From contig OU015568.1 in NCBI GenBank assembly GCA_907165135.1, forward strand, positions 5,084,001 through 5,148,000: DNA of 64,000 nt, read 5' to 3'. Of the stretch, positions 1 to 64,000 are shown piece by piece. This stretch comes from Oikopleura dioica. Taxonomy: Eukaryota > Animalia > Chordata. The notes beneath the pieces were generated by a model, which ran no database searches, had not been told where the DNA came from, and was given only the letters and a program-made list of their open reading frames with translations. Within the stretch, counting starts at the first letter, position 1. Each line of letters starts with the position of its first letter. Made by a program: the position numbers and the translations under genes.

Positions 1-879
1 AGCTCAAAGCCAGTTGGCATTCCCATAGTCGGAGTATAGCACAGCATTCCACTTTGCTCTAGAAATTTATTTGATGAAAAATAGGAAGAATTATCGAGCC
101 CCTTTCATCCCTTTTTTTGCTCTAGAAAGAAATCTTACCTAGGTAAAGAGCATCAGTTTTGAGCTCTGAAATCTCCATGATTGTTTTCTTCTTTGTCTTC
201 TTTTCAAGCTCTCAGAAACTGTAAAATGCGAATACAGTTAGCCGCAGGATAATTTGAAAGTGATCGGATGCAATGACCGCCGGCGCGTTTTCAAGGAGTT
301 TTTCCGTAATCGATTGACACTGATTGAAAAGAATTAGTCGACTCTCATTACTGTTACGAAGCTCTCTTCATCAATCACTTCTGTTTTCTCGCTAACTGTA
401 TGTTCAAACAGAATCTTACCTCGAAAAAGTAAAAAAGGGTGGTTGATTGCAAATTGCTCAGCAGATCGAAATTTTTCAGGTGAAATTTTTAGGGTGCGAA
501 AAAAATGGCTTTTTCGCGGGATCAACGCGGTACTGAGGCGGATTAGACAGTAATCAGCTCATTTTTTTAATAGCTCAGCGGCATCTTCTTCACCACCCGA
601 TCCGGTACTGCTGAGAAATACCGCAATTCCGAATCGCGAGCGCGCTACTAATTTATGAGGCTGCTCATCATCAGAATCGAACGATATTAAAATTATACAT
701 TTTCGGGCGATCATTTTTTATGGAGTAGGATGTGTCCTGGGCGGGTCGGCGGATGATTCTGAAAAATCTGAATTGAGTCTCTTCAGAACTTCTTTAACGA
801 AAGTGAGAAAGAAGCAGAAATCCTGTTTTTAAAAGATGGTTGATGCGACTGAGGTAGGAAGAAAGATCGAAAAAAGAGA

Positions 880-3187
<2,308 letters not shown>

Positions 3188-4962
3188 ATCCTATCCTATC
3201 CGATCTTGTGCTAGAATCATTTATCCATGAAGAAATTCCACACTTGTTTCCAATAAAAAACAAAGCTAGAGGCTTATCGATCAAGGTTCGAAAATTTCAA
3301 GTGCTGTTCAAAAATTTAAAAGTTCCAGATTTTCAAATTGAAATTCCTAAGTTTTGTTTGACAAACTTGCGTAAGAGCACTTCTTCTTTGAACCTCCTTC
3401 AATTCCTGCAAGAGAGAACAAGAAAGAGTGATTTATAATTTCATTCAACAAAATTTGTCTGTTTATTCAAGCAAAAATAATCGACAGTTTGACCCCTTCG
3501 CGTCCCGACCATTTTCGACTATCTCCTTTTGGTTCCAAACATTTTCCTCAAAGGGGAAACATTGAAAGTTAAAATATACAAAACATAAAATAACGGCCTG
3601 TTTTTTACGCGACACCGGGGCCAGGTTATTTACTCAATACGACTACTGTAAGAAAAGAGAGCCGTAAAGGAGGGGTGCTAAACTCAGTGGCCGGCTTTTA
3701 TACTAATCCTCTCGCACACAGAGTGAACAAGAAAAACGCGAAAAAATCACTCTCTGTCAAACTTTAAAAGCCTCTTTGCCCCGGGGCGCGTACCAAACTT
3801 GACGCACCCCGAGGGCTGAAAAAAGGCTTACTCGAAAAAGGTAGTAAAGTATCCGTTAGTTATGTCCGCATCAGATTTAAGGGTACCCCAGCCGCAGACT
3901 TAGGGCGCCCTTGAAACCCCTGTGCATTCACGCTAGGCCCCAAGAGATCGAAAGATAGGGTCGCATGGCGAACAATTGTGTCCCACGTAACAGTTTGGTC
4001 ACTTCTCAAACCGGGACGGTGAAAATCAAGAACACCCGGTTTCGAAAAACGGGCGCCGCACGAGCTCCACGCCAGCCGGTCCTGACTCCCTGGCGAACTT
4101 GAGGTCCTATTTTGCTCAGGCGAGTGAGGAAATTATGTTGGCGGCGTTGCATTGGCGGTGAATCTCGATGGAGAGGATGTAAGGCAGCCGACTGGCACCG
4201 AGTACTAGCGGGTAAGAGAGAGATCCGAGGACCATGGCGGGTGAGATATGTGGCTTAGTTCAGCTATGACACCGGCCAGGGGACACCAAAAGAAAAGTTG
4301 ATGGAGTTTGAAAAGCACGAGTTGAAAAATAGTCCTAGAACTCAATTGAGGGAAAAATAACGCTGGCGGAATGGGTTTTTCATCGAGAAAATTTCTCGCC
4401 GCGTGTCAATTCCATTTTTATGGACTGACTATGGGCCAATTGGAAATAGCAAAGCTGGTGAGGGGGCTTGGGAGTCCTGTCGAATTGAAAATAGTATTGG
4501 TGACGAGTACAGAAGATCGGGCAGCTGGCCTCAACATTGGCGAAATTGTGGGCGGCCAGTGCTCTCTACTGTTGATAGTTGTAAGCGTTTTTTTGTAAGC
4601 GACGATGATGTTTTTTGGAATTTTCAGTTTTCGGGAGAGCGAAGTCATGAGCTCAATCATCATCAGTTTTTTTTTCTCAGCATCGTGGAGGTATTTACAA
4701 AGAGCATTCGTCGAATTTACCTAAAAGTGTTAAGATACTTAACCGAAGATAAAATTCGCTGGAAACTAGAACTTCTGGATCAATTTTGGCCACAGGGAAC
4801 GTCAGTTTTGCTCGGCTGAGGGTCACGTGGGGTCAATTTGAAAGGTTCGTTATGTTCATCATCATGTTTGTAGCTTTTGTGTCATCGACAGGTTAGTGAG
4901 TTGAAGCGGAAATGAATTGAAGGCCGTATTTACAAAAAGGAGGTTGTTGAGGTCGGGTCTCC

Positions 4963-6592
4963 TTAAAATTCCATTGGTTCAAGACCTCTGCAAGTGCCAG
5001 GGCAAGTAGCAGCCACTTCTTCTTCGTGGCAGAAGTCGACAAGTCCGGCACAGGCAGCGTTTTGGTCGCAGAAACCGCAAGTTTTTCGGCAAGATTCCAT
5101 GATTGGCTAGAGATTCAAAATTATTATCTTTTCGAAATTGATTGTTTGTACCTTGAAAACGCTGAAGAGCGCATCCTCGGGAGTCATCGAGCAGAATCGG
5201 TACTGATTCTGGGAGAACTCCTCGCAGTTGATCATAAAATCTTTGCAAGTTGAATTCTCTTCTGCTGGAATTGGGACTGGGCCTTCGCCGCTTGGGTACT
5301 CGGTGACGATTTCAGTGATTTCCTCTGGTGTCGTCGTTGTCATTGGCTCGGTGGTGGTTGTTGTGCTGGTAGTGGAGGTTGGTTCGATGATTTTTGGAGC
5401 TTCAATAGCTTCTTCTCTGAAATTATTGTTTAGAAAAAATTCTAGAGGAACTTGTCTTACTCGATGTTCTCCCAGGGAGCACCGTTTCCACTAGCTTCTG
5501 GCTCTTCAGTAGTAGTGGTGGTAGTAGTAGTGGTCGTGGTAGTAGTGGTGGTTGTTGTTGGTGCCATGGTTGGTGGCATAGTAGGCATAGTGTACTCAAC
5601 TGAAGCACAGGCTCCGCAGGACTTTTGACAGACGTTCAGGATGATTCTGTTTGAGCACTGGTCTCGGAACTTTTGACAATTATTGTATTTATCCTTGCAC
5701 TCAGCAACAGCAGCGACGGGAAAAGCTGGTTTCTCAACGGGGGTCTGAACAACTGGAATTTGTTGGAAAACTGGAGCTTCTTCGACTGGTCGAGGGAAAG
5801 CTGGACGATCGAAGGGAGTGAGGTATGCTTGCTTTGCTGGAAGAACAGGAGCGGGAGGAGCGACTTGTTGGACTTGAACGGGTTGCTGAATTTGAACCTG
5901 GGTGCCGCAAAGGCCGCAAGTTCCAGGGCAAAGGTTTTGGATAGAAGCGTTGTTACAGACTGATTTCCAAGCAGAGCAGCTGGAGAATTTATCAGCGCAA
6001 GAGGTCTGTTGAACTGGAGCCTGGTAGACTGGGACCTGGTAGATTGGCTGGAAAACTGGCTGAACTGGAGCGAGCTGAACTGGCTGGATCTGCTGAACTG
6101 GTCGCGGGAAGAAGTTGTATGCGGGCTTTCTGAAGACTGCTGAGTTCATGACTTGTTGAACTGGATCGACAAAGACTGGTGCAGCTGGAGCTTCTTCAAC
6201 TGGTTCTTGAGCGACTGGTTCTGGTGCAACTTGAACGACTGGAGCAGCTGGGGCTGGGTACTGTTGAGAGACTGAAGACACGCCGCCGCATTTGCCACAA
6301 GTCTTGGCGCAAATTTTATCGATCGATTTGACACCACAGGCGTGTTTCCACGAGCTACAACGGAGGAAATCATCTTGACACAAAGGATCTTCGACAGAGA
6401 CGATCTGAGCGGGCATGGGCTTAGATTGTGTCTGTGTGGATGGTGTGAACATTGAGAACGGATTCCAGAAAGCTTCCACTTCTAGAATTTTTGAATTAGC
6501 GCGGTTTTGCGTGGAGGGCGCTAGAGAAAAGCGGACGGTTACTTACGGTTTTGCGCGGTGAGCGCGGCGAGGAGGGATGCTTGGATCTTCAT
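4963..6592 (-). CDS. Secreted Pro/Gln/Thr-rich protein with 4-5 ShK toxin-like (ShKT) domains
   Basis: Signal-peptide exon MKIQASLLAALTAQN (ATG at 6592, gtaagt donor). ShKT-type 6-Cys units: CQDDFLRCSSWKHACGVKSIDKICAKTCGKC, CADKFSSC..CPGTCGLC, CKDKYNNC..CQKSCGAC, CKDFMINC..SCRKTCGFC, plus a partial fifth. Stop at 4963. Confidence 0.85.
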
Positions 6593-9459
6593 GATGTTTT
6601 TGTGATGTGATTGATTAGAATTGACTTTTTTGGGATAAGCAACTGTTGACTATAAAAATGATTTCCTTGTTGTTTTCAAAGGGCTTTAAATTTCGTGATA
6701 ATGATAGAAGAGTACCCAAAATGATGATGAAAATGAGCGGAAAACAGCAACTTTTTATTGCGAAAGGAATTTCCAGGTCCTCAATAAATTGTTATCTAGA
6801 CTTAGATTTCGATTCTAGTTCGTAAAGTTTTTATGCTTTCCACTAAGCTTTTTGATCAAAATTTTGAGCTACTCCTTGTTAATTTCAAAATCGAAAATTT
6901 GGTTAAAAATTTATGAAGTAAAGAATTCTCTTGAAAGATTTTTTTCTCTGAGCGCTTTCCCACACTTGACTTAGAAACAAAAAGGGATATACGGGGTGTT
7001 GAAAGTGGTTGATAAGGAACACGAAATTGTTCGACGTAATTTCAGTCTTTTCGTGCCTTTTCGAACACACGGATTTCGCCAACTGATGAGGTCCCTTGGT
7101 TGAACGATCAGCGATCGATTGAACGGCCTAGGTGACGCTAGTGAGCGGCGGCGCGCGCGGGTGAGCGAGTATTCACGATTTCTTGCTCTCGAGTGTGGTA
7201 CAATTTAGACCCAGTTTCTCACAGTGCTCATTACATAAGTAAAAGTCTTAACAATCTTGCGCAAGGTGCCCACTCAGATTTGCGAGTTCAGCCGAAACAA
7301 ACAAATTGCAATCAGCTTTTGTCGTTCTCGGCGTTTTTACTTCTCGCAAAGGATTGTTAGATCACACTAAGGTATTTACATGAACAGATAAAAGTATCGA
7401 AATTAACCGAAAAACAAATTGAAATTGGTAGAGAAAAATTAAACAACAATTAGCAATTTCACACTGCTCTCTCAACATAAAATATCCTGATGAAGTTTAT
7501 CCAATAAACGAAAACGTTCGATACAAAATCATATGATCTATTAACGAAGTCAACCCGAAAAGATATAAACAACAATTATTCAAACAAAACGCATAAATAT
7601 TGATGCCGAATCATAAGAAATTATTCATGTCAAGAATAAATACATTCTGAATGTTCTTTCTTTTCATATTCAATGCCCTTGTTAGTTTTAAGAAAAGAAA
7701 ATATCCTTCAGATTTCATTTTTGATGAAACAATTTAAAGGTAGGGATAATCCCTACCTAAATAATTTATTTGATAAATTTCTAGATCATTTTTAAGAAAT
7801 AACGAAAACCATTATACTCAATAAAATGATAATCCATTTGTAATTAAAAAAATTCACCAGACGAGATTTATAAGCGTAACATCTTAGTGTCTACGTCGAC
7901 TTTGGTACCAGTTTTATTTAAAGATTTATCTTACAAAAAATAGCAGAAACATAACTTTTGTTACATAAGGCATTTCTTGATTTTGGTCTATCCGATCTAC
8001 CCAAGGAATCTGCCAATTATCCTCATCCTTTTGATCCCTGTGGCAAATTCTGGCGTCTATTTAAATAGGTTAAAACCTCATCCTTGTTCCTAACTTCAGC
8101 TTTCTATCAGCTCAATGAGCAAATCTCGGTCCCAATTAGCTAATGTTCTCAATTTCCTTTTGTTATGGCTGGTGTTCCCTTAATAGCTTTAATCTTCACG
8201 GCGCGTTTTCGAACCGCGCGGTCGGTCGGCCCCGCGCTCCGGTAGTCTAGTATCTGCCCGAGCTGCTAAAATTTCTGGAATCGACGTCGCCCCCCAGAAT
8301 CGCACTTTTAGCGGAGCACCGCACCTTTGGCGGTGTAGTAGCACCGCGCCCAAGATTACCCAACACCGGATCGCAGCGCTCTAACGTGAGCAAAGCTAAC
8401 AAGCCGAGCTAAGAACCGCATTTGATTTAATTTAACGCCAGAAAACGCTTGTAGTTACAAAGTTAAAAATTACTTAGAAAAAAAATTTAAAAACTATAAT
8501 AAAAATTTTGAAATTTTATTTTCTCTTTTCTTCGAATTTTTATCTCTTTATTAAAATTTTAATATAAGAAATCATGATTTTTTCTGATTACTGTCAAACA
8601 TAAAGAATTAAGGGTCCTACCTTCTGTTTTTGGAAGTCAGAAAATTCCGAGTTTTCTTTTAGCCTCTCTCTTCTCAAAAATACGGCAAGATTTGTGGCCA
8701 CAAAAATTCTACACCCTGGTCAATGTGATCGTGTCACAACCCGTTATTTTGCCTGATTTTACCTACGTTTCCGTCAACAGGAGTCACTTTAGTAACTAGT
8801 TTATAACTTTAGTAAGTTATAAAGGTTGTTGCTTATCCTTTCTCTGATTTTTTGCAAGTAAGGAACTTCGGGCCGCGTTTTTCTGCTGAGGGGGCTCAGC
8901 ATTGGATCTTGGCCAAAAGCCTTCCGGATAGATGGGTTCTTATTCAGCGTTTTCGATCATTACAGTATTTTTTCAGGAAAAACACGAGCGACAAAATATC
9001 CAATTACGCGAACGAAAGATATCCGTATTCAAAAATTGCTCCGCCACTTAGAGATAAATGCCCCTTCTTTGAAAAAGCAACAGCAACTGATTCCTGGTAT
9101 TCAAGCGCCTCTGGGAAGGTAAGCCCTGAAGACTTGAGCTTGAGATAGTCATTTCATAATTCGTTTGAAGATGATACGGTTCTAGATAAATGATTAGGAG
9201 ATTGAGTCCGGATGAATTTGCCGCGCTAGAATAAGTGGACAAAAAACGCTTTCAATGTTCATTTTTACGATGAAAATTGCTGAAAATTGAAGGTTTTGAA
9301 ATCAACTTGAATGTAAATTGTACAAAATCACCCTTTCACGGCGTCGCCATTTTCAAGGTAACCTTATCAAGCCACCCTACCATGACTGATATGATAATGT
9401 ACAAGACTTGCGGTGATATCACCGAACTTTTAAGAAACATAACACGCCTTTACATAATT

Positions 9460-10843
9460 TATTCAAATCCATCACTACGCAGGAGAAGAAGATGACATCG
9501 AAATATTTTCAAGTTCTTGATTTTCCAACCCTTCGATTTCTGATGAATCATCCCCGACGCAACTAGAAAAATGCACATTTCAATGAGCAAAAAAATCTTT
9601 ACCAATGATATCGTTGAAATTCCCGCTGCCAAGGGGGACTGCTGAGAGTTCTGCCGCCTGTTGTGATTTGATTTTTGAGAATGAAATTTGGGCATTTGAT
9701 GTCGCAGCATAATACTAACAGGATCAGTTCGATGGAAGTGATGGTGATCATCAAGATGTTGATGTATTTGTGGAGTTGCTTGAAGAGATTTCTTTCTGTA
9801 GGCCGGGAGATCCAACATCGCATGGTGTCTGTCTTGCATTCTTCAGTTTTACAATCATAATCTTAACATATATTACAATTATGGGTCTCAGTTCATGGGT
9901 ACAATTTTTAATATCAATGTGATTTTATTATCGATATGAAAAATAGGCGAAAGTTCATATTCGCATCAACAAAAATGCAAATTATGACGTTTTTAGAAAA
10001 CTTACAGTCAGAATATTTCCAAGCAAAAATCTTCAAAAACACCAAATGGAAAGCGATCTCCAGAAGGAGCCTTAGAAAAACCAAGGCTATATAAATCTTC
10101 GTCTGAAAAATCGATCTTTCAGCACCAGAAGTCGGGTACTTGAACCACGATTTTTTCTCCTCAACATCCTCCCATTCCACCGGTTCTATTTTGAATCAAA
10201 TTTCAGGCTTTGTTTTTTGCTTTACCTTTCGATCGAAACCATTCTTGCTTTCGTAAAAATCGCTGCTTGTCCTTCTTCTTCTTCGAAACCCACAAGCTGA
10301 TATGCAAATTGATAGTGACAAAAACGATAAAAGGAAGACACGTCATGACAATTTGGACAAAACAAAAACGATGGAACGAAAATGGCTCGTACTTATTGAA
10401 GCAAACATTTTCGCATCCGATTTGGTACTTATTTGAGCAAGTGAAATATCTTTTTCGAGTTTTTTTAATCATGAAGTTCAAATTTTAACTGAATTCCGGA
10501 AAAATCTATGCAAAAGCGAGTTAACTTCGAAGCTGGTTTAAATTTTAAAATTCCAGCCACTCTATTGTGAATCTTCTTTATGATTTTTGAAAAAAGGACT
10601 CTTTCCTTCTTTCATCCGAAAACACCGAATTTCCGATATAAAAAACACCAACATAGCGAAGCAAAATCGTAAATAAAATCTCAACATGGATCTTTGACAT
10701 TTGAGAAATTCGAGATTTTTGACACTTGGTTTGGTGCAGCAAGGATTATGAAATCAAAGACCCAAACATGCCCAAAGCTTGCCAGGAAAGGTGACAGTTT
10801 TCTCGATACGCTTCAGATCTCTGGTGACGACAGTTATGCTCAT
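9460..10843 (-). CDS. Divergent connexin (gap junction protein); 3' end uncertain
   Basis: N-terminus MSITVVTRDLKRIEKTVTFPGKLW|ILFTILLR..VFSDE; E1 YFTCSNKYQIGCENVCFNKYEPFSFHRF..QIV; TM3 IYIALVFLRLLLEIAF; E2 DCKTEECKTDTMRCWISRPTERNLF. The model includes a GC-donor intron. Confidence 0.85.
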
Positions 10844-11372
10844 ATTTATAAAGATACTGTCTCGGGCTTGACAACTTTGAGAACACACAAGCCTTATCAA
10901 TTATTTATTGGTTCTTTATATTCACGAGTTGTTCAAAGAAATTTCTGCTTTTCTTTTGTTTTCCCCCGTGAAAACAGTATTCCCTACCCTAAGTTCTAAG
11001 TAAAATCGCCCAAAACAAACCTCGCCTAATCCCCAATTTACGTCAATCCTGGAGAAACGAGAGGTCGGCTGAATGTTTTTATTGAAGCTAAAGAACAAGA
11101 CTCGTCTGATCTAATCCCGCTCGCATAACCAAAGCTGATCAAATAAACATTACGCAAAACGAATTTTCCGACGGCGGATTCTCAACCAAACTTATTGAAC
11201 GTGAAAACCGCAAAGCAAAAGTTCTTGGCAAAGAGCTTCTGAAGACAATCGCTTCTTCTGACATTTCAAGACCGGCTCAATTCAATTTTTTTTTATTCTA
11301 GCGCTTTTTTCTTTCTAGATGGAGTTGTATAGTTGTTTGGGTGGAGAAGAAATGCATCAGAATAAAACAAAA

Positions 11373-13361
11373 ATGAAGAGATTTGTGCTTACGGGCCTTT
11401 TATTGTTACAAGCAGTTTCAGGGACAAAATTTTTGTTTGTTTCCGAATGCGAAGCTTTTGAACGGAAACTTTGGTACAATGTCGTTGCGCCTCCATGGGG
11501 TGACTGTAAGAAAGTAAGTGCTTTCTTTGTTTCTAGGGTTTTGGTTAGGGCCCCTACCTGAATGGGGACTCCTTGGGTCTTGGGGGGATCGGGGATCCTC
11601 TTAGCCAATCAGAGGCCGGTATTTCGTTTACCAGCCAATCACAAGTGAGCCTTGAGTTAACCCCCTTGAGTCAAGGACCGCCCCCCATATCCAAAGTTAA
11701 ACCTTTTGATCAATTCTAACTCTTATTCTAGCGAGATCTATCCAACGAGCCGCTAAAACCAAGCATGTTCAAAGAAGGAAGGTGCGATTGCCAGAATGGT
11801 GGTCAATGCCGAATGCTGCCCAATTTCATCGACCGAAGAAAAGAAAAAAGAATGAATGGTCGATACGTTTTTTCATTCTGCGTTTGTAAAAAGCACTGGG
11901 GAGGGGACAACTGCGAGAAGCAAATCAGGCATTATAGCGAGCGAGAACTTCCCGATGACGTGAAAAAAGCGAGAGCGGCGAAGCAGTTTCCTAACAAAAT
12001 TCGCCATCTTCTCGCGACCCACTGCCAAGCATATCAGTATCAGCTGCAGAAGGGAATCAAAGCACCAACCTGGGGCAATTGCAAAGAGGTGCGAAATAGT
12101 TTTATTGAAATCGAGTGATTTTTAAAGTGAAAGTTTAGAATGATCTCTCAAAGGCACCGATAAAAGTGGAGGAATTCAAAAAGGGCGACTGCCGGGATCT
12201 CAAATACTGTAGCAAAAATGGCCAGTGCGCATCTGTTCCGAATTGGTTCGACAAGGAACGAGCTTTGGATCAAAAAACTGTCTTCGTGTTTTGCAAGTGC
12301 GATCATGGATTTGGAGGCGATGATTGCTCGAAAAAGATGACGAATACTTATTCAGAAAAGTATGATTTTCGCAGTCTTTTTTTGCAATTTATTATTTTAG
12401 GAGAGTTCGGGAGACAGAATACTACATCCTCAATCAATGCCAAGCTCATCATTACCCTCTCCAGTTTTTCAAAGATCATCGACCTTCTGGCTGCCCACCG
12501 GTAAACCAAAAATCAATAAGATTTCTCGTCAAATCTCTTCATTTTTTCAGTTCGATCCTTCGAAACCGGCAAATGACAAGAGGTTCTTCCGAAGAGGCGC
12601 TTGTTACAATATTCCAAAATGCTCGCAAAATGGAAAATGCTTCATGGAGGCGATCAGGGAGGAAGGAATCACTCAGCCGACAATGGTCTTCAGCATCTGC
12701 AAATGCAATGATGGTTGGTATGGAACCGAGTGCGAGAATTCCTTCGATGAGGTGAGAAGAAATATTTTCATCAAAAGTCAATAAAAATTTTAACAAGAAA
12801 CAAGCGTCAAAGAGAAACACTGTACCACCAACAACACCGCCTACTGAAAAGGAAACCAAACCACGAGACCAGACCACGGCCCCTACAGTCAAAAAAACTA
12901 CACCCAAGACTTACATGCGTCCCAGGTCAAGTCGAAAACGACCTTACTTCGCATCGCCAAAAAGAAGGCCGTCGATGTCTGGATCCAACAATAAGCCCTT
13001 TTCCTCTTCCAGAAGACAGTCATCTTCACCAAGACAAGGAAACAATGCACAACCAACAGAAGCTCCAACTAAAAAACAGGCCAAACCAAAAGACCAATCG
13101 ACGGCCCCAACAGTGAGGAGAGGTACACCCAAGACCCAGTACTCAAATCCAAGGTTGATCCGTAAACGACCTTACTTTGCATCGCCCAAAAGAAGACCTC
13201 AGATGTCTGGATCCAACAATAAGCCCTCTTCCTCCGGAGGACAGTCTTATTCACGAAGAAACAAAGCACCTAAGGGGCTGCATAAACGTGTCATTTATAG
13301 AGACGGGAAAATTGTCGGTGAGCATTTTGCAAAAGAAAAATTGGGATCATCTCCCGCGTAA
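11373..13361 (+). CDS. Secreted protein with three tandem 8-Cys EGF-like modules and a basic repeated C-terminal tail
   Basis: Signal peptide MKRFVLTGLLLLQAVSG; three modules ending in C..NG.C..VFxxCxC..G.GGxxC; GT-AG introns keep the frame; the tail holds two copies of RKRPYFASPKRRPxMSGSNNKP. Confidence 0.75.
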
Positions 13362-13768
13362 AAACGAGTCTGAAAAATGCACTTTCATTTATTATCTGCC
13401 ACACTTCATTATAATCTTCGTTTTCCAATAAAATATAAAAAATCATGAAAAAATATGCCAAAATTCTTCTCACGTGACTTTTTGGAGCGCTCCCGTTTTC
13501 ACCCGTAAGCCTCTTAGACTTTGCATACGAAAAAAGCTCAGCTTGGGAAAAATAAAGAAGCTTAGACAAAGTGGTGTTTAGACGCTGTGGTTCCGGTGTT
13601 GTACTTGAGAAGAACCGGTCGGTATTTGGTAAATATTTCATAATAATGCGGCCCAGAAGTGGACATAATTCCGAGGGCAGCAGGGGGGACTTATGAAGAA
13701 TTCAAGAGAAAACATATTTTCTGGGTCAATGATTTTTTCGCCGGCATAAAAATATTTGATAAGGAGTC

Positions 13769-13825
13769 TCTAGAACGCTGACTACAAAAGTTTTTATGGG
13801 GGTTAAAGGATTTTGGTATTCAGTT
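13769..13825 (+). promoter_or_regulatory. TCTAGA ... TCAGTT upstream block conserved in all three protease paralogs (also 16266-16322 and 20338-20385)
   Basis: TCTAGA ends 92-97 nt upstream of each ATG, and TCAGTT follows 42-51 nt after TCTAGA in all three copies. Confidence 0.5.
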
Positions 13826-13866
13826 TCGATGGAGCCTCCTTGAGGGAGTTAGGAAAAGAGGGAAAG

Positions 13867-16211
13867 ATGCAGTTTAACGTGCAGCAAAACGCTGTTGCAC
13901 CTCAGTCTCAACCGGATTATTTACAAACGAGCCCAGGACAACCAAATCAAGGTTGAAACGAATATCAATATCCACTTACAAAATGAAAAATTAGCTCTTT
14001 CGAATCATTCCTTCATGCAACCTCCATCAAACCCCGTCCAAGAATCGAAAAAGAATAATTCGGTTCTTTACAGTATCCTCATATTTTTGTTCCTCTGTGT
14101 CTGCGGCCTACTTGTGGCCGTTATTGTCATGGGAAATCAATTGGCTGCAATCTTGAGTGGTCAAACAACTACAAGTTCAACAACGACAACAATAGAAACG
14201 ACAACAACGTCGCCTTATGAAGCTGATATTTGCTCTGGCGCTAACGAGGTCACTGTTGCTTCAAGTTTGGACATCAAGTAAGCTTCGAATTGAGACCTAG
14301 AATACACTGATATTTTAGATCTTCAAATTACCCGAGCGACTATGATGACGACACTGATTGTACCAAGGTCTTTCACGCTTCAAGCAACGGACTAACGTTT
14401 GAATTTATCGATTTCTACACTGAATCTAGTTACGATTTCCTCACCTTCTTGGACATGGACGGAAATGTTCTTGAAACACTTGATGTAATAATCGTTTTCG
14501 GACCCTTTTTTTGAAATTGAAATGATATTTAGGGTTTTCAAACAAACTATGGTCCGATCTCGTTCGAACTCTCATCAGTTCAAGTAAATTTTTATTCCGA
14601 CTTTATGGTCACCCAATCTGGTTTTCACATCCAAGTCAACGACGGATTCGATCCTGCATTTACTCCACCACCACCAGTTCCGCCAGTTCCCATTCAAGGT
14701 GGCTTGACCTGCCCCGATCCCTTTAATCCACCTTCGATCACAAGCTCTCGGATTGTTGGAGGTCAAGATGCGGTCCAAGGAAATTGGCCATGGATCGCTC
14801 ATCTTGGTGGTTGTGGAGCAACGATTTTGACGAAAAAGGCAGATGGGAGTAATGATATTATAATGACAGGAAATGCTCTAGCGAATCAGAAGCCCCTTTT
14901 TTCTCCTTCAGAAAATTAGAAACGCTCTTTAAAGCATCTTCAAAGCCGGCCATTGTTGTGGCTATTTTAGCTCAGTCGACATTGGCAAGCACAGCGAATC
15001 CGACGCCAACTACTTCACCGTACCAATTTTGGACTACCAAATCCATCCTCAATACAACGACTATACGATTTCTCACGATTACTGTATTCTCATCGTTCCC
15101 AATTTGATCAATAACGCAAGCCCTGGTGCGGTTTATGAACCCGCTTGCTTACCCGGTACGTCTTTCATTATAAATTATTTTTTTATGATTTTCTTTAGAC
15201 AGCTATTTCGGTCAGGGAAAACAGTGCAACGTTGCTGGATGGGGCACCATGAACTTTGGCGACTTCTATGGCTCCGATACACTTCAAGATGTCGATATTA
15301 CGCTTATGTCGCAGGACTATTGCGTGGCCAACAGCTATATGGAAGATTCGTTCTTGGACGAGTCCATGTTCTGCGCTGGAACTCTTGACAATGATGGTGA
15401 CGGACTTATTGATGGTGGCAAAGACTCTTGCCAGGGCGATTCTGGCGGGCCTGTTATTTGCGCTGAAAATGGGGTGCCCTTCCTAACCGGTGTCGTTTCG
15501 TGGGGGTATGGCTGCGCTAATGAAGGATACCCGGGCGTTTACGCTGATGTTTCTAACGTGAAAGACTGGGCGATGGGCTTTTTTGATGGACAAATTCCTT
15601 GCTCTTCGAACATGACCTACAATCCTGATAGCGAAAGCCCAATTTGTAATTCTCAATCAGTGGACATTTCTGAAGGCGAAACGATCGGATTCACGTAAGA
15701 TAATAGCCGAAAAAGAGAAATAATATGAAGTTTTAACTTTAAAGGATCCCGTCTAATTATGGCGATTACAATGACTGCTCATTGACAATCACAAGAGTTG
15801 GGTCAGCAAAAGCGATCAATTTGTACATAGGAATCGGATTTTATTTGATAAATAATCATGATTTTCATTTATGAGTTTTCAAAGCTCCTTAATGAATCTG
15901 CCTAAAGAATATCTCGACTTGGAGCCTGGATATGACTTCCTTTACATGAATAATAACGCCCAATCATCCATCGTCAACAAACTTGTGAGCATCGACCAAA
16001 ACAATGTTGACTTGCGATTCACATCTGACTACAGTATTTCGAGCTTTAGTGGACTTCAGATGACCGTCATGCTTGGAGACTACGGTAACTATTTTCTTAC
16101 TTACATCTTCTTAGTTTTTTAGATAACGAATGCGACATCACTGTGTCCAGATCCCTCGAAAACGCACGCAAGCCAAAATCATTGAAGAAACGAAAAACCA
16201 ATGTTCAATAA
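13867..16211 (+). CDS. Type II transmembrane serine protease paralog A (TM - 1 CUB - trypsin - CUB)
   Basis: TM VLYSILIFLFLCVCGLLVAVIVMG; CUB (SNYPSDY..C..FYTESSYDFL..SGFHIQV); activation site SSR|IVGG; triad [19 protein letters not shown]; C-terminal CUB. Confidence 0.9.
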
Positions 16212-16362
16212 CTGTTTGTTAATAAAGGAGAATGTTTGATTTTCCGGTCTTGATATCTAAGAGTCTCTAGAACATTCTTACAAAATTTGTTGTGAGGAGT
16301 AAAAGTACTTTTATCGTCAGTTTCAAAAGAGCCCCCATCCGGGAGACACGGTTTTCGGGAAG

Positions 16363-19300
16363 ATGCAGATAAATGTGCAGCAAAACGCTGCCGAGCCTCC
16401 TAGTCAACCTGGATATTCACAACCTTATCCAGGGCAAGGAGGACTTTACCCAGAACAACCCAATCAAGGTACCTGAAGAATATTGTTTTTAATCATTCAA
16501 GCCGCTTGAGCACAGAGTTGGAAAAGAAGTAGGATAGTAACATAGACTATGTTACATAGTAGTTTAGTAAATTAATTCATTTTACTACATCGGACGGTAG
16601 TAATGGTAGTACGTAGTAGCATTGTAGCATGTTACTTTATTTCCAACTCTGCTTGAGCATAAAGGATTCATTTGGTTTTTAGTCCTGTCTAATCATTCCT
16701 TTGTTCCACAACCTCCCCAGCAGCCACCGAAGAAGAACAGCTCGAATCCGGTTATTCTTGGTCTCATCGGGTTTTTACTCATCTGTGTCCTTGGTCTTGG
16801 CGCCATCATTGGAACCAGTTCCGATGCTCCCACACCTACAGATCCCCCAACGACAACGACTACGACTACAACCACGACAACAACAATTGGCTATTTCGAT
16901 GATATTTGTTCTGGTTCCTACGATAACACCGTTGTTTCGTCTTTGGACATCACGTTTGATCGTATCTCTTGATTTCTCTACATTCATGCTGGAATTTTAG
17001 GTCTCCAAATTATCCAAACAGCTATAATAACAACGCATACTGTACCAAAGCCTTCCACTCTTCAAGCGGTGACGGACTAACATTTGATTTCATCGATTTC
17101 GACACAGAATCGTGCTGCGATTACCTAATGATTTTGGACGCAAATGGCAATACTCTTTATTATGTTTACGTGAGAATTCGTAGAAAAAATTCCAATGGCT
17201 AATTTAATTAAAGGGATCGTACACTGGTGCAGTCGTATTTGAAGAGCCAACAGTCATAGTTCAATTTTCTACGGATAGCTCGGTAACCTACTCGGGATTT
17301 CACATCCAAGTCAGCGACGGAATCGACTCTTCGTATTCTGAAAATATTTGCTCTCAAAACTACGATAACAACGTTGAGACAACTATGGATATCAAGTAAG
17401 CTGTATTTTTTTACAATTTTCTTCAAAAACTTCAGGTCGCCGAATTACCCAGAAAGCTACCATGGCTACTATCACTGTTCGAAAGAATTCCACTCTTCAA
17501 GCAATGGACTCACGTTTGACGTTCTCTATTTCGCTATCCATCCTTACGACAATGTTTGGCTCTCTGATCAGAATGGAAACACCATTCAAAGTATTTCTGT
17601 AAGTTTTTTTTCTTTTGCTAATGATTTGGAAATGATCATTTTTAACAGGGCGTCGGAACTATCCAAGTATCATCACCAACAGTCGCGTTTAACTTTTATT
17701 CTGATGGCTATTACGCAGCATATGGATTTCATGTACAAGTCAGCGACGGAGTCGACGCTTCATTAAACACTGACAGTATCTGCGATGGCGAATACAATAA
17801 TTACGTCGATTCAGCAATGAACATCACGTAACATCAGCAATATCAATTTTCTCTTAGTGAAAGTTTAGATCGCCAAACTACCCGAATAATTACAACGATA
17901 ACGCTGATTGCACTAAAGTTTTCCATTCTTCAAGCGGCGATGGGCTCACTTTTGAGCTCATCGATTTCAACACCGAAACAAACTACGATTACGTTTTCTT
18001 TTCCGATATATATGGAAACACTCTAGATTATTTTCACGTAAGCTACTCTTGAAATGGTCGATTATTTATCTATTTTTTATAAAAGGGCTATCACTCTGGT
18101 GAGACCATTTCATTTCAACTGTCATCAGTCCAAGTTCGATTCTACTCCGATTACATGGTGACAAGATCCGGCTTTCACATCCAAGTCACCGATGAATTCG
18201 TCGGAACACAGTCTGCAAGTATTTGTTCTGGCAGCTACGACAACTACGTCAATTCAACTTTGGACATCACGTAAGTTTATGATTGACATTCGATTTTAAT
18301 AGAACGATTTAAATAAAATGATTCGATTTCAATAAGACGAATCTAATAAAACGTACATTTTAGCTCTCCAAACTATCCAGGCAACTATTATAATAGCGCG
18401 GATTGTTCGAAGGTCTTTCATTCTTCAAGTGATGGACTGACTTTTCAGTTCATCGATTTCATCACCGAGTCGTGCTGCGACCACGTGACGTTCTCTGATT
18501 CGAATGGCGATATTCTTGAAACCGCGAATGTATGTTTTTTCTTAAGATTTTTAACTCCAAATCATTTTAAGGGCGTTGAATCGGGAATTATCTCATTCCA
18601 ATTACAGTCAGTCTACATTCATTTCCATTCCGACTACTCGGTTACCTATTCTGGATTCCACATCCAAGTCAGTGATGGATACGACCCTTCATTTGACACA
18701 ACGCCGATTCCCATCGAAAGTGGCTTGACCTGTTCTGATCCTTACAATCCACCTTCGGTTTCAAGCTCTCGAATTGTTGGAGGACAAGATGCTGTTGACG
18801 GACACTGGCCTTGGATCGCTCATCTTGGAGGATGTGGCGCAACGATTTTGACGAAAAAGGCAGATGGCAGTAACGATGTTATTATGACAGCCGGACACTG
18901 TTGTGGATATTTTAGCTCTGTCGACATTGGCAAGCACAACGAATACAACAGTACCTTCTTCACTGTCCCCATTTTGCACTACGAGATCCATCCTCAATAC
19001 AATGACTCAACAATCTCTCACGATTACTGCATTCTGATCGTCCCCAATTTAATCGACAATGCGATTCCTGGTGCTGTTTTTGAGCCTGCTTGTTTACCAG
19101 GAAAGGGTTGATGTCTCTTATTTATAGATAAAAAGTTATCATCAGAAAACTCCCAAAAGATGGTCATTTTGGACATGGCAAACAATGCAATGTTGCTGGA
19201 TGGGGTGGATTATATTATGGGGATTGGTATGGATCCGCTGTTCTTCAAGATGTCGATATAACAGTTATGTCACAGGACTATTGCGTCGCCAACAGTCATC

Positions 19301-20250
19301 TTGACTATTCAAATTTGGACGAATCCATGTTCTGCGCCGGAACTCTGGACAATGATGGCGACGGACTTGTTGATGGTGGCAAGGACTCTTGCCAGGGCGA
19401 TTCTGGTGGACCAGTTATTTGCGCTGAAAATGGAGTGCCTTTTTTAACCGGCGTCGTTTCGTGGGGCTATGGCTGTGCTAATGAAGGATATCCCGGCGTC
19501 TATGCTGATGTTTCGAACGTGAAAGATTGGGCAATGGGCTTCTTTGATTTTGATGTTCCGTGCTTTGCTGAACTCCCCTACAATCCAGATACTGAAAGTT
19601 CTTTTTGCAACATCACCTCCCTCGATATTTCTGAAGGAGAGACATTTGGAATAACGTGAGTTACCCTTGATACTATCAAGTTGATAGTATCAAGAAGGCG
19701 ATCTTCTAAAATTGTTCAGGATTCCATCTAACTACGGCGACTATAACGACTGCTCGATGAAAATATCAAGAATCGGGTCAACAAAGGCGATCAATATGTA
19801 CATAGGCATCGGGACTCATTGCATTATTTTACAAAGATGGCCCGAAGGTCTTCCAGGAAGGCCAGTCTTCCACCAGAAAAAGTCCTCCAGGGGTTCTCTA
19901 AGAGTCACAAAGGATAAAGATGGTACTGTTATGAATCCGTTCAAAGAATATCTTGACTTGGAACCTGGATGGGACTTCCTTTACATCAACAATAATGCTC
20001 AATCATCCATGTTCTACAAACTTGTGAGCATTGATCAAGAAGAAGTTGATTTGCGATTCACTTCAGATTGGATTTTTCATCATTTCAATGGACTCAAAAT
20101 GACTGTCATGCTCGGAGATTACGGTAAACATCGAAGTTCGCGGCTTGTTTCATTTTTTTAGACAACGAATGCGACATTGCTGTGGCACGATCGTTGAAAG
20201 AAGCTAAAAAGCCAAAGTCTTTACTGAAGAAAAAAGCTGGTTTCCAATAA
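16363..20250 (+). CDS. Type II transmembrane serine protease paralog B (TM - 4 CUB - trypsin - CUB)
   Basis: TM NPVILGLIGFLLICVLGLGAIIG; four SPNYP...GFHIQV CUB units; SSR|IVGG; TAGHC, HDYC, GDSGGP. Confidence 0.9.
16513..16651. mobile_element. 139-bp hAT-like MITE in intron 1 of protease B
   Basis: TIR CAGAGTTGGAAA / TTTCCAACTCTG; 8-bp TSD CTTGAGCA at 16505-16512 and 16652-16659; TAGTA-rich interior. Confidence 0.8.
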
Positions 20251-20439
20251 TTGCTGAATAAAAGGGAAAAAGTTGAAGTACTGAATGCTTGATTTTGAGT
20301 CAAAAAAATTGAAAGTTCAAAAATTTCTCTGTTAATCTCTAGAACACTTGAAAAAAGTTTATTTTCCGGGTATCTCAAGTCAGTTCAAATTTTAAACTCT
20401 GAAAGGAGCCTCCCTCTCGGAGAAAGGGTTTTTAGGAGG

Positions 20440-23400
20440 ATGATCGTAAATGTGCAGCAAAATGCCGCTGCTCCTCAACAGCAACCTGGATTTGTACAGC
20501 CAAGTCCTGTATACTCACAGCAACCACCTCAAGGTTAGTAACTTATTTTTTAGTCCAAATTTTTGCCCTAAAAACCGAAGCGATAAATCGTATTTTGACA
20601 TGAAAAAGGGGGTTCCACAAATTTATGTCAAATCATTTCTTAGTTCCACCTCCTGCTCAGCAGCAGCCCGAAAAGAAAAACTCGAATCCGATTATTCTCG
20701 CTGTCATTGTATTTTTAATCATCTGTATCGTCGGTATCGTAGCAGGCATTGCTATGAGTGCCAATCCTCCCCCACCTGAAGATCCTCCAACGACAACTAC
20801 GACTACAACAACAGAAGAAACAACGACAACAATCGGCTACTCTGCTGATCTTTGCTCTGGTCTCTTCGATAACAATGTTGATTCCGCATCATCTTTGGAC
20901 ATCAAGTAAGATATTTTCTATCAAGTATATGCGGTCTTAAATTTTAGATCCCCAAATTATCCAGGCAGCTATGATGAACACACGGACTGTAGCAAAATCT
21001 TCCACTCTTCAAGCGGCGAAGGACTCACCTTTGAATTCATCGTTTTCGACACAGAATTGTGCTGCGATTATGTTCGTTTCTTCGATTTTACTGAAACTGA
21101 GCTTGAAACGTTTTATGTAAGAATTATTTTAAGAAAACCAAAAACTCTAAAATTGAAACTAAGGGAATTCGCTCCGGGAAAGTCACGTTTCAAGAGCCAA
21201 CAGTCCAAGTTGATTTTTATTCTGATGGCTCGGTTTCTCATTCGGGATTTCACATTCAAGTCAGTGATGGAGTCGACCCTTCGTTATTGGACAATATTTG
21301 CTCTGAACCCTCAGAGAGCTGGGTTCAGTCAACAATGCACATCAAGTAGGCTTTTTGATTGATTTCAAGGAATTTATTTTTCATCTTTTAGGTCTCCAAA
21401 TTACCCGGAAAACTATCACGGCTTCTATTACTGCGCTAAAGAGCTTCACTCTTTCAGCAATGGACTGACATTTGACATTCTCGACCTCAATGTCAATAAT
21501 AACGATAATGTTTGGCTCTCTGATCAACATGGAAACCTTCTTCAAAGTCTCACTGTAAGTTTTCTTCAGAAGATTTTTATCAATGACTCACCCATTTGTT
21601 TTACAGGAGGTCGGAAGTATCGGAATCGAATCGACATCAATCAAGCTCAATTTTTACTCTGATGGCTCGTCTCCAGCAGCTGGATTCCACATTCAAGTCA
21701 GCGACGGCGGCGTCGACTCTTCATCGTCAAATGATATCTGCTCTGGCGACCTCAATAATGACGTTGACACGACTCTGGACATCAAGTCGCCAAACTACCC
21801 GTCGAACTACAATGATAACACGGATTGTGCGAAAATTTACCACTCTCCAAGCGGCGATGGACTCACTTTCGAGTTCCTCGATTTCAACACCGAGGTGGGC
21901 TTCGACTACGTTCACTTTGAAGATTCAAATGGAGACAATCTTGTTACTCTCGATGTAAGTTTTTATCAACGAATTTATAAGTTAAATTTTCCATTAAGGG
22001 TGGTCACTCCGACACACTTTCTTTCCAAGAACCGTCAGTCGGAGTTCATTTTACATCCGATGGTGGTGTGACAAGAACTGGCTTTCACATCCAAGTCACT
22101 GATGGATACGTCTCTACATCGTCCAGTAATATTTGTTCTGGCAGCCACGATAACACTGTTGTTTCACCTATCGATATCAGGTGTGTTATCATTGAAAACT
22201 TTACCTGACGAAGTTTGAAGGTCTCCAAACTACCCGGAGAGCTACGCTCATAACACGGATTGTTCCAAAGTCTTCCATTCTTCCAGCGATGGACTAACTT
22301 TCCAGTTCATCGATTTCCATACCGAAGAAGATAACGATTACCTCGACTTCTCAGATGAAAATGGTGACAATCTCGAGTCAATTCATGTATATCCCCGTCT
22401 TTTTCTAACAAAACAATCACTTAAATTTTAAGGGATACCGCTCGGGAATGATTTCGTTTCAAGAGCCGTCTGTTCATCTTCGTTTTCATTCCGATTGGTC
22501 GGAACAAAAGTCGGGTTTTCGCATTCAAGTCAGTGATGGCTACGATCCTTCACACGACACGACAGCGACTCACATTGAACATGGCTTGCATTGCCCTGAT
22601 CCCTTCAATCCACCTTCGATTTCAAGCTCTCGAATTGTTGGAGGTCACGACGCTGTTCAAGGAGACTGGCCATGGATCGCGCATCTTGGAGGCTGTGGCG
22701 CAACGATTTTGACGAAAAAAACAGATGGCAGTAACGATGTTATAATGACAGGAAATGCTTCAAAACAACTGACAGCAATATAAGATCAAAGCAGTACTTG
22801 AACGAATTCGAAGCATGCTCAAAGCCGCTCATTGCTGTGGCTACTACAGCTCTGTCGATATTGGCAAACACAACGAACACAATACAGATGACTTCGCTAC
22901 CGTCCCCATTTTGCACTACGAGATCCACCCTCAATACGACGACAATTCAGTTTCCCACGATTACTGCATTCTCATTGTCCCCAATTTAATCGACAACGCT
23001 GACGCGCATTTTGAGCCTGCTTGTTTACCAGGAAGGGATTGACTTTTTTTTCCTTAGTTTCAAAGAATGAAAAAGGACCCTCAAAAGATGCTTATTTTGG
23101 ACATGGAAAACAATGCCACGTTGCCGGATGGGGTGCTTTATACTCCGGCGACATCCACGGGTCCAGTATTCTTCAGGAAGTAGATATAACGCTTATGTCG
23201 GAAGACTACTGCGTCGCCAACAGTCATCTGGAATATTTTAATTTGGATGATTCAATGTTCTGCGCCGGAACTCTGGACGATGATGGGAATGGCTTGACTG
23301 ATGGTCTCAAAGACTCTTGCCAGGGCGATTCTGGTGGACCAGTTATTTGCGCTGAAAACGGCGTTCCCTTCTTGTCCGGCGTCGTTTCGTGGGGCAATGG

Positions 23401-24014
23401 CTGTGCAGGGGAAGGGTATCCTGGCGTCTATGCTGATGTTTCGAGCGTCAAAGACTGGGCGATGGGCTTCTTTGATGATTATGATATTCCGTGCTATTCT
23501 GAAGTCGCCTACAATCCTCAAATGGAGCTTTATCTTTGCGACATAACCGACATGGATATTTCGGAAGGGCATGTTATCGGATTCAGGTAAAATTTGCTCT
23601 ATCAATTGGTCTTCAAATTCTTTAGGACTCAACATCACTACGGCAATTTTAACGACTGCTCGATGAAAATAACAAGAGAAGACCCAACAAAGGCCATCAA
23701 TATCTACATTGAATATATCGACTTGGAACCTGGAGCGGACTTTCTCTGGATCAACGATAACGCTCAATCAACTGTTTCCAACAAACTTGTCAGCCTTGAT
23801 CAAGACATTGTCGAATTCCGATTCACTTCGGATTGGAATAACTACAACTTCAATGGAGTGCGAATGATGATTATGCTCGGAGAACACGGTAAACCTAAAA
23901 TTTGCGATTTTTTTTCATTTTTTAGAAACCGGATGCGATTTCGCCGGATCAAGATCGATGAAAGATGCTCGAAAGCCAAAGTCTTTGATGAAAAAAAGAA
24001 CTGATTCTCAATAA
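20440..24014 (+). CDS. Type II transmembrane serine protease paralog C (TM - 4 CUB - trypsin - CUB)
   Basis: TM NPIILAVIVFLIICIVGIVAGIAMS; four CUB units; SSR|IVGG; [19 protein letters not shown]. Confidence 0.9.
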
Positions 24015-24800
24015 TAATTGCTGAATAAACTTGAAATTTTTTAAGTACTGAATGATTGATTTTTGAGTCATTTTTCAAGAATCAAAGAAAGATACTAGAT
24101 AGTAGCTAGCGTCATTTTGATAAAAGAACCCTTGTTCTTTGCTAATTATCAAAGCTAAAAAAGCAGATAGCAGCAGTACTTTGCTTATCAGAAATAATTG
24201 GACATCGCTTGCGAGCGTGAGTATAAACATTTTGCGCCGCAGCGCGATGGCGTCATTTTACTAGAATCGAGAAGTTCACGTTGTCGCTCTGCTGCATTTT
24301 TAAGACGCCTGCTCTTTTCAGCGCTTGCAAATTGGGAGGGAAACATTCATTTCTTACCAGATTACGGCAGAAATGTTTAGACGCGGATGGTTTTATCTGT
24401 CGCGAAATTGCGGCTCTCCCAAGTGGCAATTTTAAAATTTCTGCGCTATCTCCCAATTTTGGGCGACCTCACCCTCTTTATCTCCTCGCTCGACTTGAGA
24501 ATTTTCATGTCTATCGAAAGAGCCCCGCCGCGGTAAGAGGATCGCCGCGGTTTTGTAACTCTAGAATTTTTTCTTACGAACGATCAAGGATCACATTGCT
24601 CAGATTCTTGAGATCCCCGGCGCTAGAATTTGGTCAAGTACGATTCATAAGAATAATTCAAGCGGAAGATTCTCAAATTGACAAAATAAAAAGAATCATT
24701 ATTTACGCCATCATGGGAAACGAGCATATGCTCTTCATTTGCCCATTTTTTGCAAAAAATTGATGACAAAGTGTGTCATTTGAGAATTTTTTCTTAAAAA

Positions 24801-26328
24801 ATGAAGCTTCTTTTATCATTTTGGGGACTTGTTTTGAGCGTGGATCCGTGTTTGAGTGGAGAGAATCAGCCAAATTATGGGGGAAGCTGCTGGAATAAAT
24901 GGGGATCTGTCGAGGATATTGATCAATGGGCTGAGGAAAATTGTGGAGTCAATAGTTGTCCTGAAGGGGTTGATCTTACAGGAGAGGATTTATTGATATG
25001 GCCCATATCATATGGCCCATATGATATGGGTTAATAATATTCATATTGAAGTAATCCTATAAGTGGAATCAAATTGGTATAAAAATATTAATTTTTACTA
25101 CAATTCAAGGAAAAAAAAATAATTTGAGAACGACAAAATAATAATTAACTTTATGGTTTCCACAATAATCTGAAATCCTCACCAGAAAACTGCTTCACCA
25201 ATCCCTTCCCGTACAAACCCAACGATCTCAAGCCAATTTCTTTGGAAGAATATGAAAAATTCCTTGCCAAGCAAGAAAAACCCGACTTCAACAACGACCC
25301 CGAGTGTGCTGATGTCCTCAAGCCCTACCAGGTTGCTCTTGATTCCTGAGAGTTTTTTTGATCTTCTTTTCAGGAATGGTTCAACTCGCCAAACGTTCAA
25401 AACTGCAAGTTCAACATTGACATGACAAACAAATACGGAGAGGTCCAGTGTAAGTCCTAACCCTCTCTTGCCACCTGAGAATCAATTCTAGCGACGATGT
25501 TCTACTCAAACAACACCGAAGCCGCCGGATGCAATCAAAACGGCAGCGGTCGAGATGATCTTAAAGGTTGCTACTGCGATCTTTCTCCTTCAAACATCTG
25601 GCTCGAAATCAGCAACGACTTGACAAAGACACATCCTCAGAATCCAAAAACTGTCCGTCGATCTGCCGAGGTAAGGAAACAAGTTGATTTTTTTCTGAGA
25701 ATTTTTAGCTTTTCGACTTGTCCTCGGATATCGCAGAAGTAGGCACGCTGAATGAGAATATCTACCGAGAAATGAGACATGCCAAGAATCATGCGAATAT
25801 GAACAACTGGTAAGGGCCCTACCCTAAGGCGATAAAAAACGAGAAAGATTCGTATTTCGAGAAACCATAACTTAATTTTTTCTGTTTTGTATTTGTACAA
25901 AAATATATTTAAATCTTGGACTTAAATATAAAAACTTTCAAGAAGTTCAGCTTTTATACCCCTACCATTATAATGTTAGATATCTTACTTATTTCTAGGC
26001 GTATGGATTGTCTGTATTGCGCAATGATGGACGTCAACGAGCGCCTGATCGGCAAAACGTTTTACTTCGAATACGTGCTGGAAACTTACGAGGCCTATGT
26101 GGATTATCTCATGCATTTAACCTGCGCAGGTGGCCCGATTTATTTTCTGATGCAGCTTCTTAAAACTCAAATCTTCTAGTTCAATACAATGAGGAAATCA
26201 TGATCTACATCAGGAACGAGTTCGAGGAGATCAAGGAAGAAATCGAAAATGGCGAGGAATTCTGTAATGGACCTGGAGAAAGTTGCTTTGAGGGCAAAGA
26301 CTGTAGTCTTGGAACTTGTGTTTTTTGA
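24801..26328 (+). CDS. Secreted Cys-rich acidic protein of unknown function (multi-exon)
   Basis: Signal peptide MKLLLSFWGLVLS; codon-like exons at ~25192-25329, 25374-25449, 25491-25670, 26000-26129 and 26180-26328, with GT-AG boundaries; ends CFEGKDCSLGTCVF-stop. Confidence 0.6.
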
Positions 26329-27053
26329 CGCTGAAAATTGAAATAAAAATTTTGCTATTTTGTATTTCGAAATTTCTTAGAAAAAAGCTTTTTCTTGTCT
26401 GCTAGACAGATTGTCTAGTAGACAGGAAATATAAAAATTGAATATTGTTAGTAAAACGTCATTTGCTCGGCCAAAGATTGACAAAATTGAGTTTTTCCTA
26501 ACATTTTGAGAGATCAACCAATCAGACGAGAGAGGGATGAAAATTGAGAATCTTGGGCAAATTTTCTGAAGTTTTATCGATAATTTTAGACCCGAAATAT
26601 CCACTTTGCTTTCTGATTATTTTGGACAAAGCCTCTTGAGCACCATAATTGCGTTAGATCGTTACATTGCTAATTACATTTCCGCATGTTTAGATGAGAT
26701 ACAAATGCAATTTAAAATGGGAGACAAAGGAGTCGCTTCAGAGAAAGCGCCTTCGATGAATTGAACGTAACGGGCGCGCTCTTTTTGTGCCGCACTTGGT
26801 GTGGTGGAGCGACTAGACCCTTAATGGTGCATCTAACAAGGTTCTTTTGCTATGATACTGGACCCAGGCCCAGGAGAAGGTACTAGACCCCTCTTACCGG
26901 CAGTGAGGAGAGAGATAACAATGTGAATGTAACATGTTTAAAATTGCAAGCCAGGATTACCGCAACAATATGTTATTATGCAGTAGATAGCGAAAATTTT
27001 TGAAGAAAGAAGCGGTTTTTCCATTTATTCAGAAATCCTACAAAATTTTGGTA

Positions 27054-27259
27054 CAGTGGTATGAGCGGTTTCCGCACCCCTATTTTTCGCCTTTAAAAAT
27101 TCATATCTTTTGATTGAGATATGATATTCGATTTCTGTTTCCAGTTATGAAATTTTCAAGCCATTTTCTATTAGGGAAAAATACAATAAATAGAGTTTTT
27201 TGAAATTATCTGTGTAATTTTAAAAAATCGTAGGGGTGCGGAAACCGCTCATACCGCTG
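27054..27259. mobile_element. 206-bp Tc1/mariner-type MITE
   Basis: 29-bp TIR CAGTGGTATGAGCGGTTTCCGCACCCCTA with one mismatch; TA target duplication on both sides. Confidence 0.9.
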
Positions 27260-27832
27260 TAGTCAGATTTGCCATAATTTAAAATTGGTTTCCAGTTAAA
27301 TTTAAGATAGTGACACCCTTATTTCTCCATCTTAAAATCTTCTTTAGACCCTCATCTTCCATTTTGGTACAGTATCTTACAGGCTTTCTTTTCATATTTG
27401 AACCCTTCTGTAACAGAATAAAGGGTAAACAAGATTTCAAGTTGAGCGGTGCGAAAAGCTGCCGACACTTGACCTTTTCAAAAAGCAGAACGTATTTTGC
27501 ATGCTGCGGCGGATTACGAAGCTTTCTCGTTCTACACCGCTGACGATGCTCGCGATTAACCTCCACGAAAAATGCCGGAAATCATTATTTCTGAGAAGTG
27601 TTCATTTTCTTCTTGGCCCCTGCCCATCAACGAGTACCTAATCAGCTCGCGGACTAATAATACACTAATAAAACAACAGGAGCAGGAGCGCCCATGATAA
27701 TGAATCAGACTTATCAATTCTTTACGATCGGAGCCAAGCGAACTCGGTCCAAAATTTTCCGCACCATTGTTTTTTAATTACAAAACAAAAAAAAAGAAAG
27801 AATATTTTTCTTTTAACTTAACAGAGAAAAGA

Positions 27833-29169
27833 ATGAAGTTTTTCGCGTTGTTTCTGGCAGTTGTCCTTGGAGAAGAAGTTTGTAAATTTAATGGGATCCG
27901 ACGAAGAAGAAGAGGATACAGAGCGATTGATTATGGACTCGGCACGGATTTGAATATTGTTTTACTGAGAATTGAAGGTAAGGAGAGGAAAGATGATTTT
28001 AAACGAAAAATTTTGTCTTCTATGCTCGGCTCTAAGTCCCACGTTTTTATACCCAAGAACCCTTTAGTAATGTGCCCTTACCCTTAATTGACCATTAACC
28101 CATACGACTACTGTATTTGAAGTACAGTATTTCCAAAACAATAACTCTCAGGTTGACAGTCTCAGCTACAATGTCTAGAGAAATTTGCTATTAATGATTT
28201 TAAAAATCCAATAAGATAATAAAGTATTATTAATAATATTATCAAAAATAGCCGAGTTGTTTTTGAGTTTTCGAAGATCATCAAGTTTTCTCCGGACTCT
28301 TTTTAATTCTCAATAATTTATTGACAATAAATTTAAGTCTACTCACCATAGACAATGGCTTTAAGACCACCAGGATTTTTACTCGCTGGGAAGAAGACTA
28401 CTAATAAATGGGATAAAATTACGATTGAGCGTAAAAATTATTCGCTAACCGTGATATTCAGAGGACTCATTAACAAAGCTTGATCAATCGACGACTGATC
28501 ATTTGAAGATACTTTACGGCGTCGATGAAGATTATGAGACAGTGGTTACTGTCGGGAAACCCATGAATGCGAAATATTTGGTGAGTTATATTTGGAATTA
28601 TGCTGGGCAGGATTTCAAGTTAATTTTCTAGTGCTGCGACGAGAGCATCATTCATGTTGACATGATTCAAGCTTGTCAGGTTCTTGATTTCCGGACAGCG
28701 GAGGTCCCGGATTCTCCAGTGACAGATCACGATGTTCAAGTCGGCGAGGAGGAGATCTTGATGGAAGGTACTTATTTGAAATAAGTTATTTCAAAATTTT
28801 TCCCCGAAAAATTAATAAATTGCCTTCAATTCAGACATCGACTTCAAAAACTCAACGACAACTTCACCTGGAAATTCAAGCGAATCATTCGACGTCCCTG
28901 AAGCTGTAGTCGACTCTGCTCTTATCACCATCATCTCTCCCTTCTTCAACGCTTCTGGCTACATCATCATTCTCGTTGGCTTCATTCTCGGAGTCATCCT
29001 CACCCTTGTCTGCGTCAAATGCTGCTGTGATGGTTACGAAAGAGAGCCGGAAATTAAAGAGGACGAAATAAACTCGCTTTTGCTCAGGGGAGGAATAAGA
29101 GGAGGTTCATTTGACTATCGAAAATCGCTCAATGGGACGCTTGATAGAGCGAATACTCTTACTGCATGA
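27833..29169 (+). CDS. Type I single-pass membrane protein of unknown function
   Basis: Signal exon MKFFALFLAVVLGEE; exons at ~28462-28581, 28632-28768 and 28835-29169; TM GYIIILVGFILGVILTLVCV followed by KCCC. Confidence 0.65.
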
Positions 29170-29561
29170 AGCTTATCGAAAAAAAACTGTATATAATTTT
29201 CAAATAAAAGGCGAAAAAACCATTTCAATGAAAATCGGGACCATTTTATCGAATGAGTCAAAAATTGTCTTTTTAACATGATCTTTGGTTAATTCATTTT
29301 CAAGTTCCTTCGAGTAATTTTCGGCTGAACGTCCGAGAATTGTCAGCAATTGAACCTAATTAATTGATTCCCCGCGATTTTCATCCGTCAACACGTTTTT
29401 CGATATGAAAATAAACACGTGACCAGACGGGGCAACTTCTTTTACGAAGAAATTGCGGTAGGGCTTCAGGTGCTATAAATATTTTATATCCGGTGCGCCT
29501 TTATCGCCTTGCCCCGCTCGTGTCGCGATTCTTTTGAAGAAAACTTTAGTGTCTCTTTTAT

Positions 29562-31330
29562 TTACAACCCAAAAACAGCAAACATGATATTGAAGAAAAC
29601 TCTGTCTCGCTCGATCAGAAGCGAGAGCATCAGGAAAAAATCGTAAAAGTGTCGATAGAGGAGCTCGTTGTTTTTCGATTCAAGGAGAGTGAAGAATTTT
29701 TGGCGAATCTCGGACTCTTGCTTTTCGCCGCTTTTGACTTTCGGGTGAATTTTGAAGCTGATAATGATGATGAAGAAAATCGACGTTTGAGCGTACCTGA
29801 GTGTTTTCTCTGCATTGAAAATTGAGCATTTTCCTTCTCCTTTCGGATCAAGCTTTTTCCATGCTTTCTGGACTAAACCAGCTCGTTCCTCCGTCATTTC
29901 GCCGATAAAGGCGGTCAGAAACTCTTCGTATCCAATCGTTCCGGATTGATCTTCGTCCACGATTCTCCAGACGCTTTCAAATTCTTCGACAGACAAGCCT
30001 ACATGGTAAAATATTCAGTCGAAGTGGAAATCGGAAAAAAGCTCTTACGAATATTCGCCGAGGAGAGAGCTAATTGAAGCTCGTCTTTTGACAAGCTTCC
30101 ATCTCCAGATTTGTCTAACTTCGCGAACTGTTTCTGAAGCGAGCTGATGCTTTTGATGAAATTCTCCTTCAGTCGATCTAGAATCTCCTTGAACCGAAAC
30201 TCACCAGCGTTCTCTTACCTTTTACGAGTTTTTGAACTCCCTCAAGAACCTTTCTATCCTTCCTTTCCTCTTCTGTCAGCGCTCCCCCGGTCGGACAGCC
30301 CCACCAAGTATCGAAGCTTTTTTGCTCGTAGTCTTCCACCGCCGTGATTCGGACATAGATCGGCTCTGGATTTCCGGGCTTCAAAAAGCTCAATGTTCCT
30401 CCGGGTCGTATATCACGAGCTTTGAAGACTTCGCCCTTCCTCCGCCCGTGCGCGAAGGAATAAGAAAATCGGGGAGCAATGAGAGTAACTGGCTTTGAAT
30501 AATTCGAGCGTCCTAGAAAATGAAATGAGGTCAAGAACACTTTGAAGAAGAAAAACCTAAGTTGCGGTAATTATAGACCATCATGGTCTGATCAATATTG
30601 AAGAAAAAGCCGTGCAGCTCCTTGATTGCTTTGACGGAATCTTTGGTGATGAACCTGGCAGTAAAAGATTTGTAGTTTTCCAGAGAAGCAGCGGTGACAG
30701 AGCCTTTTGGAGCGATTTCTGTATCGTGCAGTCTCCTGCATTTTCCCTGAAAGAAAAATAATCCTGGTTGTTTCAGTAGATTCACTAGAGTACCTTCAGA
30801 ACCCCAGGATCACGACCAATTGGTTTGACTTTCTGCTCATTAGAATTAATCGCTCCATTTGACAAGCTAAAAACAAAATGAGATTTCTGGCGACTTTCTC
30901 TTATTGTTACTCACCAATCTTCTTTCATTTGTTCCTTGACAATTTCTTTGATTCTCTTATTCTCCGCAGTCTGAGCCTCGATTTTCTCGTAGCAATCTGC
31001 GAGGACTAAATCTGCGAAATCAAGGAAGAATTTCGCCATTTCTTCTGATCCATCATTGGCTGTCGGGTAATTTGGGATATAAGCGGAAAGGTCCATTTCT
31101 GACCGGTCGGTCGTGTCGAGATAGTAGTAGGGTTGTTTCTTTGGCACTGCTGGAGCTTCATTTTCGCCCGATCGAGCTGAATTCTGGGGCCGAGCGGAGC
31201 CAGATGGAGTGGGCAATGGGGTCCCCCAAGAAAGCTCCTTCGAAGCAACTTCTCTAACTTTCAAATCTCTATCTTGGCTCTCATCGTGACCAAGTGCGGT
31301 TTTTAGGTCAAGCCGAGGGACAGAAGCCAT
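29562..31330 (-). CDS. CAPS2: Calcyphosin-2-like EF-hand protein
   Basis: N-terminal SVPRLDL motif; EF-hand DEDQSGTIGYEEFL followed by IGEMTEERAGLVQKAWKKLDPKGEG, typical of calcyphosins. Confidence 0.75.
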
Positions 31331-32430
31331 TTTGGGAGAAAATAAATTGAAAGCGAAAAGAAGAAACTTGTCGTGGAAATAATTGGATGAAGATATTTGC
31401 GCGTTGCCAAGGAAACGAAAATTATAAGAAAATTTCAGCGGCTTTGAAGACCTTTTTGACTTGATTTTGTCGAATTCGAGCACATACGGTATTTCGGTTA
31501 ATACTTACAGAATGAATAAAATCATGACAGAAACCTTCTTTCAAGGACATAAGAAGGTTAATTTGCGCGCTGACCTACCTATTACTTCTTTCCCTTAAAT
31601 AAGCTGTCAGCATAAGCCTGACATCTTTCGGGATAAAAACAACACGAGGCAAAATGGAATCAATTATTCATCCTTGATTTCAGTCAGCTTAGGAAACAGC
31701 TCACGGAGAGTTTATAATGCGGAGGGCGGCAAAGGTTAATTTTATTTTTCTTGAACCGTCGCATTCGGACACTCTTGCCGGTCAAAATCGTCTCTAAGAA
31801 TCAATCACGTGAATAAATTTGAATTTCCTTTTTTGATAAATAAGACGAAAATTAGAGATATAAAAAAAGAAAAAAATAATTGGTAAATAAGAACCGGTAA
31901 CAAAGCATTTTTTATTTAAGAAAGTGATACCCTTATTTCATTTGATCAAAATTAATAAAATTTTAAAGGAAAATCGTCATTTTTTCGGTGAATTTATGAT
32001 AATAATCAAAAATAATAAATAATTATTTTAAATAATTAAAATATTTAAATAATTATGAAGCATTAGATTTCAAATCTGCCATATAGAGACAAATAAGTAA
32101 AGTTGAATAAGAAGTCTTTTTGTCGCAAATCGAGCTTGTTTTATATTCAAAACAGGAGACGTTTTAGCAGTCATTAGTAAATGCAATCATTCAACCCAAC
32201 GAAATGATATGTTTTAGCAACGAGAAGCTGAATACTTTATGAAAGAGAGTCCATTACGTGAAAACCGTCAAGAAGAGCATCAAAACTGGCTTTCTTGAAA
32301 ATACTCAAATCAGAATTTGAATTAGAAAGAGACAAAAAAGGACGAAAAAAAGGCAAATTGTTGAAATAATATTAAGTTTTTTCATCATTTATTTTCTAGG
32401 AAAGGATCTTATCTGACAGTTCTTCAATGT

Positions 32431-32873
32431 ATGGCGACTCAAACTGGCGACAAGCCTCTTTACTTTTTTGTCATATTCCCACTTGCACCTGCTTTTCTTC
32501 TCTTGGTAAGAATAACCTTGAACTATAGGTTGGAAAAAGTAGATATGGGGGTAAGGGGCCCAACAATGACCACCTCCCCCTCACTTCGAAGAGTTTGCCC
32601 ATCCTTGTTATATTTTAGTCGTTCGCGTTTTGGTACAACTGTGTTCGGCCAAAACTTTTTAAAGAAAAAGTCCGGAAAGGTATGAAACCCGCCGTTGAAC
32701 ATAATTCTCAATCGTTTTTTCAAGAAAGAGAAGCTCTTTACATAACAATCGCCGAAGATATGAACAGAAAAGCTGCAGCAAGTATTCGGAAAGAGTTGAT
32801 AATTAGACTTATTGACAACGATTTTGACTATTCACCAGTTATAATTGAAAATTATGAGACCGCTTTATTTTGA
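32431..32873 (+). CDS. Possible small single-pass membrane protein; 5' end uncertain
   Basis: Splicing ttg|gtaag...tttag|tcg joins PLYFFVIFPLAPAFLLL to SFAFWYNCVRPKLFKEKVRKG and continues into ORF 32682-32873. Confidence 0.4.
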
Positions 32874-33734
32874 GAAAAGATTTCGAATTGTTTTTCTTTC
32901 TTATTGGATGTTCAAGGTCACTGAATGAAAATAAGCCATAATTTATGGTTCATAAATTATGCTTGTACAAATGTCATCTGTGTCCTTTTCATGTAAATAC
33001 AGTCTTGTCAAAATGCATTTTGTTGTTGAACTTAACCAACCTTGCTTACTGAACTAATAGCATGAACCCTGTTGCTTCATCCTGGTGTTTCCAATGTTCA
33101 TTTGGCCCTAATCCTCCCGCACACAAGATGTTATTCACGTCATGTAATAACATTATTAATGCTGAGCATTTCTTCGAGACGTCACAGACCATTTTTCCAA
33201 TTTTAACCCGATCAAACATTTTTGAAAATGGATTGTTACGTCTCCTTCTGGCAGTTGCAAGGCTGTCTATTTTCCATTCCTATCAACTCCCGAAAAAGCG
33301 CAAATCAAGACGCAAAGACGCAAGAAAAGACAATGTCTCAATTTCGGCAAAGCGAAGGCACTTTTATCGACTACACTTCCTGAATTCAAACAATTTTCTT
33401 CTATGTTTTTCTTCAAAATATAAGATTTTGACTTTTATTTCAGCTAATTAATGGTTTTAAAGAAATGTCTAGTTTCCTTTCCTAAACGAATTCCGAATTG
33501 CGAATCGCAGGAAAAATAGACAGTTAATCATAGGTCAATTAAGAAGAATAAGATAATTGCCAATAATTTGTTGGCTTATAAAACATTCAGAAGTGGGAGT
33601 CGATTATCTTTTTCTGGACCATGTTCCACATCAACATTAAGACATTAGCAGATTGACTGTCATCTGCGAAAGAAACGATTTTCGTTCCCATGGAGACACC
33701 CAACTGGGACTAATCATTTATCTTGATCGCCTTA

Positions 33735-33755
33735 TAACCCTAACCCTAACCCTAA
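33735..33755. repeat. Short interstitial (TAACCC)3 telomere-like tract
   Basis: taaccc taaccc taaccc taa. Confidence 0.7.
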
Positions 33756-33942
33756 GGACCTCTCTTATTGGAAGTTTCTTGAATCACTCAGGCACTGAAT
33801 TAATTGCAATCCAAATACTTTGTGTCCTAGTCATTTTCATTTGCTCGCGAAAATAAACGTTAATATTTAACTATCGCTGCCGCTACTTATCTATTTCGCG
33901 CATTTCTAAATTTTATCTCGGAAATAAAAAATATTTGAAATC

Positions 33943-34762
33943 ATGGAAGACGCAGAGAATAATTTCATGGACGCTATCGCCAAGTTTCAGGAGGCTTTCG
34001 AGCTTGTGAAAGAACATGGCGGTGGATCGGCCAGTTTGAGGGAAGAAATCGAAGAGCTGCAGGCGCAGGAGGCTGAGTTGGAAGAAGCGAAAGAAGAGCT
34101 GAAGGGGGAGTTTGAGGAGATTTGCAGGACGTATTTGGCGATGGAGGATGAAATGGCCGAATATGACCAGCTCAAGGTTCGATTTCCCAGCTTTTTGGCA
34201 GTTTTTTTTTACTAAAAATGGCAAATAAACGCGCAGAACTCGTCTTTATATTGCCAAAGAGACTGTTTTCAGCCAGATTTTTACCGAAAAAAAACCTTTT
34301 TAGTCATTTTTCATCCCTTTTTCAGGAAAATCTCCAAGCCGCTGCCGATGCACTTGGAATCGAAAACGCCAGCCTCAAGGAAATTCGAGAAGCAATCAAG
34401 GCAAAATGCGAAGAGCTCGGAACTGAAAACGCCAATTTGAAAGCACTCATCGAATCTCACGGAGATCTTGACGTAAAACTAAATATTTGATGTTCTCAAA
34501 TTTAAGTGATTGTTCAGGAAGAGGTCGAAATTCTCCAGGTTGAAGTTCAGTCCTATCAAGATGCTCTTGAACCGATGCAAGCTGAATTAGACAGGGTAAG
34601 TCTTTTGAAGAAATTTGAGAACTCTAGAGCGGTGTTTAGCTTGAAGCTGAAAATGAATCCGTCGGCGAAAAGTACAGAAAGTACCGAAGAAAGCTCAAGA
34701 AGCTCGAAAAACTTGCCGGAATCATTCGAGACAATGATGATTCATCTGATTTCTCAGACTAA
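33943..34762 (+). CDS. Acidic coiled-coil protein with a basic C-terminal patch (4 exons)
   Basis: Heptad-rich E/K/L/A sequence (LREEIEELQAQEAELEEAKEELK...); GT-AG introns keep the frame; KYRKYRRKLKKLEK near the C-terminus. Confidence 0.65.
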
Positions 34763-35212
34763 CGAGTTCAATATTGGAACTGCTGCTCTAGAAACGCTTT
34801 TTCACCAATAAAAGTCTCAGAAAAACCTTTTCTATTTTATGAATATTTGTTTTACGATAATTCGAAAAAGCGAGGGAGGAATGAACATTTTAAGGTTTGG
34901 TTCATAACTCAAGTATCTAATTTATATTTAAGGTCGCAATTATTTCATCTTTTTCAAAAGGGAGAAAAGAAGATTTTTTCAACAAAAAGCTGAAAAATCC
35001 TGGTGCTTTAAGGCTTCTACTCGGAGTGTTAACTACTGGAATTCTCTAGAACATGATCGCTTCCCTGAAAAGAGGATGGTGCCATCACACTTGACATGCT
35101 CGCCGGTCTGATCGCTGCGGTCAAACCAACAACAAGTGTTAGTGAGATTTCAAGCGGCGTTTGCATAAAATTTTTGCAAGATTATTCATCAAATTGTAGA
35201 TTTTATTTGAGC

Positions 35213-35389
35213 ATGGTTTTACCGAATAGCGAGAATGGGGATTTGTTCTCATATAAATTTAAATTCCTTCTATTCGTTGGGTCTTTCACATTTTTATCAT
35301 CGGCAAATACATATTTTTTTAAAGAGAATGCTCTCAACGAAGAACTTTACAGGTCGCCTACAACTGCTGATTTTAACCAAGATGAGAAG
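35213..35389 (+). pseudogene. Truncated duplicate of the 5' end of the fucosyltransferase-sulfotransferase gene
   Basis: [30 protein letters not shown] matches [30 protein letters not shown] from 36051 onward; the match stops abruptly at GC-rich repeat DNA. Confidence 0.7.
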
Positions 35390-35714
35390 AGTCTCGAGGG
35401 ATTCGCCTGCCCCCTATCCGGCGGGTGACAAAAATGACCGGACCACGCGGGTGACAAGCCCGCGATGCTCGAACTGCTCAACTCCGCAGGGAACAGCGAG
35501 TTGCGGTTGGAAATCGCTTATCAACCGTGGAGAATCATGATCAAAGAGACGTTTTGAGCTCGAGTTTATCCACACAAGGCTCATATTTTCAGAGGATCAA
35601 AATTATTTTCGACCCACAATTTTTAGAACAATACTTTATCCGGTTAAACCATTACACTAAACCATTACACCTACCGGGGTAGTAGGGGGTTATTGTTTGG
35701 GCTGCCCCTAAGTC

Positions 35715-35825
35715 TAAACCTAACCCAGGGGGCTACGCCCCCGGGACCCCCCCACCTAACGCCTAAACCAGGGGGTTTCGCCCCCCGGACCCCCCTTAAG
35801 AGTTCCCAGTCCCTAACCCTAACCA
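35715..35825. repeat. Tandem pair of GGGGGCTACGCCCCC-type hairpin units with CCCTAA-like flanks (related copies near 39195 and 54828)
   Basis: ctaacccagggggctacgcccccgggacccccc and ctaaaccagggggtttcgccccccggacccccc, followed by ccctaaccctaacc. Confidence 0.6.
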
Positions 35826-36050
35826 TTAGCTCAGATTCTAGAGTTATTGGATGGCTCGAATCATAGGCCCGAATGATAACCCCTCTCTTCGCCTACCGGT
35901 TGTGCCTATCTCCTAGCGCGTTTCTCGCGGGTGCCTCAGCTGCTTCACCCAAGCGCCTCTCGCGCGCCCTTTTAGAATTCGCTCTAGCGAGTGCGTAGAG
36001 AAGATCTCTTTTCCCTCTTTTTTGCAAATTATTCAAAGCAAGAATTGTCG

Positions 36051-39000
36051 ATGATTTTATCGAAGATCAAGAATGGCGATTTGTTCAGTTTTAAATTTAA
36101 ATTTCTCTTATTTGTTGGATTTTTCTCATCGTCGATTTTTTATATTTTAAAAGAGAATGCTCTCAATGAAGAACCTTACAGATCCCATGTTACTGTTGAT
36201 TTTGACCACGATGAAAATCTTATCGAGAAAAAAGAGAAGATAATTATTCCAGTCAATCTTTACGGTCCAAACAACCAAATGATGGGCCTCCGTGAAAGTT
36301 TATTCATTACACGTCTCATGAATCGAACTTTTGTTGCTCCTCTATTTTTTCGACATCATACTACTGGGGGTCATCCCTTTTCCGAAGCGGCTCTTTTTAT
36401 CGATCAGGAAAATTTATCCAAAATGGTAAAAACAGTCAACTCAACTGATGTTCGGTCAATTTGCGGCGACTCATTCGATCTCATTCTTGATCATCGTCCA
36501 GCCTCAACATACGGTAGCGCTCGGATTGAAAAAACGTTCAAGTATTTTAAAATGAATTATGAAACATGGAACAGGAAATCGGCATTATCTTAAGCAACCG
36601 AAGTCGTCAAATTTTGGAATTTTTAATTATTGACAAATTGCTAATGGCAATTGTCAATGAAAAATTTATTTATCAATTATCAAGTATTCGATGAAGAAGT
36701 TATGCCGGTCAGAACAGAAAGGGTCCATCTAAAAAACATAGGATCTGAAGGAACTAAAGCTTTGACAAGATCTTTGAGCCAATACGAAGAAAAACGATGC
36801 ATTTTATTAAGGGGGAGGTCGACGAGAATCGGGATTTCCGTGACCAAGAATGCGGGAAACATGAAAAAATAGATTTTCAATTGATTTTTATCTTAACTCC
36901 GCAACTGGTTCTCGACATTTTTTGTCGATAAGGCCCTGTCCTCCTATTTCGAGATATTTGATTTGGAAGTTGAGCTTCGAAAAATATTTTTCATAATAAC
37001 TCGTAACAGAAAGGGAGGGCCCAGTTTTTTATTGATTAAATAGAATGCCCTTATCAAGAGCCTTCGAATGAGCCCACTCCTGTTCACTAACGACGCCCGG
37101 ATGGTGAAAATCATCTTTTTACGTCCGAGGCCTAGTAATGAGTATTTGCACTGACCTCCTGCACCCTTAGCCAAAAATAGGTCGCGCTAATCCCTCTCGG
37201 TGGCGCTTGGCACCGGAAAGTGTCATTAAAATCAGACTTGTTTTAGAAGGAAACTTTCTTATAACATTTTTATCCTGATGATATATCTGCATTTATGAGC
37301 TGAAAACATCTTTTTATAGTTTTTCGAACATTGAGATTTCGAAAATTTCATTAAAATGTCGAAATTCCGACCTTTTTTTGGAAGCAGTTGTAAGAATTTG
37401 AAGGAGATATAGTTGCGCTAGAGAAACCTAAAAGCGCCATGTGAAAGAACACATTGGTATGTCGACGAAGTTTCAGAAAATTATCTCAGCGGGAAGGTCT
37501 TTTCGACAAAAATTGTCAAGCTCCAGTTGGGGGGTTCTTGGGGCGCGCTCCATTTGGGGAGTTTAAGGACCCCCGCGAGATAGTCACCCTCTCGGCCCTA
37601 TAGCGCCAGCTGTGGTTAGATTAAAAGAAATCTCTGAACTCCTTTACTAGATTCTTAGATTAAAATATTTGCCTCTTAAATAAATTTTTTGAAAATTAAA
37701 GTCAATTTCGTCGTGAAAGGCAGTCAAAAATGGCCAATTTCGAAAAAACCGTTTGGGACTCCCTTAAGGGGGGTCGACGAGAATTTTTTCTGAGGTGATC
37801 GTAATTTCGCGTTTACACATGGTCTGTGCAAGAATCTTATATTTTTGGAATCTACAGATCCTCGCGAATCTGTTGAGCCTATAATCATTCGATTAAAATA
37901 AGATTAAGGGTATAAAATTATGAAAAATGTAAATAAAATGACTATTTTATGTGCATTTTCGCGAAAATGCCCCTACTTTAATGGCATTTTTGACCGATTC
38001 TTCTGGCGAAAATTTTTTCTACTTCTCGCCGGTTAATTTTTTCAGCCCTTTTTCATTTGCCGTTAAATTCAGATTTTGCCTTTCTGATCCGCATTTTTGG
38101 TCACGGAAATCCCGATTCTCGTTGACCCCCTCCTTAAGATACACATATGGTTATCTCGACTGGACTTCGCTGTTCCGCAATCAATTTAAAAATTTGAAGC
38201 CCTTCGTCGACTCAGATTTCGAGCTCATCAAAGAAACCATCAAAGCAACTGTTCGACCGAAGAAAATCAAGAGTCTAGCTGAGAAAATTGTGTCAATCAT
38301 CAAATTCGAAGGACTTAAAGAGCACAAAATGGCGGCTTTCCATTGGAGATACGATTTAAATGACTGGGGAGCTCATGAGGATGATTATAAGGCACTTATG
38401 AAAAATGTGCTTGCAATTAGGGACAGACCCGAATACTTAGCGGAATTCATTCAACAAGAGCTTGGGAAGAGGAACATTTCGAGACTGGTGATCTTTTGTC
38501 CTCCAAGAAATGGGTGAATTTTTTCAGAAAAAACGCACGAATAAGACATAAAATTTGACCCAAAATTAATGATCACGGCTTCGTGGAGCAGCTTCGTTCA
38601 ATCATTGATGATAAAAAAATTTTCACTGAAAAAGAAATTCTTTCACTTTTTCGATCTGATCTGGATAAAATTGATGGCGACACCGAGATCTCTCTTGTCG
38701 AACAAGAGATTTGCTTTCTTTCTGATTTTTTCCTGTTCTCAGAAAAATCTTCTTGGAGCATGAATATAAATCTCGAACGAGTTATTGATGGAAGAACTGA
38801 TAATTTATTCAATTTGGATTTTCCTATTATAAAAGAAAATTGCGATATGGGGATAAGAATGGGTAGCAAAGACGAGTTTGGGGTTTTTCCTTTAGTTTCT
38901 TTTCCAGGCAGCGGAAATACGTAAGTACCAAAAAATTGTTATAATTGATAACCGGATACCCTCTGTTCGCCGGGATATCCTCGGTTCGCCGGGATTCGGG

Positions 39001-40607
39001 GAAAAAATTCCCGGCGAACCGAGCGTCATCCCTGATATTTTTTCAGGCACTACAAAGGAGCTTACTTTTTTGGTAACCAGGCCCAATAATTCGTTGCAAC
39101 GAAATATTCGTTAGGAAAACGAATTATTCGTCAGAGTAAAAAACTTTGATGAAGTAGTAAACCGACCCAAAATGAACAGAACCCCCCTTTAGATCTAACC
39201 CAGGGGGCTTTGCCCTTCGGAAACTCTCGTCATTGAGCTTATTTACCTAACCCTTACCCCTTACCCTAATCATAATCCTAACCAATCATATGAGAACCTT
39301 AGGAATATCATTATCGCTTCATACGCTTACTTTTTTCGTAGTTGGACACGAATGCTGCTTGAAAAATCAACTGGAATTTATACAGGAAGCATTTACAATG
39401 ACCAACCATTGTTCAAAGCTGGTATGCTCGGCGAAATCACTCTTCCTAAAGATGGTGAGACTCTCTTCCAAAAATCGCATGACATCAAGGACGAACAAAT
39501 TTCAAATCCAAGAGGGATACTTTTTCTTCTTCGAAACCCATTTGAAGCGGTTGTGGCCGAATGGAAACGTAGATTGACAAAGGGACATACGTCAGATGTA
39601 GAAGAGAATGTTTTCAAGGGCGAAGAATGGCAAAATAAGGGCAGTTATTTTTTGAAGAAATGGAGAACTCTTGCGAAAGAAGTAATTGACGTTTATTTAG
39701 GAAGGGTCGATTCCAATGTACTTAGGGTTTTTATCAGATCAGTTTGCGAGGCGAAGTTAATATATTTAAATATTCTGAAAAGAAAATAAATTGATCTTTT
39801 GAAAGAAAACAAAAACGTTTCACTTCACGTATTTTTTTATGAAAACTTGAAGGCTGATGCTTTACATGAAATGGAACAAATTCTTGATTTTATTGCGCAA
39901 GAGGATTATTTTCATGTTTCTGATCGTAGCACTCGAATGAATTGTTTGAAAAATGTAAGTCCTACTTGCAATACGAAACATGGCTTTTCAAATTTATTCA
40001 AATTTGCTTTTAAGGGGGTAGAACTAGGATTTTCGAAAATAGCCAATTCTAGACCGGTGCTCAAAGCCAGGCAAGCTAAGATATTCAAATTCTCTCTTCA
40101 GCTGAAGATAGAGCAAACTTAGATCTAATAACCTTTTTCTTAAAATATTTTTCGTCATCAAATTTTTGGCGGTAAAGAGGGAAACACCAACCTATCTCAT
40201 CGAAAATCGCCATTTTAGCCTATTCGCGTCCTCAAATTTCTCGAGTCACGTGACTAGTCAAATTTTTTTAATTTTATTTTTTGATAGTTTAACGCGTTTT
40301 CTCGCAACATCTATGAGGAAATTTCGTTAGAATAAGTAAAAACAGGTTTTTCTTATTTAAAAGGGCTCTCGAATATCACTTTTTTCGAAAAATCTAGTTC
40401 TACCCCCTTAAATATTATTTATTTGAGACGCTTGAAGAAACTGAAAAATTTCATCGACCAAAGAAGAAGCCGTCTTTCGAATATTTTACGAAACCAATGA
40501 TTGAAAAAGGAAATCAATATATCAATGAAGTTTACGATCTATTGGAACAGAACAATTTCCCTACTTTTGAGAAACGGAGCTATTTGAAACAAAACACAGC
40601 TTCGTAA
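36051..40607 (+). CDS. Type II Golgi-type protein: O-fucosyltransferase-like domain fused to a WSCD-type PAPS sulfotransferase domain
   Basis: N-terminal signal anchor; [38 protein letters not shown] and [23 protein letters not shown] (O-FucT motifs). The same exon continues to [11 protein letters not shown]|[20 protein letters not shown], then [17 protein letters not shown] and FHRPK (WSCD-type sulfotransferase). Confidence 0.8.
36811..38133. mobile_element. 1323-bp non-autonomous TIR element with TTAA TSD inserted in a coding exon
   Basis: TTAA at 36807-36810 and 38134-38137; ~45-bp TIRs GGGGGAGGTCGACGAGAATCGGGATTTCCGTGACCAAGAATGCGG; flanks rejoin to [14 protein letters not shown]. Confidence 0.92.
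40014..40407. mobile_element. 394-bp intronic MITE with TTAA TSD and GGGGG termini
   Basis: TTAA-GGGGGTAGAACTAGGATTTTCGAAAA ... TTTTCGAAAAATCTAGTTCTACCCCC-TTAA. Confidence 0.88.
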
Positions 40608-40642
40608 GTTAAATAGAATATTGAAAATATGGCTGTCTGAAT

Positions 40643-42347
40643 TTATTTTGCGATAATTCGCCTAAACGGAATGAAAGTAATTATGCTGAAAACAAGCAGG
40701 GCAAACATTATGCAGACATTTGTTAGCAGATTTATCGATGTGTTGATGAAGAAGCAGATCGCGCAGGAACCAGCATCAAGGAACTAGAAAATCGTGAGTC
40801 ATCAAATTTGCGGGCATCAAACCTGATAGAGGGCAAAAGCATAGGATGTCTGGCCCGCAAAACCTTCCGTTACAGAAGAATAGACGACATTCTTATAGAC
40901 TGTGTAGCAAAAACCATTTGCAAAAGCGATATAAAGAACGAGTTCTCTTTTCACAGAATCAAATCCCTTTGGCTGTTCGTCAGTAGCCGCGATATTTGCG
41001 GAAAACGGATGATTAAGCAGGACGAAGACCAACATACTAAGCATCAAAACACTGTTGCAAAGCACAATTGTCACTCTTGAAAAGCGATTCATGATTTTTG
41101 AACCAAAGACAAAAATTCCACCGCCGATTATTCCTCCAACACCGGTCATTAATCCGCATAGTCCTACAGCAGCACTAGCATTTTCGAGGTTCTTTGAATT
41201 TCCGACTGCTGTTGGGTAGACGCCAGTGTAAAATCCGAGGAAAAATCCATCGAAAATGATGAAAGGCGCGAATAAAAGCATCTTTTTCGTGACTTTAAGC
41301 GGCTCATAAGCAAAATTACTACTGAAAATTCAATATTTCTAGAGCCATTCCTAAAAGCTTGAAAGAGCATTTGACTGAATTCACGAACTTCTGTATTCCA
41401 GAGCTCCCATCATCATTTTTGCTTTTGAATCGTTTCTCCAACCCGAGGCATTGTGACTTCAGCGTAAACAGCAATCCACAACCGGTCGAACCGAGAATCG
41501 CGAAAATCGTAAAAATCTGCTTCCTCATCTCAGTATCCACGTACTCTTTCCCCTGCCAAGCGAACATAATGTACAAGTTTCCAGCAAGAAGAGAGCATTG
41601 AAAGATCCCCCAAAAAGTCCCGCTATTTCGCGCCATCAGTTTTTCTGTCCCAGATTGGTGGTGTAGAAAATCTCCTTGAGCCGTCCAAAGAAATGCCGCT
41701 CCAAGACCGTTGAGTGCCGAAACACTGTAGAGAAAGCCTGGAACTGGGTTGAGATACGTCAATATGTAGAGAACATAGGTCGCGGCGGCGATGAACTAGA
41801 ATTTCGGTCACTTTTGAAAGCAAGAAAACTCTTACCATCGTCGTCTTATGGCCAACAAAAGCAACTACCCCAGGAGCAGCGAAATTCGACAAGCAAAAGG
41901 TAATATAAACGATCGACAGGGAAATGTACCCATCTCCGAATTTCTGGTCAACGAACGATTTCTTCACTTTTTTCTCTTTTTCTTCAAAAGTAATGTTCTC
42001 TCCCTTCGACTCTTCCGGCCAGTTAGAGCTGTTGAACTCAAAAAAGGCGTCGTCAATTTCTAGGTTTTCAACAGTTTCGAGTTTAAGCGAGTCGATGATG
42101 TATTTTCCAGCCATGGAAGTTGTTAAAAACGCTTTATTGAGAAATAAGAATTGAATTTTTTGATTTTTTTTCATGAAAAATATACTTTTTCTCTCCCTTT
42201 TCCTGTAAAAACCAGCATAAAAGCGAACCCACACATGAGCACGTTAAACATTTTCCACCCATTAGTCAGCCCTTCTTCGCTTTCTTCTACTTTCAGTTCC
42301 TCTTTCTGCATCTTTTCGCCCTCTTCTTGACTTGGAATATCTTTCAT
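40643..42347 (-). CDS. MFSD11: UNC93-like MFS transporter
   Basis: MFNVLMCGFAFMLVFTAF, GDGYISLSIVY..SNFAAPGVVAFVG, GLGAAFLWTAQG, RNSGTFWGIFQCSLLAGNLY, GFYTGVYPTAVG. Confidence 0.85.
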
Positions 42348-42646
42348 CTCGACTCAGAAGGGGTGGTGCCTGGTAGAAGCAATTCTTGCTGTGAGTTTGC
42401 CGCAAGGGCCGAGTTAATCTGACAGAACGCCACTCGATCTTGCTCAGGTGCATTTCTGAAATTTTTCGACCTCCGCTGTGGGAATATTTTATTGTTAAGA
42501 AAATATCTCCTCGGACTGCAATTTGAACTTTCTACTACGAAAAAATCACGAATTAGGAAGTTTGAATGACTTGATCTTTTATGGAATTTGACATAAAGCC
42601 TTTCTTTCCGCAATAAAAAGCATACACTGCCTCGAAATCATCAAAA

Positions 42647-44158
42647 ATGGGGTTCAAAAGAGAATCAACCCACAGATCAAAAGACCTTGCCAAGAAAAAA
42701 GCGCCTCTTCTCCCTCGTTTTATGAAAAAAAATGGCGAATGCAACATCCGTCAAGACTCAAAAGATAAATTCGAGCGATTCATTTCGGACTTTTTTACAA
42801 CAATTATTGATTTGCCATTCGGAGTATTTATGATTTTTTACTTCTCAATGACATTTTTTGGGTGGATTATTTTCTCTTCTGCTTATTATTTGGATGCGAA
42901 GGTTCGAGGAGATATTGACTATTACAGCGCGAGGGAGAAAATGGACAGACTGACGGTCGAATTTCAGGATAGTTCCAAAGCAATTGGGAGGATCAGAAGA
43001 TTTTCTCCACAGCAATTGATTGAGTTTTCGGTCGAAAACGGAGCCGTAGAGAACAAACTGACAGAAAAGGATCTTTTCTTCCTCAGGTTCATCTTTTCAT
43101 TCCCCTGATTTTTCAATTTTTCGCTAGAAATTTGGACCAAGGCCCTGGTCGAAAATTCTACTGGCTCGTCAATGATACTCACTACCAACGGCCAGTTTGC
43201 TTTGAGCATGTTTACTCCTTCCGAACCGCCTTTCTCTTCTTTCTCGAAACAGAGACTACAGTTGGATATGGCAAGCGAGCTGTAACTGTTCATTGTCCTG
43301 AGGCAATCGTGTTTTTGATCATTCAATGTCTTCTCGGAACACTTGTCGATGCCTTCATGGTCGGTTGTATTTTTATCAAGATTTCAAAACCTCAGGTTCG
43401 TGATTTTTTGCTGATGGTGCGTAAGGGGCTCTAGAATCAAAACGACACGCTGATCTTCTCGGAAAAGGCAGTCATCGCGATACGAGATGGGAGACACACC
43501 TTCATGTTCCGGGTGGCAAATCTTCGCAACTCGCTCTTTGTCAAATGCATCTGCAAGGTCAAATTCATCAAATCCAAGCAGACGATCGAGGCAAGCCCAC
43601 TTATTCACACCCAAAACAAACATGCTTTTAGGGGGAATTCTTGCCGATGGATCAGAAGGACATGGACATTGGAAACATGACAGGAGCTGACAGATTGTTT
43701 CTCGTGACGCCGATGATAATTGAACATGAAATAAATGAGAAAAGCCCGCTGTGGACCATCAGCTAGGGTATTTGAGAGAATCATAGAAGAGAATATCTCA
43801 GATTATTGAATTTCCAAAAAGCAAAGCCAATATGCTGAATGAGCACTTTGAAATCATCGTGCTCTTGGAAGGCGTTTGCGAAGCGACTGGGCAAAGCTCT
43901 CAAGCAAGAACGAGCTATACCAATACTGAAATTCTTTGGGGGTATCGATTCAACCCATTACTGACAATCAGCGGACCAAACAATTCATATTCGACGGATT
44001 ACTCGATGTTCGACGAAATCTACGAGGTGCCAATGACGGAAAATTCTGCTCAATATATTTCTATGAAAAAGAAAAAGGGTCGAGTTTCTCCTTTAGGGTA
44101 AGATTTAGGTGATCTTCAAAAACGAGAATATTTAGGCGAAAACTTGGGAAATCGGTAG
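42647..44158 (+). CDS. Inward-rectifier K+ channel (Kir3/GIRK-like)
   Basis: [65 protein letters not shown]-like segment, [29 protein letters not shown]. Confidence 0.92.
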
Positions 44159-44266
44159 AAAAGATGCGAATTATGAAAATTTACAGTAACGATGCTTGAA
44201 AAATGACGACTATAAGTTTTCTGCAAGTGAAATAAAGAATTTATTATAATTAATTCTCAGTCGGAA

Positions 44267-45725
44267 TTAAAACCAGTTTTGGAGAAAATCAAGAATACGA
44301 AGAATCATTCGAAAAGCACGATTCTTGTCTTCCATGCTTTCATCATCGATATTGACGCTCGGTGGTCGCGTTGTAGAGGATGAGATGGTAGGAGGTCGAG
44401 TTGTAGTTGTCATGCAAGGACAGGGTTCTGACTCTGATCGAGTTGATTCAGTGATGCTTGGAGGACGAGTTGTTGAAGAGGAAACGGTCGGAGGTCGAGT
44501 CGAAGTTGTTGTTGAGACTGATGGAGGTCTTGTCGTCGTTATCGTTGATGAAGAAACTGTTGGAGGCCGCGTTGTTGCAGTTGAGCTTGAAAAAACATTT
44601 GGTGGACGGGTAGAAGTGGTTGTTGAAACTGACGGAGGTCGAGTTGTAGTTGTTGAGCAAGTGCATTGTTTGGTCGTTGAGACTGACGGGGGTCGAGTTG
44701 TTGTTGTCGTCACTAGGGTTCGCAATCAAATAATTTCAAAATTTAAAATTGCTCTAAAAATAACCGTTTTCAGGATTCCCCCCTTTTCAATCATCAAGAT
44801 TTCATTTCTGAAATCAGAATTTAAAAATCTACAGTAGAACTCGAGATATGGCCCCGGAAAAAAGAACGAATTTCATCGGCGCGGGCTGCGCGCTGCGCTG
44901 TATGGGTGGCGCCCGAGTGCTTGAATTTTTGACAGGAGGGTTATTTTGCCTGTATAAATGTATGGTCGAGGTTGCGAAATCGTAGAACACCTGTGACCCA
45001 AGATATTGATTATTTTCCGGAATTTCTAGCTCATAATTTGTTTGTTTGTTTATTTTTCTCATTTTTTTTCGATTTTTTAGATTCCCTTATACCGATTTAC
45101 TATACTAAAATTCAATTTTATTATTATTCAAGATGGTCAAAATTATTTGATTGCGAACCCTAGTCGTCACAGATGGTGGACGAGTGGTGGTAGAGGAAAC
45201 TGTAGGTGGTCTTGTTGTTGTTGTTGAACTGTGGGTCGTTGAAAGCGTTGGTGGTCGGGTCGTCATTGTTCTTGTCGAAGTAGTTGTGGTCGTAGCCTTG
45301 GTTGTTGTGGTCGTTTCCTTAGTTGTTGTTGTAGTTGTCGTAGTTGTCGCTTTTGTTGTAGTTGTAGTAGCCTTCGTCGTCGTTGTCGTCGCCTTCGTAG
45401 TCGTAGTTGTAGTCGTGGTTGTTGTCGTAGTCGTTTGAGTGGAGCAAACAGTTCCACAATTACTCATGCAACAGTGCGACGTATCAGTAGCATAAGCGTG
45501 GTTACAGCCTTGAATAACCGGGTCATAAACAGTCCCACCAGTACAGCTCTTCACCGCCGTCTTCTGATTCTCATAGCAGTGGTAGAATTTCTGGCACTCG
45601 CAATGCGGATAGTGCCCATTATTCGCCTTTGATTCGCAGAAATTAAGATCATCTGTGGATCGACGCTCTCGCAGAAATCCTCTCGCGAAGGCTTCACCGG
45701 CGAAAAGAAAAATGAAAACTTTCAT
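44267..45725 (-). CDS. Secreted chitin-binding (CBM14/peritrophin-A) mucin with TTRPP repeats, interrupted by a MITE
   Basis: Signal peptide MKVFIFLFAGEAFA; FCESKANNGHYPHCECQKFYHCYENQKTAVKSCTGGTVYDPVIQGCN; long Thr tract and many TTRPP units. Confidence 0.85.
44714..45162. mobile_element. 449-bp hAT-like MITE inserted in the mucin coding exon
   Basis: Perfect 23-bp TIR TAGGGTTCGCAATCAAATAATTT; 8-bp TSD GTCGTCAC at 44706-44713 and 45163-45170. Confidence 0.93.
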
Positions 45726-46033
45726 TTTATCGGAAAGTGATCATTTTGGAACGATTTATGGACGTTTTTATATTTCAATGGAGACAAAAAAGTTTCAGAG
45801 GAGTAAATAACGGAAAAGAATGATAAAACACTTCCGCCAGAAGTTTCCAATCGCGACAATACAAAGAGCTTGAGTGATTTAATAACGAAATATATGAAAG
45901 AACTTTTCATTCAAATTCATGTCGCTGTACTCTTTCGCGCTCTCTGCAAACTCCAATAACAAGCATGAGTCCTAAAATCAGCAGTACAGAATTCAGAAGC
46001 GAATTGAAGAAAGCAGCAGGATAGGGATTTTTC

Positions 46034-46961
46034 TCAGTGATCTAAAAATTTTGCACCCTTGCTCAATTTTTGAGAAGGAATTACCACTTTTGAAATTGCG
46101 CTCAAATCGACAATCAAGGCAATGAAAATAAAAAACCAAATCGCAAGAAGAATTTTCTCATGCTTCTTATTGAGACCTAAAAAACTAAAATAAAAATCAG
46201 AAATGGAACTGTTACCTAGAGAAATTTGGTTTGACCAGATGATCAAGATCGCGATCCCGAGGCTTATATGTTGCAAAAATACGGCTCCTCCCCAGGTGCG
46301 AAAAATTGGAACGCTTGATTCATGAACTTCTTTTATAACGAGATATTCTCTGATTTCTTTCTTGTTTTCACTTTTTTCAGTGTTTGTTTTTCTTGTCTCT
46401 TTATCGCTTTCCGTGTCTGTGCCAGGGTCAGACTCCTCTGTTGTTGGTTTCGTTGTTGTAGTGGTAGCCTTTTCGGTTGTCGTAGTTGTCTTCGTTGTTG
46501 CTGCTGTTGAAGTTGCCTTCGTAGTCGTCGTCGTCGCTTTTGTCGTTGTTGGTTTTTGTGTTGTAGTCGTAGCCTTAGTTGTTGTTGTAGTTTTTGTAGT
46601 TGGTGCATCAGTTGTAGTAGCCTCTGGTCTTGTCGTTGACGCCTTCGTCGTTGTGGTAATTGTTGTAGTTGTGTTCGGTTGGAAGTCCAATTCTATCGCC
46701 TCAAAAGTGACATTGCAAAGAAGCAATGTTCTCAATTTATTATCGCCAATTTCTTTGGTAGTGTTCAACTTGAACTTCAAGTCATCAAAACACTTTGAAA
46801 AATCAAGGATGTCGTTTGGCCAGCCCTTAATCTTCAGTTGAGTAATATAACTTAATTCTATGACTCACGGTTATCTCGTATTCTGTATGATTGAAACTCT
46901 CTTCCGAAGAATCATCACAGGAGCAAAAATTAATCAGAAAATAAGCCAAAGTGAGCTTCAT
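46034..46961 (-). CDS. Thr-rich mucin-like membrane protein (signal peptide, two C-terminal hydrophobic segments)
   Basis: Exon 1 MKLTLAYFLINFCSC..YEIT with a gtgagt donor; exon 2 has TTTK repeats, then GGAVFLQHISLGIAILIIW and ILLAIWFFIFIALIV. Confidence 0.65.
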
Positions 46962-49001
46962 TCTTTCAATAAAGCTCTGGAAACTAAGCCGAGATGGACA
47001 AAACTAAGCATTGTTCATGGGTCGGAAACAAACTCATTTTTCTATCGTAGGAACCATTCAAAGTCATCAAGCTAGAAAAAATGGAAGCATCAAATGGCAA
47101 TTGTTAATAATTCAACATGTGATGGAAAAATATAAAATTTTTTATAAAAAAAATAGCGCTGATCAAGTTGTTTTGCCGAGAAAGCGTGTAATTCAAAACA
47201 AGCCCCAAAGATTGACACGGATCCGTCACCGCGTCTAAGCGCTTTAAAATTCAAGTTCCATTTTCCAGTTGCCAACCTTTTAAGATGACCTTTTTGGCTG
47301 GGAGAAAAGATGCTTGCTGATGAGTTTGAAAAAAGGGTTGACTTTTAAACGGTCCCCAAAATGACGAAATCTGACGTTTTCGTACTAAAATAACCGGAAA
47401 ATCTGATTTTTCAGATTTTTACAGATTTCTCGCAAAATATTCTAAAATCTCGACAACGAAAACTGGCGACTTTTCGAAATTTCAACCGTTTAAAATTGAA
47501 TTAGAAATTGACCTTTTCCGAACTGTCCAAGTTCAGCCGAGTACTCGAGAGCAGCGCTTATCCGATTTTGCTCAGACACGCTTTGGCTCAAAATAAGTGC
47601 ACTTGAATGAACCTGTTGAGCTTTAAAAATTCAGGGGTGATGCAAGAATGACAATTTAGTGTTCCGTTCCTGAATTCGCCAGTCACAAATCGCGAATCTT
47701 GGTTTCAGGCTTCTAAATATTCAGCAGCCCTTTTGTCTAAGCTCAAGTTAGATCAGGTTCGCATATAATCGGATTATCAGTTATCCTTGATGACAGGAAA
47801 TTATACAAAGAGCTCTCCATAAGTGATAGACCCAGCTCAGAATTCACTTTGCGGGTCAAGAAAATATGGTCTTTCTAAAATGAATGAGTGAATTCAAGAG
47901 CAAACAATTGTTAAATCAGCTCTAGTAATATTTGATTACGCAGCATCTGAAAATGGACACGCTGTCTGTTATCTTTTCGTTTTACGGAGGATAATAAATC
48001 AATGGTTCTTGCGAATTTCTTTCCGAATGTCTGAAAAACCGTTTTTACCGATCAACGAGTTCAGAATTTTATTTCTAGAGTGATCAATTCAAACAGGAGA
48101 ATATTTAATTATCAATAATCTGTTGCTAAAAACGTGTGATCTTGCCAATTATTTTGGTAACGGCTCATTGTTCGAACTTCGAAGACTTTATTTTTAAACG
48201 CAAAAATCAGCAGAAACCTCCAGAAGAACAGGGATTTTTGATGATACTAGGGACGTTGCAATGACTTCTGTGCTCACCGATAGATCTCCATCAAAATCGA
48301 GTCTTTGAAAAGGAAAAGGATATTCTACACCAGCGACAAGGAAAATTGAATTGTCAATTCTGATGGCTGATCCCCATCAATCAGCCTAAATTCAAAAGAG
48401 CTTCTTTTTAAAGGATTCTCTTACATTCTGAAGGTCATAGTCCAGATATCAGAATACCAGAGCCGGTTTTATATTCGTTGATAAGTCGTTGAGGCTGTTT
48501 TTCCATTCGCATCCTTCTAATTTAGCAATCTTAGGATGGTTTAAATTTAATAAACTGATCAAAAAAAAATAATTTTTGCTGATCAGCAGTGTTTCTATTA
48601 AATATAAAGCTCGCCATTAATATGGGCATGAGAAGTTTGTCCAACTTAAAAATCATCTGGTGCTGAAAATTGTTGGTGTCGTATTAAACAAGTAATGTAT
48701 ATCTAGCATATGTTTTAACCGGCTTGAAATTTGAAATAGATGGAACATTCATCTCTTGGGCATTTTAGAACGATGAAACAATCTGAACCCGGACAAACGA
48801 ACGGTAGCTCCCGCGCGTAACCTTTTCCTAATGCTTTTCTTGACAGGCGCGCGTTGTCACGAGCGCTCTCTCACTCCACCGCGTAATCGCGCGCAATATT
48901 AAAACCCTTCGTTTCTCTTGTTTCCCACACGGCAATAATCCGTTATTTCCCATTTTTTGATATACTTTTTTATAAAGAAATATCAAAAGTAGCTAGCGAA
49001 A

Positions 49002-52000
49002 ATGAAGTTAGCAGCTACTCTTTTGACCTTCGCCGAAGGAGCTTGGAAGGACAAATGGGAGAATCAAATAAGAGGACGATCACCAGCGACTGCGGCGGCT
49101 TGCACTGCGGCTATGATTGAGGAGACCGCGGCTTTGCCGATCGTTAATGGTGAATGGGACTGCCCAACGCTAGGACAAGATGTTTCCACGATGGTTTGCT
49201 CAGCGAAATGCCTCGTCGGAGAGAAAAATTGGAAGAAGGCTTCGATTCAGGTACTTTTTCGATTTATTTTTTTACAGAACTTTCGTCTTAAAATTGAGTC
49301 TTTCCCTAATAATCATCAATTTTGTAGGCAAAATGCAAATCCACCCCGAAAATCAAGCGAAAACTCAGCACTGAGAACCTGATCTGTGAGGAAAAAGTCG
49401 ATCTCTGCGAGGAAGCGCTCTCATCCATGGACATTCTTATGGGCTCCCTGAATCTAGTCAGCACCCACCCTAAAAAGGGAAATACCTACCGACTCGTCTG
49501 CGACGATGGAGAGGATCTGGGCGCGGTCAAGTGCAAGAATGGCAATTTCAAGTCGAAAATCAACTCATTCGAAACTGCTTGCGACCGATTTGTCTGCAAC
49601 GAGGAAGATGCCTTCGAAAACTTCCCGATTGGCGAGGGCGAGTGGAGATGTTCCACCAAAAAAGGCAAAATTACTTGCAGTGGAAAGTGCTTCTGGGAAG
49701 AATCTGCACCGATTCGTTTCAAAACTCGCTGCACGCCAAACGATGGCTGGTTCATTTTCAAAAATGAGAAGTTTTCTGATGACTTCTGCGAAGAAGAGCC
49801 AACAACAACTACGGAATTTACTTCAACGACTACCGATGCAACCACATTCACAACTGGTCCAAGTACAACAACACTTGCAACAGAACCGCCTTTCACTACC
49901 CCAGATCTATCCGATTTCGAAGCATTGACAGATGTGATCACTCCTGGCCTTCTTACCTGCGCCCGCGAATCAAACTTCGGAATCGACGACGAAACTCGTG
50001 GATCTTCAAAGATCGTTGGAGGAGTAACAGCAGCAGAAAATGCATGGCCCTTCATCGCCAGACTTTTTATCAAAGATGATCCAGATAGCCTCACTGGTTT
50101 CAGATGCGGAGGAACAGTAATTGACAATAACTGGGTTTTGTCCGCCGCTCATTGTTGCGAGGGCGCGGTGTCGATCAAAGCGGTTTTTAGTGATTTGAGC
50201 AGCAGCGTCTTCGAAAGCGGCCAATTTGATCTCACTGCTCATCACTTCGTCATTCACCCCGATTACGAAGGAAAAGGAAATGATATCTGCTTGATCCATT
50301 TCACGGAAGATATCGTTGCCAGTGACAATGACGGTGATGTCAAGATTGCTTGTCTCCCAGAAGAGCCTGTTGAACATGGAAAAGCCTGCTGGGTTGCCGG
50401 ATGGGGAACGACTTCCTCTGGAGGATCATTGTCCAGCGATCTCCTTCAGGTCGGCGTCAACGTAATGGATCAGGACTACTGTCTCGCCAAGTCCTTCATC
50501 GCTAGCCTCGAGGGAGACGACATCTGCGCCGGTATTCCTGATATGGACGGCGATCATCTTGTTGACGGCGGAGCAGACGCTTGCCAAGGTGACTCTGGAG
50601 GACCTCTTCTTTGCAATGTTGATGGACGAGCCACACTTGTTGGTGTCGTTTCACGCGGAACAGGTTGTGCGTTGCAGGGATGGCCAGGATTGTACTCTTC
50701 GGTTGACAGCTCCATTGACTGGATTCAAGAAACTGTTGCTAGCTTCATGCCGACAACTTCCACAACGACAAGCACTACTACTTCGACAACTACAAGTACT
50801 ACCACTACTACAAAAACAACGACCACCACAACTACCACTACAACAACGACGACAACATTGACCACGACTACCACCACTACCACTACCACTACCACCACTA
50901 CCACCACCACTACCACCACGACTACGACAACGACGACCACAACAACGACCACAACCACCACCAAGACAACGACGACGTCGACCACAACATCGACAACTAC
51001 CACCACCACCACCACGACTACGACGACCACGACGACGACTACTACGACGACTACAACTTCTACAACTACAACTTCAACAACAATCACCACAACCACAACT
51101 ACAACTACCACAACTACTACAACTACTACTACTACGACAACCACAACTACGACAACTACAACGACTACAACCACTCCTCCTGAATTCGTCCCTCTTACAA
51201 ACTCCATCACCGCTGGACTCGACACCTGTACTGACTCCTCCAATTTCCCAACAGGTGGACGAAAGAAACGTGCCCGCATGTCAAAGATTGTGGGCGGAGT
51301 TACCGCAGAAGATAATGAGTGGCCATGGATCACTAGACTTTTCCTTGCTCAAACAGTTGGTGGCACAAGTGGATTCAGATGCGGCGGAAGTATCATCCAC
51401 TCGAACTGGGTTCTATCAGCTGCTCATTGCTGCGAGGATATGGCGGAAATCACTGCGACTTTTGGAGAACTTTCAGTGAATGATTTTGACTGTAAGTAAA
51501 GACTTTCATTTCTGAAAATCAAGGTCTTTGTAGCAAACGAGTACAGCCTATCTTCAACAACCTTCTTCAATCACCCTGAATACGGAAACTCAAGTGACGG
51601 AAACTCGATGAATTCTGACTGGTGCCTTATCAAATTCGACGATGATATCCTCGCTGCTGATCCAGAGGGAAAGACTCGTATGGCTTGTTTGCCAACTGAG
51701 GAACCAGAGCATGGCGCAGGTTGCTGGGTTGCTGGATGGGGAGCTACTTCTTTCGGAAGTGGTACTTCTTCTGAGCTCTTGAGCACTGGTGTCAATGTTA
51801 TGAGCCAAGAGTACTGTCTTCTTAACAGGATCGTTTTATACAAATTTTAACGGCAAACCTTTTTTTGGTTTACGACTTTCTTGAATCATTTCGTAAAACA
51901 TGAACAGTAACATCAACTCCCTGATGCCCGACGATGTCTGTGCCGGGATCCCTGATCTTAACTCTGACGGCTTCACCGATGGCGGTCAGGATTCTTGCCA

Positions 52001-52166
52001 GGGCGATTCTGGTGGACCCCTCATTTGCCCAGTCAACGGCCGAGCTACCCTCATCGGAGTTGTTTCTCGAGGAGTCGGCTGTGCCAGCGAGGGATGGCCG
52101 GGAATTTACTCCTCCGTCTTGAGCGCAAAATCTTGGATCGAAGCGACCATCGCGGCAAATCCCTAA
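49002..52166 (+). CDS. Secreted tandem double-trypsin protease with N-terminal Cys-rich modules and a poly-Thr linker
   Basis: Signal peptide; two K|IVGG activation sites; two complete triads ([21 protein letters not shown]); RKKR before the second domain. Confidence 0.92.
50753..51175 (+). repeat. Coding ACN repeat: 141-codon Thr-rich linker
   Basis: Nearly uninterrupted ACN codons with occasional Ser/Lys/Leu/Ile, between the two protease domains. Confidence 0.95.
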
Positions 52167-53505
52167 AAAAATCACGAAAATGACGGAATTTTTCATAAAA
52201 TCTTTGATAACAACAAGGACTCATATTTCCATTTCTCACCTGTAAATAAATAACATCAAACAAAAAGTGAGGTCATTTTAATCCACGCATACAGGCAGGA
52301 ATATATTTTCTTCGACACGACAACACATGCATAATTTATCAAAAGACAACTCGTTGCTTGCCGCTTTTTTTAATAACCAATTTGAATTTCAAAGACGGGA
52401 CAATACTTAATGTCAGCGCCTCCTTACATGCCATTTCAGGTGGAAATCATGTCCACAGTTTCCAATTAACATTCGATTTTCTCATTTTCTTGATGAATGA
52501 TTGATTATTCCGGCGAGTATAAAAGTCATCGACGTCTGATTTCCTCAACCACATAATTAATTCGCCATTCTCCGAGTTTTCAACTGCAGGTTTGTCAATT
52601 TTTGATTTCAAGAGGGCACCTTAGTACGACGAAAACGTTCCCAAAATCAGATAATGCATTCCACGATGATAAATTGCGGATCTTAGATGAGAATAATTGA
52701 TTCTCGGAGAACTCTCAATCTTTAATTCGTCTTCTTTAAAAGGAAATACTGATACAGTTTTTTGATTCAGAACAACATGCAGTTGAACCTCTTTTTCCTC
52801 CTTGTCGCCGTTGCCGATGGTTTTCTTCAGAGTAGATACAGCTTCTCGGATCACCCTAAACAAGGTTCGTCTTTTTGAAAAATTTAATGCAAAAATGATC
52901 TTTTAGAAAAAGACACTTCATCTGGACTCAAGCAATTTCTAGAGCAGTGCTCACGATATAGTTACAGTTAATTATGAAATTTTTGGACATTTTTTGTCCC
53001 AAGATTTTCGCAAAAATATCCAAAAATTTGATACACGCGGCCAAAAAAAATGTCCCATCCAAATCGCTTAAAAAATTTTTTTTGAGGAAAATCTCCATCA
53101 TTCTTTGTTGAATCCTTCTTCTCAAGACAAAAAATGTTTTGGGGGTACGAGATCAACCTTCAATCTTATTTTTCTCAAAGAAAAAGTAAGATTTTTAATA
53201 AGAAAAAACATCATATTATAAGAAAACATATCTTGAGCAACAAAAAGGCTGGCTGAACCCGATGAACATTCCGCCTTTCAATAAACGTCTTCAGAAAAGA
53301 AATCATTTCTTGGAGAGGAATTTTGAATATTGACTGTTAAAAATAAAAGAAACTAAGGGTGAAAATATGTTTTTCTCTATAAAGATTCATTTTCGGTTTT
53401 TAACCATTTATATTTTATGGTCTGGAAGCCTATTCATAATTTGGCTCTCTTCTGTTCCAGTGAGCGCCTTTTCGTTAGCCTACTGGATTCTCAGTTGCCA
53501 AGAGA

Positions 53506-54000
53506 ATGGATTACGAAGCGTATCTTGATGCTTTTCAAGCCGAGCTAAATTACAAGCCGAAAGCTCCAGCTTTTGGTCATCCTCCCGCAGCTGGTGAAAT
53601 AGGAAGTGCTAGAAAGGCCTCCAGACCTAATTCCGAAAATGCTCCGCTTTCTGACGAAAAGAAGGAGGCAATAGCAAAGGCGAAAGGCGCAGCGAAAAAG
53701 GTAATTATATCATATAATTTATATGATTCTAATTGAATTCGAAGGATTTGCAGGATCTTCATGCTGATGGCCTCAATATCAAGACAATGACTCAAGATGA
53801 TCGAATAAAAATGATCACCGAAGGCCTGAAGAGTTTCGTCGAAAACGACAAAATCGCCAAAGAAATCAACAATATGTTCCAGGACCCTCGGTATAGCTTA
53901 TGCCTTTTCCACTTCAGTCTTGATTGCTTTAAGATTCAATTTGGAGGACGCAATCAAGCGTGATCCGTTGAAGATTTCACTGAAAACGATCAAAGGCTGA
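53506..54000 (+). CDS. Orphan family member P1 (MDYEAYLDAFQAEL...)
   Basis: Three exons with the same intron positions as the paralogs; ends KTIKG-stop; lacks the hydrophobic C-terminal helix of the other copies. Confidence 0.65.
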
Positions 54001-54312
54001 AAAAATGCTTCAGAAGAAATGATGTTTCTGAAAAGTTCTGTTTCATCAACGAAAGATTCCAATAAAATGGTTAATAACAACCAAAATATATGCCTTATTA
54101 TGCAAATTACTTTATTATTATTGAAAGTTAAACTGTTGAAAACTAATTTGATTGATATGTTTTTCGTTTAAAAAACCTTCTCATGAGCTTTTTTATGAGC
54201 CTACTCATGAAGAGTCAGAAGAGTCGTTGACAGTGTCTAAATTTATCGCTTTTTTCAAGCGCAGTGCTAGCAAACGATTCCGCCTCAGAAGTCAGACTAG
54301 TTTTCAAAGAGA

Positions 54313-55849
54313 ATGACCTTGGATTACGTAGCTTATTTGACTGCGGTCATACGTGGTCAATCTTCGGGGTAGGGATCCCGAAGAATAGACGATTTTAAAT
54401 ACGCTCAATCTTCGGGGTAAAATCCCGAAGAGCTACCGATAAAAAATGCGGCCAATCTTCGGGGTCTCGAAAATCCGGAGACGAAGAATAACCGATCAAC
54501 ATTGTGGTGAATCTTCGGGGTCAGAAAAAAACTTTGAAGATGAATACTTATAAAAGATCAGCATATTTAATTTTTCTATAGTTTTTCCTGCTATGAGAAA
54601 CTATCAAACAAATAGAAATCCGATGTTACAATTTATGAATGAATAATAATGAATAATAATTTAATGAATAATATTTTATTAAAGTGGCCGATATTTCCGA
54701 CCAGAATTCAGGGATTTTCGAATAAAAATTTCGTCCTAAAGATTGAAAGCCAATTAACAACTCTCTTATTGAAAGTTTTTAACAGTAAACTATTTAAAAA
54801 GTAGAAAATTATCAAAACTGATTGTCCCTAACCTCGGGGCTCCGCCCCTCGGTCCTAAGATGCCGGGGTCTAGTCTAGGGTTAGTTAGGGTTACCGAAGG
54901 CCTATCCCCCTCGGGTAATTTGTTCCGTCATTTTGAAGGTGCCCCCTAACCCTAACCTTTATTTTAGCAAATACAATGATTTTATTTTTTTTTATCGACA
55001 AAAAGTCTTTGGGGATTTTTGAAGCGCAGGATGAAGTATTCTTTTTTACCAACTCTTGTGCTGATAGCAACATTCATAAGGCGGGCGGATGATAGGAATT
55101 TCGATAACGCGGCAGCGAAATTTAGCACTCGACAATCTCGAAAACACTCATTTGACCCCGAAGAATCACCGCATTGTGCATCGGTTATTCTTCGTCTCTG
55201 GCTTTCAAGACCCCGAAGATTGACCGCATTTTATATTGGTAGCTCTTCGGGATCGTACCCCGAAGATTGAGCGTATTTAAAATCGTCTATTCTTCGGGAT
55301 CCCTACCCCGAAGATTGACCGCATATGTCGTTGACTGCTTTTCAAGAGGAGCTCCACCGGAAACCAGCAGGTTTTGGGCCTCCTCCCGCAGCTGGGGGAG
55401 TCAGTAATGCCAGAGCTTCTTCCGAAACTCCGGATTCTGGGGAAAAGAAAGAAGCAATTCAGGTAATTTCATGAACGAATAAAGACAATTACAATTCACG
55501 AACAATAGGATCTTCATGCCGATAGACAAAATGTCATCAAAGGAAAGACCAAGGAGGAGCTAATTACTGCTATCACTGCAGAACTCAAGAGCTTTGCAAA
55601 GAATGACGAAATCGCGAAAGAAATGCAGACCTTGGTGGACAATCCCAAGTAAATCTACTTCTTTATTTATTATCCTACAAAATTTTCTTTAGATACGACG
55701 ATGTCGCGGAGAAAATCAAGACCGATCCAAGTGAGATCGTCGAATATCTCACCGCAAAATGGGCAAAATTCGCCCTTCTTGCTGCTGCTTACTACGTCGG
55801 CGCTAACCAGGACACTCTGATTTCCCTGGTGGAAACAATCAAAGCTTGA
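54313..55849 (+). pseudogene. Orphan family member P2, with exon 1 interrupted by a foldback element
   Basis: Removing the insert and one TSD gives MTLDYVAYLTAFQEELHRKPAGFGPPPAAGG; downstream exons are intact (DLHAD.., AKFALLAAAYYVG..VETIKA-stop). Confidence 0.65.
54345..55330. mobile_element. 986-bp foldback-type element with ~180-bp inverted arms built from CAATCTTCGGGGT subrepeats
   Basis: 8-bp TSD TTGACTGC at 54337-54344 and 55331-55338; four AATCTTCGGGGT units on the left mirrored by ACCCCGAAGA(T/A)T units on the right. Confidence 0.88.
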
Positions 55850-56108
55850 AAATAAAATTTGGCGCTGACGAAATCTGATTTCTCCTGACGAGTTCCGTTT
55901 CCTGGCCAAACTATTTCACTAAAAATAGCACTAAAAATTATTTTCATTCTCATGTTTTTTTTTTCAATTTTTATGCTTTCTTCGCAGTTCTCATTGAACG
56001 GAGAGCCAATTGTTCTGTTTAAATTTACTTTTATGAATCAGCAAGCTTAGTCTCAGCAAATAATACCGCCTCGCAAGTCAGACTTCTCGCTTTTCAGTTC
56101 CCAAGAGA

Positions 56109-56667
56109 ATGGATTACGAAGCGTATCTAGATGCCTTCAAAGAGGAGCTCAATCGGAAACCAGCCGGTTTCGGGCCTCCTCCAGCAGCTGGGGAATAGGA
56201 GGTTCCAAAAGAGGACCCAGGCCTAGTTCCCAAAGTCAGTCGATTTCTGAAGAAAGAAAACAGGCGATGCAGGTAACTTGGCATTTTCTGGCATATAAAC
56301 TTGACTCAATTCGTTTAAGGATCTTCATGCGGATGGGATGAATGTCAAGGCAATGTCCCAAGATGATCGGATTCAATTTATCGCTGGAGAACTGAAAAAT
56401 ATCGCGGCGACAAACGACCAAATCGCAAATGAAATTCAAACGATGCTCGAAAATCCCCGGTAATTTCCATCGATTTTCCCCGAAAATAATCTCTTCAGAT
56501 TCGACATGGTGGCAGAAATCAAAGAAAATGCTACGGGAATCATGAATTTTCTCAACCTAGGACATGCCAAACAAGTCGTTAAAGTTGCCCTTCTTGCTGC
56601 TGCTACTGTAGTTGTTGTTGACAACCGAAGCACTCTCTTTTCCCTGGTGCAGACGATCAAAGGCTGA
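56109..56667 (+). pseudogene. Orphan family member P3 with a 1-nt frameshift in exon 1 (pseudogene or sequencing error)
   Basis: gct ggg gaa TAG at ~56187-56198; adding one base restores GG(E/G)IGGSKRGPRPSSQ..AMQ, which reaches the conserved donor. Confidence 0.6.
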
Positions 56668-56855
56668 GAAAGAAATTTCTTCGAAGAATGGATTCTCCTG
56701 ACATGTTCGGTTTCATCAGCAAAACGTACCAATAAAATGATCAAAAAGCAACCAAAATTGTTGTTTTTCTTTACTGAATGTCTTCCCTACCGCTCTAGAG
56801 TCGATAAACATACTGTTCTGCTTGTAATTACCACGAATTCGTGGCGAAAACAAAA

Positions 56856-56937
56856 CGACACCGATGGGATTCGAACCCACGCGTGCAGAGCACATTGGAT
56901 TAGCAGTCCAACGCCTTAACCACTCGGCCACAGTGTC
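56856..56937 (-). tRNA. tRNA-Ser (anticodon GCT)
   Basis: Reverse complement GACACTGTGGCCGAGTGGTTAAGGCGTTGGACTGCTAATCCAATGTGCTCTGCACGCGTGGGTTCGAATCCCATCGGTGTCG; long variable arm; downstream TTTT. Confidence 0.95.
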
Positions 56938-57093
56938 ATGTCTGCCCGCGCCAGCTTTGACATTTATAAAGCGCACTTTTTAAGTGAAAGAAAACGCACT
57001 GGAACTAATCAATTCTTTCTACCGGTACCAGAGTTGGATTGATATTTTCAAGCCTTTATTTGTTTTGATGATTCACGGAAAATAAGGCGAGCA

Positions 57094-57703
57094 TCAGACA
57101 AAATACGATTCCTGACCAAAGAAAGTCGTGGCAATGCTTCTCAGAACACTCCTATCGTCTCCTAAAACATTGACTGCAGCAGTAAGAAGCATGACTTTCG
57201 AAGCTCGTTTCGCATTTCCGAGACTGAGAAGAGTTGCGATTCCTGTGGCATTTTCTTTTATTGCCAGTTGCTCGTTGAATCTAAAATGAAAATAGCGCCT
57301 CCGGAAACACACTGTATTACGCGTACTTTGACTCGTTTACGATCTTTCGTAGACCTTCTGCAACTTCTTCATTGGTTTGAGCGATTTCTTTAAGGTCCGT
57401 GAAGATAGCTTTGACACGCTCTTCCTGAGTCATGAAAACATTTTTACCAGAGTGGACATCCTTAATAATTAAAATCAACAAAAGTTACTCCCAAAGGAGT
57501 CCTACTTGTATGGCTTGTTGTTGCTCAATAGTCCGACTCGTTTGAGGCCGCTGACTAGTGCTTCCTCTCCGAATCGGTCCAGCCGCCATGTAGAGAGGCT
57601 TGGAAGGTCCCACTCCCCCAGCTGCGGGTGGACCCCCAAATACTGGCCGTTTGGGCCGCTTGAGCTCCGCTTGAAAAGCATCTAAATATGCATCGATGTC
57701 CAT
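57094..57703 (-). CDS. Orphan family member P4 (inverted orientation)
   Basis: MDIDAYLDAFQAELKRP..FGGPPAAGG, three exons, C-terminal IKENATGIATLLSLG..KVMLLTAAV matching P3. Confidence 0.7.
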
Positions 57704-58332
57704 TTTCTCTGACAATAAAGAAGTTATGGCTGAGTAGCGAGCCCCAACGCTGAATCATAAAACATATTTGAACGAAGAGCGTCCCTCAAGTACAATCAAA
57801 GGCGATGAACTAGCACTAGAATCCGCAAAACGATGGTTCAATCTATTCAAATGGGAGCTCTTGCTAATCTTGATGCATTTAATTTGATCATCCTAATAGG
57901 ATCGATCAAGTTAATTGCTATCAAAACGATGGGTAACGGGGCAATTTCGAAATGGCAGATTCTATTTACGGACATAAAACGCTGTGCGTAGCGATTAATA
58001 AGTCGATAAATGCGGCATTTATCTGGAACATCAACAATTCTCCGTAAGCCGATTCGTTTCAAGCCCGTTTTGTTAATTGTGGTTGATTTCGGCTGAAAAC
58101 AAATTTACCTTTCTTTTAATACTTAACCAGGGCCGATCAGTTAGACGGCCGAAAATGGCCAACGTGTATGATGTTTTACACCAAAACTTTGCGAATAATC
58201 TAAACCAGAGACGTTATTTTTAACATGGTGTTTCTATAAACATAGCGCTCCATTTAAGCGCGGGGAGAAAGCAGAAATGTATCATTCGACCTAGAATCGA
58301 CCAAAAAAAAAAGAAAAAAAAAACTCTTAAAA

Positions 58333-58815
58333 ATGAAGCTTTTTGCCACCCTCGCCGTCGCTACTTCCGCTCTCGACTGCTGGACCGGTATTGGAACTTC
58401 CGTCGCCGACTTTGATGCCAACAAAGTCAGTGTTACCTGCCAGGCGAACGAGGAGACCTGCCAAATCACCGTCAGGTAAGAGAGTTTTCAGCTTTTATCA
58501 GATGATTTCAACGATTTTGATTCTTTTTTTTTGGTCTTCAAATCCTTCATTTTTCCAGGGTTAACTATATTGTTCAGACAACGAGGAGGAGTCGTCGAGC
58601 AAGTCATCGGATCATGCAAAGCTGAAGATGCCTGCAAAAACAACCGAGCGCAGAACTTCTGGAAAGGCGACCAATGCAAACCAGAGGACACAGTCGACGC
58701 TAACGGCGCTCAAATCACCTCCGTCTGCAGAACTTGCTCCGACACTGCTGCCGAGCAGATCGCCGCAGCTAGCTACGCTACCGAGGCTGAATGGAAGACC
58801 AACCTCCTCGCCTAA
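58333..58815 (+). CDS. Small secreted 8-Cys protein (2 exons)
   Basis: Signal peptide MKLFATLAVATSA; LDCW..TCQANEETCQITVR|QRGG..GSCKAEDACKNNRAQNF..QC..SVCRTC; aataaa downstream. Confidence 0.8.
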
Positions 58816-58948
58816 ATAGACACAAAAACTACAATATTCCGCCTTTGACTGCCTTATTCGCTCCCCGACGATTTTCTCTCCCTCTGTGAAAGAATTCAAT
58901 AAATAAATTATTAAAAAACTTTGAATATATTTTCAATTATTTTCAGTA

Positions 58949-60011
58949 TTATTGTCCAGCAGTGGCAGAAAGACCTTTCACACCAGCAATGATTGTTCCA
59001 CAGCCAAAGTTCTTGAAATCATCGTGTTCTTCGAGGAATTTCTTGAGCTCATTTTTCTCTGCGAACTCTTTCACTTTCGCCTTGAATCACGATTTATTCC
59101 CTTGACCTCCTTAGTCATATTTTACCTTTGCTGCTTCTCGCTCCTCTTCAGTCGCAGAACTCAAGACAGAGTCCATGAACCAAGCTCGCTGATTTTTGCA
59201 AAAGATTTCGTGGTCGTAGTAAGTCTCGTTGCTGCAGTAATGATTCGTCATGACTTCTTCATCTGTAACTTCAAAACCAGCGCCTTGAAGGAGCTCCCGT
59301 ACTTTTTCCTTGCTTGGACATCTGGCAATCGTTCGCGCTCTCGTTGCTGGGACCAAATGAGCGTACCTACGTCAACTTATGAAAAGAAAATAGGAAGAAT
59401 GTCTTACCAGTTGCCCCCTCGCTGTTCAGGAGTACTGAAGGCAACAACAAAGACTCCACCAGGTTTGAGAATTCGGAAGGCTTCAGAAAAGGCGTTGCCA
59501 ATGGGCGACCAATCGTCGACGACGCCATTTTCGTTGGTTTTTACGAGATGATGGATGACCATCGAGCATTTGGCAGCTTCAAACTCGTCGTTTTTGAACC
59601 CTAAATGCATTTTCATCTGATTCCTCGGGTAAACCTTCTACCTGAATCGGGAAGACAGACCTTCTTGATACCGAATCGTTCATCAAATCCGCCAGCAGAT
59701 AATTTTGCCTCGCACTTGTCAAGCATAATCTGACTGAAATCCGTGCACATGGCATATTTCAGGCCACTTTTCAGGAGTTCAACGATGTAGCTGCCAGTTC
59801 CTGTTCCAAAATCGACCAAATTGGTTTGCTCATATCCAGCAGGAGAGTTTTTCCGAATGAATTTCTCTGCAAAAAATGTTAAAAATGATCTCCTTTATCA
59901 GCGACCCGTCTACAGAAAAACAACCTTACCCATAATGTCTGCGCCAATGGGCAGTCTTGCCACATCGTAGTCACTTGCAGCGCTAGAATCGTAATTGGTG
60001 AAAGTCGACAT
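58949..60011 (-). CDS. Class I SAM-dependent methyltransferase
   Basis: YD..R motif near the N-terminus, motif I VDFGTGTGSY, acidic motif II CTDFSQIML, EFEAAKCSMVIHHL, EAFRILKPGGVFVV. Confidence 0.88.
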
Positions 60012-60625
60012 GATGAAAAAGAAGTGAAGAACTGAGAGTTCTGTCAGGAGCCGGCTCTTTTAAACTGCAAAAGACCTAAAAGGTAATCAGGTCTGGAAGC
60101 CAGAGGAGAGGTCGGACAGAGGGGTGTGGACATTCGTAAGGTGGGTCGGGCGAAATACGTGATTCCGATGATTAAAGTTGAACAGATGATAAAAGTTCAA
60201 TTCTGATTGCTTACTCATCACATTTTTCTATACGGGGCCTTTCAGGGCCGTAAAATGTTCGAAAGGATGGAAGAAAGCTGAGTAGGTCAGGGCTTTAGTT
60301 TCTGGGATATGTGACTTACAATCAGCTCTCTGTGTATTTTGGCTGCTGAAAAAACGAGGTCACAATCGCTCGAAATTATATAGTCCCGTGTATTTGCAGA
60401 AATTCGCAGAATTAGCAAAATAAATATTCAAAGGTCATGCGTTTTAAAACCGACAGTATTCAACTTCAAAATTGCAGCTTTGAATCTTTAAATGTGTTCA
60501 TTAAAACTCATCTTCTGTTCTATCGATTCTTCTGCTCGAGGAGAGGGTGAGACAGGCAAAAATCGATGAACATACATTTTATTCAAAATCTCCAACCGCT
60601 TTTTCGGCAAAGTTGAGAAAGACAA

Positions 60626-60841
60626 ATGAGCGAGGAGGGAATCGAAAGCTTGTCCAGAAAAAGGGTTGCCATTTGCTTGCTGCTGGGTTTTGCTTTTTCT
60701 TTTGCAAAGAGATACGTCGTCATGCTTTTCTATGATCCGGATGAAAACAGAGGCTTTTCAGGTAAGAAAAATTTTGAAGGAAAGTTGCTGAATTAATTTT
60801 TAGATGAAGTGATTTCTGTACCACATGCTGCTCTTCAGTAA
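60626..60841 (+). CDS. Putative 57-aa single-pass membrane microprotein (2 exons)
   Basis: MSEEGIESLSRKRVAICLLLGFAFSFAKRYVVMLFYDPDENRGFS|DEVISVPHAALQ; GT-AG intron in frame; aataaa at the stop. Confidence 0.45.
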
Positions 60842-60977
60842 TAAATGAAAACAACTTTTTTGACTGCATTTTGTGCAACTCTTTCTTTATTTAGATAACT
60901 GGCAGTGGGCTAAATGTTATCTTACAGTGAGGTCTCGTTAACTGTACAAAGTGATTCTTTCTTCTTGTTAAATAAGG

Positions 60978-63900
60978 CTAGTACTTGAGAAAATAAGGGA
61001 ACGGGCGGCTGAGGAAGTCTTTATCATCTTCATCCCAGCAAGCAAAGCCTCTTGATTCGAGATAGTCTTGTCCCCCGCCTCGTTTTCGGATGCCACGGGC
61101 GTTCAGTTCACCGGACTCCTTGAACTGCCGGTAGAAGTGGGCAATGGCAGGAACATAATCTAAAAGTGAATGAATTAACAAATCAAGGAAGAAGATTGTA
61201 CCTCTGGCGAAAAGCCGATAACCCATGCTATAAAAGGGAGGCACCTTCCAGCAACAGCCGTCGAGTTGATTTTGATAATTGAGGACTTTTTCATCAACCG
61301 AACTGGCCGTCATCGCTTTGCTTTTTGGCAACGGCTTGCTGAACTGGAACTCTTTGTCGATTGTTGGCAGCCAAAGACGCTCGGAAATGGTCGAGTTTTG
61401 CAACGCCGATGCTATAAGAAAAATGAATTGATGTGAGAATGCAGGATAACTCTTACTCTCAAGGTAGCATTGAATTTCTTGCTGGAGCGAGTGATGGCGA
61501 TTTGAGTCCATTCTAGGAGCTCGGCAACAACTGTTCGTTGTGTCGGACTTGGCGGAAGACCAGGTTTCCTGGATGCTGCAGGTTCGGCGATCAAGTAAGC
61601 TCATAACTAAAAAGTTATCAAGGGACAATTTTCAGCTCTCTTTACCGGATGTAAATCGTCTCATCTTCACCAAGTCATCGAACTCGTCTTCGTCCATTGA
61701 AATCCTCCTGTATTTCACCCCTTCGTTCATTAATTTCCACCGATTTACAGCTATGAATCTGACTCCGCCGTTATAAAGGGAGAGGAGTTTGTCTTTCTTG
61801 CTGTCAAGAAAAGCTATTCTGCTGAAATCTTGAATTTCCTGAGGTTTTCCGTCTTTTTCGTTTTCTTCCTTGTCGAGTTTTCGGACTCCGCAAGTATCAA
61901 GGAGCGGGGAAGAATTGGCCAAAGGATAGGCACAGCTCCACAGTTGAAGCTGCAAAAGGCACTGGCGGTATGAATGGCAGTAGTTTGTCAAGGTCGCAGC
62001 GTTTTCTAGAGCGAAGTTGAGAGAATGAAAGGATATTGGTGCCCTTTATTTCGAGTGGATTTACCTTGGGATAGGAAAAAGCCTTTGTCAAGAGCAACGA
62101 GTCGCAAAAAACTAATGAGGTCTTTTCGCTGCATGCAAGTAAGTGCCACTTCTATGCATTTCTGTTGCTCCTCTGCGTCGATATTCGACTTTTCAGGATT
62201 CAACCCGGAGTTCGCTTCGATCGTTTCTCCGGAAAAGATGATCGGAACTAGAAAACTCTTTCTCAAAAGCTCTTCAAACAGATCTTACCTTTCGTCTTGT
62301 CGATGAAATTCTTTAGCGCTCTCCAGAAGCCCTCGTCCTCGGAAAAGAGCAAATCGACGTTGGAGAAATAGATAAGCGTGTCTTTACTCTTCTCCGCGGT
62401 TTTCATGGCTTCTTTGACTTTCGAAATTTTGAAGAAGTTTTGTATGGCTGTTTTCTTCTGCTGAAGGCGCTCTGATTGAGTTGCTTCACTCAGCGTTTCA
62501 CGGAGGACAGATCCGCTTCGTTCTTGCCCAGGGTGGACTTCGATAACCTAAAAAAGAGAAATTAAGTTGCAAGAAAACATCTGGAGTCGTGGGACCTGAG
62601 TAACAGGTGCGAAAGAATTGACTATCAATTATTTACGAATTGCCTAAATCGGAGCAGCGGGAAAACACCTGGAATATGCTGTATAAAACTGTCAAAAATC
62701 CAAAATCCACACTCAAAAATAAAATGAAGCGAAGATAAATAAGAAAAATCGCTCTATTCCCTGAAATAAAATGGAATAGAGTGCTTTCTATAATTTATAA
62801 TCAAGAAATAGTGGACGAGATCCAGGCTTACATCCGAGCATTGGCGCCTTCATAAAAATTTGTAATTACAATCAAATTTTTGATAAATTTCATTCAAAAT
62901 TAAATTATTTTTAACGAAAAAAACGGTTATTAAAAAACCTATTCGACTCCAACAAGTCTTCTTTTGCTACCTTAAAATTGTATTCCTTCGCGCAAGCATG
63001 AACAAACGCGGCTTTTCCAAGCCCCGACATTCCAAACAAAAACACCGTCTTCGAGTCCGGTACATTTTCCTTTTCCAAAACATACTCTTCGTCGCTGCTG
63101 TCCGAATCGCTGCGTCGTCTTGATCCCTTCTTTTTGGTTTTCTTCTTCTGTTTCCCATTGTTCGACTGAGGGGCGACTGCTTCTGCTTTTGAACTTTGAG
63201 ATTGTTCTCGCCGCTTGTCAGCTAGGCAGCGCCAGTCGTACATCCATGAAGCTACTCGATTCTTGTCGCTGGAGTCTCCTCCGATGAAATCTGGCAGTTT
63301 TACCGGCTGGTATAGTCGGGTGAACTAGAATTTTAAATGAACATTTCGCACCATCATGAGTTCTATGAGAGCTCTTCTCTTGTTGGAAAGCTTAAAAAAC
63401 TCAACCAAAAAGTTCAGGTTTTCTCAAAAGAAATCTGTTGTAACTAACCTGAAGAAGATCGCTTTCCTCAGAAATGCCCTGGTTGCTCACTCGTTTCCAA
63501 TTCTCCGCCACATCCATGCTCTTATTCGCCTTTTGAATCTTCCCGAGAATCTTCTCAATATCTTCGTCGTTGATGATCAAGTTTCGTTCCGCCCGCTCAA
63601 TCCTCTTCTCCAGATGCAGCTGGAAATCGCCATCTTTTAACTCGCAATACTTTTTCCAGCTCTTTACTTTTTCATCTTCTTTCGCGTAAAAATCTAGTTC
63701 TTCTTTGGTAATTGGTGGCTCGGTCTTCTTCGCGGGTTGCTGGGGTTTTTCGTCGTCTGAGTCGATTTCGATCACTGGGCCATTTGAAGACGATTTTGAC
63801 GAAGATTTCGACGATTTGTTGGGCGTCTCCTTAGCAGTGTTCATGAGTTTTTTCAACCCATTGACTTTCACTGGCGTTCCGTTTTCAACGAGTTTGGCGC

Positions 63901-64000
63901 TAGAATTCCTCTTTGATGATGGAGTCTGGGCTTTGGAAGAAGTAGTAGAGGAATTTCTACGAGCTTTTGGGGTCGCTTTAGCGCTGGATTTGGCGAGTTT
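60978..64000 (-). CDS. ATAD5: ATAD5/ELG1-like AAA+ clamp unloader subunit; 5' end lies outside the window
   Basis: VFLFGMSGLGKAAFVHACAKEYNFKV..EVHPGQERSG..L.EATQS and LIYFSNVDLLFSEDEGFWRALKNF..PIIFS match ATAD5 motifs; long Lys/Ser-rich N-terminal region. Confidence 0.85.

Follow-up and report, generated by a model that had tools for sequence, protein, structure and literature searches.

A Kolobok-like composite transposon interrupts a formerly continuous coding exon of Oikopleura dioica and is a candidate young intron

Examining the window, the whole 64,000-nucleotide stretch of Oikopleura dioica DNA analyzed here, we found a 1,323-bp composite, non-autonomous DNA transposon inside the coding sequence of a glycosyltransferase-like gene, at a site that relatives carry as uninterrupted exon. 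In the reading that we favor, to which we give a probability of about one half, the insertion is tolerated and is removed from the transcript by splicing, as a young intron of 1.3 kb. We favor it because a gene under constraint would not be expected to have a null allele as its common allele in several samples.

The inserted element occupies positions 36811 to 38133, has a G+C content of 39% and lacks coding capacity. It is bounded by two copies of a TTAA target-site duplication, the left at 36807 to 36810 and the right at 38134 to 38137. Its terminal inverted repeats (TIRs), of which the left lies at 36811 to 36855 on the plus strand and begins GGGGGAGGTCGACGAGAATCGGGATTTCCGTGACC and the right at 38089 to 38133 on the minus strand, are identical at 41 of 45 nt; with TTAA included, the two arms extend over 49 nt each (36807 to 36855 and 38089 to 38137) and are 92% complementary. 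The 29-nt core of the TIR occurs at these two sites only in the 64-kb window, where the chance expectation is 0. At its extremities the element reads GGGGGAGG... and ...CCCCCTCC, that is, GGGGG...CCCCC. The insertion splits the host codons TTA-TTA-AGA: the frame runs ...tgc att tta TTA A up to the element and resumes with TTAA ga tac after it, the left TTAA supplying the tta-a of a Leu-Arg pair. If the element stays in, translation would meet a TAG stop at 36870 to 36872 on the plus strand. The sequence-only reading of this DNA had already described a 1,323-bp TIR element with a TTAA duplication, the split tta-tta-aga codons and an unspliced stop at 36872. Each position that it named was confirmed; its picture of one simple unit gave way to a composite structure, described below.

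That the target was exonic is seen from related sequences. Two marine-metagenome contigs, L001 and L002, follow window positions 36220 to 36810 and 38134 to 38605 collinearly at 75 to 80% nucleotide identity, and they have one TTAA where the window has TTAA-element-TTAA; the empty TTAA in other species that the earlier reading had proposed to look for is thus present at the join of both contigs. Of 1.84 billion representative proteins searched by phmmer with exon 2b (38137 to 38514), only three matched, all of them DNA-derived open reading frames (ORFs) on metagenome or Logan contigs. The best match, P0001, and its cluster mates P0004 and P0005, which are ORFs on marine-metagenome contigs, run through the insertion site unbroken (...EKQCILLKYTFGLLNW...). 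Because the relatives read across a single TTAA, the site was exon and not an old intron, and the aligned DNA confirms that the transposon inserted into what had been a continuous coding exon. That the exon is unaffected, the element being an assembly artefact or part of an older intron, is highly improbable: L001, L002, P0001, P0004 and P0005 all cross the single TTAA with the same codons on either side, and the left junction is spanned by a contig from X3, one of two independent DNA read sets from other studies (X3 and X4) that were placed on the 4.6 kb around the gene. We regard this explanation as refuted on the DNA evidence.

With the element removed, the host gene reads on the plus strand as seven exons, with a coding sequence of 2,040 nt, 679 codons and one terminal stop. 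We checked it for other inactivating lesions and found none in the 679 codons, which upholds the earlier impression of intact downstream exons. The exon model was built from frame logic and from the relatives L001 to L003. Exon 1 (36051 to 36573) encodes a putative signal anchor and the N-terminal half of the glycosyltransferase-like domain; exon 2a (36685 to 36811), placed by frame and by alignment to L001 and L002, lies left of the insertion, and exon 2b (38139 to 38511), with an HWRYD motif, lies right of it. The remaining exons (38592 to 38920, 39342 to 39700, 39806 to 39954 and 40428 to 40607) encode a sulfotransferase-like half. Just upstream of the gene, at 35213 to 35990, lie transposon debris and a shortened second copy of exon 1. 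Read depth over exons 3 and 4 is 3.5 to 6 times that of single-copy sequence, so near-identical copies of them exist elsewhere, and these may make this copy dispensable.

Several introns of the gene depart from the GT-AG rule. The intron at 36574 to 36684, after exon 1, is compatible with the frame only as GG-AG (donor AACA/GGAAATCGGC), and L002 has the same donor and phase. The intron at 38512 to 38591, after exon 2b, is possible only as GG-AG, and the resulting join, PPRN/LR, is kept in L001, L002 and the paralog L003. Between the last four exons the introns are, in order, GT-AG, GA-AG and GT-AG; the GA-AG intron (39701 to 39805) is assigned by frame and matches the published AG/GAA pattern (PMC7072748). 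We infer from these joins that two GG-AG introns and one GA-AG intron were already in the host gene. In O. dioica about 10 to 11% of introns are non-canonical, most of them G?-AG (PMC8008620, PMC7072748). Two other intron boundaries were considered and dropped: a GT..TG intron at 38514 to 38557, drawn from nucleotide conservation in the 3' portion of intron 3, was replaced by the GG-AG intron at 38512 to 38591, which gives PPRN/LR throughout, and a GA donor for intron 1 is out of frame both in the window and in L002.

The encoded protein appears to be a type II membrane protein, one half of which is fucosyltransferase-like and the other sulfotransferase-like. The sulfotransferase-like half, which is C-terminal, carries an FPGSGNTW motif, read off the sequence without profile confirmation. 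No exon of the window exceeded the Pfam threshold. The "fucosyltransferase domain" of the sequence-only reading comes down to two leads: a match of the paralog P0002 to PF10250 (GDP-fucose protein O-fucosyltransferase) at E=0.016 and 15.2 bits, below the gathering cut-off of 31.5, and language-model neighbors, which belong to fucosyltransferase families throughout and serve as a lead only. A PDB sequence search for the host family gave no match, and the AlphaFold model of P0004 (pLDDT 49.7) is too poor for a fold search. The fucosyltransferase-like assignment is accordingly weakly supported.

The interior of the insert has a different history from its ends. Relative to single-copy sequence, depth is about 270 to 290 times in the left-TIR bin in X3 and X4 and about 205 to 230 times over the right TIR, the two terminal bins together spanning about 200 to 290 times. 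Between them, the stretch from 37068 to 37683 lies at about 1 to 10 times single-copy depth (about 1 to 4 times over 37222 to 37683 in two independent DNA runs, and about 1 time at 37530 to 37683), and the region from 37684 to 37991 at about 65 times. An internal TTAA and a second left-end-like sequence, GGGGGGTCGACGAGAAT, are found within 37764 to 38133, this TTAA and its TIR-like end together at 37764 to 37787, and in one X4 contig position 37768 is joined to a foreign TTAA. The right 366 bp of the element, with their depth of about 65 times, look like a separate miniature element (MITE). Contigs of other copies of the family depart from the locus after 36859, before 38089 and directly after 38137, the last position being the end of the right TTAA. 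High-copy termini, a low-copy interior, the second TTAA with GGGGGGTCGACGAGAAT and the foreign-TTAA joint together indicate a composite or nested insert; the insert is such a structure, built on a high-copy MITE family. ORFs of the element had no significant Pfam match (the only weak one was Raftlin, E=0.0018, sub-threshold), a comparison with Rfam gave no family (the sole match, E=0.44, was sub-threshold), and two exact-pattern scans of metagenome contigs with the TIR cores found no further copies of the element.

By its ends the element fits a Kolobok-like origin. Kolobok elements target TTAA, have purine-purine (RR) termini and have abundant non-autonomous derivatives, including T2-type MITEs in Xenopus (PMC6004289). 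The earlier argument that TTAA together with purine (GG) ends points to Kolobok rather than piggyBac agrees with these published RR termini. TTAA duplication, RR termini and the non-autonomous state are common to the T2 MITEs and the Oikopleura element, whereas the Xenopus T2 motif is AGGRR and the ends here are GGGGGAGG. Since neither the element nor its surroundings contain a transposase, membership in the superfamily is a resemblance of ends only. In piggyBac elements the termini that adjoin TTAA are CCC...GGG. The Oikopleura element shares the TTAA duplication with piggyBac but ends in GGGGG...CCCCC instead, and no piggyBac transposase is present.

The element carries candidate splice sites at both ends, all on the plus strand and all read from sequence. 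A candidate GG donor, AAG/GGGGAG, lies at 36812 to 36813, and a candidate GT donor, GAG/GTCGAC, lies within the left TIR at 36818 to 36819. At the right end, within 38126 to 38138, a pyrimidine tract, CCCCCTCCTT, precedes an AG acceptor at 38137 to 38138, whose A ends the right TTAA copy and whose G is exonic. Removal as GT-AG (36818 to 38138, 1,321 nt) would keep the frame and give CILLRGRYTY, with a gain of Gly-Arg (6 nt) and the predicted junction ...TTATTAAGGGGGAG/ATACAC. Removal as GG-AG (36812 to 38138, 1,327 nt) would restore the ancestral CILLRYTY exactly, with the predicted junction ...TTATTAAG/ATACAC. The GT donor, the pyrimidine run and the acceptor named by the sequence-only reading are all present, and re-translation bears out its two in-frame splices, the one adding two residues and the other exact.

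These sites suggest how an insertion could become an intron. A Kolobok-like element would land on a TTAA within the Leu-Leu-Arg codons of a continuous exon, and splicing would then take it out of the pre-mRNA as a spliceosomal intron of recent origin, 1.3 kb long. For the acceptor, the final A of the right TTAA copy would form AG with the exonic G that follows it, after the C/T-rich end of the right TIR, and the donor would lie at the start of the left TIR, either the GG at 36812, which is scarless and resembles the G?-AG introns of the host, or the GT at 36818, with its gain of Gly-Arg. At a TTAAG site the same signals would arise in either orientation, since each end is the inverted repeat of the other. 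An element that starts with G and lands on TTAAG can always be removed exactly as G?-AG, and a GT is expected within a 45-nt TIR. Such coincidences are cheap, and chance alone would produce them in about one quarter to one third of such insertions.

Other properties of the element bear on whether it could be spliced. Both candidate donors match the GTAAGT consensus poorly, the sense strand of the element contains two AATAAA signals, at 37679 and 37932, and the putative intron is about 27 times as long as the published median for O. dioica introns (49 bp, PMC8008620). Pairing of the two TIRs in RNA would form a 50-bp duplex with a predicted energy of -94.5 kcal/mol, compared with -33.8 +/- 4.3 kcal/mol for shuffled sequences. 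The duplex would bury both donors and the acceptor, and it could either bring the splice sites together or block them.

The insertion is common to independent samples and is not private to the assembly. In X3, the contig that crosses the left junction (36314 to 36835) extends 25 nt into the TIR. In X4, a flank contig terminates at 36812, and among single-copy contigs of the interior one (37397 to 37790) has a depth of 46 against a baseline of about 59, with four substitutions and one indel; no full-depth empty-site joint is found among the X4 contigs. One X4 contig of low depth (5.2 vs about 59) resembles the empty site minus 2 nt. The left flank in X3 has half the depth of the right flank, and the contig across the X3 junction contains a single 1-nt gap of unassigned position. 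Between samples the interior of the element is about 0.6 to 1% diverged, so the insertion is not brand new, and the earlier description of an intron gain "caught in progress" is doubtful.

A second TTAA element provides a comparison within the same gene. It lies inside intron 6 at 40010 to 40411, is 394 bp long (40014 to 40407) with GGGGGTAGAACTAGG ends, and is the only other TTAA element of the window that has both ends; it sits in an older intron. The assembly contains this MITE, whereas X3 and X4 both read across its precise empty site at full depth, with joints from 40009 to 40408 and from 40004 to 40408. Its absence from these read sets suggests that TTAA elements have been active recently and that the exonic insertion is older and shared.

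Evidence from transcripts was sought in several ways. Two oligo-dT RNA runs had 0 reads on the 4.6 kb, even on the TIR with its approximately 270 copies, and these runs probably come from a different lineage that bears the same species name. No transcript-derived protein across the junction was found among the phmmer matches (1.84 billion representatives) or in a word-index search, and exact look-ups of the junction ORFs and exon ORFs returned no record.

Allelic variation points to constraint on the coding sequence. The listed allelic coding SNPs comprise 12 synonymous and 3 replacement changes (binomial P of about 1e-6 to 3e-5 for an expected synonymous fraction of 0.20 to 0.27). The synonymous-to-replacement counts are 9:2 for the part 3' of the insertion and 8:1 for the exons that are single-copy by depth (1 and 5 to 7), made up of 5:0 in exons 5 to 7 and 3:1 in exon 1. 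Flanking synonymous and intronic sites are about 2% diverged, compared with about 0.6 to 1% for the interior of the element. Because the interior is less diverged than the flanks, many of the flank SNPs may predate the insertion, and the selection signal may be partly historical.

Two other explanations have to be weighed against removal by splicing. The insertion may instead have broken the gene: the element would not be spliced, translation would end at the stop at 36870 to 36872, and the allele would be null or decaying, having reached high frequency because the gene is dispensable or backed up by its near-identical copies. The downstream exons would then be intact, and the SNPs biased toward synonymous changes, owing to selection that acted before the insertion. 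We consider this explanation unlikely on balance, though it has several observations on its side. Our confidence in the spliced intron stays at about half because the two RNA runs had no reads, the donors are weak, the element is long and contains poly(A) signals, the TIR duplex would bury its splice sites, and exons 3 and 4 have extra copies; all of these speak for a broken gene, with the reservation that the RNA runs are probably of another lineage. The lower divergence of the element interior than of the flanking neutral sites and the untidy region upstream, with its exon 1 duplicate and transposon debris, point the same way. However, the insertion occurs in samples from other studies with substitutions and indels of its own, and the 2,040-nt coding sequence still has no stop or frameshift. 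Moreover, the SNPs in the single-copy exons 5 to 7 are all synonymous, and a presumably harmless insertion in the same gene, the MITE of intron 6, is rarer than the exonic one.

The gene may also have been split, with a truncated upstream product and separate expression of the downstream part, at least of the sulfotransferase-like half. This could proceed, for example, by spliced-leader trans-splicing onto the AG at 38137 to 38138 or from a promoter within the element, and we think such a split improbable. In its favor, both trans-splicing and operons occur in O. dioica, the strongest constraint is found in exons 5 to 7, and the element brings a good acceptor and only weak donors. Against this, the SNPs of exon 1 are likewise biased toward synonymous changes, the element has no sign of a promoter or a trans-splice site, and the first in-frame Met past the acceptor falls within the glycosyltransferase-like domain. 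Removal of the element as a young intron therefore remains the reading that we favor, since a null allele would not be expected to be so widely shared.

If the element is spliced, the locus would be a clean chordate case of intron gain in which relatives still have the uninterrupted exon. It would have a defined TTAAG target, an acceptor from the target duplication, a donor at the transposon end, and persistence in populations under selection, and it would link the G?-AG introns of Oikopleura, themselves a puzzle, with one particular type of transposon. More tentatively, Kolobok-like TTAA elements that land on TTAAG and are removed without a scar as GG-AG or GA-AG might be a continuing source of the unusually numerous G?-AG introns of O. 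dioica, in the way that MITEs are for the non-canonical introns of Fritillaria. As a speculative part of this proposal, a donor-tolerant spliceosome might neutralize exon insertions in a very compact genome, with this locus as a shared functional example. Without splicing, the locus would be just a commonplace case of a gene disrupted by a transposon.

Few cases of intron gain in animals have been documented concretely, and DNA transposons are established as makers of introns in algae, dinoflagellates and a few animals, among larvaceans in Fritillaria. Introners are non-autonomous DNA transposons that create introns in Micromonas and Aureococcus (Huff et al. 2016, as cited in PMC13326754 and PMC11282704); they have been surveyed more widely (PMC9860276, PMC12130899), and one survey validated cases in the tunicate Styela clava and in a sea urchin (PMC12130899). 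Our search of the literature found no published report of introners in Oikopleura. Like introners, the Oikopleura element has multiple copies, TIRs and a target-site duplication, landed in coding sequence and is missing from relatives, and it contains one of its candidate splice sites, while duplication and flank together complete the other. In its insertion and its frame-preserving candidate splice sites, it looks like an introner. Introners are spliced, whereas the Oikopleura element is known from DNA, is high-copy in its termini only, has a near-unique interior and, at 1.3 kb, is long for its genome. A further comparison is with another planktonic larvacean tunicate, Fritillaria borealis, which has non-canonical introns derived from MITEs (Henriet et al. 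2019, as summarized in PMC11282704 and PMC13326754). In these summaries, the Fritillaria introns also have lineage-specific positions, TIRs and target-site duplications, and their removal needs a spliceosome that accepts non-GT donors, as would removal from the candidate GG donor in Oikopleura. As summarized there, most Fritillaria introns have AG-AC or AG-AT ends and their splicing was shown by experiment, whereas the Oikopleura candidates are GG-AG and GT-AG, at a TTAA target, and are read from genomic DNA.

The intron 6 of the fucosyltransferase-like and sulfotransferase-like host gene is mostly occupied by a second TTAA-flanked element, a 394-bp MITE (window 40010-40411, with ends GGGGGTAGAACTAGG). 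Both independent DNA read sets, X3 and X4, lack this MITE at full depth and carry a single precise TTAA in its place, leaving an intron of 75 nt. The MITE is therefore a clean insertion polymorphism, and its precise absence from both read sets indicates that TTAA elements have been recently active.

At the 1,323-bp TTAA-targeting insertion between the halves of exon 2, one low-depth X4 contig (5.2 versus a single-copy depth of ~59) joins the flanks from 36811 to 38143 with AT in between and resembles an empty site, 2 nt short of the precise form. A rare allele, a paralog, or the footprint of an imprecise excision could account for this contig. Contig depth in X4 is equal on both sides of the insertion (58-61), whereas in X3 it is 37-39 on the left (35990-36835) and 77-83 on the right (38738-40529); the left half may differ structurally between the two haplotypes of X3, in a heterozygous state.

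In two DNA runs, exons 3-4 (38146-38915) reach 3.5-6 times the single-copy depth, while exons 1-2 and 5-7 stay at the single-copy level. The genome thus has additional near-identical copies of exons 3-4 at other places, which would be paralogs or a captured fragment. More repeated DNA follows at 38916-39223, within the long intron 4 (421 nt), where X3 depth rises to ~20 times single copy; this intron, too, is for the most part transposon derived. Upstream, ~830 bp before the real start of the gene, 35213-35398 is a truncated duplicate (77% identical) that covers the promoter-proximal region together with the initial ~60 codons of exon 1. G+C-rich repeat DNA comes next (35399-35990) and contains a transposon end (...CCCCCCTTAA, 35792-35799).

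Of the gene's five ordinary introns, three (36574-36684, 38512-38591, and 39701-39805) are non-canonical by frame logic, two being GG-AG and one GA-AG. Sequence comparison finds both GG-AG junctions kept in L001 and L002, marine-metagenome contigs with relatives of the gene, and in the paralog-bearing contig L003. L002 also has an additional ~52-nt intron of GA-AG type at ~1934-1990, and the corresponding exon 1 of the window (~36431) is continuous, a difference in intron presence between close lineages.

What the first reader, a model, noticed from the sequence alone, without database searches (positions are those of the whole stretch)
38566..39690. Fusion of an O-fucosyltransferase-like domain and a WSCD-type sulfotransferase in one polypeptide
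Seen: within one uninterrupted exon (ORF 38583-38924) the O-FucT C-terminal motif ([30 protein letters not shown]) runs directly into [11 protein letters not shown] phase-2 GT-AG intron (38921-39341) completes the PAPS-binding loop SFPGSGNTW and TGIYTGSIY. There is a single N-terminal signal anchor. Established: these motifs belong to the GDP-fucose O-fucosyltransferase family and to WSCD1/2-type sulfotransferases. Inference: a bifunctional Golgi enzyme that could build sulfated fucosylated glycans, for example for the larvacean house or mucus. I do not know of a described protein with this architecture.
Basis: partly seen in the sequence, partly recalled or inferred. Interest (0 to 1): 0.8.

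Follow-up and report, generated by a model that had tools for sequence, protein, structure and literature searches.

The report
Fucosyltransferase-like domain fused to sulfotransferase
A planktonic tunicate gene encodes one membrane-anchored Golgi-type protein that joins a fucosyltransferase-like sugar-adding domain directly to a WSCD-type sulfate-adding domain; the arrangement recurs in four paralogs and I found no description of it, but no RNA could be read to show that this copy is expressed.

Summary
One uninterrupted exon (38570-38920) carries the C-terminal O-fucosyltransferase motif and runs into [10 protein letters not shown] phase-2 GT-AG intron (38921-39341) then completes the PAPS loop PGSGNT|W.

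I rebuilt a 7-exon, 680-codon + strand gene (36051-40607). It has a signal anchor, a divergent POFUT-like GT-B domain and a complete WSCD-type sulfotransferase domain. It has no WSC domains.

- **Sulfotransferase part:** its four exons map end to end on a profile of WSCD-type relatives.
- **Conservation of the fusion:** the junction exon is conserved in three more paralogs of this genome and in three independent metagenome contigs. One contig shows the same intron at only 55 nt.
- **Selection:** dN/dS against that homologue is 0.27.
- **Absence elsewhere:** none of 45 long relatives of the sulfotransferase exon carries an O-FucT domain.

Caveats for this copy: a 1.3-kb transposon lies in an exon, possibly spliced out in frame. 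One intron ends in AA where the homologue has AG. Two introns are GA-AG. RNA runs gave no reads on the gene.

Paralog B adds a third domain (Gal-3-O-sulfotransferase). The scan's first readers had already flagged the same architecture on other DNA of this genome (s1-342420, s1-371372). Function is inferred, not tested.

The parts
36051..36574 (+). Exon 1: start Met, short cytosolic tail, hydrophobic signal anchor, and the N-terminal half of the O-FucT-like domain with motif I ([27 protein letters not shown]).
   Evidence: ORF; in-phase translation without a stop. G72-P-N-N-Q, R81, E82, R92 and P97 are invariant in 8 own-genome relatives. The only PDB hits of that profile are POFUT1, aligned at NQ...LNRTL.VP, with a weak E of 0.27. 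Extension to 36574 is preferred over the GT at 36542 because the intron-less paralog C aligns through [10 protein letters not shown].
36575..36712 (+). Intron 1, 138 nt, GA-AG, phase 2 (boundary codon AGA). An alternative canonical GT donor at 36542 would drop 11 residues.
   Evidence: The acceptor CCGGTCAG|A is conserved in metagenome homologue L031. GA-AG introns are frequent in Oikopleura dioica (PMC7072748).
36713..36817 (+). Exon 2 ([34 protein letters not shown]), the part of the ancestral exon upstream of a transposon insertion.
   Evidence: Matches paralog B residues 7-42 and P0219/L031; no stop.
36818..38138 (+). TTAA-flanked terminal-inverted-repeat transposon inside the ancestral exon. 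A GT 8 nt inside its left end and the AG of its right TTAAG would remove it in frame, adding 2 codons. Splicing is not shown.
   Evidence: TIRs and TTAA read. Homologue L031 has the two exon halves contiguous (CATTTTATTAAAATACACG). Frame check. Earlier scan note s1-393139.
38139..38513 (+). Exon 3: middle of the O-FucT-like domain with motif II ([12 protein letters not shown], the HxR arginine) and VIFCPPRN.
   Evidence: HWRYD is conserved across the alignment. Paralog B's contiguous exon 3+4 ORF hits Pfam O-FucT positions 158-325 at E 5.8e-5.
38514..38569 (+). Intron 3, 56 nt, phase 2. GT donor, but the last two bases are AA where homologues L031/L040 have AG. This is either a non-canonical acceptor or a splice-site defect of this copy.
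   Evidence: Alignment; L040 sequence. Synonymous differences in D(H/N)GFV(E/D) show that the stretch after 38569 is coding, which rules out the AGs at 38587/38590 as the ancestral acceptor.
38570..38920 (+). Exon 4, the junction exon. It holds O-FucT motif III ([30 protein letters not shown]), about 20 linker residues, then the start of the sulfotransferase domain ([27 protein letters not shown] + AC of Thr).
   Evidence: Motif III aligns with human POFUT2 residues 335-413, E 1.3e-3. The tail maps to positions 258-284 of the WSCD-type profile. The same exon content is seen in paralogs B, C and D and in P0221-P0223.
38921..39341 (+). Intron 4, 421 nt, GTAAGT...TCGTAG, phase 2. It splits the Thr codon of the 5'-PSB motif PGSGNT|W.
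   Evidence: There is an intron at the same position and phase in L040 (55 nt), L039, L041 and L046, and in paralogs B, C and D. The motif is contiguous in intron-less relatives L029 and L009.
39342..39700 (+). Exon 5: core of the sulfotransferase domain ([18 protein letters not shown]...QKSH...[26 protein letters not shown]...).
   Evidence: E 5e-48 to the WSCD-type profile, positions 286-400. 807 library hits, the long ones being WSC+Sulfotransfer_1 proteins. The family-invariant W, R, G, H, R and P are all present.
39701..39805 (+). Intron 5, 105 nt, GA-AG, phase 1 (boundary codon GAA).
   Evidence: The donor G|GAAGGG is conserved at the homologous place in paralog B. Paralogs C and D have no intron there and give a protein of nearly the same length (about one residue different).
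39806..39954 (+). Exon 6 ([29 protein letters not shown]...RMNCLKN).
   Evidence: Profile positions 405-442, E 8e-11. Weak Pfam Sulfotransfer_1 hit at positions 155-179.
39955..40427 (+). Intron 6, 473 nt, GTAAGT...TTTGAG, phase 0. It contains repeat-derived sequence.
   Evidence: A segment at 40014-40064 matches an insertion in paralog B's exon 1.
40428..40607 (+). Exon 7: C-terminal end of the sulfotransferase domain ([30 protein letters not shown]...), stop TAA at 40605-40607.
   Evidence: Profile positions 444-494 of 503, E 1.2e-10. There is no Gal3ST domain downstream in the window.

Best explanation
Window 36051-40607 (+ strand) holds one seven-exon gene. Its 680-residue product is a type II, Golgi-type membrane protein with two luminal catalytic domains placed back to back. 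The first is a divergent GT-B glycosyltransferase of the POFUT1/POFUT2/FUT8/NodZ fucosyltransferase clan. The second is a PAPS-dependent sulfotransferase of the WSCD1/WSCD2 type.

The glycosyltransferase-like domain occupies the place that the stem and WSC domains hold in vertebrate WSCD proteins. The fusion is old enough to have given at least four paralogs in this genome, and it is under purifying selection.

Inferred mechanism: the first domain adds a sugar, most likely fucose from GDP-fucose, to a secreted glycoprotein or glycan. The tethered sulfotransferase then sulfates that sugar or a neighbouring one in the same Golgi passage.

Shown: exon structure, domain identities and conservation of the junction. 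Inferred: transcription and splicing of this copy, activity, donor, acceptor and the tissue where it acts.
For: **Junction in one ORF**
- The motif-III-to-P-loop stretch is a single ORF.
- The intron is phase 2 and rebuilds PGSGNT|W. P, G, T and W of this motif are the residues whose mutation inactivates mouse WSCD1/2 (PMC9304399).

**Sulfotransferase domain complete across four exons**
- The four exons map colinearly and without gaps on a WSCD-type profile: 258-284, 286-400 (E 5e-48), 405-442 and 444-494 of 503.
- The best named relatives of the intron-less paralog's sulfotransferase domain are sialate:O-sulfotransferase 1/2, at E 1e-23 to 1e-32.

**O-FucT-like domain**
- Pfam O-FucT matches paralog B's exon 3+4 ORF at positions 158-325 (5.8e-5), and exon-1 relatives at positions 11-80.
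- Own-genome relative L020 exceeds the Pfam cut-off.
- A profile hit to POFUT2 reaches E 1.3e-3.
- The top 50 Foldseek hits of the AF2 model are all POFUT2, POFUT1, FUT8 or NodZ.
- The nearest named Atlas clusters all belong to that clan.

**Same order and strand elsewhere**
- Paralogs B, C and D share the arrangement.
- So do ENA contigs L039, L040 and L041. L040 shows exon-intron(55 nt)-exon across the junction.

**Gene integrity and context**
- dN/dS is 0.27 over 336 codons against L031/L040.
- All exons are open in phase, totalling 2043 nt.
- A preprint reports strong 'wsdc1' sulfotransferase expression in giant cells of the house-building epithelium (10.64898/2026.03.31.715263). It does not say which paralog.
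Against: - **No RNA support.** Four RNA runs of the same species label gave no reads on the gene. The only matches were 33-nt partial hits from a related transcript.
- **Transposon in an exon.** This copy carries a 1.3-kb transposon inside an exon.
- **Non-AG acceptor.** One intron ends in AA where the homologue has AG.
- **Non-canonical donors.** Two introns need GA donors.
- **Weak Pfam support on the window itself.** Scanned exon by exon, Pfam gives nothing significant, and even paralog B stays below the O-FucT gathering score.
- **Limits of the selection test.** dN/dS measures past selection, not the present state.
- **Joined protein untested.** It was never scanned or folded.
Confidence: 0.72

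Rival explanations
1. The fused family is real, but the copy in this window is a decaying or null allele. The transposon in the exon and the AG-to-AA change at the intron 3 acceptor prevent a correct mRNA, so this locus makes no two-domain protein.
For: A transposon lies in the exon and is absent from homologue L031. Homologues L031 and L040 have an AG acceptor where the window has AA, and there is no in-phase AG nearby. No RNA reads were found. The genome holds three other fused paralogs that could cover the function.
Against: Every exon is still open in phase, and all family-invariant residues are intact. The transposon ends offer an in-frame GT-AG pair. Other scan notes on this genome describe exon-borne transposons proposed to be spliced out. 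Non-canonical sites are unusually common in this species. The empty RNA result is not a test, because nothing showed that the runs carry this strain or tissue.
Confidence: 0.2
2. These are two separate genes or transcripts. An O-FucT-like gene ends at the TAA that overlaps the donor at 38922-38924, and a downstream sulfotransferase gene starts at Met 39352, as in a trans-spliced operon.
For: Unspliced, the exon ends in TAA right after ...GSGNT. An in-frame ATG (MLLEKSTG) lies 11 nt after the acceptor. From general knowledge, this species has operons with very short spacers.
Against: The downstream product would lack the P-loop PGSGNTW and any signal anchor. The upstream product would carry a useless half motif. 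The split motif, phase and GT-AG sites are conserved in all fused paralogs and in four metagenome contigs. The motif is contiguous in intron-less relatives. Profile positions 284 and 286 abut across the intron.
Confidence: 0.04
3. This is one polypeptide, but the O-FucT-like domain no longer transfers sugar. It acts as a glycan- or protein-binding module that steers the sulfotransferase, taking over the role of the WSC domains of vertebrate WSCD1/2.
For: It sits where the WSC domains sit in WSCD1/2, and the genome shows no WSC domain at all. The domain is very divergent and sub-threshold in Pfam.
Against: The three motifs that bind GDP-fucose or carry the catalytic arginine in POFUTs are kept and nearly invariant across paralogs: GPNNQ...R.E...NRT..P, HWRYD and S..EQE.C..SD.F.YS..S.WS.N..LER. 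In other lineages the same domain is fused to a beta-1,4-galactosyltransferase, which fits an enzyme working in a chain.
Confidence: 0.15

Closest known systems
WSCD1 / WSCD2 (sialate:O-sulfotransferase 1 and 2), vertebrates and ascidians
   Same: Type II membrane topology and homologous catalytic domain. The intron-less paralog's sulfotransferase domain is 33-40% identical to named WSCD1/2 (E to 1e-32), and the window's core exon is about 40-44% identical to WSC+Sulfotransfer_1 library proteins. The 5'-PSB motif PGSGNTW is identical, and the invariant K.H, RNP and YE.L are conserved.
   Different: There are no WSC domains in the protein, or anywhere in this genome. A glycosyltransferase-like domain stands in their place. 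The genome shows no GT29 sialyltransferase and no CMP-sialic acid synthetase match, so sialic acid is an unlikely acceptor.
POFUT1 (GT65) and POFUT2 (GT68), GDP-fucose protein O-fucosyltransferases
   Same: GT-B fold of the C-terminal half (Foldseek E 1e-5, probability 1.0). Motif I is POFUT1-like, the HxR arginine motif is present, and motif III aligns with POFUT2 residues 335-413.
   Different: Only 10-15% identity. It is below the Pfam gathering score. It belongs to a lineage-specific expansion, with at least 29 exon-1-like matches in this genome. It is membrane-anchored, whereas from general knowledge POFUT1/2 are soluble ER-resident enzymes. It is fused to a second enzyme. Donor and acceptor are unknown.
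Own-genome paralog B (G000 C1:337.6-342.2 kb; L025)
   Same: Same exon order, the same P-loop intron and the same GA-AG intron. Identity is 65-73% over the O-FucT-like C-half and the sulfotransferase exons, and about 43-46% over exon 1.
   Different: B's last exon runs on into a Gal-3-O-sulfotransferase domain (Pfam E 1.7e-28), giving three catalytic domains. The window gene stops 5 residues after the point where B continues. B has no intron between exons 3 and 4.
Bifunctional Golgi glycan enzymes such as NDST (N-deacetylase/N-sulfotransferase) and LARGE (two glycosyltransferase domains), from general knowledge
   Same: One type II polypeptide carries two catalytic domains that act in succession on the same glycan.
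   Different: None of them pairs a fucosyltransferase-clan GT-B domain with a WSCD-type sulfotransferase. No sequence relationship to the N-terminal domain was tested here.
Chondroitin synthase fused to a carbohydrate sulfotransferase-like domain in the same genome (scan note s1-378104)
   Same: Another glycosyltransferase-sulfotransferase fusion reported for this genome.
   Different: The domain families are different. I did not check that note.

Membership tests
GDP-fucose protein O-fucosyltransferase family (Pfam PF10250; POFUT1/POFUT2 clan) | Score above the Pfam gathering cut-off (31.5 bits) for PF10250 | tested here: inconclusive
   The window exons scanned singly give no hit. Paralog B's exon 3+4 ORF scores 23.3 bits, E 5.8e-5, at positions 158-325. 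Own-genome relative L020 scores 37 bits over positions 11-323 and matches window exon 1 at E 2.3e-8. The joined domain was not scanned.
GDP-fucose protein O-fucosyltransferase family (Pfam PF10250; POFUT1/POFUT2 clan) | GT-B fold with a nucleotide-binding C-terminal Rossmann domain like that of POFUT1/2 | tested here: met
   AF2 model of paralog B's ORF has a core pLDDT of 80-95. The top 50 Foldseek PDB hits are all POFUT2, POFUT1, FUT8 or NodZ, with E 1e-5 to 3e-3. This was tested on the 70%-identical paralog, not on the window protein.
GDP-fucose protein O-fucosyltransferase family (Pfam PF10250; POFUT1/POFUT2 clan) | Conserved motifs I (G..NQ...NRT..P), II (HxR...D, catalytic Arg) and III (D/EQ..C....F.G/S..S.FS....ER) | tested here: met
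   All three are present in the window exons. They are invariant or nearly so in alignments A2, A4 and A5. Motif III aligns with POFUT2 (E 1.3e-3). Motif I aligns with POFUT1 (E 0.27).
GDP-fucose protein O-fucosyltransferase family (Pfam PF10250; POFUT1/POFUT2 clan) | Transfers fucose from GDP-fucose to Ser/Thr of EGF or TSR repeats | not testable with these tools
   Needs an enzyme assay.
WSCD1/WSCD2 sialate:O-sulfotransferases | Homologous sulfotransferase catalytic domain with the 5'-PSB motif P..G.TW and a 3'-PB region | tested here: met
   The motif residues are named in PMC9304399. The window reads FPGSGNT|W and [15 protein letters not shown].
WSCD1/WSCD2 sialate:O-sulfotransferases | Two WSC domains (PF01822) between the membrane anchor and the catalytic domain | tested here: not met
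   No PF01822 hit in any exon or in the whole genome at E 0.01 or better. 24 of 45 long relatives have it.
WSCD1/WSCD2 sialate:O-sulfotransferases | Type II membrane protein with a single N-terminal anchor | tested here: inconclusive
   A 16-residue uncharged hydrophobic stretch follows the start Met. No 19-residue window reached the Kyte-Doolittle mean of 1.6 used, and no dedicated predictor was run.
WSCD1/WSCD2 sialate:O-sulfotransferases | Acceptor is sialic acid (8-O-sulfation) | not testable with these tools
   Indirect evidence speaks against it. The genome has no PF00777 (GT29) match, though that search had no valid control. It also has no PF02348 (CMP-sialic acid synthetase) match, and here the controls rang in 11 of 14 genomes.

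The most novel reading that the evidence does not exclude
Larvaceans have built a lineage-specific, combinatorial set of 'assembly-line' Golgi enzymes. A divergent fucosyltransferase-like domain is welded to a WSCD-type sulfotransferase, to that plus a Gal-3-O-sulfotransferase, or (in other lineages) to a beta-1,4-galactosyltransferase. In an animal that seems to lack sialic acid synthesis, the WSCD-type domain would have switched acceptor, for example to fucose or galactose just added by its partner. The proteins would then make sulfated glycans of the filter house in one pass.
Probability: 0.35. Interest if true: 0.75.

Novelty: new variant of a known kind. Interest (0 to 1): 0.55.

Why it matters
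Both catalytic domains belong to known families, and two-domain Golgi enzymes exist. I found no description of a fucosyltransferase-clan domain fused head to tail with a WSCD-type sulfotransferase.

If both halves are active, the protein would be a natural example of substrate channelling between glycosylation and sulfation. It would also give a handle on what WSCD-type enzymes do in an animal without an evident sialic acid pathway.

The paralog series offers a ready-made comparison for asking how domain fusion shapes glycan products. It comprises two-domain proteins, a three-domain protein, sulfotransferase-only proteins, and fusions to a galactosyltransferase in other lineages. It may also bear on the chemistry of the larvacean house.

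The window copy is in addition a test case for whether exon-borne transposons and non-AG acceptors are tolerated by this species' spliceosome.

Tried and rejected
- **RNA evidence.** Read laying with three bulk and one single-cell run on 35000-40800 gave 0, 15, 8 and 1 reads. All were partial 33-nt matches at 39448-39480 with unlike flanks. That is no test of expression or splicing.
- **Pfam, exon by exon.** Nothing significant.
- **Single-exon searches against PDB sequences.** Nothing relevant.
- **Direct splice of exon 1 (GT at 36542) to 38139.** My first model. Rejected because paralog B and P0219 show a conserved extra exon at 36713-36817.
- **AG acceptors at 38587/38590 for intron 3.** Rejected as the ancestral site. 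The stretch before them shows synonymous-only differences from L040, and the phase fails with the conserved GG|GT donor.
- **GT donors at 39682 or 39691 for intron 5.** No in-phase AG exists. The GA donor at 39701 is conserved in paralog B.
- **A Gal3ST domain downstream of the stop in the window.** None found.
- **O-FucT-like exons upstream of the own-genome beta4GalT ORF on C2.** None within 8 kb.
- **Any O-FucT-bearing protein among the best 150 relatives of the sulfotransferase exon.** None by phmmer with exons 1-3, and none by Pfam in the 45 long ones.
- **The look-up of encoding contigs for P0003.** Not on record.
- **Joined protein.** All searches used single exons or uninterrupted ORFs by reference.


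Full report
**The observation**

ORF 38583-38924 reads ...[80 protein letters not shown]. A consensus donor AC|GTAAGT lies at 38921 and an acceptor TTTCGTAG| ends at 39341. Joining them in phase 2 gives codon ACT and the string [24 protein letters not shown]. A hydrophobic segment follows the first Met at 36051.

**Gene model**

Reading outwards and comparing with relatives, I arrive at seven exons on the + strand:
- 36051-36574
- 36713-36817
- 38139-38513
- 38570-38920
- 39342-39700
- 39806-39954
- 40428-40607

Each exon is open in its phase. The boundary codons are AGA, AGA, GGT, ACT and GAA. The total is 2043 nt, that is 680 codons plus TAA.

My first model spliced exon 1 straight to 38139. 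It was wrong: paralog B and a metagenome protein (P0219) show a conserved extra exon at 36713-36817.

**The sulfotransferase half**

Exon 5 alone finds 807 proteins in the 1.84-billion library. The long ones are WSC + Sulfotransfer_1 proteins.

An intron-less own-genome paralog (L009) has a sulfotransferase domain 42% identical to exon 5. Its best named relatives are sialate:O-sulfotransferase 1/2 (WSCD1/2) of vertebrates and Styela, at E down to 4.5e-32.

I built a profile from 45 long relatives. The window's exons map on it colinearly and without gaps:

| Window exon | Profile positions (of 503) | E-value |
|---|---|---|
| Tail of exon 4 | 258-284 | 3.5e-6 |
| Exon 5 | 286-400 | 5e-48 |
| Exon 6 | 405-442 | 8e-11 |
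| Exon 7 | 444-494 | 1.2e-10 |

So the four exons rebuild one complete catalytic domain, and every exon junction falls between adjacent profile positions.

All family-invariant residues are present. The 5'-PSB motif PGSGNTW is the one whose P, G, T and W were mutated to inactivate mouse WSCD1/2 (PMC9304399).

The protein has no WSC domain, and neither does the whole genome.

**The glycosyltransferase-like half**

The window exons scanned singly give nothing in Pfam or against PDB sequences. The assignment rests on relatives and is consistent from five directions:
1. In paralog B, exons 3 and 4 form one 281-residue ORF that matches Pfam O-FucT positions 158-325 (E 5.8e-5, below the cut-off). 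Exon-1-like ORFs elsewhere in the genome match positions 11-80.
2. An own-genome relative of exon 1 (L020, E 2.3e-8) exceeds the Pfam cut-off over positions 11-323.
3. A profile of the C-terminal half hits human POFUT2 at its C-terminal motif (E 1.3e-3). The N-terminal profile hits only POFUT1, at NQ...LNRTL.VP, with a weak E of 0.27.
4. An AlphaFold model of paralog B's ORF (core pLDDT 80-95) gives POFUT2, POFUT1, FUT8 and NodZ as all of its top 50 Foldseek PDB hits.
5. The nearest named ESM-Atlas clusters all belong to that clan.

The HWRYD motif (the HxR arginine), GPNNQ...NRT..P and the motif III serines are conserved across the paralogs. The domain is therefore a divergent member of the POFUT-type fucosyltransferase clan. 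Its donor and acceptor are not known.

**Is the fusion real?**

No RNA could be read. Four runs with the species label gave no reads on the gene. The only matches were 33-nt partial hits whose flanks translate as another WSCD-like sulfotransferase. The case is therefore comparative.
- The exon that holds both the O-FucT motif III and the start of the P-loop is one ORF in the window and in own-genome paralogs B (C1, 0.34 Mb), C (C1, 0.97 Mb) and D (C4, 3.03 Mb). In each, the N-terminal O-FucT-like exons lie upstream and the sulfotransferase exons downstream on the same strand.
- Three independent ENA metagenome contigs carry the same exon (P0221-P0223).
- Contig L040 is a homologue of the window gene. 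Within 825 nt it shows the end of exon 3, a GT-AG intron, the junction exon, a 55-nt AC|GTAAGT...TCGTAG|TTGG intron and then exon 5.
- The intron splits the same Thr codon in every fused copy and in sulfotransferase-only relatives (L046). Intron-less relatives have PGSGNTW contiguous.
- Against L031/L040 the window gene has dN/dS 0.27 over 336 codons, with similar values in both halves.

A two-gene or operon reading would leave a sulfotransferase without a P-loop or anchor. I rate it at about 4%.

**State of this particular copy**

Four features call for caution.
1. A TTAA-flanked inverted-repeat transposon (36811-38133, with flanking TTAA target-site copies at 36807-36810 and 38134-38137) sits in what is one exon in homologue L031. 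A GT just inside its left end and the AG of its right TTAAG would remove it in frame with two added codons. This was already noted by the scan (s1-393139).
2. Intron 3 (38514-38569) has the conserved GG|GT donor but ends in AA, where L031/L040 have AG. No in-phase AG is near. Synonymous differences show that the following D-H-G-F-V-E was coding until recently. This is a non-canonical acceptor, a null allele or a base error.
3. Introns 1 and 5 use GA donors.
   - For intron 5 the donor G|GAAGGG is conserved in paralog B. The intron-less paralogs C and D give a protein of nearly the same length, about one residue different.
   - GA-AG introns are known to be frequent in Oikopleura dioica (PMC7072748).
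4. All exons remain open and all invariant residues are intact.

I give about 20% to the reading that this copy is a non-functional member of a real fused family.

**Family context**

- Paralog B's last exon continues into a Gal-3-O-sulfotransferase domain (Pfam E 1.7e-28), so B has three catalytic domains.
- The window gene, C and D stop shortly after the WSCD-type domain.
- L009 and a tandem neighbour of C are WSCD-type + Gal3ST.
- Three further loci are sulfotransferase-only.
- In JGI metagenome contigs the same O-FucT-like domain runs straight into a beta-1,4-galactosyltransferase (P0220, L048-L051). This genome's orthologous galactosyltransferase has no such exon within 8 kb.
- Of 45 long relatives of the sulfotransferase exon, 24 have WSC domains and none has O-FucT or Gal3ST.
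- The paper library holds nothing on Oikopleura fucosyltransferases or on such a fusion.
- A 2026 preprint reports strong 'wsdc1' expression in giant cells of the house-building epithelium, without saying which paralog.

**Likely mechanism**

The inferred product is a type II Golgi protein in which a sugar-adding domain and a sulfate-adding domain are separated by about 20 residues. They most plausibly act in succession on the same acceptor.

The genome shows no GT29 sialyltransferase and no CMP-sialic acid synthetase match. The second search had working controls. The acceptor of the WSCD-type domain is therefore probably not sialic acid. None of this is tested.

**Verdict**

- **Observation:** confirmed.
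- **Interpretation:** partly supported. The architecture holds; function and expression are untested.
- **Novelty:** a new variant of a known kind. Both domain families are known, but the combination appears undescribed.
- **Earlier scan notes:** the scan's first readers flagged the same architecture on other DNA of this genome (s1-342420 at the place of paralog C; s1-371372 on another contig). Those notes had not been followed up.

Noticed in passing
L025 (G000 C1:335000-343500), ORF 6102-7166: Paralog B's last exon continues from the WSCD-type sulfotransferase into a Gal-3-O-sulfotransferase domain (PF06990, E 1.7e-28). The predicted protein would have three catalytic domains: O-FucT-like, WSCD-type and Gal3ST.
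   Followed up: partly
L009 (G000 C1:13485321-13488653), ORF 112-2130, minus strand: A single-exon 672-residue ORF holds a membrane anchor, a WSCD-type sulfotransferase and a Gal-3-O-sulfotransferase (PF06990 E 1.8e-26, PF00685 E 1e-7). It is a double sulfotransferase.
   Followed up: partly
L032 (P0220) and L048-L051, JGI metagenome contigs: The same O-FucT-like domain (54-63% identical to window and paralog B) runs in one ORF into a beta-1,4-galactosyltransferase domain. This is a glycosyltransferase-glycosyltransferase fusion in other, presumably larvacean, lineages. The own genome's 71-76% identical galactosyltransferase (C2:7584019-7584975) has no such exon within 8 kb upstream.
   Followed up: partly
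window 35213-35398 (+): A partial duplicate of the 5' end of exon 1 (64% identity over 59 residues, including the hydrophobic anchor) lies about 840 nt upstream of the start codon. It is either an alternative first exon or a remnant.
   Followed up: no
window 38514-38569: The short intron has imperfect inverted ends (GGGTGAATTTT...AAAATTTGACCC) and ends in TTAA. Its acceptor AG in homologues L031/L040 is AA here.
   Followed up: partly
window 40602-40609: The stop codon TAA of the gene lies inside a perfect donor-like GTAAGT (TTC|GTAAGT). No downstream exon for it was found in the window.
   Followed up: partly
window 39448-39480: RNA reads of runs X5 and X6 (14 and 6 reads) match only these 33 bases at 90-95%. 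Their flanks translate as GGFIGEFTEP..., another WSCD-like sulfotransferase. So a relative is expressed in those samples, while this gene gave no reads.
   Followed up: no
whole genome G000: No match to Pfam GT29 sialyltransferase, CMP-sialic acid synthetase (controls positive) or the WSC domain. There are at least 19 WSCD-type sulfotransferase exon matches and at least 29 O-FucT-like exon-1 matches.
   Followed up: partly
P0004 (725 aa, library protein of unknown organism): Two WSCD-type sulfotransferase domains in tandem in one protein, each with its own PGxGNTW motif.
   Followed up: no
window 40014-40064 (intron 6) and L025 about 3040-3085: A short repeat (translating [15 protein letters not shown] in B) occurs in the window's intron 6 and interrupts paralog B's exon 1 reading frame. 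It is probably a mobile element shared by both loci.
   Followed up: no
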